This document shows, one piece after another, positions 1-64,000 of a stretch of DNA of 64,000 nt (the stretch's first letter is position 1; each line of letters opens with the position of its first letter). Origin of the DNA: Botryllus schlosseri (taxonomy: Eukaryota); the NCBI GenBank assembly GCA_051294905.1, contig CM119378.1, forward strand, positions 8,122,001-8,186,000. The letters run 5' to 3'. The notes under the pieces were generated by a model. That model did no database searches. It was not told the origin of the DNA and worked only from the letters and a program-made list of their open reading frames with translations. The translations under genes and the position numbers were made by a program.

Positions 1-617
1 TGAACGCGAACCTTTTTGAAAGGTTCTGTGTGAACACGAACGTGAACATCGTGACGTCATATCGCTAATTCCAACCCTTTCTTTCAATGAAGTGATAGCC
101 TATGCCCTATATTAATGTACACGATACCTAGCGAAGATTCGGCCCACATAATGCCACAATGCTGAAGTACATATCGGCGTTTTAAACGTCGCTAAATGTA
201 TCAACCGCGGTAATCAAAGGATATAATAATTGCATAAAATCAGTACATTCCGTCGCTTTGCCAACAATTTCGACGAGGACTTACTAAGGAATATAAGCTT
301 ACGCCTTAACGGTCTTAGCCAGACCGGACAATGTGTTCGGAGTCTGAGTATTGCTACATTGATATTGAGCAGAGTGTACAACGGGTTTCTATACTCGCTA
401 CCGATACCACAAACAACAAGTTATGCAGCAGTATCAAGCACCTTAATCGCACGGATTTGGTTTTAATGATACAGTAAAGATATGAAGACAAGATTGACCC
501 AGTACGACCGTTCGATTTTTTACATCAGAAGACGATATCAATGTCATTGATTGGTTGACTAAGCATCATTCGCTGACTACGTATATCGATTGCGGGTCAG
601 GCTCACAGCAGAGAGTC

Positions 618-938
618 ACTAAATATTCACAAACGGAAAGCTGGATATTCCGAGAAAATTTTTGCAACAAAGCAAGTAAAATTTTTAAGGTTGTCGAGGT
701 GCATGGTGCATGCTCGTTTAGTGTTGATTTTTTATGCTGCCAGCACCATGCATGGAGTGGCCCGCAGTTGAAATGCAATAAATTTGAGCCAAAGATATTA
801 TGATGGAGTGAAAATTACAATTTACCAAAAGGTTCACAGTGCAGAACCTACCAAGGTTCTGTTGTGAACGCGAACCTCTAAATTTATGGGGTTCACACAC
901 AGAACGCGAACGTGAACCTCACGTTCACACCATCCCTA
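618..938. mobile_element. One end of a non-autonomous DNA transposon (terminus CATCCCTA, hAT-like); second copy at 41583-41898
   Basis: About 320 bp shared with 41583-41898, both ending ...GAACGTGAACCTCACGTTCA(C/A)ACCATCCCTA. The other terminus and a TSD were not found. Confidence 0.65.
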
Positions 939-2250
939 GAGAATTGCCACCAAATCGCAAAAAACTCTCGTGTTTCGATGAGCGCAGTTCCGGAAAACAA
1001 CATTTGTAGTAAATGTCCACGATATCTCTAGACGAAGCTTGTATACCACCTTAATCGTGCCAAATTTTAAAACTGTAGCAAATGTCTTAAGGGTCATAAA
1101 CACCGCCGACTTCTGGAAAAAATTACCACATTTTGGCGAATCGCGGCTGTGAGAATTGCCACGAAATCGCAAAAACCTCTCGTGTTTTGATGAGCGCAGT
1201 TCCGGAAGCCAACATTTGTAGTAAATGTCATGGTTACATCGGGTGGGTCTGGAGATAGTAGGATTCCTGGCGCGATGGCTACATCAGTATTTCTTTGTCA
1301 TGTAGTCTGACTCCTTCATGCGAAAACTAGTTCATTTCTTTCACTGGTAACGGCTCTTCGGTAGGCCTACAGCAGTAATTTCAATCTGAACAGCAAGGTA
1401 AATAGCGATGTGAGAGCTCGCGATTTTCTGGCGATCCGTCAATACGTCGTAATGTTTTCTGTAAGTGGTCGTTGTTTTGGACCCTTGAGACATTCGCTAC
1501 AGCTTTAATATTTGGCACGATTAAGGTTCTATGCAAGCTTCGTCTAGGGATATAGGGGACATTTACTACAAATGTTGTTTTTCGGAACTGCGCTCATCGA
1601 AACACGAGAGTTTTTTGCGATTTGGTGGCAATTGTCATAGACGCGATTCGCCAAAATGTGGTAATTTTTTCCAGAAGTCGGCGGTGTTTATGACCCTTAA
1701 GACATTTGCTACGGCTTTAATATTTGGCACGATTAAAGTGGTATACAAACTTCGTCTAGAGATATCGTGGACATTTACTACAAATGTTGGCTTCCGGAAC
1801 TGCGCTCATCAAAACACGAGAGGTTTTTGCGATTTGGTGGCAATTGTCATAGACGCGATTCGCCAAAATGTGGTAATTTTTTCCAGAAGTCGGCGGTGTT
1901 TATGACCCTTAAGACATTTGCTACGGCTTTAATATTTGGCACGATTAAGGTGGTATACAAGCTTCGTCTAGAGATATCGTGGACATTTACTACAAATGTT
2001 GGCTTCCGGAACTGCGCTCATCAAAACACGAGAGGTTTTTGCGATTTCGCGGCAATTCTCATAGACGCGATTGGCCAAAATGTGGTGATTTTTCCTAGAA
2101 GTCGGCGGTGGTTATGACCCTTAAGACATTTGCTACAGCTTTAAAATTTGGCACGATTAAGGTGGTATACAAGCTTCGTCTAGGGATATCGTCGACATTT
2201 ACTACAAATGTTGGATTCCGGAACTGCGCTCATCGAAACACGAGAGCTTC
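939..2250. repeat. 212-bp tandem repeat array, about 4 units on + (about 1405-2250) plus about 1.4 units inverted (939-1228)
   Basis: ATTTACTACAAATGTT recurs at 1561, 1773, 1985 and 2197 (spacing 212). 939-1228 is the reverse complement. Confidence 0.9.
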
Positions 2251-2634
2251 TCGCGTATTTGGTTGAAATATTACAAGCGCTAATTCATGGTTATCTATTT
2301 TACACACGTTTTTGGCGACGGATCTACGTAAAATTTGGTATGGACAGAGTTCTATCTACGTTCTATCATATGTCAGTGTCCAAATCCGGATATGCTATCC
2401 GGATACGCCATTGTTCCATCATCATGATGATACCACCGTTCATGTTGTTACATCTCAGATTTAGTGGCTACCCTTCGATTTGTGTGATAGAATTTTGTGT
2501 GATAACTTCACTCCGGTAGTCTGCATCGGCTGACAATGGTTGGTCACACAACTCATGAATAAGTAAAAACGTCGTCAGGTGGCCAAGTAAATATAGGCTT
2601 CACTGCATTGTCATGTTGCTTGCTCGATTTTCCC

Positions 2635-2990
2635 TTTCTTCAGATTTCACTGGCTACTTGATAAAATTGTTAGGTTGATTAAAAAAACGCTGCACACCAA
2701 CTTTGGCTCAATTCCAACCAGTGGAAGCTAGATTCGTGCAGTGAAAAGTTTTGAATTATTAAAAAATGAAAATTTCAGAATTTTTCTGTCGACCCCACAA
2801 AATTGTTAGGCTGTCACTTTTCAGTAGAGATGGTGCACACCAAATTTGGGTCGATTCCAACCACTAGAAGCGAAGTTATTGCAGTAGAAAAATTTGGTTT
2901 TGAATAAAATAGTATTTACGGCGACCAACTCATTCATTATTTATTATAAAATCATTGAATTAGAAATTTTTCTGTCTGACACATATGCTT
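2635..2990. repeat. Dispersed repeat (MITE-like) with an internal about 145-bp duplication; related copy at about 49074-49240
   Basis: TTGATAAAATTGTTAGGTTG...GCTGCACACCAACTTT...TTCCAACCAGT(G/A)GAAGCTAGATTCGTG shared with 49120-49240. Confidence 0.65.
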
Positions 2991-3670
2991 GGACCTGGAT
3001 GGCAGCCAGCTTTTCCATTTGCATACATCCGAAACGAGATTTTCCAAATTCTATCTCAACCGACTAATCGATGACCAAGGTCGTGTTAAAAGGACTTGAC
3101 GAAGTCCGTCAATCTCAACTTCTACCTATCTTTTTGGGATATCTGGTTGATTCCATTTGATATACAATTATTATAAAATTGTTCAGCTTTTAGGCTGAAA
3201 ACATATCTGGTACTGAGCGAATCCGCATAGGCCTATAATTGTTAACTGACACAATGAATGACTATTGGGCCCAGTCTAGTTCAGTAATTTTTTATAACTA
3301 CACGACAAATGAAAAATCGTATGACAGCTAGATCTGATCGAACTACTGCCGGAAAGTCTCTAACTGCAAAGACTCCATGTAATGTTTGAATTATCTACTT
3401 GGAAGGCATTGATATTCCGATAAGGAATCGGTGTCTCGTGCACACCAAACATTCTACTAACTGTACACACGGTATGATACTGGGAACAGCCTTTGCAAAC
3501 CAAATATATTACGCTAAACGTACCGGGATTCCAACCCGGTTGATATTAAACCTAGCAATTATTCCCTTGACCAAGTACCAGCACCATATCAGGATTGAAT
3601 CGGTAGCAAAAAGATCTTGATGTAACGATGAATTTTGCTTCTGCAATATCTTTTTTAAACCATTATGACT

Positions 3671-4230
3671 CGGGGTTGTAACCAAGTCACAAGGCTCCGA
3701 GTCACAAGTCAATCTCACTTTTTTAGTTTTGACTCGAGTCAAGTCGAGTCATTTTCAATTCGCCACCGAGTCAAGTCCGAGTCCGAGTCATCGAGCAGAG
3801 GTCCGAGTCATGGTATTATTACTCGAGTCCGAGTCCAAGTCATTGGGTTGACTGGTCAGTTTCCAGATAAAGTCTTGCTAAACCCACTGTTATAACTCTG
3901 TTTGGTGATATCGAATGGTTCGCATTTATTATACTAATTTTCCTCACTTTTAATAGTTTCTGGTCGCATTTTCAATTACCAGTACCGATAGACGAACTCC
4001 CAATAGGGTGGTTATACTTTACTACTCTTCGAAATTACAATGAAACATCGCTCATGGCCCTCTGAGTCTCGAGTCATATGACTTGGTTCGAGTCATGTGT
4101 AATGACTCGAGTCCTAGTCGAGTCAATACACATATTGACTCGAGTCGAGTCATTTCCGTATTTCGAGAAAATGACTAGTCAAGTCGAGTCATCAAAAAAT
4201 CGTGACTCGAGTCGAGTCATTACAACCCTG
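3671..4230. mobile_element. hAT-type MITE, GACTCGAGTC-rich family, copy 1
   Basis: TIR C(A/G)GGGTTGTAA...TTACAACCCTG; 8-bp TSD TTATGACT at 3663-3670 and 4231-4238. Confidence 0.92.
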
Positions 4231-4316
4231 TTATGACTAGAACACTTGTTATCCTCCAAACATTGTTGGTAATGCTGTCATTGATCTCTATGTCACAAAA
4301 TTGTATCTTTTAACAG

Positions 4317-4730
4317 CCCGGTAGAGTTGTTACTCTGATTGCAAAAGAAGGTGGAACTGTATGGGGCGTAGCTTACAAATTACCAAGTGATAGAGCATCG
4401 TCGATATTCAAGCAACTGGATCACAGGGAAAAAGGTGGCTATAAAGCACTCAAAGCCGTGTTTCACCCAAGGGATGAGAATGCGGATCCGATTCACTTGA
4501 ACATCTATATTGGCACTCCAGATAACCCAAATTTTGTTGGTCCTGAATCAAACAATACGATATCGGATGTTATATCAACTGCTGTTGGACCAAGTGGCCC
4601 TAATGTAGATTATTTATTAAATCTTGCCAGCTATGTGAAGAAGAACATTCCAGAAGATACAGATCAGCATTTATTTGAATTAGAAGACCTCGTCAAAAAG
4701 AAAATTGATGCTTATAAGTCCATTCCATAA
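4317..4730 (+). CDS. CHAC: ChaC-family glutathione-specific gamma-glutamylcyclotransferase, last coding exon (5' exon(s) not located in the window)
   Basis: After the acceptor TTTTAACAG (ends 4316) it reads PGRVVTL...VWGVAY...LDHREKGGY...DNPNFVGP...AVGPSGPNVDYLLNLA...stop 4728-4730, the typical ChaC motifs. CHAC1 versus CHAC2 cannot be resolved. Confidence 0.9.
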   Translation, partial: PGRVVTLIAKEGGTVWGVAYKLPSDRASSIFKQLDHREKGGYKALKAVFHPRDENADPIHLNIYIGTPDNPNFVGPESNNTISDVISTAVGPSGPNVDYLLNLASYVKKNIPEDTDQHLFELEDLVKKKIDAYKSIP

Positions 4731-5369
4731 TGCAATATTAGCCATTTCTCAGTTCCTCTGTCAACAGTATTGCGAAGGCGTTATTAGTATGCATATTAAT
4801 TGATACACATGAGCATTGTACTTTAGCCTCAGTATGTTATGATAAGTTTGTTAGTAGGTATACTACTAAATGCTTTTATTGCTATGGCCAAGACTCTGTA
4901 GCGCTATAAGCAAGATTATTTATTTCTCACATCTGAATTTGATTGTGTACATCCCTATTAAAAGAGAGTGGGTTGATCTGTCATCAACAGCATGAAAGAC
5001 TGTGGTATTGGCTAAATGGCTATAGCATGGTCCGAAGTGTGTGGGCTCTATCTGGGCTCCTCCTCCCCTGCGCCACTGCTCTTATGGGTTCTTTACAATA
5101 TAAGACACAATGACGAATGGGAAAGTGTGGAAGCCTCGAAAAGGATAGCATTCATTACGGCACATGGTGTTTCAATATCACATCGTATTGTGTCTCGTAT
5201 GTCTCATTGTACATTGTATTTGTATGTCATTAGCAGATGAAATTAATATCCACTGATTTGATTGTAATATCATTCAAGGTGCCAATCAGTTTCAATCAAT
5301 CAGTTTTATTGATATTTTCATAATTTCAAAACATCACATGACTGCGATACAATGAATGATAGGAAGGTG

Positions 5370-5960
5370 CAGGGTTGTAACCAAGTCACAAGGCTCCGAG
5401 TCACAAGTCAATTTCACTTTTATAATTTTGACTCGAGTCAAGTCGAGTCATTTTCAACTCACCACCGAGTCAAGTCCGAGTCCAAGTCATCGATCAGAGG
5501 GTCGAGTCCCAGTCATGGTATTATGACTCGAGTCGAGTCCAAGTCAATACGTCAACTGCTCCGTTCCCAGCTGAAATCTTGTTAAACTCACTTTCTATAA
5601 CTCTGTTTGGTGATTTTGAATGGTTCGCATTTATAATATAGTAATTTTCCTCACTTTTAGCAGGCTCTGATCGCATTCTCACGTGCTAGTAACAATTACC
5701 GAAATCACAACAGGGTGGTTACTTTACTATTCTTCGAAATTACGATAAAATATCGGTCTTGGCCGTCTGCGTCTCGAGTCATATGACTTGGTTCGAGTCA
5801 TGCGTAATGACTCGAGTCCAAGTCGAGTCAATACACAGATTGACTCGAGTCGAGTCATTTCCACATTTTGAGAAAATGACTCGAGTCAAGTCGAGTCATC
5901 AGAAAATCGTGACTCGAGTCTGACTCGAGTCGAGTCATGACTCGAGTCATTACAACCCTG
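5370..5960. mobile_element. hAT-type MITE, GACTCGAGTC-rich family, copy 2, inserted into a retroposon-tail repeat
   Basis: TIR CAGGGTTGTAA...TTACAACCCTG; TSD GGAAGGTG at 5362-5369 and 5961-5968; the flanks join to match the repeat at 7020-7200. Confidence 0.92.
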
Positions 5961-6781
5961 GGAAGGTGTCGGACCAACTTGGAGTAGCCTTTAACATCAG
6001 ACACCCACCTTAGCATAGGCGAAGTAAAGAAGAGGCATGCACACTGAATGAAAAGTAATGCAGAGAATATAAGACGCAAGCGACGAAATGAGGTGGCATG
6101 TGGTGGAGGTCGAGGTCCGGTAATCCTGAATGCTGGCTAGTGCCAGGATGAGTTCTTCGAAGTATAGCATGTAGGTGATTTCAAGATTGGACTACCTCTA
6201 TGAATTTTATGAAGACACTTGCTACTATGAAGGAGTAGTTTCATACTATGTTTGTGCCTTTGCTTTTTCATAGTTGAAAATAAAATGATATTTGTCAGTC
6301 AAATTCTCCCTCAGTTTGCATATACTGAAGTGGAAGGAGCGTAATCAAAAACACTTGAGTAAGTCGGCAAAGTCCACGTGAGTACTCCCGAGAAAACAAA
6401 AGATTTTATTGCATTGAGCTTCATTCATTCGGTAGCCTACTCCTCATCTAAATATAAATATCCCAACATAAACGTGAGCGGGTGGCGAATGGCGATGCTT
6501 GACGTAATCGTCGCTACCAGTCGAGCCGAACGCTTGCGGAAGAATGAATTCCCCGGGAATTTCCCATTTATGAGACGATCATCAGTGCACTACTTGAAAG
6601 TTTCGTTAATTTTTATAGAACAAAGTCGACGGATAAAACCTGCGATAAGTTATGATTTGTTTGAAACTTTACGTTGCTATTTATTTGTAGAACAGTTTTA
6701 GTAGAAACTTCGTGATGGATGCAGCCAAGGGTCGTCGCGGATTCTGCGCACCACATGGTGGTGATCACGTTTACCAGCCGG

Positions 6782-7456
6782 CAGAGATGAGCATGGATTA
6801 GGATTAGGTTTTGAAAAAACAGGATTTGTGAAATTTTGTCGGATTTGGATTGGATTTGGATTAGACATTTTTTTTGGAACGGATTAGGGTTTGGATTGGA
6901 TTTACCTATTTTCTGGGAGATTGAAATGTCGTGTGGCGAATGGCGACAAACTTTATTCAGATCAGTTATTATCATCATCATCATCATTGGTTTATTAGCA
7001 ATTTTATCAGTTCAATACACCACAAAAATGCGATACAATGAAAAGACAGGAAGATGTCGAAGCGACAAGGAGTAGTCTATGGAATCTGACACCCACCTTG
7101 GCCTAGGCGATGTAAAGAGGAGGCATGCACACTGAATGAAAGTAAAGAAGATAGTATAGAAAAAGAAAGCGACAAGAAATAGGGCGGCATGTCATGGGAA
7201 GCGAGATCGATAGGTCAGTCGTGGTCCGGTAATCTTGAGGATGGACTGTACTTATGGTTACTAAGTTATCTTGAATCAAATGAATCGTTGGTTGTGAAAG
7301 ATAATTTTGGAATCCCTCCATTGCATACATTGGTATTTTTTCTGAATTTCCAGTTGGAATCGGATTAGGATTGGACATTGACTTGAATATGAAAAAGTTA
7401 TGGATTAGGATTTGGATTGGATTAGGACATAGAAATTTCAAATCCGCTCATCTCTG
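6782..7456. mobile_element. hAT-type MITE (TIR CAGAGATGAGC) with GGATT(T/A)GG-rich subtermini, 124 bp upstream of the RCE1 ATG
   Basis: CAGAGATGAGC...GCTCATCTCTG; TSD CCAGCCGG at 6774-6781 and 7457-7464; carries a nested retroposon tail. Confidence 0.9.
6967..7210 (-). mobile_element. 3' tail of a non-LTR retroposon (LINE 3' UTR or SINE) ending in AATAAA plus (ATG)n
   Basis: Minus strand ends ...GCTAATAAACCAATGATGATGATGATGAT. Related copies at about 5330-6110, 19590-19710, 55100-55295 and 60997-61106 (opposite orientation). Confidence 0.7.
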
Positions 7457-7544
7457 CCAGCCGGTCGGTGGCCCGACCAAAGATCAATGAAGAAGTCGGC
7501 GACGTAGAGCCGTAGTAGAGGCCGGATTTGTGGCTGATATCGTA

Positions 7545-7578
7545 CCGGAAGTTGTTCGTTGTTATTGTGTACTTCCGG
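7545..7578. promoter_or_regulatory. Pair of inverted Ets/GABP-type CCGGAAGT sites just upstream of the RCE1 start
   Basis: CCGGAAGT at 7545-7552 and ACTTCCGG at 7571-7578; function inferred only. Confidence 0.4.
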
Positions 7579-7579
7579 C

Positions 7580-8787
7580 ATGGATACCGTAAACTTCGAT
7601 GACTTGAATCCAACGACTGCAGTAACAGCTTGCCTAACGTTAGCCTTGATGTACGTGGGTAGTCTTTATGTGTGGACAAGCAATCTACCAAGGTAGTAAA
7701 ATGAAGCGTATTTGCTAAATAAAATCAATCACAATTCCTATTTTAAGGGACGATCCACTGACCATAAAGGAACGCTTTCGTCGAGTCTTGTTTACCTCTA
7801 TTATTAGCGTGATATTCGCCCACTACATATCTTCCGATGTTCCTTCTAAAAATAATGCTTATGTGTACGAGTGGTTAGGAATAAGATATCGAGGAATTTT
7901 GGCCGCTTCCATTCTACCTCTTTTACTATTCATGACACTGTTCCTTGGGCCACTTTATCATATGATATTAGAAGATGGATTCCGGAATTACCATCCGCGA
8001 ATGTGGAAATTTTATTTGGCAGACCTCCGCTACTGGAGAAATTATATTGTGGTAAGCCATGGAAATGCTGAATTGCTGTCACGTAATAGGCAACTAGTAA
8101 CTGTTTTTGATTATATAGGCGCCATTCTCTGAGGAACTGGTGTTTCGTGGCTGCATGCTGCCTATATTGGTGCCAGGTTTCGGGGCACAAATATCAACCA
8201 TACTGGCTCCAAGCTTTTTTGGAATAGGTAAGACTCAATTTGCCTTTTGAGATAAATTGCCTTATATTGTGCTATAGTAGGAAATATATTCCGTCAAATA
8301 AGTGCTTGCTGTGCAGTAACCACCCAAAAGTGGGATAATTCCCCTGCATCTATGGCTTCGAAAATCTCTACGCTCTGTATGGGATAAGTTGATAGCTCCA
8401 GACAAGTACATTTTTACATGATATTGGATATGCCCTCAAGATTAACAATGTTTTTCAGCGCATGCTCATCACGCATGGGAGAAGTACTTCAGAAACAACT
8501 ATCCACTCAACTCCGTTATTTTAAGCACAGTGTTCCAGGCGTTTTACACAACTATTTTCGGTGGACTGTCATCTTGGCTTTTCTTGAGGACTGGCCACCT
8601 TACTAGCGTTGTCATTTGTCATACTTTTTGTAACATGATGGGATTTCCAGACTTTGAAGGGGTATTTTACCATGAAAGACGAATATCCATCTCACTTGCT
8701 TATGTCGTTGGCCTTGTTTTGTTTATTTGGCTCGCCAACCCCATTACTGAACCTTCAATATATGGGAATATATTGTATGCGGAGTGA
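7580..8787 (+). CDS. RCE1: CAAX prenyl protease 2 (Ras-converting enzyme 1), 4 exons, 284 aa
   Basis: Exons 7580-7692, 7748-8051, 8119-8227, 8459-8787 (855 nt, all GT-AG). Motifs YVGSLYVW, APFSEELVFRGCMLP, HAHH, CHTFCNMMGFPDF. Confidence 0.95.
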
Positions 8788-9366
8788 AGATATACAAGAA
8801 CTGACACTGGTGTAGCGCTACCTAATTTTGTATTGCCCGCAATATTTTTTTAAAATGTATTTATGTGGTGAATTTATCTGGGAAAATCATATTGAACAGC
8901 CATCTTTACAAATAAACTCGATTACATCAGGTTCCTATTTTCATGCAAACTCCTTAACTATGCCAATTGGCTAACTGAAAAATGTGGTTCATTAGGAGGG
9001 CTCAACAACCAAATCACAATCTTGTTAGTAGTTGTACAACATCCATCACGCTTGGTAGTTTGATATATAGTAAATCGTATAGTTACACCTGATACCTTCC
9101 AAGATCATACTATTTAAAACCTGCAGCAGTGCTACATAAATGAAGGGTTAAAATATCCAAAGTTTAATTTCTGAAGCTGTGAGACCAGTAAAAATACATC
9201 GGACGCAAATTGCACACCACTGATTTGTAAGATTTGTGGTTGTATTTGCTCTAAAATTATGTATGAAAATGATTCTGTCAAGTGCTGTTATTTCGATTAG
9301 AGCACGAATAGGTATCGTGAAAACCGAGAAGTTGAAACCTACGTCCTACTCTTGTAGGCCGTCATG

Positions 9367-12014
9367 CTATGAGTTGGGTGGTACAACCTTTTTCATCCAA
9401 AACTTGCATTGAAATTCGCTACACTCGTCATCGTCCACATCGTTGTATAGGGAGGCTGTTTTACAGGGGGCACATGATGATTTTGGGATGGGTGGTGGAG
9501 GCGGCGCAATGGGAACATCTTGTGGATATGAAGCTGGCGTTTTTTCGATATGATCTTGGTTAGCAGTGGTCCGGGTCTGGCAAGGAGTTGAAGCTTTTCC
9601 ATATAGATCACTTAACTGAAAAAGTGTTGCAGTAAAATGAAAAAAACACAATGGAAACAAAGAAATGGACCTGCGATATTTTCCCCTCCATTTTGGAATT
9701 GGCAACTTCTTGGATTGGGTCACACTTTTGGTAACCACACTTGTGGTAAAATTTCATCACATCCGTCCGCAAGTAGAAAGTGTGGAAGCCTTTACCTCGC
9801 ATATGTTCCTCAGCAAGAAGCATAAGCTTCAGCCCCAATCCCTGACCTCTTTTGTGATCCTTTATAATAACTAAACAGATGTACATATGGCAGTAGCTTC
9901 TCGCTCATTATTAAATACTAGATGGCTCTTGGATGATGAAAATATGTGGCAGCATCGTTTGTTGTAGATTGACCTGTTTGGTGCTAAATACAGACATACA
10001 ATGCACACAAAACGTGGGATGGAAAGTCTGTGAAAGCCTAGGCCTATCGAAAATCGCCATTGTTCCTACAACATTATCCACTCATGAAATTAAAGTTGAC
10101 ATTAACTAGCGACGAGCAAAGGTCACAATTCTTAGACCTAAACACTTGTAATTCGGGCAGAGATAGAGGTGCAAGGTGAAAGGTCAGAGTGACTGTAGCT
10201 ACAAATCATCTTGATATTAACGTACAGGTCAGCAGAATTGTCATTATTATTCAAACTTACCTGAGCTAAAGTACAAGGCTCTAGGTTTGTTCATGACTTT
10301 GGTAATCCTTGCATGTCCAATTAGTTCAGCATCCTTCCCCACAAACCTCAGCATAATTACATGATACGGAAAATCATCATTAGATTGCTGTAGTTTCCGT
10401 TCTCTAAAAATCACAGTTGAGTTAATCAGAACCAAAAAAAAATGATGCAACGTAAATTTGCATGGAACTTGGCATCACAAATTTTCTTAACACTCTTTTC
10501 GACCAGCAGCATGAGTTCCAACCACTAAAGTATAGCAGATGTATTCATCTAAACCAGAGGCTTCTTAGATATTTTGCTTTACATTGTCAACGTAAGAAGT
10601 AGACCAGTCCCTTAACAATAGACAATTTATATCTTAGTCAAAAATGATCATAAATTTTACTGGGGGTGACGATATGACCTGTAAAGGTGTAATTACTCGT
10701 CACGAACATAGCGGTGGAGTACGGTATCACAGCAGTGTATTCATTGAAACAGTTGATAGTCTGCAAACCATATGACATAACAGGGTAGAAGAATTGACGT
10801 ACAGATAAAATATAATTACAGCAGTTGTGCAACATGTTAATAAAAAAAATATGAAGTTAAAACTAACAAAGAAAAGGTACGGCAAATTTAAATTTTAGAC
10901 CACTGAAAACATCCAAGGCATTGGATGTAGTTGACAAGATCACTGTCAAAAAACAAAGCTGGAGTGGAGAGTGTTTAGAAATTATATCAACAGAATTAGA
11001 AATAGCCTATTGCATGATAAATATGATGATGTAATCACTTAATGGACTATGGCTAAATATTTAATAGATGAAGTAAAAAGCATTGAAGAATTCTTATAAG
11101 ACGAAATTTGAAATAGTATATACCGGTACATAACGATGAAGACTAATATAGTAAGTTTGACAGTACTCAAGCAGAGTAGTTACCCAATCAGTAGGGAAAG
11201 TCTTGGCAACTTATTTTACAACTTCGAGCAGCTTCCTTAATACTTATTAAGTTAAGCAGTATGGTGTTTTAAGCTGCTTGAAGAAATCTTATATTGCAAC
11301 TTTTTTTCATGCAACTATTTTTGATTTTTCATGCAACTTTTTTCGATTTTTTATGCAACTAACTTTTCACTGGAAATATTTGGCACTATGTAAATAGATC
11401 ACTAGATTATTTCACTGTCGTTTAAATGTCAGGTTCTTTCTGATTTTACATACATTCAATCTAGACCGCCGAAAACTATATTTTCACTAGGTCAATTTTT
11501 TTCAGGCTATTGATTTTGCTGAAGTCGCCAACATTGAGTTTTGCTACATTGCCTTGGATTGATTCAAGTATCTCATACCGGCATACCCTAATAATTTCGT
11601 ATAAGTTGTCCATGAATGCAACTTTTGTGAAAATTAAATGCAACAAATGCAACATCACATCTAACTTCGCAAGAGGGTGTGTTTGCACTTACAGGCCTAC
11701 ATGTTGCTGCATAACATTTGATTTTAAATCATAGAGGCAGATTACATCGCTGCCGCTTCACTCGAAAAAATGACTAAAACATACACTATACTTCCATCAC
11801 CTCGGTGATGGTGCTCTACGTCTGAACGCAGAGAGAGCTAGACCTATAGATATATATATACACAATTATATATGCATATTGCAGCCACTTGGCCACACTC
11901 TTACCTCATACCGACGCTTCTTTTCCATTCCTTGCACAGCATCTCCGCGCACTCAGTTGCGAATTGACTGAATTTATCATCGTGCAATGGCACAACAACG
12001 AACTCCTCTGTCAT
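9367..12014 (-). CDS. NAA80: N-alpha-acetyltransferase 80 (actin N-terminal acetyltransferase, GNAT), 4 exons, 233 aa
   Basis: Exons 12014-11905, 10403-10261, 9870-9671, 9615-9367 (702 nt). CAEMLCKEWKRS, QSNDDFP, IGHARI, acetyl-CoA motif RGQGLG, poly-proline APPPPPIP and C-terminal FWMKK match the NAA80/NAT6 layout. Confidence 0.88.
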
Positions 12015-12281
12015 AATTTCATGGGATGTTCCAGTAAAAGCAATAAGTCACGGAGACGATACTACCCGCCGAACGAACAGCCTTTGTGTCACCAACTCCC
12101 AATAGGACTTGAACCACCAATCCGCCTGCACCATAAGCCAAACACAATAGCTGCGATCCGAAATCGCAAATCGGTGCTGTCGATATTTTAACCAGTGGTT
12201 CTATAGTCGAGTTTACGTCATTTTATTTACATAATATTGTGCGCTCGTTCTCACATATATAAATAATGTTTTCGTGTAGGC

Positions 12282-13193
12282 CAGTGGTTCTTAACCTGGG
12301 GGTAATTACCCCCAAAGGGGTAATTTAACAATTTTTGGGGGGTAATTCATATTGACGTTTTTTATATACTTATAACGCTGCACTGAAGTATTTTCAAACG
12401 TATAAATATGAATGTATACTGTATAGGCTAACATATTTGTGCGAGCTTGTATATATTTCGTTTCGCTTAACACACCATGCCTGCTGTGATATCATGGTAA
12501 CCATCAGTGATTTTGATTATGAATAACATGGCATGAATTTAGTTTAGTATAGGGCTAGGTAAATCCAATTTATTTTGCAGTAGTGCGGATCATATATTTT
12601 TGCGCATGCTGGCTAATTGAAAAACAACAATGGGCGTTTAGCTTTGCACCAATAATGCAGCAGCAATATCGTAGAAATATACTTGTTAGTATTAAAAAGT
12701 GTCGTGGTCTAGCTTCGTCAGTAAAATTACCGGTAAGTCTCAAATCATCAAAATGCCTTCAAAGAAACGAGTAGAAGATTTTGGAATCTTTTTGGGTTCG
12801 CCTTCAAAATAGATAACCAATCTTTGTCATAACGGCATTGAACTTTCTGATTGAATTTCCTTTAACTTATTGCTGTGAAGTAGGTTTTTTGCAATGTATC
12901 TATCTAAACGAAAAAAGTTTTCGATTGGCAGTTACACGAGATGCTGTCTGTTATCCCCCCCCCCCCCCCCTTTGTCTAGATTTCACCACTGCTGGATAAC
13001 AGGAAAACAGCATCAACCTTCCCATTGACTTCATATTTCTAACAGGCATTCGAGTGTACATTATGACATCATCTTGGTGCTGTTTTACAATTAATTGAGT
13101 GCAAGCTGTAATTTGTCATTTTTTGAAGAGGGGTAATTGCATCCCGTCATTTTCCTCTTGGGGGTAACGATATGAAAAAGGTTAAGAACCAGT
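12282..13193. mobile_element. Non-autonomous hAT (Charlie-like) element
   Basis: CAGTGGTTCTTAACC...GGTTAAGAACCAGT with GGGGTAATT subterminal motifs at both ends; no TSD recognised. Confidence 0.65.
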
Positions 13194-13208
13194 ATTCATG
13201 CTCAGACG

Positions 13209-13715
13209 CAGGGTTGTAACCAAGTCACAAGTCAATCTCACTTTTATAATTTTGACTCGAGTCATTTTCAATTCACGACCGAGTCAAGTCCGAGTCCAAG
13301 TCAAGGAGTATAGTATCGAGTCCAAGTCATTTTGTTGACAGTTCAGTTCCTAGTTAATGTCGTGTAAAACACACTTTTTACAACTCTGTTCGCTGATATC
13401 AAATGCTTCGGATTAATAATACCCTAATTTTACTCACTTTTAACAGTTTCTGGTAGCATTCTCAAGTACCAGTGCTGATAGACGAAATAATAATAGTGTG
13501 ATAGCTTTACTATTCTACTAAATTACAATGAAATGCCTGTCTTGGTAGACCCAGTCTCGAGTCATATGACTTGGACCGAGTCATGCGCAATGACTCGAGT
13601 ACAAGTCGAGTCAATACACAAATTGACTCGAGTCGAGTCCATTTTCATTTTTAGGAAAATGACTCGAGTCAAGTTGAGTCACCGAAAAATCGCGACTAGA
13701 GTCGTTACAACCCTG
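13209..13715. mobile_element. hAT-type MITE, GACTCGAGTC-rich family, copy 3
   Basis: TIR CAGGGTTGTAA...TTACAACCCTG; TSD CTCAGACG at 13201-13208 and 13716-13723. Confidence 0.92.
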
Positions 13716-14243
13716 CTCAGACGCGGCGAGTAACGAAGTACTTCAAGTAGATTTTTGCCTACTCGGGACTACTTCAAGTGGTCATGATTTTAGACTGCTT
13801 TTACTTGACAGTCGCCAGGTATTTTAAGCAGAACTAGGCCTAGAATACACACTTCTTTACTTGTAAATCGCTATTTCTACTCGAGTAGAATTTTACAGCA
13901 TTACTTCTATTTGAGAAGCAAAGGTGAGTTGAGTACTCCGACCACCTCCAATTATGCCTTTGAAGTTTCTGCATCATGTTTACCAGGCACTTTCCGAATA
14001 ATTCCACATTATTTCCGGCAAATTCATCATGACCTTCAACGCTCAAGTCAACCACTGCGTTCTTGTACATTTTTTGCAATCCCTATCCGCACCAAGAATA
14101 ATCGACTCCCTCACATTGGCTTTAGTTCCCTCTCAAACCGAAAATACGCCAGTTGCATGTCAAGAAGATAAAAAAGTTATTCAGGACACCACGCCATATA
14201 AATATCAATACAAACGGTAGATTTCAACATAAAATTTACATAA

Positions 14244-17200
14244 TCATAAATTGACGAGGCCGCCGTGCTCCGATTGGTCCGGCGTCCGAGGCTCGCACGG
14301 CAGTCTATTGTGCCTCATGTGACTCCTCACCAAATGCCCCGCGCTGAGAGCAGCCAGTAGCGAAAGTTCACTACAAAGAACTGTGCCGCAAACGATGCTG
14401 GCAAACTGTCTCGCGTTATGGCCCGAAAGCGCATTCTCCACACCGCTACTACCGCCTCCCAGCCCGAGCATGTCAAGGCAAGCGCGTTGCGCATTGAGCG
14501 CTGTACCACCGCCACATGTAGCAACTTCTATGCACGGCATGGTACATGTAATAAGGAGTGACCCATCACCACCTTGCGTGCTGTCAAGTTTTTCAAGGAG
14601 AGTGATGCAGTTGCTTCCCTCCACATTTTGTGCAGGATCTTGACCAGTCGCTATATATAGAGCCGTTACGGCGTTAGCTGCGTGTGCGTTGAATCCGCCT
14701 ATGCTACCGGCCATCGCAGACCCTATCAGGTTCTTGCTGGTGTTCAGATGAACGAGAGAGTCCACATCTGTTTTCAAAACATCTCTCACAATGTTACTCG
14801 GAATTCTAGCTTCCGCAACAACGCTTTTTCCTCGGCCTAACGTCCAGTTGATCGACGACGATTTTTTGTCAGTGCACACATTGCCGCTGAGACTAATAAC
14901 CCTCATGTCAGGCCGGATGTTTTCTTGCAGCCACCTGCAAAAGAAAAATGCGGGATAAGCCACCGAACTTCGGCAATGAGAGAAATTCGATTACCAAAAC
15001 TTCTAGCAAAGAATTCAGCCCTCTTGAAACTACCTGTTGTTGTAAGATGCTTATTGACATGATAAACATTCAAGTGTACTGGTGCGCGCTTCGTACACTG
15101 CTGCACAATGAGTCAATGACATCATTAATTCTGCTGTTCCACAAAATGTAGTTTTCTTAGTATCCTGATTCGGCTCGAGCATACCCAATTCATTATTCCC
15201 AAAGGTATGCGGCAATGGATAGAGGCGTATGCTAGGGTCGTAATCTTGAGAAAAAATTTTAATTTCAAAAAGTTTGTTGACTCATCGGCTTTCACGCATA
15301 GTTGATCTTTCATTCTATCGGTGTCTTACAGAATATCAATCCCCAAAATTCCCCACACAGCTTAGGGCCTCTGATCATGTTTACATCAACAAAGCAATAC
15401 TTCTTTCATTCTATCGGTGTCTTACAGAATATCAATCCCCAAAATTCCCCTCACAGATTGAGGCCTGCGATCATGTTTACATCAACAAAGCAATACTTCT
15501 TACGAGAAATTCATTCTACCATACAAAGGTAAAATGGTATATTGAAAAAAAATAATTAATTTCACGTAGAGTTGAGCATGATATATTACAACTGCTTAAT
15601 TGATTAGAGCTATTATGATATTAGACACGTTGAAAAATGAACAGAAAATCAACGTCGGCTGAATTGCCGCAAGACCAAAGTTCTTCAGTTGCTGATGCCA
15701 CTTTAGCGCTTATGAATTAGGGGGGAATCTTGCACATTTTTATTGAACCGAACGCTGTTTTTAAACACTATATTTTCCATCCTACATTGAATATAAGAGC
15801 GAACAGATTGCCCAAACAATTTTTTTACAAACTTAGTCTATATCACTTATCACTCAAATTTCACAGCATACTTTAATGTGTGCTCTACGCCTTTAGACAC
15901 CATGTTCATCCCCATCGCATCTCCCGTCGTGGCGTTGAAACGAATATACAAACTCCTTCCACAGACCATTGGATGAATCGATTCTAAACGTGCGAAGCGG
16001 CTGGTTTCGTCAAATTTATCCTTGAGCAGTACGAATTTAAAAGGGTCTTTCAACCATCTGGAAATAAAGTAAAGTGTTTGCAAATGAATTGGCAGATGTT
16101 AGGGGTGGTCAATAATTACTCTGCCATTTCACAAGCCTTTCTTGAAGTTGGGAATTCAACCACTGGGGCTCTAGTCATCCCATCCCGATACACGGTGCAT
16201 TCAACGCCACCAGACAGCAACACCGCCTAGTATAAACACAAAACTTCACTAGCAAGTTCAAAATGTATAATTACACTTTCTACCTTCATCCCACGGTTGG
16301 TACTTGCTAATAACGTGCCTTCTGTCGTTGCCATCGGAACATGATACGGATCACCATTCATAAGTAAAGGACCACAAACACCAACAGGCACAGGAATGTA
16401 CCCGACAGTGTTTTCACAACAAGCCGCTGTAGCTTTGCTGAAGTTGTAATGAGCAAAAGGTATCTGCGCCAATGCATCCTGTCGCTCTTTGTATTCAAGT
16501 TTTTGATGAAGAAGTTTCCTGCAAAATATGGGGTCAGTTCCATAGAAATTGATTGTTATAAATACAAACAGAAAGATAACCACCTTCTAATGCTCACACC
16601 GCGGTTCGGGTCCCGCAAATCCACTTCCAGTCTATGGGATTGAATTTTCTTTGCCTGCACAAGACTGATTATTTCAAGATCCGTCAGTAGATCTGAATTG
16701 TCTTGTAGAAGCGCAACACATGTGTCTAGGTCTCTCGGGGCACATTCCGTTGGGTCCGGATCTATATGAGCTGAGTAATCAACAGTTTGCTTAGCGTTTC
16801 CATAGGATACAAATTCAGTCACTTGTGCAGACTGTGCAACCTCGATATTTGAATTTTGAAGAAAAAACTTTCCAAGCAACAGCATCGTGATGATCAGTGT
16901 GAAAAAATGTTGAGGAGTCATTGTAAAAATCATGTCAAACCCTTCTTGGAAGTTTTCACCATGATACAGAGATTCTCCGTAGAAGAGTCGTATGCAATTG
17001 AATAGCAGCAATAAACATCCTATCATCAACTTGAGCTTGAATCTGATCTGTCCGCCGTGATTATACAGAGCTTTTGAAAACGTTTCATTGTGCCACACTG
17101 GCTTTGAGTTCCGGGAGCCTCTCCTTGTGTTCATTAGCAGTATTGAAAGACATGCTGGTACAAATGTAGTAAAGACGATGTAGTTTAGCAGGACGGACAA

Positions 17201-17839
17201 ACAAGCAAAACAGAATATTTCCTGAAGTTGCCGAACTTTCATTGCACTACTCATCATGATAACAAATATCTCTAATACCGTATCAAAAGTGATTGACGGT
17301 CCAATGACTCTCATCGCCTCTGAGATTCGATCCTGGACAGCGTTGTAAGAATGGGCTGTCAAGCAATGCTGGATTAATGAGACAAGCCTTGATATATCCA
17401 CCGAGAGCAGAAATATTGGTAAAGCAGATCCGACGACAATCCAATTCTTTTGCATAAGCTGCAGCAGGGTGGCCGCAAATACGATACTTCCAAAAGTCAT
17501 GCATATACAAACGCCCATGACAAGATGAACAGAGCCCAATTGGTTAATTCTTCGAAGCTTTATGAAAAAGTATATGATGGTGACGCATCGTAGTAATGAT
17601 AGCAGCACGGCATCGCTATTTGTCCGAGTTGGAAGTTTGTCTTCATCAACATTTTGACATTCTATGGACCATTGGCAAAGTTCAAACGGGCTGTGTAAGT
17701 TGAGCGATACTGCTCCAACAAACATGGTCAAAAAACAGACCATGATTTCAAGAGAATAATAAGCACAGAACCGGCCATACTTTCCAAACACGTCCATAAG
17801 AGGAAAGTAATGTCCCTTTGACTGCTGAATGTAGTCCAT
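14244..17839 (-). CDS. HMGCR: 3-hydroxy-3-methylglutaryl-CoA reductase (class I, with membrane/sterol-sensing region), 5 coding exons, 824 aa
   Basis: Exons 17839-16584, 16518-16284, 16226-16120, 16057-15872, 14934-14244 (2475 nt). Motifs [48 protein letters not shown]. Confidence 0.96.
15307..15498. repeat. Two-unit 96-bp direct duplication in HMGCR intron 4
   Basis: CTTTCATTCTATCGGTGTCTTACAG... starts at 15307 and again at 15403. Confidence 0.85.
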
Positions 17840-18469
17840 TGGTGATCTGATGATGTTGACGATTAATGATGATAAGACAGCCTTATACAGCTTGTGTGCA
17901 ATAGAGAACCATTCGATCTGAATAGCTGATATTCATATTCTTCATATTTACAAGGCAGTTCATCTGCAAAATTTGATATCCAAGTTAAGAAACAAGCCAT
18001 TGAAAAAAAAACGGCCATAGGTGTAGCCAGCCCACTGAGCCCAGAATGAAAGTTGTGGAGGGAGGCAGAATGTCTACAAGAAATGCGTAACAGATATATT
18101 ATGATATAGCGAAAACGTATGACATCACAGTCTTCAAGTAGAAAATTTTTGGAGGGGGCGAATGCCCCTTTCACTAGACACTAGCCTTGCCGGTTGGTAC
18201 CTTTACAATACCATACCGATATTATCAAGTTGTAAGTTATATTTCCGAGTAAAACGTCATGAAAACCTTGCATCTCAGTACCCAGCCCTTTATGAGTTTA
18301 CTTACAAATGTGATCCTCTTTCCCACCGCCCACCGGTATTTGAGTACTCCCGAATTAGGAAGGTCCAATAGATCATTCAGAGTCGTACCAAATCAGATCT
18401 GGCACAACAACACCCAGAGTGACCGTTCCAGTTCGATGAGAACCACCTGATAACTATACACGCGTAACG

Positions 18470-18740
18470 TAATGACGTAGGTTGATGCAATGCGAATGAT
18501 GCAATGGGACCGGTATTGAGGCAGGATGGCTTGTACGAACAACGTCACACTTACCGAGAGCAATGCTATGAAAAAATATCGTTACGCTTAGTGGCGCAAG
18601 TAATCAGCATTGATTGGACGTCATTTTCTCTTTTCACCATGTGTCTATGACGTTACCGCATTATCCCCCACCCATTGAAAATTTCATTCAGGCTACTCCT
18701 GGTTGTCGGACTGGAATGGTGTGTGTGAATATCATACCAC
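18470..18740. promoter_or_regulatory. Candidate HMGCR promoter with CRE-like sites, a CCAAT box and an SRE-like decamer
   Basis: TGACGTA 18473-18479; GATTGG 18612-18617 abutting GACGTCA; TGACGTTA near 18648; ATCATACCAC 18731-18740. A splice acceptor just upstream of the ATG (17847-17848) implies a non-coding first exon. Confidence 0.4.
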
Positions 18741-19710
18741 TGCGGTCTCTCCACTGAGCTATAGAAACACGGTCTCTGCGGTCTCACGCACCCAATAATA
18801 GGCCTGTATACCAGTGCCAATTAACTGGGATATGTAGATATCCCTGGTCAATCAAAATTATTGTTTTGTCCATACAGCCACGCGACTTTGAAGAACAAAT
18901 CAAAAAGTGTAATACTGAATAATATACGCAGAACAATAGCAATGAACTAAATTTTGCCTAGCGGACCACACATTCATAAACGCAGTGAAACCGCGGGACG
19001 CACACGCGCATTGCAATATCTATCGCTTGATACTTTTCATCTCCTCAAGTATTCTTTTTCTAGGGGTACCATATGTCCTCTTTTAGTCGGATTGTCCTCT
19101 GTTCTCAAGTAAAGTAAATTGTCTTCCGAGGACGTCGAAATTGTTCTCTTTTTTCGCATGACGTCATTTGCTTGTACTTTCAACGAGACTTTTCGGCGAG
19201 ATGTTTTAGACAGCGATGACTAAAAATAATTCAAGGCCACAATCTAGTCGTGGAAACCGTTTTTTCCAACCTTTTTAAGAAGTATTGCATAAAAAAATGA
19301 CTGCTAGATCCAAATGATCTGTTTACATTTTATTATTTTTATGTCAGTAATTGTAATTTTCTCGCTTGTGACTAGCCTACTAAACTTGCCGCCAAAAAGA
19401 AAGTGTCTTATTTTTGGTTTCTGAAAATATGATAGGTCTATTTATCGGAGAAGTGGGATGTATGCTAATTCATGTCCTCACGCACGCGCATGACAGTCTT
19501 TTTCCGGGTAATTGCAAGGCCCGTGATCTAATCGCTCATTGACGTCGAAGTTTTGAATTCTGCTTCGCTGGGTTATATTTTTCATCTGAACAAGTCGCAC
19601 ACAATGTACAATGCGATAAGACACAATGCGATGTCATGAACCGATAGAAGGATGTCGAACGACACGCATCAGTAGCGATCCTTTACTCTAACATCCACCT
19701 CGGCCTAGAG

Positions 19711-20597
19711 CAGACTTGGACAACCACATTATTCTAGTTGTCTAATTTCACTAAATTAGAGCGAAATTCCAGTAATCTAATACTAATCAAATTTGTAAAA
19801 TGTTTCTATGCTCTAATTCTAATTCTAATCTAATTTGTGAATTGTTTTCATGCTCGAATTCTAATTCTAATCTAATTTGTGAAGTGTTCATATGCTGTAA
19901 TTTCAATTCTAATATAATTTTTTGTTTTCCTTCAAACGCATAGTTGACCGCGGTAACAGCGAGTTAACAAGAATATCCCTCTCGCACAGGTAGATTCAGT
20001 GCCAAGCCGCCATCGCAATACTTACACCGTACAGAAATAGTAGTTATTGTGCGACGAAAAATAGCCATGGTAACAGAGTAGCTTGTTTGTTGGTTTTATT
20101 GAACAATTGTGACGATTATCGCCTAATCTATTTGCGCCATGATAATGAATGATGTAATGTGCATTGAGCAATGTTCGCGTTGTTCCAAATTCACAGATCA
20201 GATCACTGGCTGCAAAATATGACCTCGCGGGCCGCGTGTTGATGACCACTGGTATAGTGCAAAACGAGCAAAGCTTGGTATACAGACATCAATCATTCTC
20301 ATGGTTATGAGACTCCCCTGTGATTTGATATGAGCTGAACTTTTTGCTGTATTTATTTTTCATTCACAATTTCATTCAATTTCCATGTTTTTCCGAATTC
20401 AGTAATTCTAATTCTATTTCTAATTTTAATCTAATTTGTAAAAAGCCGTGAAGCTCTAATTCTAATTCTAATCTAATTTGGAAAAAGCTGTGTAGCTCTA
20501 ATTCTAATTCTAATCTAATTTGGAAAAATTGTGTAGCTCTAATTCTAATTCTAATCTAATTCGAAAAAGCTGAAAATTTTCTAGTTGTCCCAGTTTG
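19711..20597. mobile_element. hAT-type MITE with (CTAATT)n-rich internal repeats; decayed relative at about 27541-27985
   Basis: Imperfect TIR CAGACTTGGACAAC / GTTGTCCCAGTTTG; TSD GCCTAGAG at 19703-19710 and 20598-20605. Confidence 0.85.
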
Positions 20598-21643
20598 GCC
20601 TAGAGTGCCCGATGTCACAGTTCTTTTCGATGTTGATCTTTTTGAAGCCGCCGCCTTTTCTAGTAGTTCTTTCCATTCCTTGTGAGTGCGTTCATTCGAC
20701 GGGTCTTTTCCTATGCTTTTTTGTCGCCGTAAGAACGGCAACGGCGGGGTAAGAGGAGCCCAGATAAACCTCCGACGGGAATCGAATTGCGTCCGTCAGA
20801 TTGGTGGGCGATTATCGTTACCACTACGCTATCTCCCCCGCTTTTCAACTGTTTCCCGCCTAATAACCACTTCGCCGCGTATAATGCTCGGTAAAGAGAT
20901 GAAGCGCACACGCTGTCCCAAAAATCACATTAGCCAATAGCTCATTTGCCGGCCTCTTAGAATAATATGCCGGTTCCATATCACATTAAAGATTATTGAG
21001 TATTTTTTCGACCATACCAATTTCATTGAACTTTGTTTCAGTGCTGTAGGTTGATCACGACATCAGAGATATATATCATCTCCACTAACTAGACCTGGGG
21101 TCATGAAACATTTTTAAACCAAGAGGCAAGAGAGCTAGGGGAGATGTGGTACCGATGGATCAAAAATCGCAAAATGATCTCTGGCCCTCAAATCATCAGC
21201 CTAGAATAGCAGATCTTTTGCTATCTCAACACTTCGATACAAGATCTACCTATCGCGGACATTAACATGGATATCCGCCTTTTCAAAAAATATTTATAAA
21301 CGTTTAAAATTTGTTGCTTGAACGTGTCATCGGTCCCCACCCGGTGGGTCCGAAGGCACACGACCATGGGACCTGTGAGACATACGCTCAAAAACTCAAA
21401 TTTGTTAACTTGTTTTGTTGTGTACCATAAGCTAAGCTACAGCAAGCCAATGACGAATGTTTCGTCACGACCTTCAAGAATAAAATAGATTATATCAACT
21501 CAAATGTTGGCATAAAATAATGTTTTGATTTACGCCCAAATTAACAAAATTATTGCCACATACATATTAACCGCAAATCGACATTTTGACTGTCAAATAC
21601 CCCGTAATAGCGACAAAACACCACAGGTAACTATGATTTACAG

Positions 21644-23228
21644 CAGGGGTCACCAACACGCGGCCCGCGGGCCGCATGCGGCCCGCCAGGTCATATTTTG
21701 CGGCCCGCGGCGTGATTTGGGGAAATTTTGAAAGAAAGGTCAGAAAAATATTTCGAAATGCCGAAATTGATTTCAGTTTAAACATATTGTTGTTGTTGTT
21801 CAAAGTAAGCCATTCTACTGTGCCCAATATCACTATTCCTTCGGTTCGGCATGGTAATATCATTATATGGAGGAATAATTTGCTCATATGAATGGGCATA
21901 TTGCCTTGGCGTGCAATGGCCCACCACTGCCAAGACCCGGAGGCTTGATAAAAGATTTCGGACTCTCCAAGAGACCATTCTTTACGGGTAGATAGTTTTC
22001 CAGCAAATAGGCTACCGTCGTACCGTGTCTATAACTAACCCCAATATCGATTCTTCAATCCTGGGGCGGTCAATCTGCGGCAGTAGAAGAAAAATTATGC
22101 GGCCGTCGACACTCAATTTAATTAGGATGTGTTGGTGGCTGTCAATATTATGCAAATTGAATTTACGAATTGACTCGCTAATTAATTTGAGGTTTGAATT
22201 AGTCTTGAAATTTTCTTCGCGCTACGCGCGCTTCAACGCGAGTTGATTTTGGATTTTAATACAGCAGTGTCCTTTGTAATCTGAGTCCCACAGTACAGAT
22301 GCGAACAGCGGAGAAAAATGATGCGACCCATAAAGAAATACCAATTTTTAATCGTGTTCTCCTCATACCGAATTAAAATTTTTTTCTGGTAGCCTGCGTT
22401 TGGGCGAATCCAATATATTTCCACTATAACGACAATTCTAATGGGAGGTCAAGAAATAACTGGATGCAACAAAGGGGACTAATAAGAATTGGCCTACCCA
22501 AAGATGCAACCCTGCATTAATAACTTCTCCAAGTTTTGGCACACACCCCCGGCATAAACTCAATCGGTGAATCTGATCACATGGGCCGAGAAAGGATAAA
22601 TATTTGATAGTAATATGTGAAACTATACTAATATTAAATGATGAAATTCACTCATAAACATGAAAAAATATACGCGCTTGGCGCGACTACAGTGCGAACC
22701 CCTGTCGCTCTTCATAACATGACTATATTCGCGGTCTCGGTGCCCATAGTAAGCCGATATGAGTAAATAGATTTGTCCGGAGTGTATCCGCAATGGACAA
22801 TTGGACATGGTGAGTTTGACGTGGATATTTGGCCCCAGTTTGTTTAACACCATTATGCACCGGAATGCAGCCGCGGGCTACATGAGTAATCGAAATGCGG
22901 CCGTGAATAGCAAAAAGGTTGCCCACCCCTGTTTTAGTTGCTAAAGAGTGTTTGGTATCGTGCGCAGCTCATAGTTCAAAATATAATGAAATTGATGAGC
23001 ATGATTTTTTTGTTGTATTTGTGTTTGTTTAACAAAATATTATTCATTTTGTGGTGACTATGCCCATCGCCGATGTAAGAGAGCACAGCATTGTACTTAT
23101 GTAGAGTTATCATACGTAGTTGTTAAGCTGCGTTGTCTATGTTAATCTCGATATTGAATTCATGCGGCCCGCGGCCTCTAGGAATTTTGAAAAGTGGCCC
23201 GCGACCCATTTTGAGTTGGCGACCCCTG
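21644..23228. mobile_element. hAT-type non-autonomous element (GGCCCGCG family) with a probable nested element at about 22061-22931
   Basis: TIR CAGGGGTCACCAAC / GTTGGCGACCCCTG; TSD ATTTACAG at 21636-21643 and 23229-23236. Confidence 0.88.
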
Positions 23229-25870
23229 ATTTACAGCCTATATATATGTAGGCGAGTTTCTGTTGTTAAGTGATTAGTTGGTCCATCTATTTTGCTTGAT
23301 TTGGCTATGGTACCATAGGTCTCCCACCCCATAAATATTGCAATTGAATTGAAAATAGTTCACTCGAGGATGGTATTGATTCAAAAAATACCTGCCATTA
23401 TATACCCTGATACAAGCCCTATACTTCACATCAAAAATTATGGCGGGTTTGTTAGTCAGAAAGGTGATATAGAAAAATGCAAATGTCGATCCAAATTTAC
23501 TTTGCACCCCCTAAAACGTAAATCATTCGTCACAGACCCCATACCTCACGCAGGGCGAATTTTTTTTTGCATGTGGGGAAAGATTCTGGCAGCATGTAAC
23601 TGTCGACAAATTCATGGAGTGTAATCATGGAATTATCATGGAGAATTTTTCAAGTATTTTCGGTCCCAGTGATCCATCGGTACCACATCTCCCCTACTTC
23701 TTGAGTACTGATCAATGCGATTATACTCCCACAGTTACTTCCGCAGCTAACCCATTCTTGGTTGAATTTCTTCACTTTGACATTCTGAGCACTGGACAGG
23801 GTTTCCCCGGGACTAAGCGTCGGCGTCTCCGAGTTCAGTTCAGTTGCCTCATTCACTGAGCGCCGAAGCGCCAATCTTCCCACGAAGGCTTCGGAATATT
23901 AACTACTATTCCCTTTCTTACTCTGCGAGAGCGAAGACTAGCACCCCCCCCCCCGCGATCGAAAACTACGTCCACATGTTCGATAGCGTTGACTGGCCCA
24001 TGTACAGCTGCCGTTCACATGACACCCTTCCCCACTTCGACCTTCAAATCTGGCATTTGAATATTTGCTACTGCTACCAAGGACGAATAATCTGTATGTT
24101 TTTTACGGATGACATGGCGCCCGCGGGCATCACGCCGGTGACCCCTAGACGCTACACATGAATTATTGTGTGTTGCAATACGACCAATAGAGGTTTACAG
24201 CCTTCGATTGTGGTAATGGTATTGTAACTATAATTCTGGTAGCAAAATTAACTCTTGTGGCAATGAGCGTATCTTTTCAGCAGCCTACTCAAAAAATCGG
24301 CCGTCATTACTTGACCCTGTCACTAGAATTAATTCTCGGTTCAGATTCGAGTACTCGGATCTTCGTACCCATACCTAATTGTTATACATTCTGATATAAA
24401 GATCTCACTAAAATCCTACGCTGGAAGAGATTTTAAAGTCCAGATGCAGTCTTCTACTTTCAAGAATTTATATAATCCTGTTTCTGCTCCACATCTTGAA
24501 CGCGTACACCTCCGGTTTATCTACATACTTTTACCACTTCCGCGCATTCATATCGCTTGCTGGCTATTTTCCTACGGATTCATATAGTACATGCTATGCT
24601 ATATGCGAGGTCAACATCCCTCATCGTTCCTACTGATGTTTATCACTTATCTGTGTCATTGCTATCTAAAAAGCCGGACACGTGCCTGTCATTTAGCAAC
24701 TTTGATCGTGTCACTTGCAGTTGATGTTAAACAGCTACTGTCGGTCTAGTGACTGGCCAGTGCCCAATGCCCATAGCATCTTTCGGCGTAAACAAGAAAG
24801 GGCTGATCGAAGTTGTTACGCGATAACCTCTCTATCGGATATGCGGATATCTCGCAGTTCTGAATCCAGTATGCTGCAATCGTAAACTAAATAACAAGCT
24901 AGGCTTATAATAGATCCATATTCGCGTTTTTATGATAGCGTACGTGTTGACATATTATTCTTCGGAAATATATTAAATTTCCTACGTGCAGTATAGAAGA
25001 CTGCTCAGTGCTCACTGCTCAGTGTTCAGAGAAGCTTCTGTTCTCATGTCGTTGTAAGAGATTGCAAACAGCTAATAATCTGCGTCTTTGATAACTTACT
25101 AAACCGCATCTCGAAAATTTCACCGTCATGCTATTAGGATCGGGTCTGAACAGAGGGTCAGGGTAGGCCTACCTGTCCAATCACTGTAGTTCAGCGGCTG
25201 AGCCCATGCACGATAAAAGCAAATGCACAGGGAATGAAAACTTCTGCCGTACACTGGTGACGCATCGTTTCTGGTAACTTTGATAATTAACTCTGCCCAT
25301 ACTATACACGGAATTGCGTAGAATACATAGGTGCAATTCTGTCCATAGTTGATGAATAATTGTATTGTATATATACAGCACGAAGTGTTCGGCATTTGTT
25401 GACAAATCGTATTGTTACCGCAGTCCTGAGAAGCCTACCCACCCGGAACATAGCAAACCGCAGATGCCACCAGCGCTTGGTTACTGGTCGAAGGGATTTT
25501 GAGATATGAAGAAATCTGATATAGTTCTCACGGCTTCCGCAAAATACCGCAACTGCAAGTCTGCGCTAGCAAGTTTCAATTTTATTTTGAACGGAACTGA
25601 CTTCTGTTTGCAAAACGACTTTGCAACCATGCATGACCTCGTGGACCCGTGTAATTAGAGTTTAGCGTAGGAAGGCAAGATCCGCGTGCGATATCTACTT
25701 GAATTAATGAAATGTAATTCCTCTTTCAGTTTCGGTGTTATATCACAGAATGACGTCACGATGCCACAGTAGCTATTTTAGAAGATATCACTAATTTTGC
25801 GTTGTGTGCTCTGTGTAGATTTGTGTCACGTTATTGTACTGTACGAACATTTGCTAACAATACACTTTTT

Positions 25871-26443
25871 GAATACTATATTTATATTGAAATGAACCCG
25901 AAGATTCTCGGCTGACACTCGCTTTGACGTTTGACGCAAGAACGCATAAATCAGCATGCCCCTAGATTTACCGAAACACGCTCATCGCGACTCCATGAAA
26001 AGCTTATCCTGGACTCATCCCATCAAGGCTGATGAGTTGCAATCAAAGGCCGTAAAATCTGCCATTGGCAAGCATTTGTTGGATAATCCCGTTTGCGCGA
26101 ACAATTATCGAGACGACAGATTTCGCGTCGTCGGGAGAGGCCTTTCATTTGAGCGCCTTGGAGTCGACATTTATCAAAATACACCAGCCAAGGCTGTGTC
26201 AACAAAAAAAGTCCGTGTACCATCTAAAAATAGTACATTGAGCGCTCTCTTATTCGAAATTTCATGCTGGTGACGTCATATTTTGTGATACGATTGTTGA
26301 TATACAATTTTCTTTTCAATTCTCTACTATAGTTGCTGACGATTACCCTTGACGTGTGTCAGCAAAAAATATTTGAGTTCATTTCAATATAAATGTAATA
26401 TACAATTGTATATTGAAGTTCTGTACCTCCAAGAAGCTCTTCA
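25871..26443 (+). mobile_element. 5'-truncated Penelope-like element with the GIY-YIG endonuclease C-terminus, a 3' terminal repeat and a short inverted 5' copy
   Basis: SAIGKHLLDNPVCANNYRDDRFRVVG, then a frameshift to AFHLSALESTFIKIHQPRLCQQKKSVYHLKIVH*. Flanked by a 12-bp near-direct repeat (25859-25870, 26444-26455). Confidence 0.8.
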
Positions 26444-27229
26444 AATATACTTTTTCAGTAAAATCTGTCTTAATTTGACACACAATAGTTTTGCACTCTC
26501 AAGTTTCATTACTCTCGGGCACCTATGAGTGAGAGCCTCTGTAGAACGTGCGCAATATATGCAACATATATGCACTATACATGCAATTGCATAAAACGGA
26601 TGACTACTGTGGCCACTGGCCAGACTGGTCTCAAAAAATTCAATCAACCACATTGATGCAGATCTTCTGACATTGACGTTTTACGTCGTTCCTACGAAAA
26701 ATCACATATTTCTCCGACCTACTATATTATAGTTTTCCGAGGAGGCCTATGTATGATCTATAGAGACAACGCATGTCTATGTCTACTCTATTTATTGTTG
26801 TATTCTGTAAGCATAAGTGCTGTTTATAGGAATATCAGTAATTCAGTATCAAAGATATGGTGATATATTCATATACAACATCGAAGAGTTGATCTACACG
26901 CTAAATACAGATTGGGATATAAGTAGTATACTACAATTGAAGCAGCGTTCTTGCAAACTCGTCCATAGATAATTATAATTATATTTCGAAACAACTGCTA
27001 TCAACACGTTTAATATCATACCCGAACGTACGGCGCGATATAGTCAAATAGATCTAGAGACCACGGGGGGTGTTTGATTGAAAGACTATACTCGATCTAG
27101 TTTCGACTCCTTCCGATGTTTTCATTTTATCGCATTATTGTGGCGCTTCGAATAGATGGAATTGTTGTTAAGCTAAACTGAACAACACATATTATAATAC
27201 ACGTGTGTGAGACAGGATGTAACAACAAT

Positions 27230-30200
27230 TTACGCAAGTATTCGGGAGTCGCGGACTTCTCCCTTCGAAGTTTTCTCGCACATCACCATGAGATCGTAAC
27301 ATATTGCTTCCGTTACCACCGAGTCCTCGCGGTAGTCTTGATGAGACCGAACGAACTGCCTTATCCACTGCGCAGTCGTGAGGTAGTCACCTGGAAAGTA
27401 TACTGTCACTCACCAAGAGCGATGGAAGACCCACAAGGTCTAATCGTTACGTCAACAACACCACGACGCCCGAATGGAAAGTTCAAAATTTGAAGGGAAA
27501 GCCGCCGTACTGACATTTCAACGGAAAACTTGCGCAGGAAATAGACTTCGACGACTAGAATTATCTAATTAGAGCAAAATGCCTGCAATCCGATTATAAT
27601 CTAGCTTGTAAAATGTTTCTTTGCTGTAATTCTTATTCTAATCTAATTCGTGAAATGTTTTTATTCTCTAATTTTAATTGTCATATTGTTTCTGATTTTC
27701 CGTAAAATGCTACAGAAGAATGGTATCGTGCGAAAAGAGCCAAGCTTGCTGTACAAGACATTTTCCATTCTCTTTCTTTATGAGAATGAAATTTGATTCG
27801 ATACGAACTGAACGTGATTCAAGTTGTCGCGAATTATAAGTAATTCAAATTATAATCTAATTTATAAAGAAAAACTGTGTAGCTATAATTTAATTCAAAT
27901 CTAGTTAGGAAATAGCTGTGTAGCTTTAATTCTAATTCGAATCTAATTAGGAAAAGCTGAAAAGTTTGTAGTTGTCCGACTCCGGTTTATTAAATGCTAG
28001 TCAAGGAGGGGAGACTCGTAAAACCATGTTTTTCGAGATTGCGAGAATGATGAGACAACGTTATTCCTATATCACCACCTACCGGACGCTCTTTTCGATA
28101 TCAACGTTAAATGCTGATCGACGATCTGCCTTGTCGATTTGTGCATCTCCGTCGCGGTTGAGAGAAATCCCCTTATAATTGGTATGATACCATCGAACTT
28201 GCCTTCCTGGGTGGCGGTCAGAACGGAATGAAAAAAAAAATGAATTAGCAAAACGAAATCTATTTCGTTGGCGTACCAATCCATTTATCAAAGCGTTCAA
28301 CGATAGTCTTTCGAAAACGTCGTTATTCTTGCTAGATTTAACCCGACACCAAAACTTTCCTTGTCGAACAGCATCGTTTGCGTCGGCTTGTAGCATATTT
28401 TCATCGACCTGATGAATACACGAAAGGAATTGATTGATATAAGATGGGAATATATATTAGGGGATATATGGGAATATATGGGAATATATGGGGATATATA
28501 TTTTGGGAATATATATATGGGAATATATATATGGGAATATATGGGAATATGGGAATATATATTAGGGGTCTTCAAAAATGACTTTTTTTCTTAAATGGGG
28601 TGAGCAGAAAATTTTAAAATTTTTGGTAATTTATTTTTATATAATAAATAGAAACTTTGTTCTCCTGTACAATGCGGCTACTGGCTGGAGTTGAACCGAA
28701 TTTGGTGTGTAGGCTTAAATTAGGTAACCTAAGACTTTTATCAAGTAGCCAGTACAATTTGAGAAAAAAAGTCATTTTTGAAGACCCCTAATATATATTA
28801 TACAATATACATATATACGAGCCATTTCAAAGTATTGCATCTAAAGCAGCTTTTGTGAAAGCAGTGGGCTAGTCGTCCTAAAACCAACAGGGCTACACCA
28901 GCAGAAACGAATAAATGGACGCGTCAATCAGAATTTTCATAAAAGAAAGAGTTTTGTACCCGGAATGGCATGGCAACCAATCACGCAATGGATAGCGCTA
29001 TTGTTATTGTGTTATAGCAGTTTGCATTCATTACATTGCTTAAATAGCCTATGTTTAGACAAGCTATTTTAATAGAATATATCGGACATTAGCTCAGGTG
29101 TAAATAAGCGCAAGATTTGTAACAGTAAATACCACCATTCATCATACATATCTAATGCCCTGATAGATAGAAGTCACAACGTTTGGAATCTGCACGCTGA
29201 CTAGCCATTCGCTCATACGTGGCTGATTTGTTACGATATGAAAGCGATTCTCACCTTCGAGATTGGCATTAGGAAATTCAACTTCCTCTGCACAATAACT
29301 CGGGAAAGGAGGACGGCAAACGTAACGAACGCGGCGTTTTCGAAGTCGGTTAGCTGCACGTCGCATACCCTCAGTTCAAGTCTCCAACCCATATCAATGT
29401 TGGGCGGTGGTATTTTAAATCTGACCGCCTGATAGTTCAGAGATTGTAGACTCTGTGGAAAAGTCAGTACTGATGATCTGTACGGATATATATTTAATTT
29501 ATATTTAGTCGCGATTGAATAACACCGCCCGGTACTCTGGATCGAAGTTACATTAACGCAGTTATGCCGTCTCGACTTTTTGGCCTCAGCCGCTACAAAC
29601 TAATTTCTTTACGTTACAAGCACATTCTGGATTTATGGATTATGTATTACAAATTATAAAGATAACTCTGGTCTATGGAAGCCAAGTTCTGGCAGGACAG
29701 TCATTTATCAGCAGAGGTGGTTACTACTCAAACTTTGCTACTCAAGTAGAAGTGACTCCGAAAATTTCTACGTAATCGCAAGTAGAAGTAGTTATTCCCA
29801 CGACATGTCAAAACTATTTCAAGCAGTAGAAGAAAATTAAAAGCTGTTTCAAAAGTTTTAAAACGTACATTTGATTTAGGGGCGGCATATACTTTTACCA
29901 GTAAATTGTAGTTGATCGTTATCTGTATTTTGCATGACGCAGGATTTCACGTAGCGCTACTTGACTATACTGCGATTGAATATAGATAGAAATCGTTTCC
30001 AAAGATCCATATACGTTGCTCAAGCTTATAGACATGCAGATGGAGGTTGACGAGTTCATAATTGCATAATTGCATAATTGCAATGACTGCGCACATTGTT
30101 GTCAGCTTCCCACATAGGCCGTGAGTCAGTGATGAGCGGATATTGATTTCTGAGAATCCGAATCCGTCCGACAGCTCGAGTCTCTGAGTAGCTATCCGTC

Positions 30201-33200
30201 CGAATCCGAACAACCTCAATCAAAATCCATGCGAGAAATGCGAATCGAATAAGTTTTCCGAAGAATCCTAATTGTACGGCTGAGCTGCGGGCAGTTTTTA
30301 CAAAAGCTAAGGTTAGGGTTAGCTGGTATATTTGCTTGGACCTTTTACAAATCAACGTTAGAGTGTTACCAGTCCTATCAGAATGTGTTTACGCAGAAGT
30401 GGTCAGTAACGAAGTACTTCTACTTTTTGGAAGTACTCAAGTATATTTCCTCTACTTCTGGTACTTACCAGGGCTGTGGAGTCGGAGTCGGAGTCGGTGG
30501 AGTCGGAGTCTGGGTAATTTTCGCTTGATGGAGTCGGAGTCGGAGTCGTGAAAACTCTAATAGCTGGAGTCGGAGTCGGAGTCGTGGGGGAAATACTGAC
30601 TGGAGTCGGAGTTTGTGAGAATGACCCTGACTTCGACTCCAACTTCTCTATCATGAAAACATTTGCTTTCAAAGAATTTTCAATATAATTTTTATGTACC
30701 ACCAATCACTGTTATTAATAGCCATACAGATCAGGTGCGGCCAGCACGTCGCACGCAGGCCAAATTTGGCTCACGAGAAGGTTAGGTGTGGCCTGCGAGG
30801 TAATTCTTGAAATTATTTATGACATCAGGTACAATTGCAAGGCCAACCAAAATTTGATTAGCATGACCGCGAAATTTGATGATGACTAAAACAACAGTTC
30901 TGACGCATTGACGTATCCAGGGGCCAGCCACATTTATCCCAGACCTTCGTATATGACCATAAAGTAGAATATTTCATAGCAGATTCATTTGACTTGAAAT
31001 TTGTCTCGGTACTTCGCATGATTTGTCACTAGATTTCTTGCATTCAGTATTTGAGCCCCCTTCTGAAAATTATAAATAAATATTATTCACAGAATTGAGT
31101 CTAACTATATTCGCAATTAGGAGATAATGTGACGTCCAACATGCGGCTTCGCTTGTGCATTCGCAGCGAGATCGTCGACAAAACATTTGCACAAAATGAT
31201 AGGGGTCTGTTCACTGATACCGTCGATTTTGCTACGTCTAAACGTCGAATAATCCTGTCCTTGTCAAATGAGCCCAGTGGTATACAGATGCGACCCCCAA
31301 TGCATGGATGTTAGCAACATATTTGTTGATATAATTCAGTAACTATCTTGCAAAAAAATTTCGCGCTTCGCGCTACCAGGGCCTGATTGCGCACTGCACA
31401 GTTGCATGACATATTGTTATCAATTTTAGAGCGTATTAATGTAAGTCCTGTTTGCAATGTTACCTAATTCGGTTCGATCCTATCGGATGACTAAAAAAGG
31501 TTATCAACATTCCAGTTGCCCGTGCAATGGCTCGTAAATCTCATATGTCCCTATGGCCGAAAAAGTTGCCCACCCCTAATATAGATAAAATTAGACATTA
31601 CTTGCAAATTACAACTCAGTTGCACAGGAGAAAAAAATCGCAATTTGCGTCAAAATTGATGCAATTTTTGGAATTATACCATGATACTGTGACAGAGCAA
31701 ATGCATCGGCTGGTTTTGTAAAATTGTAAAAATGGTGTAAATTTCACCAAACGATGCTTCCAACTTGAAAAAATTAAAACTATTTGTAGTGTAGCTTAGC
31801 TGCTTGGGTCGAACAAATGATTAAGAAAGACTGCAAGTCCCAATCCTTGAATACTTGATTAAGTACATGTAGACTAGACATAGGCTATGGTCTTCGACTA
31901 CTTAACTAAATTCCATTTATGACCAATGTCTATTAGTACCTTAGTAGTAAGAGTGTGCGTGCTTGGAAACAGTATAGTGTGCAATGACAAAATTAGTAGG
32001 TTCAATCTCTTTATTAGTTGCTGACTCATACACAAGAGCTACACTTGAATCTTTTATCTACATTTTTTTATACAGGATTGGATATCTGCCATATTTGAAT
32101 GATTCATACATTTCAGGATATTAGAGAGTCCATGTTATAAAAACTTGAAAAGGAAGGATATTTAGCAAATCTTTCTTTCATGTTAATTGCATAGTGGATA
32201 ATTCGAGCTGTGCCACAATGAAACAATTTAGCATGCCACCGTTAATCATATGTTTGCATATGTTTAATGGTTGTATGATAGTCATTCAACCGACAATGTG
32301 GCATATAATTTTCGAAGTAAATTGGTAATAATGCTGGAGTCGGAGTCGGGAGTCGGAGTCGGAGTCGGTACGTTTAAAGACTCAGGAGTCGGAGTCGGAG
32401 TCGGTATATTGAAAATGTGTGGAGTCGGAGTCGGAGCCGGAGTCGGTGGTAAAATTTACCGACTCCACAGCCCTGGACTTACTCAAGTAGATCTGATTTT
32501 CTTTACTTCTACTTCCACTTCGTAATATTTTATGATCTACTTACTTACTTTTCGCTATTTTCAGTTTGTCAAGTAGAAGTAGTTTAATCCCCCGACACGA
32601 AAGATAGCCTGAGGAATTTCGGGGAAGTTTTCACGGAGTATACCAACATTTAATATTTATAAAAGTCAAGTGAAGCCCAATAATTTTGTTGCGCTTTGCG
32701 CATAGTAATGATGGAGTGACAAATATGTTTTCACGAAAGTATCAGTGAATATAATTTAGGTACCGGATTGCTTGGTTCCTCTCACACCGCATTGTCGCCC
32801 ATTTCTAATATTTGATCACAGTAAATAAGGCCCACCATAACGTTTGAAACTACCGTTTCTCAATCTAGCAATTACCTATCATATCGGAATCTAGAAGCCC
32901 ATTACGTGTCTTGCTAATCTGGAAAACCCCGGTTTTTGAACGTTACACCTGTTTTAGCAGATCATCTTTGAAGCTTTATGGACAAAATACATAAAATGTA
33001 TTTTCCGCTTTCTAGAAGTGGTATTTGTATTTCACCTTCAATTGCGAGTATCATACTTTGAGTTCTAATTACTTTCAGTTCTTTTTGTCCGCAGAATATA
33101 CATGTTGAAGCGTAAAAGCAAGTGTAGTAATGCCTCTGTTTTCCGAAACTAAAGCTACACTAAATATAACTTTTACGATCCACAATATTTGTTATTAACG

Positions 33201-36200
33201 TATACTAATCGCGCAAAGTGATGAAACCGTATCCGATACCACTTCTACGTATTGCTCTTCGCCTAAACTTGGGGCCTTATAATATGGGGTAGGGCGCTAT
33301 GCCATGATCTTCTCTAAAAACGGGGTCTTCTAATAAAGAAAGGGTTCGTATCGCATTTTCATATCAATACTATAATTTGCATCCCATGACGCTAAACAAT
33401 GCTTATTCTGTCGAAAATTGATACCTCCTGGGATGCCTCAATACGAATCAAGCTCTCTGCACCTTGCGCATAGCTCAATTCGCAGTTTTTGACAGTCCAT
33501 GCGAAGTGGCGAGATAGCGCAGTGATATAGTCCGCGGCTGCAACACCAATGGGTGCGGGTTCGAGTCCGACCGAGGTCGACTTCAGAATTCCGAAACCTA
33601 GGCTCCTCCTCGCCACCTCGTCCACGTAAGCGGTGATTTACAAAAAGCCTGGAGGTGGGCCGTGCTATAAGTCGGCAGTTACAGAAAATAATGGAGTTTA
33701 ACGGCCTGGTGTAAATGACCATAGTATAGTCGACAAACACCATGAACACCACAAAACAAACAAGCAGACAGTCCATGCGAACGAACTAAGACTGTTATCA
33801 AAACTACTTAGTTACTTGAGTAGATTTAAAGTCAGTCAATCCTACTTCAAGTAGTTTTAGGTGGCTTATTGAAGAAGTACTTCTACTCGTACTTCAGTAG
33901 ATTTTGTCGTCGCTACTTCTACTTCTACTTGAGTAGCTTCCTTGACTACTTTGACCACCTCTGTATACGGACCATGTTTGGTTGTCGAGTTGACGATTTT
34001 TCATTGCCTTGAAATCACGTCAAGTCACTTCTGGTCAGAACTATCCAAAAATATCCGAAGCTGAAGTTACAACTATCCGAAAATATCCGAAACAAAATCT
34101 ACAATAGTATCCGAATCCAATCCGACTGTCTCAAAATTGTGCAAAATCTTTCTTTCTTTCTAGTAATCAGCACGCCAAATTGAAATATGGATCGTGGAAC
34201 ATTTTCAAATCGAAATTAGGGGTCGCGACCATAAAAAGGTTGAGAACCATTTATCTAAGGCAATACCCGCACCTGGAAGCCTAGGCTAAGACTAAGGACT
34301 TTTCGCAATCAAAACGGAAATCACGCTTCTACTCACTTCAAAATAAAAGTAGTCGTGATCCACATCCTCGGTTACTTTTTCTTCAAACATCAACATCGGC
34401 TCACGAGCGAAGGTATTCGCTAAGTGCGCAGCAAGGCCTTGACACACACCTAACGGTACAAATATAATATACTTAGCATGGCCACTGCATTTTGGGTCAT
34501 CATGAAGTCAATTTTATGAAAACATGCCGGTTCATGGGCAATTTTGTATGACTTTGTCTTGATGTGTCGCCAAAGGAGTCGCATATAGGAGAGTAAGATG
34601 ATAGCAAGACAAAGGCAATAGGCATGATTAAAATATTCTTTCTCGCCGCACTAATAGTATAGAGTAGTATTGGTCTAGACCCGGGTGATATTTTAGCGAC
34701 AGACCTCGTTTCAACTTTCGACACTCTCCTATCGGGGCCTATACGATATAACACACAGTCAGTTTTCGTAGACTACGCTCCTATCTATTCATTGCATCGC
34801 ATGGTGTCTTGTGCGAAAAATTCGATTTACGTGTGTATTTCATGAATATCATTTCATGTATATATTATAATTCTCATGATGATCTTGTATATTTTTCACC
34901 CCGTATCATAAATGGAAGAGAAATGGTCACACCTTCTTTAATAAGAGTCTTCTGAACCGCTTCATCAACCGGGAACGGCAAATCGTTATACTCTCGACCA
35001 TTTTCCGAAATGTAGCTTCTGATGGATGAGCACCTCGGATAGAAAGGACATCGACTGCACACAATAATCATGTCAATCTTTGACTTTGCATCATGTATAA
35101 GCATTTCCGATGCAAATACCTTGCGCTAGAAATTAGAGTGTCTTGCTCTTCCGGTGTTCTATCGTCCGTGCCCTGAACTAAGACACTCCACCTTGTGTCT
35201 AGATCCAACAGAAAACCGCGGAATATAGGAGATGATGCACCTAAAGCTTTCTGCGCACGAAAAAAAATCAGCAAACAGCATACCGTACGTTGGATTGTTC
35301 ATATTCATAAACAACAAGAACATGGTTACCATCCAAAAAGATGTTACTATCATCAGCATATACTTACTATGATCGGAGACAACGCACCAAATTGATCGTA
35401 AAGCAATTTCAGCTCTTCTAAATCCTTCGCTTGCAACGTTATTTGTAGACTGCAGCATCCGTTAGCAAACGCCATACCATCCATGTAAACGTGGTCTGCA
35501 CGCGAAGCAGTACTATCTACATGGCTATTGAAATTTTCCAGAACCGGTCGTGATGTTTTACGATCCTGGAATACTTTTCGAAACACATTAATTTAATAAT
35601 TTACCCACCAAACAGAGCACAGATGCTGCACAACGTAGAACTTGACTAAATAAAGCGATTGTATTGATCACCAGAATATGGATCTGCTAAATGTTAATTT
35701 GTGTTTAGTATAATGTGGTGTGTAGATGCCCTCCTTATATACACCCACCTCAATTTTCGTTTGTGTTACTCGGGTGTAGGACCGGGCAAAATCGAGTACC
35801 CGAGCGACTCGATTCTGAATCACGTATTATGTTTCGAGTCGAGTATTCGAGTATCACTCATTATGAAGTCATAACAGTATGCAATATGTAAATTTTAAAC
35901 ATGCACCTTTTATGTCATCACAAAAATATGATGCCTGTTGTCCATTTCATTAAAGATACTTTGGTCTTTTTTCGACCATACCGATTTCACTGCACTTGTG
36001 ACAATGTTGTGGGATGATTGTGACTTCGAAAATGTGCTATTTCCAGTAATGTTCGTAGCTTTGTTTCGTATGCTGCGACACGGTCAATCAAGGTTTCAAG
36101 GCTTCCACAGTGGAAAATACAATCGAAAATATAATTCTCATTGATAAATTAACTTTCAGTTGCGAGGAGCATCTAATTTTAGTGCTCGAAAAAATTGTCT

Positions 36201-39200
36201 TCTACTACTCGACTCGAATCATTACAATTAATACTCAATTCAGATTCGAGTGCTCGAATCATATGATCCAGCCATACTCGTGAGCTGTTGTAAATTTCTA
36301 CCAACCCGAATGGCCTAATGCAGGGATTTACAACCCTTATTACAGGCACATTTACAGCGTACAAGCAACATTCAATAACGGGCCTTTTACGCCATTTAAA
36401 TTGGATTTCTGGTGTAGCGGGATGCACAAAATATTTTTTGAAGCGACAATAACAACACCTAACTTTTCACTCAAAAGCGATAAAAGAGAAGGCGAGACTC
36501 TATGGAATCGGTTAACATGGAATCGCCGGAAACTCTGCAAAAATGAAGTCTATAATGGTTTTTAAATCACCAGAAAACTTTTTGAGTTGTTGGATGACTT
36601 TTGACGTAAATATTACTGTGACCAGTCAGAACAGTCCTATACTTTAATATTTTTATGATATTTCTCTTAGTCACGTGACCTGATTCACCTGGAGTGGATG
36701 TTTAATTTAAAATAGAAACTTAATATTTTATTATGAAAATTGCGGTACGATGGTGTTGATTTCATGTATTATGCCGTATACCAATCAACATCAATGCTTC
36801 GGGATCTAATTATATATTTGTAAGAGTTCATACCTTAATTGAGCCAACCCATGAGTTTTGCGAGCTTGTTTGTTTTGTGGTATTCATGGTGTTCGTCGAC
36901 TATTATGGTCATGTACACCAGGCCGATTTTCTTCATTATTTTCCGTAACTGCCGACTTATAGCACGGCCCACCTCTAGGCTTTTTGTAAGACGAGTTGGC
37001 GAGGAGGAGCCTAGGTAAACCTCCAACACTTAATTATCGGAATTCTGAAGTCGACCTTGGTCGGACTCGAACCCGCACCCATTGGTGTTGCAGCCGCGGA
37101 TCATACCACTGCGCTATCTCGCCACAGTTTTGCGAGACCAGGTTTAGCTCTGACGCCCCTGCTCAAAGACTATACTTTGCTAGAGCATGTGTTGTGCAAC
37201 AGATGTCGAAAATTGAGTTCCACTACGGTGGAGCACGTCACAGCCCAAATGGCATTTTAATTACTTTCACATACCAGTCTAATAGGCGAATTAAACTCAT
37301 TTCGTGAGATGCACATTACTACAAATTGACACTTTCGCGGGATCACAATTTACTCCGCACGACTGTAGGCTGCACTGCACAGTGCACAACTGCACAATGC
37401 ACATGCACATTGCACATCCCTTAAATTCTGTACGTCTTGATCGTGGATTGAGCTCATATACTGCAATTCACGTTGAATTTTATATGAATTCATACCTGGA
37501 ACATTGATCGAAATTTTTCTGCCCCGTCTCAAATTTGCATTTCTTGTCATGGCTCTATAAAAGTTTCAAAATCTATAGCGTGCTAGTATGGAAACTTGGG
37601 ATAGCTTTTTTCGTCTCACTCGAATCTGGGTGTTAGGGTGACTGTGAAATCAGGTAGAAAGCTTGAATCCATCAGAGAACCATTCAGCGGAAGGTCTTGA
37701 GAATCTGCTAGCGCTCCATCGCATCCAAGCCTGTGGCGACAAGCATTCTACATTTCAGAGACAGGGTCAAACCCGTTCAGATGCCACCGTCACACACCAC
37801 AGGACGCTCTGCGGTCGAGTGTATGGTTGGTGATTAGCGTCTGACTCATCTACCGATAGCGGAGTTTGGCGTGTATGAGCGTCATGTTAGAATACAGGCC
37901 ACGCAAAATCTGGTGTGGCAGGTTTTGAGTGCGAATATACTGGGAAAACTCAGCTGTATATAGTGTCGTTACAATAACGAGTAGCGAATTCCCTGTCTCA
38001 CGCTTGGTTCGGAATCTATCATACTATTTATCATTCGAATTATCATCAATTTCATCAATTCAAAACATCACGAGATTGTGGCACAACACGAATGAATCAG
38101 GAATGTTGGACGTTAGCGGCAAACGGCACGTGATCGTAAGAGTTGGATTAAATTGCATATTCATGAAATCAACCCATTTATTTTCGGCTGACCACTCGTC
38201 AGGGGTCATCGTCAGCAACTATACTAGAGAATTGGAAAGAACATTGTTTAGCAAGGATCGTTTCTCCAAATCATATGACGTCACCGGATGAAATTTCGAC
38301 AAACGGAGGCGAAGAGATCGCTCAAGTTCAATTGACTATATTTTGGCACAAAGTAGGTTGGTGTAGTTTGATAAAAGTCAAATCCGTGGCATACAAATGA
38401 ACATGTGAACGGCCTTTTTCGACGACTCGAAATCAGTCGTTGCGGTCTCGATTACCCCTGACGAATGTCAGTCTAAAAGATTCGATTTCAATATGAATAT
38501 AGTATTCCATTAGAGTTCTGTACCGGCAAGAGTTTGTTTAAAAGTTAGATATAATCCAAATATGTTAGCTACAGAATATTTGTCCGAAGTTTGATAGAAT
38601 GAATTGTGAAACCACGAATAAATATCGCCTCGTCACGCTCACGGTTTCAGTGAGACGCCATGAATTGCGATGGGTACGCTGGGCTGGTACATAGATAGGC
38701 TATTATTACATGTTGTGTTACCTTGGAAATGACGACACTGTAACAAGTTTTTCATTCTCCTCCATCCTTGCCTGACCCTCCTGTCTCCTGTAATTAGAAA
38801 AAGACGACATACATCAGACGCGAGCACAAAATGTTTCCCTCGAGAAACCTCATGGACGCAGCACTAGTTTATACCCATTTAAATGGATGTAATAAATCCA
38901 AGGCATAATGCCTTTGAGAAAAGAAAAATATTAAAAATACTCGTTTGCAAAAATTTCAGCAAGTTATCGAAACAATGGTTCTAGATTGGGGATTCGAGAA
39001 ACATTTTCAGGGGGTCCGCGTAACCTCTAATTTTTCAATATGAATGATGATAACCGAATTTGTGATGTACGAAGGTCGGGAAAATCATGTCGTAAATTTA
39101 TACGCAATTGCGAGTAGAGCTAGTGATTTCCAAGACGTGACAACGCTATACTTGAAGTGGAAATAGAAAATGAGGTCTGAGAATTAATCAAGTGGTAGTT

Positions 39201-41057
39201 TCAAAAAGTAGATCCGGTCGGAGTGTCACATATTTTTAGCAGTTAATCGAAAGTAGCTACTTTTGAACTCGAAAGATGCATCTTCGAGGCTAATGCAAAA
39301 TAACTGATGACACTACAAATAAGTGCAAATTATGAAAACATATTCTAGCACCATCCCAGTCAACAAAAGTGTGTACATTCAAGGCCGAAACAGGCGAAGA
39401 AAGTGCAGGAGAGAAGTGAACGCAACCGTCTTGACACTACAGTGAGGCGGCACCTTTGATGTGCAAAAACTGATCGCCCTCGAATTCAGAAGATCGATCG
39501 TTCTCATTTCCATCGGTCGGCCAGCGAGATTGGTGTCAGCGTAATTAACCAATCAAATTACGCTTGATTATCACGCTGCTTCAACGTGACGTTTCTTCTG
39601 CCTGGCTTTTCCAGGTTCGTGAGCACTGGAGCGTGGAGTGATTGTGATGTAATAAGTCATCGGATGTTGTTTACCGTTGCACACTGAAATTTGAATTATC
39701 GTCCGTACCGGCGAATTGTATTTCCGAGACTGTAGCGATGGAGTGGAATATGAATGAAGTTTTTTGTTGAGATCAGTGGAGCAAGAGATAGTTCGGGTTA
39801 TTTTTGAGATTTGAGAATAGCAGATCAGTCATCAGTCCAGTTTGTAATTTTGTACGACCATTTCACTTCCCAAACTAATTCGCGTTGTCCGCGGCGGCTT
39901 GACGGACAAAAAGCGGTCGGCGAATGCAGAAAGGTTGAGAACCACTAATCGGCAGTCTACATACGTTGGTATCAATGCAAAGTACCTCGCATTCATGGTC
40001 CTCTCTACATCACCAAGTCCTGCCAGGCCTTCGAAAGGCGTGGCCGGAGTACTTTCGATCATGAACGTCGAATACTCAAGTGTCCAGTTTCCCACGAGCT
40101 CTCTGCAATGAAATACAATAAAAAAAATAATGTGCTCTGTTGTACAGCCTGAATATATTTTTATGTTTAGGTCTACTTCTCGTTCTTGCATGTTCGATTC
40201 AGTTTTTCACAGAGTCGGTTTCCTGTCAGCAGTAAGCGCGCGGCGCGCTTAACATTGTCGAATTCGATCAACATGTATTCCATCTAAATGACGGTTTATG
40301 GTCAAATGTCAAATCAAATCCGGCCTACAGTGAGTGGCAATGCATAGTGATGACAACCTGGCATCAAATTTAAACCGAGGCTTATCACTATGGTGACAGG
40401 CAAAATCGAATCTGGATCCAATATCCACGACCTAATCGAATCAAATCACATTTTTCCAGTATACTGAAATGAATGCGAATATTACTTCAAAATACCGGTG
40501 GCTTGAATAACCGCGTGAAGTGTGCGCTTAGTTCTATGCTTGATTGCTAGCCAGCGCCATCCCTCAATATAGGGATCTATAATTTGACGACCGCAAGAAT
40601 GATTTGAACCGATTTCGAATCAGTGACTCGTTTCGCCCATTTCTACTTATTGCCTTCTTTACGACATTCATTCCGGTGATTTTCATTACGGAATGCATGT
40701 AACAGGCGTATGTCTTGGCAATTATTAATTTTCTACTTATTCCTGTTACAGTTGAAGTATTTAATATTCAGTTACCTTCACTTATATGACAGCAATTCCT
40801 CGATGCTACAATACGAAGATACATGCAATACACAACTTATCTTATCTTTGTTAATAAATCACTCTATACTGTATGCAATGTAAAATATGAATATATTTCC
40901 CTGCCTCATCCCCGTATTTCAGGTCATCCGGTGGTCTCAACTTCATCCTGTTGTATATCTCCAAGAACTGTTCAAGTGCACGCTTCTTGATAAATTTACC
41001 GTATCTCCGCGTTTCGTCCCATGTCATTAAATTCTTCATTGCCGTCTGCAGACCCAT
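27230..41057 (-). CDS. GCLC: Glutamate-cysteine ligase catalytic subunit-like (divergent), 14 exons, 599 aa
   Basis: Exons 41057-40905, 40283-40177, 40102-39986, 38787-38722, 37730-37620, 37554-37496, 35573-35368, 35250-35120, 35054-34933, 34449-34337, 29452-29255, 28408-28277, 28206-28083, 27390-27230; total 1800 nt, all phases compatible. Motifs GDE/MEY, EY..MIESTP, SFPRLGC, DHVYMD, TRW...DDRT, RFK.PPP, WRLELR, QLTDFENAA. Orthology versus paralogy unresolved. Confidence 0.92.
28445..28560. repeat. (GGGAATATAT)n minisatellite abutting a MITE terminus
   Basis: Directly visible degenerate tandem of GGGAATATAT in GCLC intron 11. Confidence 0.8.
28555..28797. mobile_element. Short MITE with about 35-bp TIRs in a TA-rich target (Tc1/mariner-like)
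   Basis: TATATATTAGGGGTCTTCAAAAATGACTTTTTTTCT ... AGAAAAAAAGTCATTTTTGAAGACCCCTAATATATA. Confidence 0.75.
30469..32475. mobile_element. hAT-type element with (GGAGTC)n subterminal arrays, itself holding another hAT-like element (about 30730-31577)
   Basis: TIR CAGGGCTGTGGAGTCGG / CCGACTCCACAGCCCTG; TSD GTACTTAC (30461-30468) versus G-ACTTAC after 32475. Confidence 0.85.
33506..33766 (+). mobile_element. tRNA-derived SINE with (CAAA)n tail, full-length copy
   Basis: A box TAGCGCAGTG, B box GGTTCGAGTCC; 15-bp TSD GACAGTCCATGCGAA at 33491-33505 and 33767-33781. Confidence 0.88.
35777..36276. mobile_element. hAT-type MITE (TAGGGCTGGGCA family), older copy
   Basis: Collinear with 45769-46282; degraded TIRs. 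Further copies at about 55976-56560 (inverted) and 57277-58235. Confidence 0.75.
36865..37125 (-). mobile_element. tRNA-derived SINE, full-length copy
   Basis: Reverse complement of the 33506 family; 11-bp TSD AGTTTTGCGAG at 36854-36864 and 37126-37136. Confidence 0.88.
38150..38530. mobile_element. Decayed Penelope-like fold-back copy in GCLC intron 4
   Basis: Inverted and direct remnants of the same terminal repeat (TTTTCGGCTGACCACTCGTCAGGGG; ATTACCCCTGACGAATGTCAG; GAGTTCTGTACC). Confidence 0.65.
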
Positions 41058-42968
41058 ACCACCCGTTAAGTCATACAGATCTGCAAACAACAAGGCATTG
41101 GAAGGTATAGAAAATGCTAAAACACCTCGTATAGAATATTTAATGCAAAATGGATATTGCTTCCGCGATTATTGGCATTCCGAAACGTTGAACAAACACG
41201 CAGTCTTGTAACCACATATGGTGGTGGTTGCTCAGGTTGCTACACTTGGTCTTAGCAATAAAGGCTGAGAACCGTGGTCACTGGTCAGTACCAGGAATCG
41301 CAAAGCCGCGTTGAAACTGTTGCAGCAAATCTTCTCATCTTTAATGGTTCATAACTGAAGAATTTGGTGGTATTTCACTGATCCATCCTCCGCATATATA
41401 AGGTCAATATAATAGATAATAAAAGAATCAGCTGATTCACAATTTTTGCAGCAATACTTTTATGACCCTTTGTGTGGCAATCAAAAAAGGGGGAGAGCGA
41501 AAAAGAATATTCGCCTTGCTGGACCTCTTGCACGAAACTTGCGAATTGATTAGTAATTATACTGTATTTTCCTACTACTTTTCCCTAAATATTCACAAAC
41601 ACAGCGCTGGCTATTTCGAGCAAACTTTTGTAACAAAGCTGGTAAAATGTTTGAGATTGTCAAGGTGTATGCTCGTTTAGTGTTGATTTTTTATGCTGCC
41701 AGCGCCGTGCATATAGTGGCTCTCACTTGCAATGCAATACATTTCAACCAAAGATGTTATAATGACGTGAAAATTGTACTATAAGATCAAGGTTCACAGT
41801 GGAGAACCTACCGAGGTTCGTTTGTGAACATGAACCTCTAAATTTATGAGGTTCACACACAGAACGGGAACGTGAACCTCACGTTCAAACCATCCCTAAC
41901 TATCCCTACCCAATAATCAAGATATTTGGCAACATGAAATCGCGCAAGGCGTGAAATTTTTTTTGTAAAGGTTGCATAAATTTTCAAAAAATACTCTATA
42001 ATTTATGCTAATTCACGAAATAATTTTGGGCCTCCTTCGAGCTCGCCCCCCTCAATTGGCGAGTTTGGCGTGCGGCAGTTGCGTTCCTGGTTTCAAGTAG
42101 TGAAACTGAATAATAAGGGCTAAAAGTACACACATATAATAAATTTGACTATCCAAGCGTATTCCAAAATGATTGATTTTAATAAATTTGAATTGACACA
42201 TGAACTTGATTTCACGAACACAAACTTGTCAATTTGTTTCAAAGTTTATTTAGCGCTTTTAATAATGGCATGCAATAGGGAGATGGCGGAGATGAGCATA
42301 GATAAATCAGCGTAGGGATTTTAGAGGCGACCTCAGTCGGACTCGAACCCTTAACCCATTGGTGTTGCCAGGACCATAACTGTCGCACCCTAACCCCCCC
42401 AATTGGGATGGCCGAGCTCGACGGGGGCTCAATATTATTTCGTGAATTAACATAAATTATGAAGTATATCTTTGGAAATTTCTGCAACTGTTGACAGATA
42501 TCTTGGTTATTGGGTACCCTTCCCCCAACAAAAATTACGCATAATTTATAGAAATGGGGTCTAAGGCGTCGGCCATTACCGCACCACGACGCACCAAGAC
42601 ATATGAAGTTATAGGCCATGTAACATGCGACTCCGAGAAGTGCGCCAGAACGATCAGCAGCGAAAAGACCTTGGCCGACAAGGACTGCCATTGTGCTGAC
42701 CGAAAACTTCCGATATATACAATATATATATGTTTAAATGTCCATGAGCGCCTAAATGGCAGGCGCCGAATGTGCCTGTCCTGGCGATCTGAACTCCACT
42801 AGACAAATGCCATTCCGCAGAGAAAAATTATTAGCCACGTAAAGAAACATCAATTTGAAATCGTGTGCGTCTTTTAGTTTAGTAAGTTTGGGCGATTTCA
42901 ATATCTTTTGACATAGCAGATAGGAGGTCACGAAATAGCATCATTTAGAGAAATCATTATACCAACTA

Positions 42969-43975
42969 AGTTTGAATGCAGATAAGACCGAGATGCTCGT
43001 TTTAAATAATGCCAGTCATAATTTCACTGTGAACATCAATCATAAACAAATCTCAATATGTGACTCAGCAAAATATCTTGGCGTCACCATTGATTCCAAA
43101 TTGTCCTGGAAGCAGCATATTGAATGCACATTGCACAATATCAAAACTAGCTCGGTGTGTGGGAATAATGACCCGTCTCCAATCTTTGGTTTCCAGATCA
43201 GTGCTACGAACCATCTACTTCTCTCTTTTCCACTCTCATCTGCAATATGGAATCGTAGTATGGGGAAATGCATGCACAACATTTTTGTGCAGAATTCGAA
43301 CCCTGCAAAACCGTGCGATACGGCTGATCTCATCTGTACCTTTACGTACCAATTTATCGCCTTACTACCGTAAGCATCGAATTTTGCGAGTTGATGAACT
43401 ATATCGCTTCGAAGTATCAAAAGTTGTTCACAAATATTTTTCCAATAGTCTGCCTCCTGTGTTTGATGACTTTTTCATACCTGCTAAACATGTCCATTCC
43501 CATTACACGAGATCCTCGTCTAAAGGAAACATCTACTTACCCCCACCCAATAGCAACCTAACTAAGAGATCTATCGACTACTCGGGACCTATCATCTGGA
43601 ATGCATTACCACCACATATCCGTGAATTGCCTTATAATAGATTCAAAAAAGCCCTACTTGATCACCTCTTGTCGTTACACTAACACTGTTGCCCTACCTC
43701 GCCCAGACATTGCTTCATTGATCATTTGCCACCATTGTTTAATTTTTTTATTTATTTTCCTTTAACTAAACATTTCTTTACAGCCAGACTGTTCAGAGTC
43801 AAGTGTACCTGTTTGATGCTGGTGTGATCAGACTAGATGACCTTCACGGTCTTATCGATCATTCCTATCTAATACCGAATACTGTGCATGCATATTTTCT
43901 CTACCACCATCACTGCCGTTTGTTATGTATTTTGGTTCGATGAAAAAAATAAAGACTCTCTCTCTCTCTCTCTCC
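42969..43975 (+). mobile_element. 5'-truncated CR1/L2-type LINE with the RT C-terminus (one frameshift), 3' UTR, AATAAA and (CT)n tail
   Basis: LNADKTE, KYLGVTIDSKLSWKQHI, then a frameshift to IYFSLFHSHLQYGIVVWG...LQNRAIRLI; stop at 43683; AATAAAGAC(TC)n near 43950. Confidence 0.88.
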
Positions 43976-45300
43976 AACGGGTCCGCCCGAAGATGTTTAA
44001 TTATTATTTAGGGGCCCTAGATTTTCCAAGACACCTGACTCATATCTAATAGGCCTACCGGTAAATCTGATTACCTGAACAGAGAGAGGATAAAAAATTG
44101 ATAGCAATATATGCAATTCCCGATCACACTGACCGATTCAATCATGAATTATAGAAGTTTTTCGCGTTTCGCCCGTTTATGTGAAATCATCTCACTCACT
44201 AAACAGTACACTCAATATAGCGGAAAAAAGCGTATAGCCTGAGAGGGGCCTGGGCCCCCAGAAGTTCGGTTTATCACCCTATGGGAGGGTGGGGCAAGAC
44301 CAATTTTTTTCTGGAGGGGGGAGGGCTGACGAAGTGCTGTTATGGTCCTGGGTGCTGCAAAACTGTCGATCACGCCGATATACGCTATCTCGCCATTAGT
44401 CATTTGGTTAAAACGCCATAACTGTCTCTAGGGGCGAGGCAGAGACGAGCGAAGTCTCCCATGTGAACATAAAGAAAGCTGATACCTGATACGGCATGGG
44501 CATGTGCTTGTCGTCTGTATATTTTCGGAATCCAGATTAATTTATACACTTCTTGGACTTTTATTGAGCCTGGCAAATGTTTTTAACCATTCACGTATAA
44601 TGACACAATTGGTTTTAATCATGGAACATGAACAGCGAATCAACAGACAACACAGACTAATAAGGTGCAAACACAAAGTCATCTACAACATCGAGTAGGC
44701 TCATTCGTACGAGAGTCGTGGGTTTCTTGCTGATATTTATAGGTAGGGTTACCATACGTTCTTCTTTTTGAGGAAATTGAAAATGTCCTCCGAGGACCCC
44801 TAAATGTCCTGCTTTTTGGCAATTCTTCCTCCTTTGCAACTTTTACAGCTAGGTTAAAGGACAGCGTCTCGGCATAAATGCCGTGAAATAGGTAACACGA
44901 ACGTATATATATCAAAATCAGCGAAGCTTTTATAATTTTGAAAAAGTGGCCTCCTTTCTCGATTCCAAAATATGTTAACTCAAAAATTTATCCAGCGGGT
45001 ATCAATCGAATGCGAATGTCATGCCGAGTCCGAATATTCTTATATTTATTACGCCGGTGCACCAGGTCCCCCTCAAACGTGAAAATAAGCTTGGCTACGT
45101 AAAACGCCAGCGAAGTGGAACAATAACAGATGAGGCACAGATGCATCTGCCGCGCCGACTGTTGGGCTAACAATAACAACCCGACAATCGTGCTAAATCG
45201 GCGGCTATCGAATTCGCGAACTGACGTAGTAGTATGAACTGTGAACTTGATACAGCCAACGTGTATTAGCCTCTCTTACTGATGTAACTGATTTATTTGT

Positions 45301-45718
45301 AATTGAATAGTATATTCATATTGAAATGAACCCGAATATTTTCGGCTGACACTCGTCAGGGGTAATCGTCAGCAACTCGTAGAGAATTCGAAAGAACAGC
45401 GTATATCAACAATCGTAACACAAAATATGACGTCACCAGCACGAAATGTCGAATACGAGAGCGTTCAATGTACTATTTTTAGATGATACACGAAAGCTGT
45501 TGCATCTAAAAATAGTACATTGAACGCTCTCGTATTCGACATTTCGTGCTGGTGACGTCATATTTTGTGTTACGATTGTTGATATACACTGTTCTTTCGA
45601 ATTCTCTACTAGTTGCTGACGATTACCCCTGACGAGTGTCAGCCGAAAATATTCGGGTTCATTTCAATATGAATATACTATTCAATTGTATATTGAAGTT
45701 CTGTACCTCAAAGAAGCT
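45301..45718. mobile_element. Penelope-like fold-back insertion with 185-bp inverted arms, a 17-nt loop and an unpaired 3' tail of about 30 nt
   Basis: Arms 45301-45485 and 45503-45687; 11-bp direct repeat CTGATTTATTT at 45288-45298 and 45717-45727. Confidence 0.85.
45625..45658 (+). ncRNA. Minimal type I hammerhead ribozyme motif (mirror copy on - at 45330-45363)
   Basis: ACCC-CTGACGA-G(TGTCAGC)C-GAAA-ATAT-T-C-GGGT: stem I ACCC/GGGT, catalytic boxes CUGACGA and GAAA, palindromic helix III (AAUAUU), UUC cleavage triplet. Confidence 0.72.
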
Positions 45719-45768
45719 GATTTATTTCTGTACTTAACTCCTATGCTGGTGAGGTCATATTTCGAGAT

Positions 45769-46282
45769 TAGGGCTGGGCAAAATCGAGTACCTGAGTGAT
45801 TCGATTCTGAATCACGTATTACGCTTCGAGTCGAGTCGAGTTTCGAGTATCACTCATTATGACGTCACAAAAGAATATACTGTTTCGAAGTTCAAATATG
45901 TACCTTTTATTTCACCACAAAGAATATAATGCCTGTTATCTGTCACATTTAAGATACTTTGGTATTTTTTCAACCATATTGATTTCATTGCACTTCTTGA
46001 CAATGTTGTCGGATGATCATGACTTCGGAAATGTGATATTTCCTGTAACGTTCGTAGCTTTGTACTATGTCTCGCATGCTGCGACACGGCCAATCTATTT
46101 TTCAAGGCTTTCTCAGTGGAAAATAGCATCAAAACCATAGTTCTCGTTAGTAAATTAACTTTCTGTTGCGAGGAGCGTATAATTTCATTACTCGAAAAAA
46201 TCGTCTTCTACTACTCGACTCGAATCATTAAAATTAATACTCGATTCAGATTCGAGTACTCGAATCATTGTGCCCAGCCCTA
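45769..46282. mobile_element. hAT-type MITE (TAGGGCTGGGCA family) splitting a second Penelope terminal repeat (about 45741-46410)
   Basis: TIR TAGGGCTGGGCA / TGCCCAGCCCTA; TSD TTCGAGAT at 45761-45768 and 46283-46290. Confidence 0.92.
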
Positions 46283-46611
46283 TTCGAGATACGATTGTTG
46301 ATATACAATGTTCTTTCCAATTCTCTACTAGTTGCTGACGATTATCCCTGACGAGTGTCAGCCGGAAATATTCGGGTTCATTTCAATATGAATATACTAT
46401 TCAATTGTACATAGTGGGTGAGTATTGAGTAAGCTTAATACCTTCTTACGCAGTAGGCCAATGCGCGTGAAGAGTGTAAGATAATAAACGAATCGCCAAC
46501 TGAATGCGCTGACATTTTAGGTTTTATAAATGTGCGAAAAAACAAGGAGTTTGTCTGAACTAGCATCGTGAAAGTTTGCACTCTGTCCTACTACAAAATT
46601 TTGACTTTATG

Positions 46612-47875
46612 CAGAGGTGGTCAAAGTAGTCAAGAAAGCTACTCAAGCAGAAGTAGAAGTAGCGACGCAAAAATCTACTCAAGTACGAGTAGAAGTACTT
46701 TTTACATGAGCAACCTAAAACTACTTGAAGTAGAAGTAGAATTGACTGACTTAAAACCTACTCAAGTAAGTAAGTAGTTTTGAAAACGGTCATAATACGT
46801 TCGCATAGACTCTCAAAAGCTGCAAATTGAGATATGCGGAAGGTGCAGAGAGCTTCATGTCCAACGCATATTGATGCATCCCAGAAGGTATAAATTCCCG
46901 ACAGCATGAACATTCGACCGAATCATGAGATGCAAAGATAGTTTTGCTATGGAAATGAGATAGTAATCTTTTGTTTACTCGAACATCCCGTTTTAGAAAA
47001 TGTCATGGCATGTTCCCTCACGCATATTACGGCCTTTAGTTAGTCGAAGAGCGATACGGAGAAGTTGTATGGATACGATGTTAACACTTTGCGCGATTCT
47101 TATACGATGATAAGAAAATAGGGCATAACGTAAAAATGCCATAGTGTAATTGTATTTTAGGAAAATATACGGCGATGCTACACTTGCTTTTAAACTTAAA
47201 CATGTATGTTCGTCAGACAAAAGAACTGAAACCAATTAGAACTCTAAATGATACTATGAATTGAACGATAACTACAAATACTACATCAGAAAAGCGGAAA
47301 ATGTATTTTATGTCTTTTGTCGAGACAGTATTAACGGTGGTCTGCTAAAACACATTTAACGCTCAAAAAGTCAGAGCCCACATTTCCAGAATTGGACACG
47401 CCATGGGCTGCTAGAATACGATATGATGGGTAAATGCTAGATTTCGAAACGGTAGTTTCAAGCGTTATGATGGGCCATATTTACTGTAATGAAATATGTC
47501 ATATGAGCGAAAATGCGGTGCAACGTGCAACCTAAATAATATTCACTTTCGTGAAAACGTATTTGTAACTCTATATATGCTTAATGTGAAGCGCGACGGA
47601 AATTCTGGGTTTGACTTAAAGTTCCTTAAAATTAAAAGTTAGAACTCCCTGAAAACAGCCCGACAATTCCCCAGTTTCTCTTTCTAATTGGGGGATTGAA
47701 CTACTTCTACTTGACAAACTGAAAATAGCGAAAAGTAAGTAAGTAGATCACTATATATTACGAAGTAGAAGTAGAAGTAGCGAAGATCCTATCTACTTGA
47801 GTAAGTACCAAAAGTAGAGGAAAACTACTTGAGTACTTCGAAAAAGTAGAAGTACTTCGTTACTGATCACCTCTG
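46612..47875. mobile_element. MITE (TIR CAGAGGTG(G/A)TCA), uninterrupted copy
   Basis: CAGAGGTGGTCAAAGTA ... TACTGATCACCTCTG; matches the 30394-33963 copy in reverse. Confidence 0.8.
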
Positions 47876-48849
47876 ATTAAAGGTATATTGCTGCGTCCCC
47901 TTGCAACTATTCGGTTTAGTGTTATTGCAACACAATGGTTTAATTGCGACACAAGATAGCGCGCAATAAAATAAAGCAAAGGCGAAGGTTGTCAACCACA
48001 ACTACGTCGGTTTTCAGTAGTAAATTGAAACGGTGGTGATTTATGGTTAGCCTACCCCACGAAAAGTTTAAGCGACCCCACCAGGGATCGTGATCTGCAG
48101 AGTGCCAACCATTATCCCAAGTAACTTGAAGGTACCGTATTTGCTGAATAAAATACTATTACATTGGATTGATTCTTGAGCAAATATCAGCGGGCAATAT
48201 TTGACATAAGTGTTAGAATTTCGAACGGGATTTCCCCAATCCCCTGTTTGGCCTCACAGAGACTTGTCTTAGCTACCACAAGAATAATGATTCTGACCGT
48301 TATGAAAAATTAATAAAAAGCTGCAGCAATGTTTATGAATAAGATACGAATTATGTACGAAATTGAAAATATATCAGAGAGCCATATCATATCAACAAAA
48401 GAGTCATGTATGGCTTGCGAGCTATCGGTTCCCGAACCTTGGTGTGGACTAATTCGCATATACGGATTGATTTGTCGCTTTGTCGCTGCGTCGGTCTGAA
48501 TTGTATTCATTCAATTATTCAAAATAGGTAAGTACGAGCATCTCTTAGCCCCTCGGATCCGGCATTACTTCTGAGAGAAAAGTATGGTCTTATTTAAGAA
48601 AAAACAGGACGTATAATAATTCATAAATTTATAATAATAATTACATCCATCTCTAGAGAGCTGTTTTAATTATTCATCCTCCCTACCGAAATCCGTGTTC
48701 AAACCTTCGATACCCTGGGAAATATACAGTTATGTTTACCGGGCGAAACCTAGATAAGAGTTCTCATGGACACGTGTAAGAGGAAGAATATCGCTCTCAC
48801 CGTAATGAGCTTCATGACTGACTCGCTGATTTTTCCATACGCTGTGAAA

Positions 48850-51460
48850 TTTGTTCTCATCACGAAGCCATATATTTGAGTTCAAGTTGGTAACGGTAGC
48901 AAGATGGTCCAATTCGAGACGAATAGATCGGGTTTACGTATCGAAAGTCCTATCCATCACCACGAAAGGATGTGAATATAAGATCAATCCTATATCCGAT
49001 CATAATTACTTCATGGTTGTAAAAATAGAAAGTAGAAAGCAACCTAGTCAACAAAAGTGTGTACACTGTACATTAGGGCTGTTCAAAATAAAAACTTTTC
49101 CTTCAAATTTCCCTGGCTGCTTGATAAAATTGTTAGGTTGGTTAAAAAAACGCTGCACACCAACTTTACCTCAATTCCAACCAGTAGAAGCTAGATTCGT
49201 GTAGTAGAAAGTTTTGAATAAAATTTCAAAATTTTTCGGTCAACTCTGTCCCGTCTGGGCTCTGAATGAAGTTAGCGTGCCACACAGTGAGTAGGCTGCT
49301 GATGGTAGCTCCGCGCTGCTTGATCCTATTCTCCCCGCCTAGGCACAGACTTGTTTAATAAACCAGATTTTGTCTGTATTTCAATTCAAGATCAGGAATA
49401 GTTGTAGCAAACTTGTCCCGTAAAGAAGATCTCTCTGTATCCTGACTGAAATCAATATGTCGTGTTGTGCCTTTTATGTGACTGTCTGTATTTGACCGGT
49501 ATTTGTATGTATGCTCGTTGTGGATTTTATTAAAACTAACACGATAATGAAAACATATTGTCATATTGCGATGTCTTACAACATAGGGGTTAGTATGTAT
49601 GCCAGAAAGCAACAACGATTCAGGTAGCGATACAACCGAAAAGCGGTTGTAAGCTGCAGTCAGGAGAGGATTAATGGACGGCAACAAAAGGGTTAACGAG
49701 GCTGCAGCTGAAGTGCGAAAATTGTATCCTTTGAAACATCATTTTGACATCGTATGCGCATGATACGCCGAGCGATCGCTTCCAATTTTGTTGACTGGGA
49801 AACCAATTGGGGCATAGGGACTTGAAGGAACAAGACGGCACATTTTCATAACGGAAACTTCAAAGCGACGATCGGAAATCTCTGCAATGAGTTCAGCCTT
49901 CGTAAATACGAATTCTACAGCCTAAGAGAGTGGTGGGATAACCTGAAACTTAAGATAAAACAAGCCTCAATAACCTACGGCATAACCGAAACAAAGAAAC
50001 GTTCCGACTACCAAATAAATAAAAAACATCAAGAACTAAAAAACCCGAACATAGCACCTGAGAAAAGTAAACAGATAATCAAGGAATTAAAAGAGATCGA
50101 AAAAGATAATATGAATTTTCATATGACACTCCACTATAGAGAGGAAATAAAACAGGGAGACAAAACCAGCCACACCTTCTACTCTAAACTGGAGAAGAGG
50201 AAAACCAACAAAGTTATCATGCAACAGCATAACACCAGAAGTGGGTTGAGAAACCAAAGAACAGTCGAAGATATTGGGCACCACGTGGGAACCTGCAATA
50301 GCCTTTAGGGACGAACCTTCTACGAACCGAAAGAAGAGAGACAGGAATTAATCGAATGTCTACCAGAGAGCCTCACTAAAGAAGAGGCAAATATACAGGA
50401 CGGTACGATCACGCTAGACTGGCTGCAGGAACTGCAACTTGTCGTTTCGTCGCAGCATAACAGCCGGTCACCAGGGCTAGATGGAATAACGACCGAATTC
50501 TGCAAGACCTTCTACTACTTGATCAATAACGACCTGCTTATCTATAACAATGCAATCGCATTTTCGGGAATCGCAAAATCCTGCGGTGATTCTGCGGTAA
50601 AGCTAATATACAAAAAAGGCGATCCGGAACACCTAGAGAATTGGAGACCGGTTTCACTTACTAATATAGATTACAAAATACTTACCAAAATTATCGCAAA
50701 TAGGATGAAGCAGGATATGCCGGGCGTAATCGGGCAGCCTGAAAATATTGAAATAATAGCAAGACAGAAACTAACCAAACAGAAAAAAGGAGGGTTGGAA
50801 ATACCGCATTTACAGGCAAAAACTAAAACATGTAAACTGGAAAATATTGGAATAACAGCGAAATTAAACGAATCAACAAAACTTTGGCACCACCACAAAC
50901 TATACCTATTACGACCGACTATCAGAAAACGGAACAGAAATCCTTTCACAAATAATATGCCACACAAAACTGATCTAATAAAAGAATGGAGAACATGATA
51001 GCAATCTATGAAGACCTGGAATGATAAATCGAAGAATGGAAAGAAGCAGCGCATAAAGAAATATACCTAGCTACGAAAAAACTCTACACCTAGCCTACAC
51101 CAAAGCTGCAATAGAGACAAATTGGCTGCAAATACACAATCCATAAAGCCTAAAAGATTTACGAAGTAGTAAAGAAAAAGTAACTAGCTACCGAATCGCA
51201 AATGACGGCTACCTCTTCGGAGCAAAGAGGAAGGAAAAATATATATTAAAGACAAGTACAGGTGACATAGCAATCACCGAGTGTAGACAATGCGGAAGCC
51301 AACTGGAAAGAGTGAAACTCATTGTATACGATTGCCCAACAGCGCAAAAGATATTCGAAAAGCCAAGTCGCATCACCGAAGGGGATCCAATTGAACTAAA
51401 AGAAGCTAATGTCATAAAGAACGAAGACACAGAAACCAAGAGATACCAAGCTAGAATAAT
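48850..51460 (+). pseudogene. Decayed Tx1/L1-clade LINE ORF2 (APE endonuclease end, partial RT, C-terminal Cys knuckle)
   Basis: SRRIDRVYVS...ISDHNY (48910-49010); WWDNLK; SPGLDGITTEF; LIYKKGDPEHLENWRPVSLTNIDYKILTKIIANRM; KGGLEIP; CRQCG...YDCP (51330-51360). Many stops and an internal RT deletion. Confidence 0.82.
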
Positions 51461-51468
51461 ACTCGCAG

Positions 51469-51720
51469 GTGGCGAGAGAGCGTAGTGGTATAATCCACTG
51501 CTGCAACACCAATGGGTTGCGGGTTCGAGTGCGACCGAGGCGCTGGAGGTTTATCTAGACTCCTCCTCGCCATCTCATCCGTACAAGTGGTGTCTTGTAA
51601 AAAGCCTATAGAACTGGGTCGTGCTACAAGTCGGGAGTTACGGAATATAAATGAAGATTACCGGCCTCGTGTAAATGACCATAGTAATAGTCGGCAAACA
51701 CAATGAATACCACAAAAAAA
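51469..51720 (+). mobile_element. tRNA-derived SINE copy
   Basis: Same head and body as 33506; short duplication ACTCGCA at 51461-51467 and 51722-51728. Confidence 0.8.
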
Positions 51721-52254
51721 GACTCGCAATATATAAACAGAAAATGATATAACATAGGAAAAAGTAGATCAAGAAAATCAGATGTCACAAAATAAAGAAG
51801 TAGTCAAAGAGATCTACAATCAAACATGTAGACCTCTAAAAAGTAGACTAGTACTAACAAATGAGCAAACAAATGAACTTGAACTTGCGTTGAACTCACC
51901 TTGAATACTTTACGTTTCCGCATCATCATAACCTTGAGAAACTTCAAGTTTTCGTACAAAAAAAAATGTGGAATAAAAAAAGAAATAAAACTATGAAAAC
52001 GCCATATCAACAAGTATGATATACGGAGAGCCGAAAAAATTTTAAATTTCGCTCATGCGCACCCTTGTTTATTGAAAAGATTTTTGGATATGGCAAACAA
52101 AACAACTTGCGTTGTGATCGCCGATCAAATATAATCAACAACAACAACCGGGCGAAACCACACAATTCGACGATAATTTATTTCTAAAACTGCGACGTTC
52201 GGTCGCACCCAAATGATTCAATGTTTAATCCATCACACACTCAATTTAGAAATT

Positions 52255-52724
52255 GAATAGTATATTCATATTGAAATAAACCCGAATATTTTCGGCTGAC
52301 ACTCGTCAGGGGAAATCGTCAGCAACTAGTAGAGAATTGGAAAGAACATTGTATATCAACAATCGTATCGCAAAATATGACGTCACCAGCATGAAAGAGA
52401 GAGCGTTCAATGTACTATTTTTATGTGGTACACGAACTCCTTTTGTTGGCAGAGTTTTGGTTGGTTTATTTTGATAGAAGTCGACTCCAAGGCACACAAA
52501 TGGAATTGTGAACGGCCCCGTCCAACGTACATTGAACGCTCTCTCTTTCATGCTGGTGACGTCATATTTTGTGATACGATTGTTGATATACAATGTTATT
52601 TCCAATTATCTACTAGTTGCTGACGATTACCCCTGACGAGTGTCAGCCGAAAATATTCGGGTTCATTTCAATATGAATATACTAATCAAATGTATATTGA
52701 AGTTCTGTACCTCAAAGAAGCTCT
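52255..52724. mobile_element. Penelope-like fold-back insertion with an intact hammerhead motif (52629-52662, +) and an inverted one (52280-52313, -)
   Basis: The inverted arm extends into the GIY-YIG ORF end (reverse complement reads LESTSIKINQPKLCQQKEFVYHIKIV); 14-bp direct repeat TCAATTTAGAAATT at 52241-52254 and 52725-52738. Confidence 0.85.
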
Positions 52725-53413
52725 TCAATTTAGAAATTAGAATTTGAACGACTGGTCGGAATGTCGGCACAATAGCGCGTCTAAAAGAATTTATCGTGTG
52801 ATAGCCATCGAAATATATCACCGATTTCAGTGTTTTTTACCAGCCAAATGATATCGCACATAAGAATGTATAGTAAGCTCGATACACCCTGTTGAAAAGT
52901 TTCTAGCCGATACAAAGCCTGGCACTACAAACAGCGGCGATGAGGTTGGGTGCATGGCAAAAACAATAACTAATTCCGGGGAATGCTATGCTCGAGACTT
53001 GAAAAACTAAATCGTGTTTCCATTTCAGACAAATTTACATTCAGCAAATCCGAATGAACGTTTTCGTTGCCAATATGGCAACGGTATGGATCCTATGGTG
53101 ATGGGCTTCAGGTGTTTCGGAGAGAATGGCGAGATTCCCTCGCAACCATGCGGATATCCGGAGCAGACGACCGGCAACAGATTCACGAAATCCGTAGATG
53201 TTACCCGATCACACAAGTCATCGGATAAGTATTTACGAATGAAACAAAACCTTTTCAAAGTTCGCAAGTTGCTCTATTCAATACAATGTTTATGTTTTAC
53301 GATCAGGCGAAGCCACTGACGTATCAGCCGGAATGTTGCCTTGTAATATACCATTGGAGTGGTCCTCAGTACAGTACACACGTTTTCAAGGAAGTTAGCA
53401 TAGGCGGAGAGGC

Positions 53414-54133
53414 ATGAACCGAAGAAACTGTAACGGCGAAACCTCCACGTTCAGGCAGAAACTGCGTCCTCGTCTGCCGTCGGGCACTAGATATCGAGAC
53501 GCGCGTCCTTACCAGAGAAGACAAAAAAACACCGAACATACTCCTCAAGCAGTGGACGCGTGTGCGGATAGTATAGCGATGATGCAAATTCAAAATCGGC
53601 GGGACCAGCTTCTCCGACAAGTTTCCTCCAGAGAAGTCATTCCTGTCTCCGTTGGCGAGAGCGACGCGATTGTGACGCGTCATGACGAAATGCCTCATTT
53701 CAAATGTGAAATCGCCCATTATAATGACGGACGGAAATGGACCAAAAAGGGCAGACGGGTGAAACTCGAGTTAACTTTGAAGCAAAATGTATATGTACGG
53801 GAAGTAGTATCCCATAATTTTCGCGAACAGCCATATCTGATGTTTGCCTTCGTAGAAGCCGATGACTGGTACTACGTTACGGTTAATGCGAGAAAAAGAC
53901 TGATCACCAAACGTGCTGATAAATTATCCGCTGCGGATTACACTGAAAAAAGTTATTTTTATCTAAGCATGGATTCTAAAGCAGGACACGGTGGATATAT
54001 TTTAAGTTCGCGAGCTTATAACGGCTTCGCCATCACTGTCAATCGACGAGATCGGCTAGAGCTCACTGATAACCCCTCGCAGTGGAACAAATGGGACATC
54101 CGAAAAAGTGATGTAACCGATATGCATACGTAA
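53414..54133 (+). CDS. Putative beta-trefoil cytokine-like protein (IL-1/IL-18/FGF-like), 239 aa; may extend 5' via an exon ending at 53228
   Basis: Longest non-transposon ORF outside the known genes. Three-fold strand pattern, IL-18-like Y.D...KG..V.L.L, IL-1-signature-like EKSYFY...LSSRAYNGFAITV, no signal peptide. Recognised by eye only. Confidence 0.58.
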   Translation: MNRRNCNGETSTFRQKLRPRLPSGTRYRDARPYQRRQKNTEHTPQAVDACADSIAMMQIQNRRDQLLRQVSSREVIPVSVGESDAIVTRHDEMPHFKCEIAHYNDGRKWTKKGRRVKLELTLKQNVYVREVVSHNFREQPYLMFAFVEADDWYYVTVNARKRLITKRADKLSAADYTEKSYFYLSMDSKAGHGGYILSSRAYNGFAITVNRRDRLELTDNPSQWNKWDIRKSDVTDMHT

Positions 54134-54764
54134 ATGTGATATTATTGCTTGGACAAATGTATTTCCTACGGCGGATTCAAGTAAGGTCTGTCTATGTAAG
54201 CCGCTCTGGGACATATTGCGAATATCCCTCGACAAGGCCCTTCGAAGTAGTTTTCGGGGTTGTCTTTGTAGAAATAGGAGCGTCAAACGAGCTGCTTATA
54301 TCGCCCCGCGACACAGCAATTTTATCACCGGCCGTGGTCTACATTTACAAATCCGACGCAAAACGTACGGTAGCCATGGCGCATGCTGAATTGCTGGTTA
54401 AAAGAGTTTTTCCAACAAATTGCCCTACCAGCCCAACCTTATTGATTGCTATTGCAAACATTGTTACACGTTCTCTGTACCATTTGGCCTTTTTGCATAC
54501 TATGATGTGTCGCATTTTTACAAGCTCATTAATTGGATCAGTTTCGAGTATTGTGACGGTTATATATAATTCCAATGATATTTGACGTATAGAATTATCA
54601 CTAACTCGTGCAAATGATTTCTCCTTATCGACAAAAGTTAAGGGGACCACGTGAACTGAATCTGGAAAATAAATTTGATTGGACTGTTTTTGGGTCTGAT
54701 TTTGTAACTTTTGCTTTTATTTTCTTTTGTTTCTTTTACCTTGCAACTACCAAGGAAATGTGTA

Positions 54765-55033
54765 GGGAGATAGCTGTGTGGGTTCGAGTCCGCATGAATG
54801 CGTTGTGGGTTCGAGTTCGACCGAGGTCGACTCGAGAATTCTTACCTAAGTGTTGGAGGTTTATCTAGGCTCCTCCTCGCCATCTCATCCGCGTAAGCGA
54901 TATCTTAAAAAGCCTTAGAGAAGTGGGTCGTACTACAAGTCGGCAGCTACGGAATCAAAAACTAAGAAATATCGGCCTAGTGTAAATTACCATTGTAGTC
55001 GACAAACACCATGAATACCACAAACAAACAAAC
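54765..55033 (+). mobile_element. tRNA-derived SINE copy with a rearranged head (two B boxes)
   Basis: GGTTCGAGTCC at about 54781 and GGTTCGAGTTC at about 54808, followed by the family body and (CAAA)n tail. Confidence 0.8.
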
Positions 55034-57435
55034 CAGGGAATTGTAAAACACCCATCAAACTCAAACGTAGTTCTAGTTTCATTTACAAGTTCCCTTCAGT
55101 TCGGTTTATATTAGCAATTTTTATAAGTTCAATACACCACAAAAATTCGATGCAATGAAAAGATCAGAAGGTGTCGAAACAACATAGAGTACAGTATTTG
55201 GAATCAGACACCCACCTTATCCTAGGCGATGTAAAGAGGAGGCATGTACACTGAATGAATAGTAAAAGAAGATAGTATAATAAAAAGCAAGGGTCAAAAA
55301 ATGCCGGCAAGAAAATGTCCTCCTTTTGGGTACTGAAAATATGGTAGACATAATATCAGCTATCAGATACCAGTTGCTTGCATGACCTTTGACCACGACC
55401 AGTCTAGACTATCTCAACGGTACTATCTCTGAAAATGCAGTAACCCACATTATCAACTCACAACTGCATATGTGGGGGGAGTGGCGACGGCTGGGCTACT
55501 GTGTAAAGCTGAGTTGCACTATTACTGAACATCGCTCCTATTTAATCGAAGACCTGCATTAGGAGGCTGTCATAGTTATGACTAATGTGACTCAGTGAGC
55601 TGCACCCTTCGGCGTTTGCGGTTAGCACGAGAGGATAACAGGGAAAGGTCATAGCAGTTGAAGCTCGATTTATGTCAATCAACAATGACCTACCTCTAAA
55701 TGTCACTGCCGTCACTCGCCTGTTAACGAGCGGTGCTGTTCGCCAATTAAGAGGAAGTGCGATTAGTTCGGTTGCCGTGCTACAGTATTAGCATTGAAGA
55801 CGTCGGTTCTAAAAATCAGTAACAGTCCATAATTATGTGAAATTATGTGATGCCTCGCAAAAAACAAGCTTTCTTGACAAAATCTGATATTAAGTCATGA
55901 AATATCGGCCAAGGATATAGTCGTTAACAAAATGATAGGCGCTGGTTTGCTCGTCCATTATAACGCATCTTATAAGTAGGGATGAGCACAATGCTTCGAG
56001 TACTCGAATCCGAATCGAGCATCAATTGTAAAGAATCGAGTCGATTGGCGAGGGACGATTCACTGAAATTACACGTCTCCCGCAAAGCTGCTATGGTTAT
56101 TTTATCAGAGAGAATCATAGTTCCGATACTTTTTTCTTGCCGTGGAAGCCTCGAAACCATCCCTGCATTCCGAACCTGTAGCGCAAGTCCGCCCGTGTTG
56201 ACGGAAGCTACATTTTAGTGATTAAGCAGTAACATTGTCGGCCGGCGAAAGTCTCCAGAAACGTATCAAAAATATTGATAAAATGTGTACTAAAAATCAA
56301 ATTACTGCAAGGACTTGATTAAACTTTTTCCTGATACATTTCACCAAAGTTACATTCTTGCTACACTATTTTTATGTCATTGCCGGCGCGATAGCCCGAC
56401 ATCAAGGCCTACAAATTTTGAAAGGTTTCAATTGTTTCAACTGCTAAGCATCACGGACAGTCAAAACGGGAATGACGTAATTCGGATCACGAGTGAGATT
56501 TTAGATTGGTCACTCCAGCAAGTTCATTACTATTAATGCTGTACTTAGAAAAACTAATTCGCGTGTGTGTTAGGTAGTTTCGTTTTCTGTCTAGTGTAGA
56601 AGTATTTATATTTATATTATATATACATTTTACAAGCGTATTCGAAGCAAACATTCGGGCTATGATGCAATCAGCTTTGTGTTTCCTGGACGCTTGACTT
56701 GAACCAAAAGTAGAATCAGCAAATCTACGAACATATCGCTGTTCTCAGATTCAAATGTCCGCCCTGTTTTAAGATTCGGAACCACTTATACTTTAATCTT
56801 TATTTTTGACAAATTGGTTACTGAGGTCGACCAGCTTATAAAATCTCGATAATGTGTCTGACGCGTGAACGTTGTCATCAAATCAATGTTGGGTGTGTTT
56901 TAAATATACAAATATATTATATCCATGTACTCACTATATAATCAAATACCAATATTGCGTTTTGGTTTATAATCCCAATTTTATATAGTACAGCCCGCGA
57001 ATGGATTTAAATGTTGATTGCGACCCGCGAGCTAAAAAGTTTGCCCACCCCTGTCATAAAACCTTTTTGAAACAGACATGGTTAAAAATACCAAATAACG
57101 TTGCAGTGTAACTGATTTTATTTCATTTACGTTCCTATGAAAGTTACATCTTGAACTATCCATGTCATCTATGCTATTATGACGTCATCGATAGTGGTAC
57201 CCGAAGACTATATTCAACTCGAAGTCTAATACTCGATTCACCCAGGCACACGTTTTTGACCTGCCCTACTTAGAACTATGGCTGGGCAGAATCGATTACC
57301 TGAGTGATTCGATCCTGAATCGGATAGTATGCTTCTGGTCGAGTATCCGAGTATCACACGCTATCACGTCATGACAGTATGGTAGATGTGGAAAGCTGAA
57401 ATATGTACCTTTTCTGCTGCCACTAACAATATAAT

Positions 57436-57733
57436 GGTTGCCCGACATATGAGCATGCGACACAATGGAAAACGACAGTTCAGCATGGAACACATCAGCA
57501 TGCGTCACTTCAGCATGTGACTGTATAACCCAAAAACTTACCCTAACCCGAAACATAGCCTAACCTAACCTAACCTAACCTAACCTAAACCCTAACCCTA
57601 ACCCAACCATAAACCTAACCTAACCTACCCCTAATCCGTAATTTAACCCACATGCTCATGTGTCGCATGCCAAATTGTCGCATGCCGAAGCGTCGCATGC
57701 TGTAATGTCGCATGCTCATATGTCCACGGACCC
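57436..57733. mobile_element. GG...CC-ended MITE (Merlin-like) with GCATGCGAC subterminal repeats and a (CCTAA)n/(CCCTAA)n core
   Basis: Inverted ends sharing GACATATGAGCATGCGAC; 8-bp TSD AATATAAT at 57428-57435 and 57734-57741; inserted in a TAGGGCTGGGCA-family MITE. Confidence 0.78.
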
Positions 57734-57994
57734 AATATAATGCCAGTTCTACATCATAATAAACATAATTCGCTATTGCATCGACTATGTCTATTTCATT
57801 GCTGTGGGCATGATCACGAGTTCACAGATATGTCATTTTCACCAACGCGCGTAACTTTGCACTACAAGCTTCGTGTGCTGTGATATGACCAGACCAGACG
57901 AGGTTTCAAAGTTTCTACAGTGGCAAATAATATCGTATCTATCATTGTCGTTGATGTAATAACTACCAAATATAGCGGTAACGAGCGTATGACT

Positions 57995-58148
57995 CCTCGC
58001 CACCTCATCCGCGTCAGCGGTGTCTTACAAAAAGCCTAGAGGTGGGCCGTGCCATAAGTCAGCAGTTACGGAAAATAATGAAGAATATCGGCCTGGTGTA
58101 AATGACCATAGTAGTCGAGAAACACCATGAATACCACAAAAACAAACA
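57995..58148 (+). mobile_element. 5'-truncated SINE copy
   Basis: Family body and tail without the tRNA head; 15-bp TSD AACGAGCGTATGACT at 57980-57994 and 58149-58163. Confidence 0.85.
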
Positions 58149-58964
58149 AACGAGCGTATGACTTCATTACTCAAAATATTCGTCTTTTATTATTCGAATC
58201 GAATCATTGGAATGAATACTCGATACTCGATACCAGTGGCGTGCGGTGAGGTTCATGGCTGGTGAGGCACGGACAGTGGACACCCCCCCCACACACACAC
58301 ACACACACGTAAAGTAGCCTACCTGATAAATAGATCCAAAATGTGAATAACAACAGCAGCGGGTATAGAGAGCATTTTCTTTGCACACTGATAGCCGTTG
58401 CAATTCCACAATATACAATACATGTAGGACTGGTCGCTATTGTGCTAAATGGGCAAGTTTAGACCGATAATAATTAATATATCTTGAAGTACCGGTATAA
58501 ATTATTCGAAGCCTAAAGCAACGACAATGCAGCCTATGCAAGTAGCTATCACATACCACAATTTAACGGAAAATAAATAACAGCTACATAGTAGGGCAGG
58601 GGCGGGCAACATACGGCCCGCGGACAGTTTTCCGTCTTACATGATAATGTGGCCCGCAGCCCCAGTCTGCCGAGATTCCCAACTACTTGCTTACTACGTC
58701 AAATTTTAGTGAATGTATGTTATTTTATACGTATAACCGAAGCGTGCGAGAGTGGAGCTTACGCGTAACTTCGTCGAAGCGAGAAGACTTGCATTATCGG
58801 CATTTACGATTGTACTCAATCCTAATGTCGTTTGTGGTAATCATGATGGTGTTTGTCGATTACAATGATCATTTATACCAGGCTGATATATCTGATTTTT
58901 GTATTCGTAACCGCCGACTTGTAGCACGGCACACTTCTAGGCTTCCGTAAGACACCGCTTACGT

Positions 58965-59398
58965 TAGGGATCGCCAACTCAAAACGGGTCGCGTGTCACT
59001 TTTCAAATTCCGTGGAGGACGCTGGCCGCATGAATTCAATATCGAGATTAATTAGACAACACAGTTGAACAACGACGCTATCTCTTCACCTACTCAACCC
59101 TAACAAATTGATATCTGGGTAAATTTGGGGTACCGGGCTCATCGAACGCCCTGAAATCCTAAAATTAGGGATTGCACCGTGTGTTAATTGATCAGCTGGA
59201 AGCAGACATGACGGCGCCTGTATTACAAAATGCTATTCTCAAATCCACATTGTCTTCGTCATAATCGGCGAGAAATGGCTTTGAAGTGACATTGCTGTCG
59301 TTGAAATACATTCATTAAATTCGATTTATTCCTTGTATACGCCAAGTACTTAATTTTCCTATATCCGGCCCACCGACAGGAGAAGTTGCCCGCCCCTG
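58965..59398. mobile_element. hAT-type MITE (CAGGGGCGGGCAAC / GTTGG(C/T)GACCCC family); inverted copy at 61107-61584
   Basis: The two segments are diverged reverse complements over their whole length, and one end matches 23140-23228. Confidence 0.8.
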
Positions 59399-59688
59399 TA
59401 GTAGGGGAATGTATTTGCTCTGCATTACGTATTGGCCGTCGCTACTATATAATTCCTACAAGACAGTCAAGAGTCAACTCAAGACTGTTGTATTCCGAAA
59501 TCGATAGCGCGTTTCACTGTGTTGCGATTGTCCAATTGTTAGCGAATAATGCACGAGGCAAATTCGTTTGTGCCTCACCTGGCCATTGTTTCTCTGCGAT
59601 GGCGTTGTTTGTAATAAAGCCGAATGTCACCTTCCTTGGCGATTTTGAGGGGGTTTTGGTGGTCTGACAATGTTAATATTTGGATTTT

Positions 59689-59879
59689 CGGAATCAGTGT
59701 GACGATAGCATTTGATTTATACCAGTTGCTATAAATTCCGAGCTATTTATTATGAATTGCATTGTCGCAGGTGAGGCACGGGCGGGTCGTGCCTCACCTG
59801 CGACAATGCAATTCATAATAAATAGCTCGGAATTTATAGCAACTGGTATAAATCAAATGCTATCGTCACACTGATTCCG
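59689..59879. repeat. Perfect 92-bp-arm inverted repeat with a 7-nt loop
   Basis: 59689-59780 is the reverse complement of 59788-59879; loop GGCGGGT. Confidence 0.9.
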
Positions 59880-62039
59880 TGTTCTAGCTAGTGTCGTCTG
59901 ATATCGACGCCTCGGCTATAATTGAATCCCTTCGCCAGCTATCAAGGTTTAGGTAGAGGAATAATAGGAGCTCTAGCTGCATCCCAATTTATGTTTAGAC
60001 AATGTGGAAGACGACACCATTTTCGTTGGATGCATCACAGCGTATGTCAGAGGTTCTTGACCTTTAATATCCTGACGAACATTTACGCTAATCTGCAAGC
60101 ATTCCGGGAACACCGACATCTACCACATTGCACAATTAACTACAAAATACAATTAGTAAGCTACATTACTACGGATTACTGGTGCACAAAATGAACGGTG
60201 CATCAGCGTTAAAAGTACAAAACCATTAAAATATATTATTTTTATTAAAACGAAATCAGTATGATGAGTATTTATTGCTAATTGTGAATTCTGCTATTAC
60301 ATTTCAGACACCAGTTTGAATATGCGAGGCTTCGCCTTAGAAAGTGCCTTCGTAACGTTCTGTCTAGAGACGCAACAGCTAGATATCAGTTTCCTAATGC
60401 AAATGAGTTATTAAATTTTTGAGATAGAATCGGGTTTCATAATGATGGGGTGTCGATTTCGTACCGCAACCTCCCCTGGGTACGCCTCTGCACACGACGT
60501 AACAACAGAACACAGCTGATGGCGTCTAATTGTCTGCAGTCAATGATGGGCAAGACAGGCGTGTCATTACGAATCATATGCGTGAGTTGAGTGCTTCTGT
60601 GTGTCTGGACCACCAGCGGAACTCCTGAGACCGGCTTAGGGAGCCCCCGGCTTCATGGAAACACCGATCAAGAACCGCTGCTATATACGCCATATATTTT
60701 TCTTTATTGTAGATGTTTTCCTAGCTTCCAAATCATTATACTGGCTACACCCCAGTCATAGGTACGCACATACCGGCCGTTTGAGAACAGAATCGGTTTA
60801 TCTTGTACAACGAATTCGGACGGATTATCCTGTCTTGGGTAAAATCCGATTCTTGTAGACGTCGAGTGCGAATTCGGTGAGTCATATACAGTAATTGGAA
60901 TTTGACAAGAGGCTCATCAACTGTGACCAATGATAAAATTCAAAACTCGCATATAGTCCGCCCTCGAGATTACCGGACCACGATCTGAATTATCGATCTC
61001 GCCTTTAATGACATGCCACCCCATTTTTGTCGCTTGCTTTTTCTATACTATCTTCTTATACTTTCCATTCAGTGTGCATATGCCTCCTCTTTACATTGTC
61101 TAGGCCAGGGGCGGGCAACTTCTCCAGTCGGCGGGCCGGATACAGGAAAATTAAGAACTTGTCGGGCCAGATTTCTGAATCGATACATTATTCACCCATT
61201 TATCCACATATATAGGCTACAAGGAATATATCGTATTTATTGAATATATTTTAACGACAGCAATGTAACTTCAAAGCCATTTCTCGCCAATAATGGCGAA
61301 GACAATGTGGATTTGAGAACAGCTTTGTCATACAGGCACCATCATGTATGCTTCTCTCTGATCAATCAACACACGGTGCAATTCTCAATTAAGATTTCAA
61401 GGCGTTCGATAAGCCCGGTACCCCATATTTACCAAGATATCAATTCATTAGGGTTTAGGAGGTGACGAGATAGCGTGGTTGTTCAACCATGTGGCCTATT
61501 TTATCTCGATATTGAATTCATGCGGCCCGCGGCCTCCACGAAATTTGAAAGTGGCCCCCGACTCGTTTTGAGTTGGTGACCCCGGGTACAAGCGGTGTCG
61601 GAAGCCTGGAAGTGTGCCGTGCTACAAGTCGACGGTTACGGAATCAAAAATAAAAAAATATCGGCCTGGCGTAAATGACCATTGTAGTCGACACTCGACA
61701 AACACCGTGGTTACCACAAATGACGTTAGGGTGGAGTACATCGTAAATGCCGATAATGCAATAAGTCTTCTCGCTTCGACGAATTTATGCGTAAGCTCCA
61801 CCATAGGCGCCGAGTTAGGGGGTGGCGGGGTGGCGCAGCCACCCCATGACACATTTATGGGGTGGCGGCCACCCCATACAAAAAGATTAAACGCCCGCCG
61901 TCTGCGATTTCAAATCATCAGCGCTGTCGATTTAGCGAGTCCGTGATAGCGCGTAAATGTCAACTATTACCGTTAACCGATACGCGCGCGAACAATTGAA
62001 TACGCAGCTTCGTTGGCGACGATGAGCTGGTGCTTAAAA

Positions 62040-63900
62040 CGCCCCAATAAATTGTAATCCGTAATTAGTAATCAGACAATCAAAGCAACCTCGTTTACGA
62101 CGTCGATTACGACACGCTTGCGCCGAGAAACACCATCTTCTCTCTCGACCGGACGAGCGAATTCCCGTTCGTTCTTCTTCTCTAAATTAAATCGTATTTG
62201 CGCCCATATTCGTTTACAAAATATTTCTCGAGTTAGTTCCAAGATAGTCTCTTTAATTGGAGGCTTGGAGCGAAATAGAACATTGTGTTTGGGTATGACT
62301 GCGAATTGAAAGTCATTCCTGCGCAACGTGCGCATATTCATTACTCTAACAAGGCTTTGCCAACTTATCAGGAAATGCAACAATGCAGCTCGGACATCGT
62401 TTTAATGTGCAAACAATTGTCGTGATGTGAGACTTGGAACCCTATTGTACTGTACGCAAGTTGAGGAATTACTGATTAGATGCGCGCTTTCTCGTTTGCT
62501 ATCATCTGCAGGCTACTAATTCTTGTCTGCTTTATACACTTGTATTCCCTCGGTGTCACTTGTCAGTGTTTGTTTTGTTAATAATACTGCGCATTGTGCA
62601 GTGCACGGCGTTGAATTACGTTGTCAAAATTGATGCAACACGAGATTCTCGCTGGCGCAAATTCTGAATTTATTCGATTAGTTTGAACGGGAACCTTCTA
62701 TGTTCCAATAAACTTCATTACTGGACGGACTGCATCGAGCGCACCATATCGCGGATCGAATTTCAACCCTTTGGGATATGTATTTCTGTTGATAAGGTCG
62801 CGGCATTCGCCCATATTGCTCTTACTGCAATAACACGCGGATAATTAAAAGCGCACCATTTTAAGATCAAATTCGACTGGCTAATCGGGGCCTGTAGACC
62901 GTAGGCTCCGGGCTGATATTAACCAGCGCGTTGTCGGCATAAAAACCCCAGGTGCGTAGCCAGGGAGTTTCTCATTTATAACTAGAAATCTCGTCCTCTT
63001 TGAAATGTTAATTCACTAATTCGTATTATTGATGCTTCATACTGCAAATTAGCGAGAATCATGTGTATGCGAAACGGGTCATCGATATCTCATGTGCACT
63101 ATCGTCGGTGGTTTAATTTACCGCATCCGCATGCAGTCCTGCTACCGTCCGCAGAAACACTTTCGCCGAACAGTAACAATCTCTGAGTGAAATTCTTTGT
63201 GTTTATGTATCTTTTTGATTAAAACTCAGGCCCGCGTCTGAACAAATTGTGCTCGTTGCCATTGCCGTATCTGGGTATTTAGATATGACTAACGCACCCT
63301 GTAATTGTAATTATTGCAGGTTTGCGGCATGTCTGCAATTTCGTTATCAGCGCAACTTTGCCAGCCGATTGTACAGTCCGATAAAATTAATTACTACTAT
63401 ATATTTCGCACCGCGTACTGATGCTGATTTCAGCAAACTAACGATCCTTATTAGATGGACAAATTCGACCTCATCGTTAGAAACGTAGATTTCATCGCGA
63501 GCTCTGAGAAACACCATCTCCTATCGCGATTTGACGGCTAAATATACGTCCACCTTCTACAAATTAAAGTCCATTATTGGCATCGATGAGGGCCGCAAGC
63601 CGCGTATAAAATATTTTGTGAACCATTTTTGTGATAAATATTCTTTGAGCGCAAAGTTGAACAGTGTTTTATTGTGTGTGCCTGCTAGACGGAATTTATT
63701 CCAGTGCCCATAATATTATTTCCAATTATACTTTACAAACGTAAATCTGGAAATGCAGCAATGCAGTCAAAATCGATGTTTTCATCAGCAACCAATTGTC
63801 GCGATGCGAGCTACTCAATACTAAGTAAAAACCCATCGTGTTGGCGGTAAGGAATAATTACTGATTGGCCGCGTGCGTTTGTAATAATTCTTGTCTGTCT
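62040..63900. repeat. Diverged tandem duplication (62040-62540 versus about 63420-63900, period about 1.38 kb)
   Basis: Collinear shared blocks GAGAAACACCATCT, AAATTAAA, AAATGCA.CAATGCAG, CAATTGTCG.GATG, AATTACTGATT, TAATTCTTGTCTG. Confidence 0.7.
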
Positions 63901-64000
63901 TTCGCCTTCCAGAATTGTCGCGCCGTGTTACTGCTCAGTCCAGCGACGGATGCTGAGTACGCGGCAATCAATGACCTAATTCCAGAATCATCTCAGCGGG

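Follow-up and report, generated by a model that had tools for sequence, protein, structure and literature searches.

Animal GCLC is usually regarded as a single-copy housekeeping gene with a fixed job. A GCLC-like gene in the Botryllus schlosseri window (the whole 64,000-nucleotide stretch of DNA that was analysed) raises the question of whether a member of this family has been retooled for a different product. An earlier note, made from the sequence alone, had read this gene, here termed copy A, as a possible non-glutathione gamma-glutamyl ligase. In this study, we examine the gene model of copy A, its relatives, and the residues that carry out its chemistry and hold its substrates. Comparison of the sequences places at about even probability the reading that copy A is a neofunctionalised ATP-dependent carboxylate-amine ligase, not a housekeeping gamma-glutamylcysteine synthase, in which the donor, the acceptor, or both have changed.

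Gene model and transcripts of copy A

Copy A lies on the minus strand of the window (41057..27230), from an ATG start codon at 41057 to a stop codon at 27232-27230, and its 14 exons comprise 1800 nt that encode 599 aa with no internal stop. The earlier note had described an uninterrupted GCLC-like frame of 599 aa, and the exon model obtained with RNA contigs returns the same length. The features of the gene are given below; yeast equivalents were assigned by alignment of copy A and its relative copy B to yeast Gsh1 (PDB 3ig5), with residue roles taken from PMC5613772, Table 3.

Exon 1, 40905..41057, minus strand: 153 nt; ends in KYGDE; Tyr48 (yeast Trp47), Asp50 (D49), Glu51 (E50)
Exon 1 donor, after 40905, minus strand: GC instead of GT; splicing seen in RNA contigs of X1 and X3
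Exon 2, 40177..40283, minus strand: 107 nt; begins with MEY; Glu53 (yeast E52)
Exon 3, 39986..40102, minus strand: 117 nt; motif TLEYSTFMIESTP; Glu96 and Glu103 (yeast E96 and E103)
Exon 4, 38722..38787, minus strand: 66 nt; joint to exon 3 in X3
Exon 5, 37620..37730, minus strand: 111 nt; ends in TPRF versus canonical HPRF; X3 contig
Exon 6, 37496..37554, minus strand: 59 nt; NANLRRG versus canonical NIRxRRG; joints on both sides in X3
Exon 7, 35368..35573, minus strand: 206 nt; motif DHVYMDGMAFANGCCSLQ; RNA contigs of X1 and X3
Exon 7 residues: Asn242 (yeast Met262), codon 35463-35461; Ser246 (Cys266), codon 35451-35449; Gln248 (Gln268), kept
Exon 8, 35120..35250, minus strand: 131 nt; Arg293 (yeast R313) and Arg304 (R324, in DDRT) kept; joints in X1 and X3
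Exon 9, 34933..35054, minus strand: 122 nt; YPRCSS for KSRYDS; acceptor at 35054 confirmed in X1 and X3
Exon 9 residue: Cys325 (yeast Tyr362), codon 35032-35030; copy B also has YPRCSS
Exon 10, 34337..34449, minus strand: 113 nt; AHLANTF versus canonical QHIAHLF; Asn369 for the second His
Exon 11, 29255..29452, minus strand: 198 nt; motif SLNYQAVRFK...GWRLELRVCD
Exon 11 residues changed: Leu400 (yeast T443), Tyr402 (W445), Leu422 (F471), Asp426 (E475)
Exon 11 residues kept: Arg406, Lys408 (yeast K451), Glu421 (E470), Arg423 (R472)
Exon 12, 28277..28408, minus strand: 132 nt; 60 nt shorter than exon 12 of copy C because a variable loop is absent
Exon 13, 28083..28206, minus strand: 124 nt
Exon 14, 27230..27390, minus strand: 161 nt, including the stop codon 27232-27230

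Spliced joints in RNA contigs from two independent studies, X1 and X3, confirm seven of the 13 introns. Both studies contain the joints of intron 1 (40283 to 40905, with GC..AG ends), intron 7 (35250 to 35368), and intron 8 (35054 to 35120), and contigs of X3 add those of intron 2 (40102 to ~40177), intron 3 (38787 to 39986), intron 5 (37554 to 37620), and intron 6 (35573 to 37496). Contig 9 of X3 runs 1028 nt beyond exon 8, a length consistent with exons 9-14 (850 nt) followed by a 3' UTR. An alternative splicing of exons 2 and 3, giving 603 aa, was ruled out by the RNA contigs, and 599 aa stands. The codons of Asn242, Ser246, and Tyr322-Cys325 are covered by contigs of both X1 and X3 with no differences listed; since the pocket codons of exons 7 and 9 match RNA from both runs, they are not assembly errors. 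Two raw RNA-seq runs gave zero reads on the exons of copy A, and its expression is therefore low or restricted. Copy A is a real, transcribed, and spliced gene. Rfam and tRNA scans of its region gave no matches.

Copy number, phylogeny, and selection

Three GCLC copies, A, B, and C, lie on the same strand of contig C8 within ~126 kb. Copy B (C8:8217564-8232280, outside the window) also encodes 599 aa and is 67% identical to A. Copy C, ~100 kb from the window gene, is a canonical GCLC of 644 aa, to which A and B are only 41-43% identical (41% for A). The PF03074 (GCS) profile matches five exon-bearing frames of copy A, with a best E-value of 1e-26; four of the five score above the cut-off of 25 bits, and the fifth, in exon 9, reaches 20 bits. 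A genome-wide scan with the same profile returned 16 exon hits, all within the three C8 genes, and no glutathione-synthetase paralog was found alongside the GCLC duplication. Each copy has 14 exons; A and B agree in the size of every one, and 8 of the 14 sizes recur in C. Copy A is a paralog, as the earlier note had supposed, and belongs to the GCS/GCLC family (PF03074) in a genome that also has a canonical GCLC; it is not the only GCLC present.

Among 173 near-invariant columns, defined by a conservation of 90% or more among 262 GCLCs, copy C keeps 166, A 121, and B 119, which leaves 30% changed in A. At 24 of these columns the derived states are identical in A and B, including YPRC, the His to Asn change, T443L, F471L, and E475D, and so have been maintained since the A/B split. 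After the split, near-invariant positions were lost at 10 columns in A only, at 12 in B only, and at 18 in both but differently, a continuing loss that also fits relaxed constraint. In the tree, A and B are sisters (support 100/100) on a stem of ~1.4-1.7 substitutions per site. Relative to the free-search tree, constraining (A,B,C) changed lnL by +5.3 and constraining (A,B,C,Ciona) by +9.1; a clade of A, B, and a sea-cucumber protein lies 2.5 lnL under the free tree, and the tunicate grouping 9.1 over it. Rare residues common to A/B number 18 with copy C, 22 with Ciona, and 18 with a long-branched Gordionus sequence, so that this sharing with C and Ciona is soft evidence. The duplication that gave rise to A and B most likely took place within the sea-squirt lineage.

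The dN/dS comparison that the earlier note had called for gave 0.24 between A and B (bootstrap 0.19-0.32), with 0.16 at canonical-invariant columns, and because dS is high, at 0.84, omega is approximate. A and B are under purifying selection.

Catalytic residues, substrate pocket, and competing explanations

In the yeast enzyme, E50, E52, E96, E103, and E470 are the Mg2+-binding glutamates, and D49, K451, and R472 make nucleotide or phosphate contacts (PMC5613772, Table 3). The entire glutamate cluster is intact in A and B, as are D49, K451, R472, the conserved arginines R313 and R324, and the equivalent of Q268 (yeast numbering). The claim of the earlier note that the metal and ATP residues are kept is borne out, in that every metal, ATP, and phosphate residue mapped from yeast Gsh1 is present.

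The residues that hold the substrates are replaced. Yeast Tyr362 hydrogen-bonds the L-glutamate carboxylate (PMC5613772), and Trp445 hydrogen-bonds the cysteine carboxylate (PMC5613772, Table 3). Tyr362, a Tyr in 155 of 168 other sequences, is Cys in both A (Cys325) and B, where the KSRY loop has become YPRC. The Trp445 position, occupied by Trp in 243 of 250 other sequences, is Tyr in A (Tyr402) and Cys in B. On the GFGMGxxCLQ pocket strand, A has Asn for Met262 and Ser for Cys266, where B has Tyr and Ala. By motif register, yeast Met262 aligns with Leishmania Met322, which belongs to the modelled glutamate pocket of that enzyme (PMC5613772). Since Tyr362 is a glutamate carboxylate contact and Met262 corresponds by register to the glutamate-pocket Met322, the donor site is remodelled too. 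Of four first-shell residues, A and B have only one in common, although this divergence does not significantly exceed the expectation from 67% identity (~p = 0.1 by simple binomial reasoning).

These results both uphold and amend what had been read from the letters. The motifs KYGDE, AFANGCCSLQ (exon 7), YPRCSS (exon 9), and SLNYQAV and ELRVCD (exon 11) were all found, and alignment to PDB 3ig5 bears out the correspondence that the note had given with yeast Met262, Cys266, Tyr362, and Trp445. In the change from EFRPME to ELRVCD, only the divergent copies have F471L and E475D, but the 'VC' also occurs in canonical copy C (EFRVCE). The emphasis on the acceptor (Cys) site was too narrow, as Tyr362 and Met262 on the glutamate (donor) side have changed too; with the donor site also remodelled, 'another gamma-glutamyl peptide' becomes one possibility among several. 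Nor are the substitutions common in other animals among the GCLC sequences compared. A sole GCLC and widespread substitutions, the two findings that the earlier note had named as speaking against its reading, were both looked for, and neither turned up. The A/B combination is absent from 269 other GCLC sequences, bar one A-ortholog-like fragment of 139 aa. This fragment, P0001, comes from another sequencing run, was found by an exon-11 fragment search, and is the sole other A-like sequence; it keeps Leu443, Tyr445, Leu471, and Asp475. The other candidate from the exon-11 search, P0290 (contig L019), was rejected because it is a canonical GCLC from an animal that is not related, and an exon-7 fragment search for further A-like sequences gave no match.

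Because copy A retains its catalytic machinery but has lost the residues that hold the substrates, its product is probably other than the usual one. Tandem duplication of a canonical GCLC, represented by copy C on the same contig, would have given rise to A and B; change was rapid along the stem that they share, after which both copies were held by purifying selection. Copy A is transcribed and spliced to yield the intact 599-aa protein, in which the apparatus for ATP-dependent carboxylate activation is fully kept and the residues that hold the two substrates (Tyr362, Trp445, Met262, Cys266, and the KSRY loop) are replaced. We infer that this protein would form an acyl-phosphate and ligate it to an amine, with a preference other than Glu plus Cys. 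Paralogy, rare substitutions, transcription, constraint, and kept catalytic residues together fit such a neofunctionalised ligase. Canonical GCLC is itself already promiscuous for acceptors, and altered pocket residues alone are therefore no proof of a new product. The lack of a glutathione-synthetase paralog beside the duplication, the near-invariant positions lost since the A/B split, and the low or restricted expression likewise weigh against this reading.

The same observations bear on three other explanations. Copy A could be a subfunctionalised glutamate-cysteine ligase isozyme with altered kinetics or regulation, such as weak inhibition by glutathione, that serves a particular cell type or stress; glutathione as an inhibitor binds where Glu and Cys bind in the enzyme. 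The complete set of catalytic residues and the purifying selection on A are consistent with this, a Tyr in place of Trp445 could still provide a carboxylate hydrogen bond, and low or absent signal in bulk RNA runs beside spliced contigs in several others suits conditional expression. We nevertheless consider it unlikely, because the 30% of highly conserved columns altered in A include a direct Glu contact, Tyr362, and the entire KSRY loop, because the mismatch of A and B at Met262, Cys266, and Trp445 is unexpected if both still bind Glu and Cys, and because canonical copy C is kept nearby.

A second explanation, which we judge to be quite improbable, is that copy A, as a pseudoenzyme or regulatory paralog, binds ATP/Mg or a partner (GCLM or copy C) and tunes glutathione synthesis without forming a product. 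A conserved fold from which the substrate-contact residues are gone would agree with it, as would the low expression of A and an omega of 0.24, which is moderate and looser than we assume for a housekeeping enzyme. Pseudoenzymes, however, usually lose catalytic residues, and the five Mg-binding glutamates, Asp49, Lys451, Arg472, Arg313, and Arg324 are intact in A and B despite the long stem and the dS of 0.84. Finally, that A and B are slowly decaying, functionless duplicates transcribed from leftover promoter activity was already disfavoured and is very improbable: the canonical invariants still being lost after the A/B split, the non-canonical GC donor of intron 1 in A, and the exons without reads in two raw RNA runs could reflect decay, but neither ORF is broken anywhere along its 599 codons and 13 introns at this dS, the dN/dS of 0.24 has a bootstrap upper bound of only 0.32, the GC-AG intron is demonstrably spliced, A and B still share the 24 derived states, and the A-like ortholog fragment from the other run retains the derived pocket states.

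Returning to the neofunctionalised ligase, we extend it tentatively, at somewhat less than even probability, to the proposal that A and B form a lineage-restricted sea-squirt ligase family, retooled for a different gamma-glutamyl amide or a different acidic donor, with substrates that differ between A and B, and that similar independent retooling may exist elsewhere (sea cucumber, mite).

Significance and comparison with known systems

At this locus a canonical GCLC lies beside two diverged copies under constraint, in which the residues for chemistry are kept and the substrate pockets are changed. The three genes offer a cheap and concrete case in which to test how enzymes neofunctionalise in the thiol and gamma-glutamyl metabolism of animals, and copy A may lead to an unknown ascidian metabolite. 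GCLC-like paralogs with altered pockets occur in several invertebrate phyla, and are probably mislabelled where automatic annotation calls them 'glutamate-cysteine ligase'. Should GCLC-derived ligases have been retooled in sea squirts and independently in other invertebrates, this would point to a so far unexplored group of small-molecule ligases in animals.

Copy A is homologous over its whole length to canonical GCLC (human GCLC; yeast Gsh1, PDB 3ig5/3ig8/3lvv/3lvw; PF03074) and has the 14-exon layout of canonical copy C. It differs from canonical GCLC in the replacement of Tyr362 by Cys, Trp445 by Tyr, Met262 by Asn, Cys266 by Ser, and Trp47 by Tyr, in the changes of KSRY to YPRC and HPRF to TPRF, and in the absence of a variable loop of ~20 aa and of the C-terminal tail. 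Copy B shares with A the YPRCSS motif, the His to Asn change, T443L, F471L, E475D, and W47Y. Unlike A, it has Tyr for Met262, Ala for Cys266, Cys for Trp445, and Leu for Ser442; HPRF is gone entirely (ELMM, in contrast to TPRF in A), and its intron 1 opens with an ordinary GT donor rather than GC.

Four other proteins resemble A and B in keeping the Glu, Arg, and Lys residues of catalysis while deviating at pocket positions: P0017, a GCLC-like protein of Apostichopus japonicus (PIK50773.1 / XP_071841741; Y362M, M262I, C266A), the Oppiella nova protein P0046 (Y362F, M262A), the GCLC homolog P0087 (W445Y, M262L), and P0114. They keep 69-78% of near-invariant columns, a share like that in A and B, but come from other phyla, carry other sets of substitutions, and are placed apart from A and B in the tree. 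No characterisation of these four proteins was found, and a literature search for paralogs of GCLC in invertebrates, ascidians included, returned nothing relevant. A related case is known from mammals, where canonical GCLC makes non-canonical gamma-glutamyl peptides through the promiscuity of an unchanged enzyme. The same chemistry in copy A could join a gamma-glutamyl group to acceptors that are not cysteine; the difference is that here a dedicated, diverged paralog would be responsible, and its donor site is altered as well.

Tandem GCLC genes on one contig

A six-frame scan of the whole assembly for the Pfam GCS domain returned 16 exon matches, all on the minus strand of the contig that carries the window gene (C8), and these resolve into three genes:

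C8 8149230-8163057, minus strand, gene A (the window gene), Pfam GCS
C8 8217564-8232280, minus strand, gene B, Pfam GCS
C8 8261228-8275553, minus strand, gene C, Pfam GCS

The idea of the earlier note that A is a paralog is thus borne out by the genome count it called for, which includes a canonical copy, C. Each gene has 14 exons and an open reading frame, and exon sizes are the same in A and B throughout and equal to those of C in 8 of 14 exons. Gene C encodes 644 amino acids, contains the GFGMGNSCLQ, KSRYDSIDSYL, NIQSTNWQSMRFKPPPP, and HPRF motifs, and shares ~60% identity with GCLCs from fish, tick, and hemichordate. Identity between A and B is 67%; with C it falls to only 41-43%, and with other GCLCs it lies at 31-44%. 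Glutathione synthetase is present as one gene (C7:20039252-20047686, on another contig) plus one stray exon-like match. The latter (C7:20021895-20022062) matches positions 29-80 of the ATP-binding domain ~17 kb upstream of the gene, and may be a duplicated exon or gene fragment.

Maximum-likelihood trees of GCLCs pair A with B as sisters (100/100 support) on a shared stem ~1.4-1.7 substitutions per site long, with an unresolved backbone; the first tree grouped C with Ciona savignyi. Forcing A, B, and C into a clade gave a tree 5.3 lnL above the free search, and forcing these three with the C. savignyi GCLC gave one 9.1 lnL above it. Forcing A and B together with a sea-cucumber GCLC-like protein gave a tree 2.5 lnL below the free tree. 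The AU test rejected none of the three constrained groupings. Judged from the likelihoods and the tandem layout, A/B most plausibly arose by a local duplication within the tunicate lineage and then diverged rapidly.

Structure and transcripts of gene A

Exons of A were found by six-frame translation, Pfam, and tblastn with the canonical spider GCLC P0018, and the splice junctions were then refined. The gene has 14 exons on the minus strand (window 27230-41057) totaling 1800 nt and 599 amino acids. An alternative exon 2/3 junction, yielding 603 amino acids, was overruled by contigs of two public RNA runs, which place the last donor base at 40177 and the first acceptor base at 40102 (intron of 74 nt); after this correction the spliced model matches exactly the 599-aa frame originally noticed. 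RNA contigs compared with window 35000-40999 (6 kb of the gene) contain spliced joints at introns 1, 2, 3, 5, 6, 7, and 8, all at the modelled coordinates, and therefore mature A mRNA is present in runs X1 (2015 study) and X3 (2021 study). Intron 1 is GC-AG (GAG/GCAGGG, donor at window 40903-40904, minus strand) and is spliced in both runs, whereas the equivalent donor in B and C is GT. One X3 contig of 1403 nt runs on 1028 nt past exon 8, a length consistent with exons 9-14 (850 nt) followed by a 3' UTR. Zero reads fell on A exons in the 6-13% of reads sampled from raw RNA-seq runs X18 and X22, and expression of A is therefore low or restricted.

The introns also house repeats. A dispersed repeat occurs as two copies in inverted orientation, at window 33392-33776 (intron 10) and 36839-37307 (intron 6), with 89-nt arms that are 90-96% complementary; no Rfam or tRNA match to it was found. 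RNA runs contain related sequence in great abundance (thousands-fold contig depth; 10-30x among sampled raw reads). Intronic segments at window 35800-36400 and 38000-38400 have very high RNA-contig depth and many loose ends, and probably represent repeat families that are transcribed and have no relation to the host gene. Hexamer-type simple repeats in intron 10 (window 30400-30700 and 32290-32540) yield Asp-Ser and Thr-Pro runs when translated in several frames, which inflates the list of ORFs.

Substrate-pocket changes and selection

Residues were numbered by alignment to yeast Gsh1 (PDB 3ig5), which confirmed that the changed motifs map to Met262, Cys266, Tyr362, and Trp445, as previously claimed. 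In the yeast enzyme, E50, E52, E96, E103, and E470 are Mg ligands, D49 and K451 contact ADP, R472 contacts the glutamate side-chain carboxylate, the Tyr362 hydroxyl contacts the glutamate carboxylate (atom OXT), and Trp445 NE1 contacts the cysteine carboxylate (PMC5613772 Table 3). In a model of the Leishmania enzyme, the glutamate pocket includes Met322 and residue 328 (Gln or Asn, passages differ) (PMC5613772); by position in the GFGMG..CLQ motif, we take them to correspond to yeast Met262 and Gln268. Unchanged in A and B are D49, E50, E52, E96, E103, Q268, R313, R324, R361, R449, K451, E470, and R472.

Replaced residues and motifs in A and B (yeast numbering)
Trp47: A Tyr, B Tyr
Met262: A Asn, B Tyr
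Cys266: A Ser, B Ala
Lys359-Ser360: A Tyr-Pro, B Tyr-Pro
Tyr362: A Cys, B Cys
Thr443: A Leu, B Leu
Trp445: A Tyr, B Cys
Phe471: A Leu, B Leu
Glu475: A Asp, B Asp
QHIAHLF second His: A Asn, B Asn
HPRF: A TPRF, B ELMM

Of the reported change of EFRPME to ELRVCD, only the states at Phe471 and Glu475 are specific to A and B; V-C occurs in C too.

Rather than being common among orthologs, changes at the four pocket positions are rare among the 269 GCLC sequences that two database searches supplied for comparison: Trp445 is W in 243/250, Tyr362 is Y in 155/168, Met262 is M in 132/143, and Cys266 is C in 145/155. The pattern of A recurs only in P0001, a 139-aa fragment from run SRR25569784 that is 80% identical to A over exon 11, has Leu443, Tyr445, Leu471, and Asp475, and probably represents the ortholog of A in a different species. 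Near-invariant columns (>=90% conserved in canonical sequences; n=173) are retained at 166 positions in C, 121 in A, and 119 in B. Twenty-four changed columns have the same state in A and B and are therefore derived states kept since the two diverged; 18 are altered differently in the two copies, 10 in A only, and 12 in B only.

Between A and B, the Nei-Gojobori method gave dS 0.84, dN 0.20, and omega 0.24 (bootstrap range 0.19-0.32), with omega falling to 0.16 where canonical GCLCs are >=90% conserved and reaching 0.33 in the variable columns; relative to C, synonymous changes are saturated. RNA contigs of A carry 13 variants; 6 are synonymous, and the 7 non-synonymous ones lie mostly within a variable loop. 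The low omega indicates that both copies have been maintained by selection since their split.

Probable catalytic role and comparable paralogs

The retained phosphoryl-transfer apparatus, the replaced carboxylate-holding residues, and the presence of a canonical copy favor A being an ATP-dependent carboxylate-amine ligase whose substrate preference has shifted, a reading to which we give about an even chance. Replacement of the carboxylate-holding residues of both substrates, a rebuilt KSRY loop, and the canonical copy argue against plain redundancy. The donor site is changed as much as the acceptor site, and so the product need not be a gamma-glutamyl peptide. That A is a regulatory or kinetic isozyme, still making gamma-Glu-Cys, seems unlikely. 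Long-lasting retention of the whole phosphoryl-transfer apparatus in both copies argues for continued catalysis, and it stands against both a pseudoenzyme or regulator, which we consider somewhat less probable again, and a decaying copy, which is very improbable.

A literature search found nothing on A/B or on divergent GCLC-like paralogs from other animals. Four of the latter, P0017 (Apostichopus japonicus GCLC-like), P0046 (Oppiella nova), and the unnamed P0087 and P0114, carry the annotation glutamate-cysteine ligase and seem not to have been characterised. Like A and B, they keep the catalytic residues and are changed at Tyr362, Met262, Cys266, or Trp445, but their pocket changes are other than those of A/B. 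Thus, the occurrence of pocket-altered GCLC-like paralogs is not unique, but the A/B clade itself is.

What the first reader, a model, noticed from the sequence alone, without database searches (positions are those of the whole stretch)
53083..54133. Candidate invertebrate IL-1/IL-18-like cytokine precursor with a caspase-type cleavage site
Seen: a 239-aa ORF with no signal peptide, a basic low-complexity N-terminal region, then AVDACAD/SIAMMQIQNRRDQLLRQVSSREVIPV. Recalled family knowledge: IL-1beta reads YVHD/[29 protein letters not shown], and the register matches. IAHYNDGRKWTKKGRRVKLEL resembles IL-18 ISMYKDSQPRGMAVTISV. EKSYFY...LSSRAYNGFAITV resembles the IL-1 signature region (EKRFVF...FESAQFPNWYIST; IL-18 ESSSYEGYFLAC). 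The hairpins YYVTVNARKRLITK and FAITVNRRDRLELT give the three-fold beta-trefoil periodicity, which FGFs also have. Inference: a leaderless pro-cytokine activated at Asp. The IL-1 family is classically vertebrate by sequence search, so an invertebrate member would matter. Whether it is already covered by structure-based reports must be checked.
Basis: partly seen in the sequence, partly recalled or inferred. Interest (0 to 1): 0.9.

Follow-up and report, generated by a model that had tools for sequence, protein, structure and literature searches.

The report
Orphan leaderless beta-trefoil gene, IL-18-like
A real, intron-free, weakly transcribed gene encodes a signal-peptide-less protein with a basic disordered head and a beta-trefoil body that looks most like interleukin-18/IL-1, but membership in that cytokine family is not proven, and invertebrate IL-1 relatives were already published in 2025-26.

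Summary
The 239-aa ORF is real, at 53414-54133 (+). It is a single-exon gene with an Inr/TATA-like start near 53368, an AATAAA at 54668 and a few RNA reads. It has no signal peptide, and its N-terminal 72 residues have pI 11.3.

Pfam and PDB sequence searches find nothing. An exhaustive HMMER search of 1.8 billion representatives finds one homologue (35% identity, E 4e-29). The genome holds four more diverged intronless paralogues (hhalign 96.5%, E 1e-9).

The gene has no PDZ domain, no introns, no F/LES glutamate and no IL-1-type synteny. Caspase cleavage is untested.

Invertebrate IL-1 ("IL-1anc") is already published (PMC13736523).

Verdict: beta-trefoil about 0.9, true IL-1-superfamily relative about 0.4. 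Other first-reader notes in this genome flag trefoil gene clusters too.

The parts
53344..53350 (+). TATA-like TAATATA, 18-24 nt upstream of the putative transcription start
   Evidence: Read from the sequence. It is a consensus resemblance only, and sits somewhat closer to the start than the canonical -30.
53366..53370 (+). Initiator-like TCAGT; its A at 53368 is the putative transcription start
   Evidence: The only contig of run X7 over the gene starts exactly at 53368 and carries a fold-back joint there. Sequence.
53414..54133 (+). Uninterrupted coding sequence, 239 aa plus stop; the gene of the finding
   Evidence: ORF. Homologue P0001 at E 4e-29. Single copy on C8, with four diverged paralogues elsewhere. 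No joints in the laid reads.
53414..53629 (+). N-terminal region, residues 1-72: basic (pI 11.3), predicted disordered, no signal peptide
   Evidence: pLDDT is below 45 throughout.
53459..53482 (+). Conserved linear motif KLRPRLPS (residues 16-23), followed by Y-R-D-A-R-P-Y. It is identical in the homologue, which carries the module twice. It resembles a basic PY-type nuclear import signal and an RxRxxS kinase site (inference).
   Evidence: Alignment and BLASTP. The functional reading is inference only.
53549..53569 (+).
   Evidence: D52 is conserved in P0001 and D48 is not. The site lies about 43 residues before modelled strand 1. Untested.
53609..53662 (+). Conserved pre-trefoil segment (residues 66-83, LLRQVSSREVIPVSVGES). 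P77 is invariant in all six family members.
   Evidence: pLDDT is low in the model.
53663..53686 (+). Asp84 (GESD|A) and Asp91 (RHD|E). These are the Asp residues nearest the point that aligns with the N-terminus of mature IL-18, and are alternative candidate processing sites.
   Evidence: VIA alignments put IL-18 residues 3-5 at ORF residues 90-93. D91 is conserved in P0001 and D84 is not. Untested.
53696..54109 (+). Predicted beta-trefoil domain (residues 95-232). Strands lie at about 95-102, 126-131, 141-148, 151-157, 163-167, 181-186, 195-199, 205-209, 215-218 and 227-231, plus two unresolved strands in 107-121.
   Evidence: AF2 on a six-sequence alignment: pLDDT 54.4, pTM 0.50. All structural neighbours are trefoils.
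54134..54690 (+). Putative 3' UTR, with AATAAA at 54668-54673
   Evidence: It is the only AATAAA-type signal in 54100-55100. Sparse RNA-seq reads of X24 run up to the bin ending 54665, and none lie in the next bin. The end coordinate is approximate.

Best explanation
53414-54133 (+) is a genuine intronless gene, transcribed at low level. Its 28-kDa product has no signal peptide. The protein has three parts: a basic, disordered N-terminal region of about 90 residues with conserved short motifs (KLRPRLPS ... RPY); a conserved pre-domain segment; and a C-terminal beta-trefoil of about 140 residues that ends close to the C-terminus. It belongs to a small, fast-evolving family with no detectable sequence relatives, comprising five paralogues in this genome and one known homologue elsewhere. 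Shown here: the gene, the family and the beta-trefoil prediction. Also shown: among trefoils, the best matches for this protein are IL-18, IL-33 and IL-1. Inferred: it works like an IL-1-superfamily pro-protein. On this reading it is made in the cytosol, and its basic N-terminus perhaps takes it to the nucleus, as with IL-1alpha and IL-33. It would be released without the secretory pathway on damage or activation and trimmed in front of the trefoil. Asp52, Asp84 and Asp91 are candidate cut sites. The free trefoil would then engage a cell-surface receptor. The confidence given is for this IL-1-like reading. 'Real gene encoding a leaderless beta-trefoil' stands at about 0.9.
Against: No sequence or profile method links it to IL-1. 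Pfam gives nothing at E up to 10. PF00340 finds nothing in the genome. Profiles against PDB sequences give only noise. The model is of low confidence (pLDDT 54), and three of the five models are worse. Lectin trefoils (HA33, SeviL) lie within about 1 Z unit of the IL-1 family in the wide search. AFDB cluster hits are a mix of FGF, ricin, fascin and IL-1. The language-model 'recognition' value is low (2008, below 2300), which the tool says weakens a high score. The homologous paralogue subfamily scores best against ricin-B, clitocypin and CCL2 trefoils, not IL-1. The gene lacks the introns whose phases are conserved across IL-1 genes, and lacks the PDZ domain of most IL-1anc proteins (PMC13736523). 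The strand-9 position reads ILS or ILK rather than F/LES. There is no linkage to TIR-receptor, GCC2-type GRIP or ESD genes. Expression is very low in the two RNA runs laid, and zero reads were laid in X28.
Confidence: 0.4

Rival explanations
1. It is a cytoplasmic or nuclear beta-trefoil protein unrelated to cytokines, for example a leaderless lectin, a protease-inhibitor-type trefoil or a scaffold protein. The IL-18 likeness would then come from domain size and from bias in a low-confidence model.
Against: No Pfam lectin or inhibitor family is hit at E up to 10. No (QxW)3-type internal repeat is detectable. The ORF and its homologue share about 182-184 of 256 features with IL-18 clusters and only about 95 with lectin or inhibitor clusters. 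The known leaderless lectins have no long basic N-terminal extension (my own knowledge).
Confidence: 0.4
2. It is an FGF or FGF-homologous-factor-like intracellular trefoil.
For: FGF17, FGF18, FGF8 and FGF2 appear among the Foldseek hits. FHF proteins are leaderless and have N-terminal extensions (my own knowledge).
Confidence: 0.07
3. It is not a functioning protein gene: either a decaying or chance ORF, or part of a mobile element.
For: Repeats flank the gene: a fold-back element at 52253-52689 and SINE-like copies at about 51490-51600 and 54800-55340. RNA support is thin. dN/dS is 0.71 between the two youngest paralogues.
Against: The ORF is single-copy at this locus. All five paralogues keep open frames despite saturated dS. 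There is a 35%-identical homologue with conserved motifs in another organism. A coherent trefoil is predicted.
Confidence: 0.05

Closest known systems
Interleukin-18 (vertebrate IL-1 superfamily; PF00340)
   Different: There is no significant sequence or profile similarity. The glutamate of F/LES is absent. The gene is intronless. The extension is much longer and basic (about 90 residues, against 36 in IL-18 from my own knowledge). The receptor, processing and induction are unknown.
IL-1anc, the ancestral PDZ + trefoil IL-1 family of Eumetazoa (Fontenla-Iglesias et al., PMC13736523)
   Same: These are invertebrate, leaderless, IL-1-type trefoils that ordinary sequence searches cannot detect. 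Many have NLS-like disordered N-termini. One sea-urchin member (SpurIL-1.3) lacks the PDZ domain and carries an uncharacterised pro-domain, and is cut by a CARD-caspase at an Asp upstream of the trefoil.
   Different: This gene has no PDZ domain. It has no introns, whereas IL-1anc trefoils are encoded by 3-5 exons with conserved phases. There is no literal F/LES motif. No GCC2, ESD, TRAF3 or IL-1R-type neighbours were found. I could not compare sequences because the paper's Supplementary Table 2 is not held.
IL-33 and IL-1alpha (nuclear 'alarmin' members of the IL-1 family)
   Same: IL-33 is a top Foldseek and language-model match. In all of these a basic N-terminal region precedes the trefoil, and there is no signal peptide.
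   Different: Nuclear targeting here is only inferred from a basic PY-like motif. No chromatin-binding motif was identified.
Leaderless marine-invertebrate beta-trefoil lectins (for example SeviL, 6lf1) and ricin-B-type trefoils
   Different: This family has no detectable internal three-fold sequence repeat and no Pfam lectin hit. The domain is larger and has a long basic N-terminal extension.

Membership tests
IL-1 superfamily (IL-1/IL-18/IL-33; PF00340, PF15095) | C-terminal 12-stranded beta-trefoil of about 150 residues | tested here: met
   The AF2 model (pLDDT 54, pTM 0.50) resolves ten strands, with two more inferred in the low-confidence stretch 107-121. Every top structural neighbour is a trefoil. 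The model is of low confidence, so 'met' holds at the level of a prediction.
IL-1 superfamily (IL-1/IL-18/IL-33; PF00340, PF15095) | Significant sequence or profile match to the family models | tested here: not met
   Pfam gives nothing at E up to 10 for the ORF, the homologue or the paralogues. PF00340 finds nothing in the genome. Profiles against PDB sequences give noise. A profile-profile comparison against IL-1 alignments could not be run.
IL-1 superfamily (IL-1/IL-18/IL-33; PF00340, PF15095) | Closer in structure and features to IL-1 members than to other trefoil superfamilies | tested here: inconclusive
IL-1 superfamily (IL-1/IL-18/IL-33; PF00340, PF15095) | Signature motifs F-x-F (strand 8), F/L-E-S (strand 9) and PG/WF (strand 10), as in PMC12108812 and PMC13736523 | tested here: inconclusive
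   Modelled strands 8-10 read YFYLSM / YILSS / FAITV. F182 is invariant. The F/LES position reads ILS in the ORF, ILK in P0001 and LIP or LIQ in the paralogues, so the glutamate is absent.
IL-1 superfamily (IL-1/IL-18/IL-33; PF00340, PF15095) | No signal peptide; N-terminal pro-region ahead of the trefoil | tested here: met
   Hydropathy and pI. About 94 residues precede modelled strand 1.
IL-1 superfamily (IL-1/IL-18/IL-33; PF00340, PF15095) | Trefoil encoded by 3-5 exons with two conserved intron phases (PMC13736523) | tested here: not met
   The ORF is uninterrupted here and in all four paralogues. No splice joints were seen in the laid reads.
IL-1 superfamily (IL-1/IL-18/IL-33; PF00340, PF15095) | Proteolytic maturation (caspase or other) just before the trefoil | not testable with these tools
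   Asp residues lie at 48, 52, 64, 84 and 91. D52 and D91 are conserved in P0001. No cleavage data exist.
IL-1 superfamily (IL-1/IL-18/IL-33; PF00340, PF15095) | Signals through an Ig-domain/TIR receptor; induced in immune responses | not testable with these tools
   About 20 TIR exons were found in the genome, none within 1 Mb of a family member. The C13 TIR cluster is LRR-type, that is TLR-like. No challenge data were examined.
IL-1anc (PDZ + IL-1 trefoil) | N-terminal PDZ domain (absent in a small subset) | tested here: not met
   No PDZ or any other Pfam hit.
IL-1anc (PDZ + IL-1 trefoil) | Microsynteny with GCC2, ESD, TRAF3 or a putative IL-1R | tested here: not met
   The nearest GRIP domain is 336 kb from the C2 paralogue. 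ESD lies on C7. TIR exons are on other contigs or more than 1.8 Mb away. The sampled large open frames within about 20 kb of the C12 and C2 paralogues encode ankyrin, Harbinger transposase, Myb/SANT, TMEM161AB and CHD1-like proteins. TRAF3 was not searched for.
Ricin-type (R-type) lectin trefoils | Pfam PF00652/PF14200 match and three-fold (QxW)-type internal repeat | tested here: not met
   No Pfam hit. The hhalign self-comparison gives an off-diagonal E of 0.41. Only language-model features of the paralogue lean this way.
FGF family (PF00167) | Pfam match, or FGFs as nearest structures | tested here: not met

The most novel reading that the evidence does not exclude
The gene and its paralogues are an intronless, PDZ-less, IL-18/IL-33-like branch of the IL-1 superfamily in an invertebrate, separate from the published IL-1anc genes. 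That would place the deep IL-18/IL-33 lineage, or a retrogene-derived offshoot of IL-1, before or outside vertebrates. It would also give a compact five-gene family in which to test leaderless cytokine release and Asp-directed processing.
Probability: 0.3. Interest if true: 0.7.

Novelty: new variant of a known kind. Interest (0 to 1): 0.5.

Why it matters
If the IL-1 reading holds, invertebrates would carry a second kind of IL-1-type gene beside IL-1anc. It would be intronless, lack the PDZ domain and lie nearest to IL-18/IL-33. The origin of the IL-18/IL-33 branch is still open, and the 2026 paper notes that these two are only distantly related to other IL-1s. If the reading fails, this is still a sequence-orphan, lineage-restricted family of leaderless trefoil proteins with a strongly conserved basic N-terminal motif. 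That is useful for annotation but of modest general interest. The main claim that made the finding look exceptional, an IL-1 outside vertebrates, has already been published.

Tried and rejected
- Pfam scans of the ORF, its domain, P0001 and the four paralogues at E up to 10 returned nothing.
- phmmer and three profile searches against PDB sequences gave only noise: titin and obscurin Ig domains, and a designed symmetric trefoil at E about 0.5.
- The word-indexed search of 5.8 billion proteins found nothing with the ORF, only P0001 with the two-sequence profile, and nothing with the six-sequence profile.
- The metagenome contig scan found no relative.
- AF2 on the full length with two sequences failed (pLDDT 33).
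- The ESM-Atlas structure search of the model returned only multidomain bacterial proteins with trefoil modules.
- AFDB clusters did not discriminate between trefoil families.
- BLASTP between the three pseudo-repeats found nothing. The hhalign self-comparison found no repeat.
- The PF00340 search of the whole genome found nothing, as expected for invertebrate IL-1.
- Synteny searches (GRIP, ESD, TIR, local ORFs) found no IL-1-locus signature.
- Rfam at gathering threshold found nothing in 50-58 kb, and no tRNA was found.
- RNA run X21 (organism B) laid no reads at all, so it is no test.
- The supplementary sequence tables of the IL-1anc papers are not held, so no direct comparison was possible.
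- I did not type IL-18 or IL-1 sequences from memory into tools. The motif resemblances to IL-18 therefore remain untested leads.
- The organism could not be named, because names are coded.

Full report
**Observation.** The first 40 residues have no hydrophobic core (best 12-residue Kyte-Doolittle mean -0.38), and no 15-residue window exceeds 0.85. Residues 1-72 have pI 11.3. The description 'leaderless, basic N-terminal region' is therefore correct.

**Gene model and expression.** No spliced read or joint crosses the region. Run X7, of unrecorded kind with 66 Mb of contigs, holds one 550-nt contig covering 53368-53880 at depth 9. It has no coverage of the unique flanks 52762-53321 and 53994-54777. 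That pattern fits RNA rather than whole-genome DNA. The contig's 5' end at 53368 is the A of an initiator-like TCAGT, and a TAATATA lies 18-24 nt upstream. In several small runs almost all the shared 31-mers fall inside the ORF, as the share values show.

A run on record as RNA-seq (X24, 6% of it read) gives roughly five reads between 53434 and 54665 and none in the unique flanks. A second run (X28) gives none. The only AATAAA in 54100-55100 is at 54668, just where the reads stop. The best model is a single-exon mRNA of about 1.3 kb, expressed at a very low level in the samples seen. This is thin but coherent evidence.

**Relatives.** Pfam (E up to 10) and PDB sequences give nothing. The word-indexed search of 5.8 billion proteins found nothing with the ORF alone. 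An exhaustive HMMER pass over 1.84 billion cluster representatives finds exactly one relative. This is P0001, 369 aa, 35% identical, E 4e-29, from an unnamed Logan contig of 3.5 kb.

The two proteins share the whole C-terminal domain, a pre-domain segment (S-x-EVIP) and an N-terminal motif, KLRPRLPS, that is 8/8 identical. In the ORF the motif is followed by Y-R-D-A-R-P-Y. P0001 carries this module twice.

A profile of the two sequences picks up a weak hit on contig C12 of the same genome (E 0.013). Following that hit gives four further uninterrupted ORFs: three in tandem on C12 and one on C2. They are 19-23% identical to the window protein. Profile-profile comparison confirms homology (hhalign probability 96.5%, E 1e-9, 131 columns).

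Ten positions are invariant across all six proteins: P77, C98, W109, G113, F144, W152, D169, F182, W227 and I229. Synonymous sites are saturated between most paralogues, yet all frames are intact. dN/dS is 0.17 between two older copies, with dS saturated at 2.9, so the ratio is approximate. It is 0.71 for the youngest pair. This is a real, fast-evolving, lineage-restricted gene family.

**Fold.** AlphaFold2 on the full length with two sequences failed (pLDDT 33). On the domain alone, with six sequences, it reached pLDDT 54.4 and pTM 0.50, with ten resolved strands. Weak as it is, the model is unambiguous about the fold.
- A VIA-align search of 48,161 PDB representatives, which does not depend on Foldseek, lists only beta-trefoils in its top 50.
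- All 50 Foldseek PDB rows shown are trefoils.
- Language-model features of three family members all point to trefoil families.
They align better than shuffles do (p about 0.02). No repeat is detectable by BLASTP or hhalign.

I take 'beta-trefoil' as about 0.9 likely.

**Which trefoil: evidence for IL-1.**
- The nine best Foldseek PDB hits are IL-33, IL-37, IL-1beta and IL-36Ra.
- In Swiss-Prot, 21 of the top 30 are IL-1 superfamily.
- In the wide search, IL-36gamma (9.1), IL-1Ra (8.9), IL-1alpha (8.3), IL-33 and IL-37 (8.1) are among the top 11. FGFs stay at or below 7.5.
- Independently of any model, ESM features of the ORF match IL-18 and IL-33 clusters at 0.93 with 180-182 of 256 features shared. 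Lectin and inhibitor trefoils score 0.85 with about 95 shared.
- The trefoil of P0001 gives IL-18 at rank 1 (0.93, 184 shared).
- The layout also fits IL-1: leaderless, with an N-terminal extension and a trefoil at the very C-terminus.

**Which trefoil: evidence against IL-1.**
- E-values are marginal (2e-3 at best), and lectins are within one Z unit in the wide search.
- AFDB clusters are mixed.
- The Atlas 'recognition' value is low, which the tool says weakens high scores.
- The paralogue subfamily matches ricin-B, clitocypin and CCL2-type clusters, not IL-1.
- No sequence or profile method reaches PF00340.
- The strand-9 position reads ILS or ILK instead of F/LES.
- The genes have no introns, whereas IL-1 trefoils are encoded by 3-5 exons with conserved phases (PMC13736523).
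- There is no PDZ domain.
- None of the loci is linked to TIR-receptor, GCC2-type GRIP or ESD genes.

I put true IL-1-superfamily descent at about 0.4. A non-cytokine trefoil (lectin, inhibitor or scaffold) is also about 0.4. An FGF-like protein is about 0.07, and a non-functional ORF about 0.05.

**N-terminal region and the cleavage claim.** In the model, strand 1 begins at about residue 95, and residues 3-5 of mature IL-18 align with ORF residues 90-93.

Asp residues lie at 29, 48, 52, 64, 84 and 91. D52 and D91 are conserved in P0001, while D48 and D84 are not. D84 and D91 are better placed than D48 or D52 to release a trefoil with a short N-terminus. Nothing here tests cleavage.

The conserved segment 66-83 and the KLRPRLPS...RPY module show that the extension carries function of its own. 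The module resembles a basic PY-type nuclear import signal and contains an RxRxxS site. Both readings are inference. Nuclear pro-forms would parallel IL-1alpha, IL-33 and several IL-1anc proteins.

**What is already known.** Fontenla-Iglesias et al. (bioRxiv 2025, PMC12338702; Nat Ecol Evol 2026, PMC13736523) used structure prediction to define IL-1anc, a PDZ-plus-trefoil family. They found it across Eumetazoa, with a small PDZ-less subset, immune induction, nuclear or cytoplasmic localisation, and caspase cleavage of SpurIL-1.3 at Asp184.

The present family differs from IL-1anc in three ways: it has no PDZ domain, no introns and no shared synteny. I could not check whether any member is in that paper's list, because the supplements are not held. 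Other first-reader notes on this genome flag a tandem cluster of three leaderless trefoil genes, probably the C12 cluster I reached independently. They also flag a separate cluster of secreted trefoil genes.

**Verdict.** The gene is real, and the trefoil and its IL-18/IL-1 likeness are the best current reading for this protein. Family membership fails the sequence, motif and gene-structure tests, and the proposed caspase register is probably wrong. It is best filed as a new, sequence-orphan variant of the leaderless IL-1-type trefoil theme, of moderate interest. Profile-profile searches and simple wet-lab assays would settle the question.

Noticed in passing
window 52253-52689: Fold-back element about 680 nt upstream of the gene's putative start. 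Its two 163-nt arms are 96% complementary and 111 nt apart, and each carries CTGACGAG...CGAAA-like hammerhead core words. Rfam at gathering threshold reports nothing here. RNA-seq depth at its right edge is high because it is a repeat family.
   Followed up: partly
window about 51490-51600 and about 54800-55340: Copies of a SINE-like repeat flank the gene on both sides. They carry a tRNA-type B-box (GGTTCGAGTCC) and a shared GGAGGTTTATCTAG.CTCCTCCTCGCCATCTCATCC tail. Depth in the RNA runs and contigs is very high. ARAGORN calls no tRNA.
   Followed up: partly
window about 50000-51500: Strongly A-rich strand (AT skew 0.36) with a reverse-transcriptase-like open frame (50519-50998). It looks like a decayed non-LTR retrotransposon.
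   Followed up: no
window 57559-57627 and 57651-57724: Interstitial (CCTAA)n array of about 13 copies, that is TTAGG on the other strand, next to a 15-nt tandem repeat. Other notes on this genome report TTAGGG-type telomere-like cassettes.
   Followed up: no
window 14244-17839 (-): Large exons of an HMG-CoA reductase gene. A 427-aa exon encodes the N-terminal membrane (sterol-sensing-type) region, and a 239-aa open frame encodes part of the catalytic domain. I identified it by eye from the translation.
   Followed up: no
G000:C12:5920978-5936748 (L002, L004, L005) and G000:C2:8856756-8857559 (L007): Four intronless paralogues of the window gene. Three lie in tandem on C12, with a Harbinger-type transposon (DDE_Tnp_4 plus a Myb/SANT ORF, L019) between the second and third, and an ankyrin-repeat gene upstream. 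One lies on C2, next to a TMEM161AB gene. The two youngest copies are about 86% identical, with dN/dS 0.71.
   Followed up: yes
G000:C13:3075887-3093673 (L023-L025): Three tandem multi-exon TLR-like genes (LRR exons, a transmembrane segment and TIR) on the minus strand. Two of the three TIR matches contain in-frame stops.
   Followed up: partly
G000:C7:3716287-3717036: The genome's single strong S-formylglutathione hydrolase/esterase D (PF00756) match lies in one uninterrupted 283-codon frame. This is another apparently intronless gene.
   Followed up: no
P0001 (Logan contig of 3,481 nt): The only outside homologue has a 230-residue N-terminal region with the KLRP(R/K)L...D.(R/K)PY-type module duplicated. 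The duplication suggests the module is a functional unit. Neither the source organism nor whether the contig is RNA or DNA is known.
   Followed up: partly
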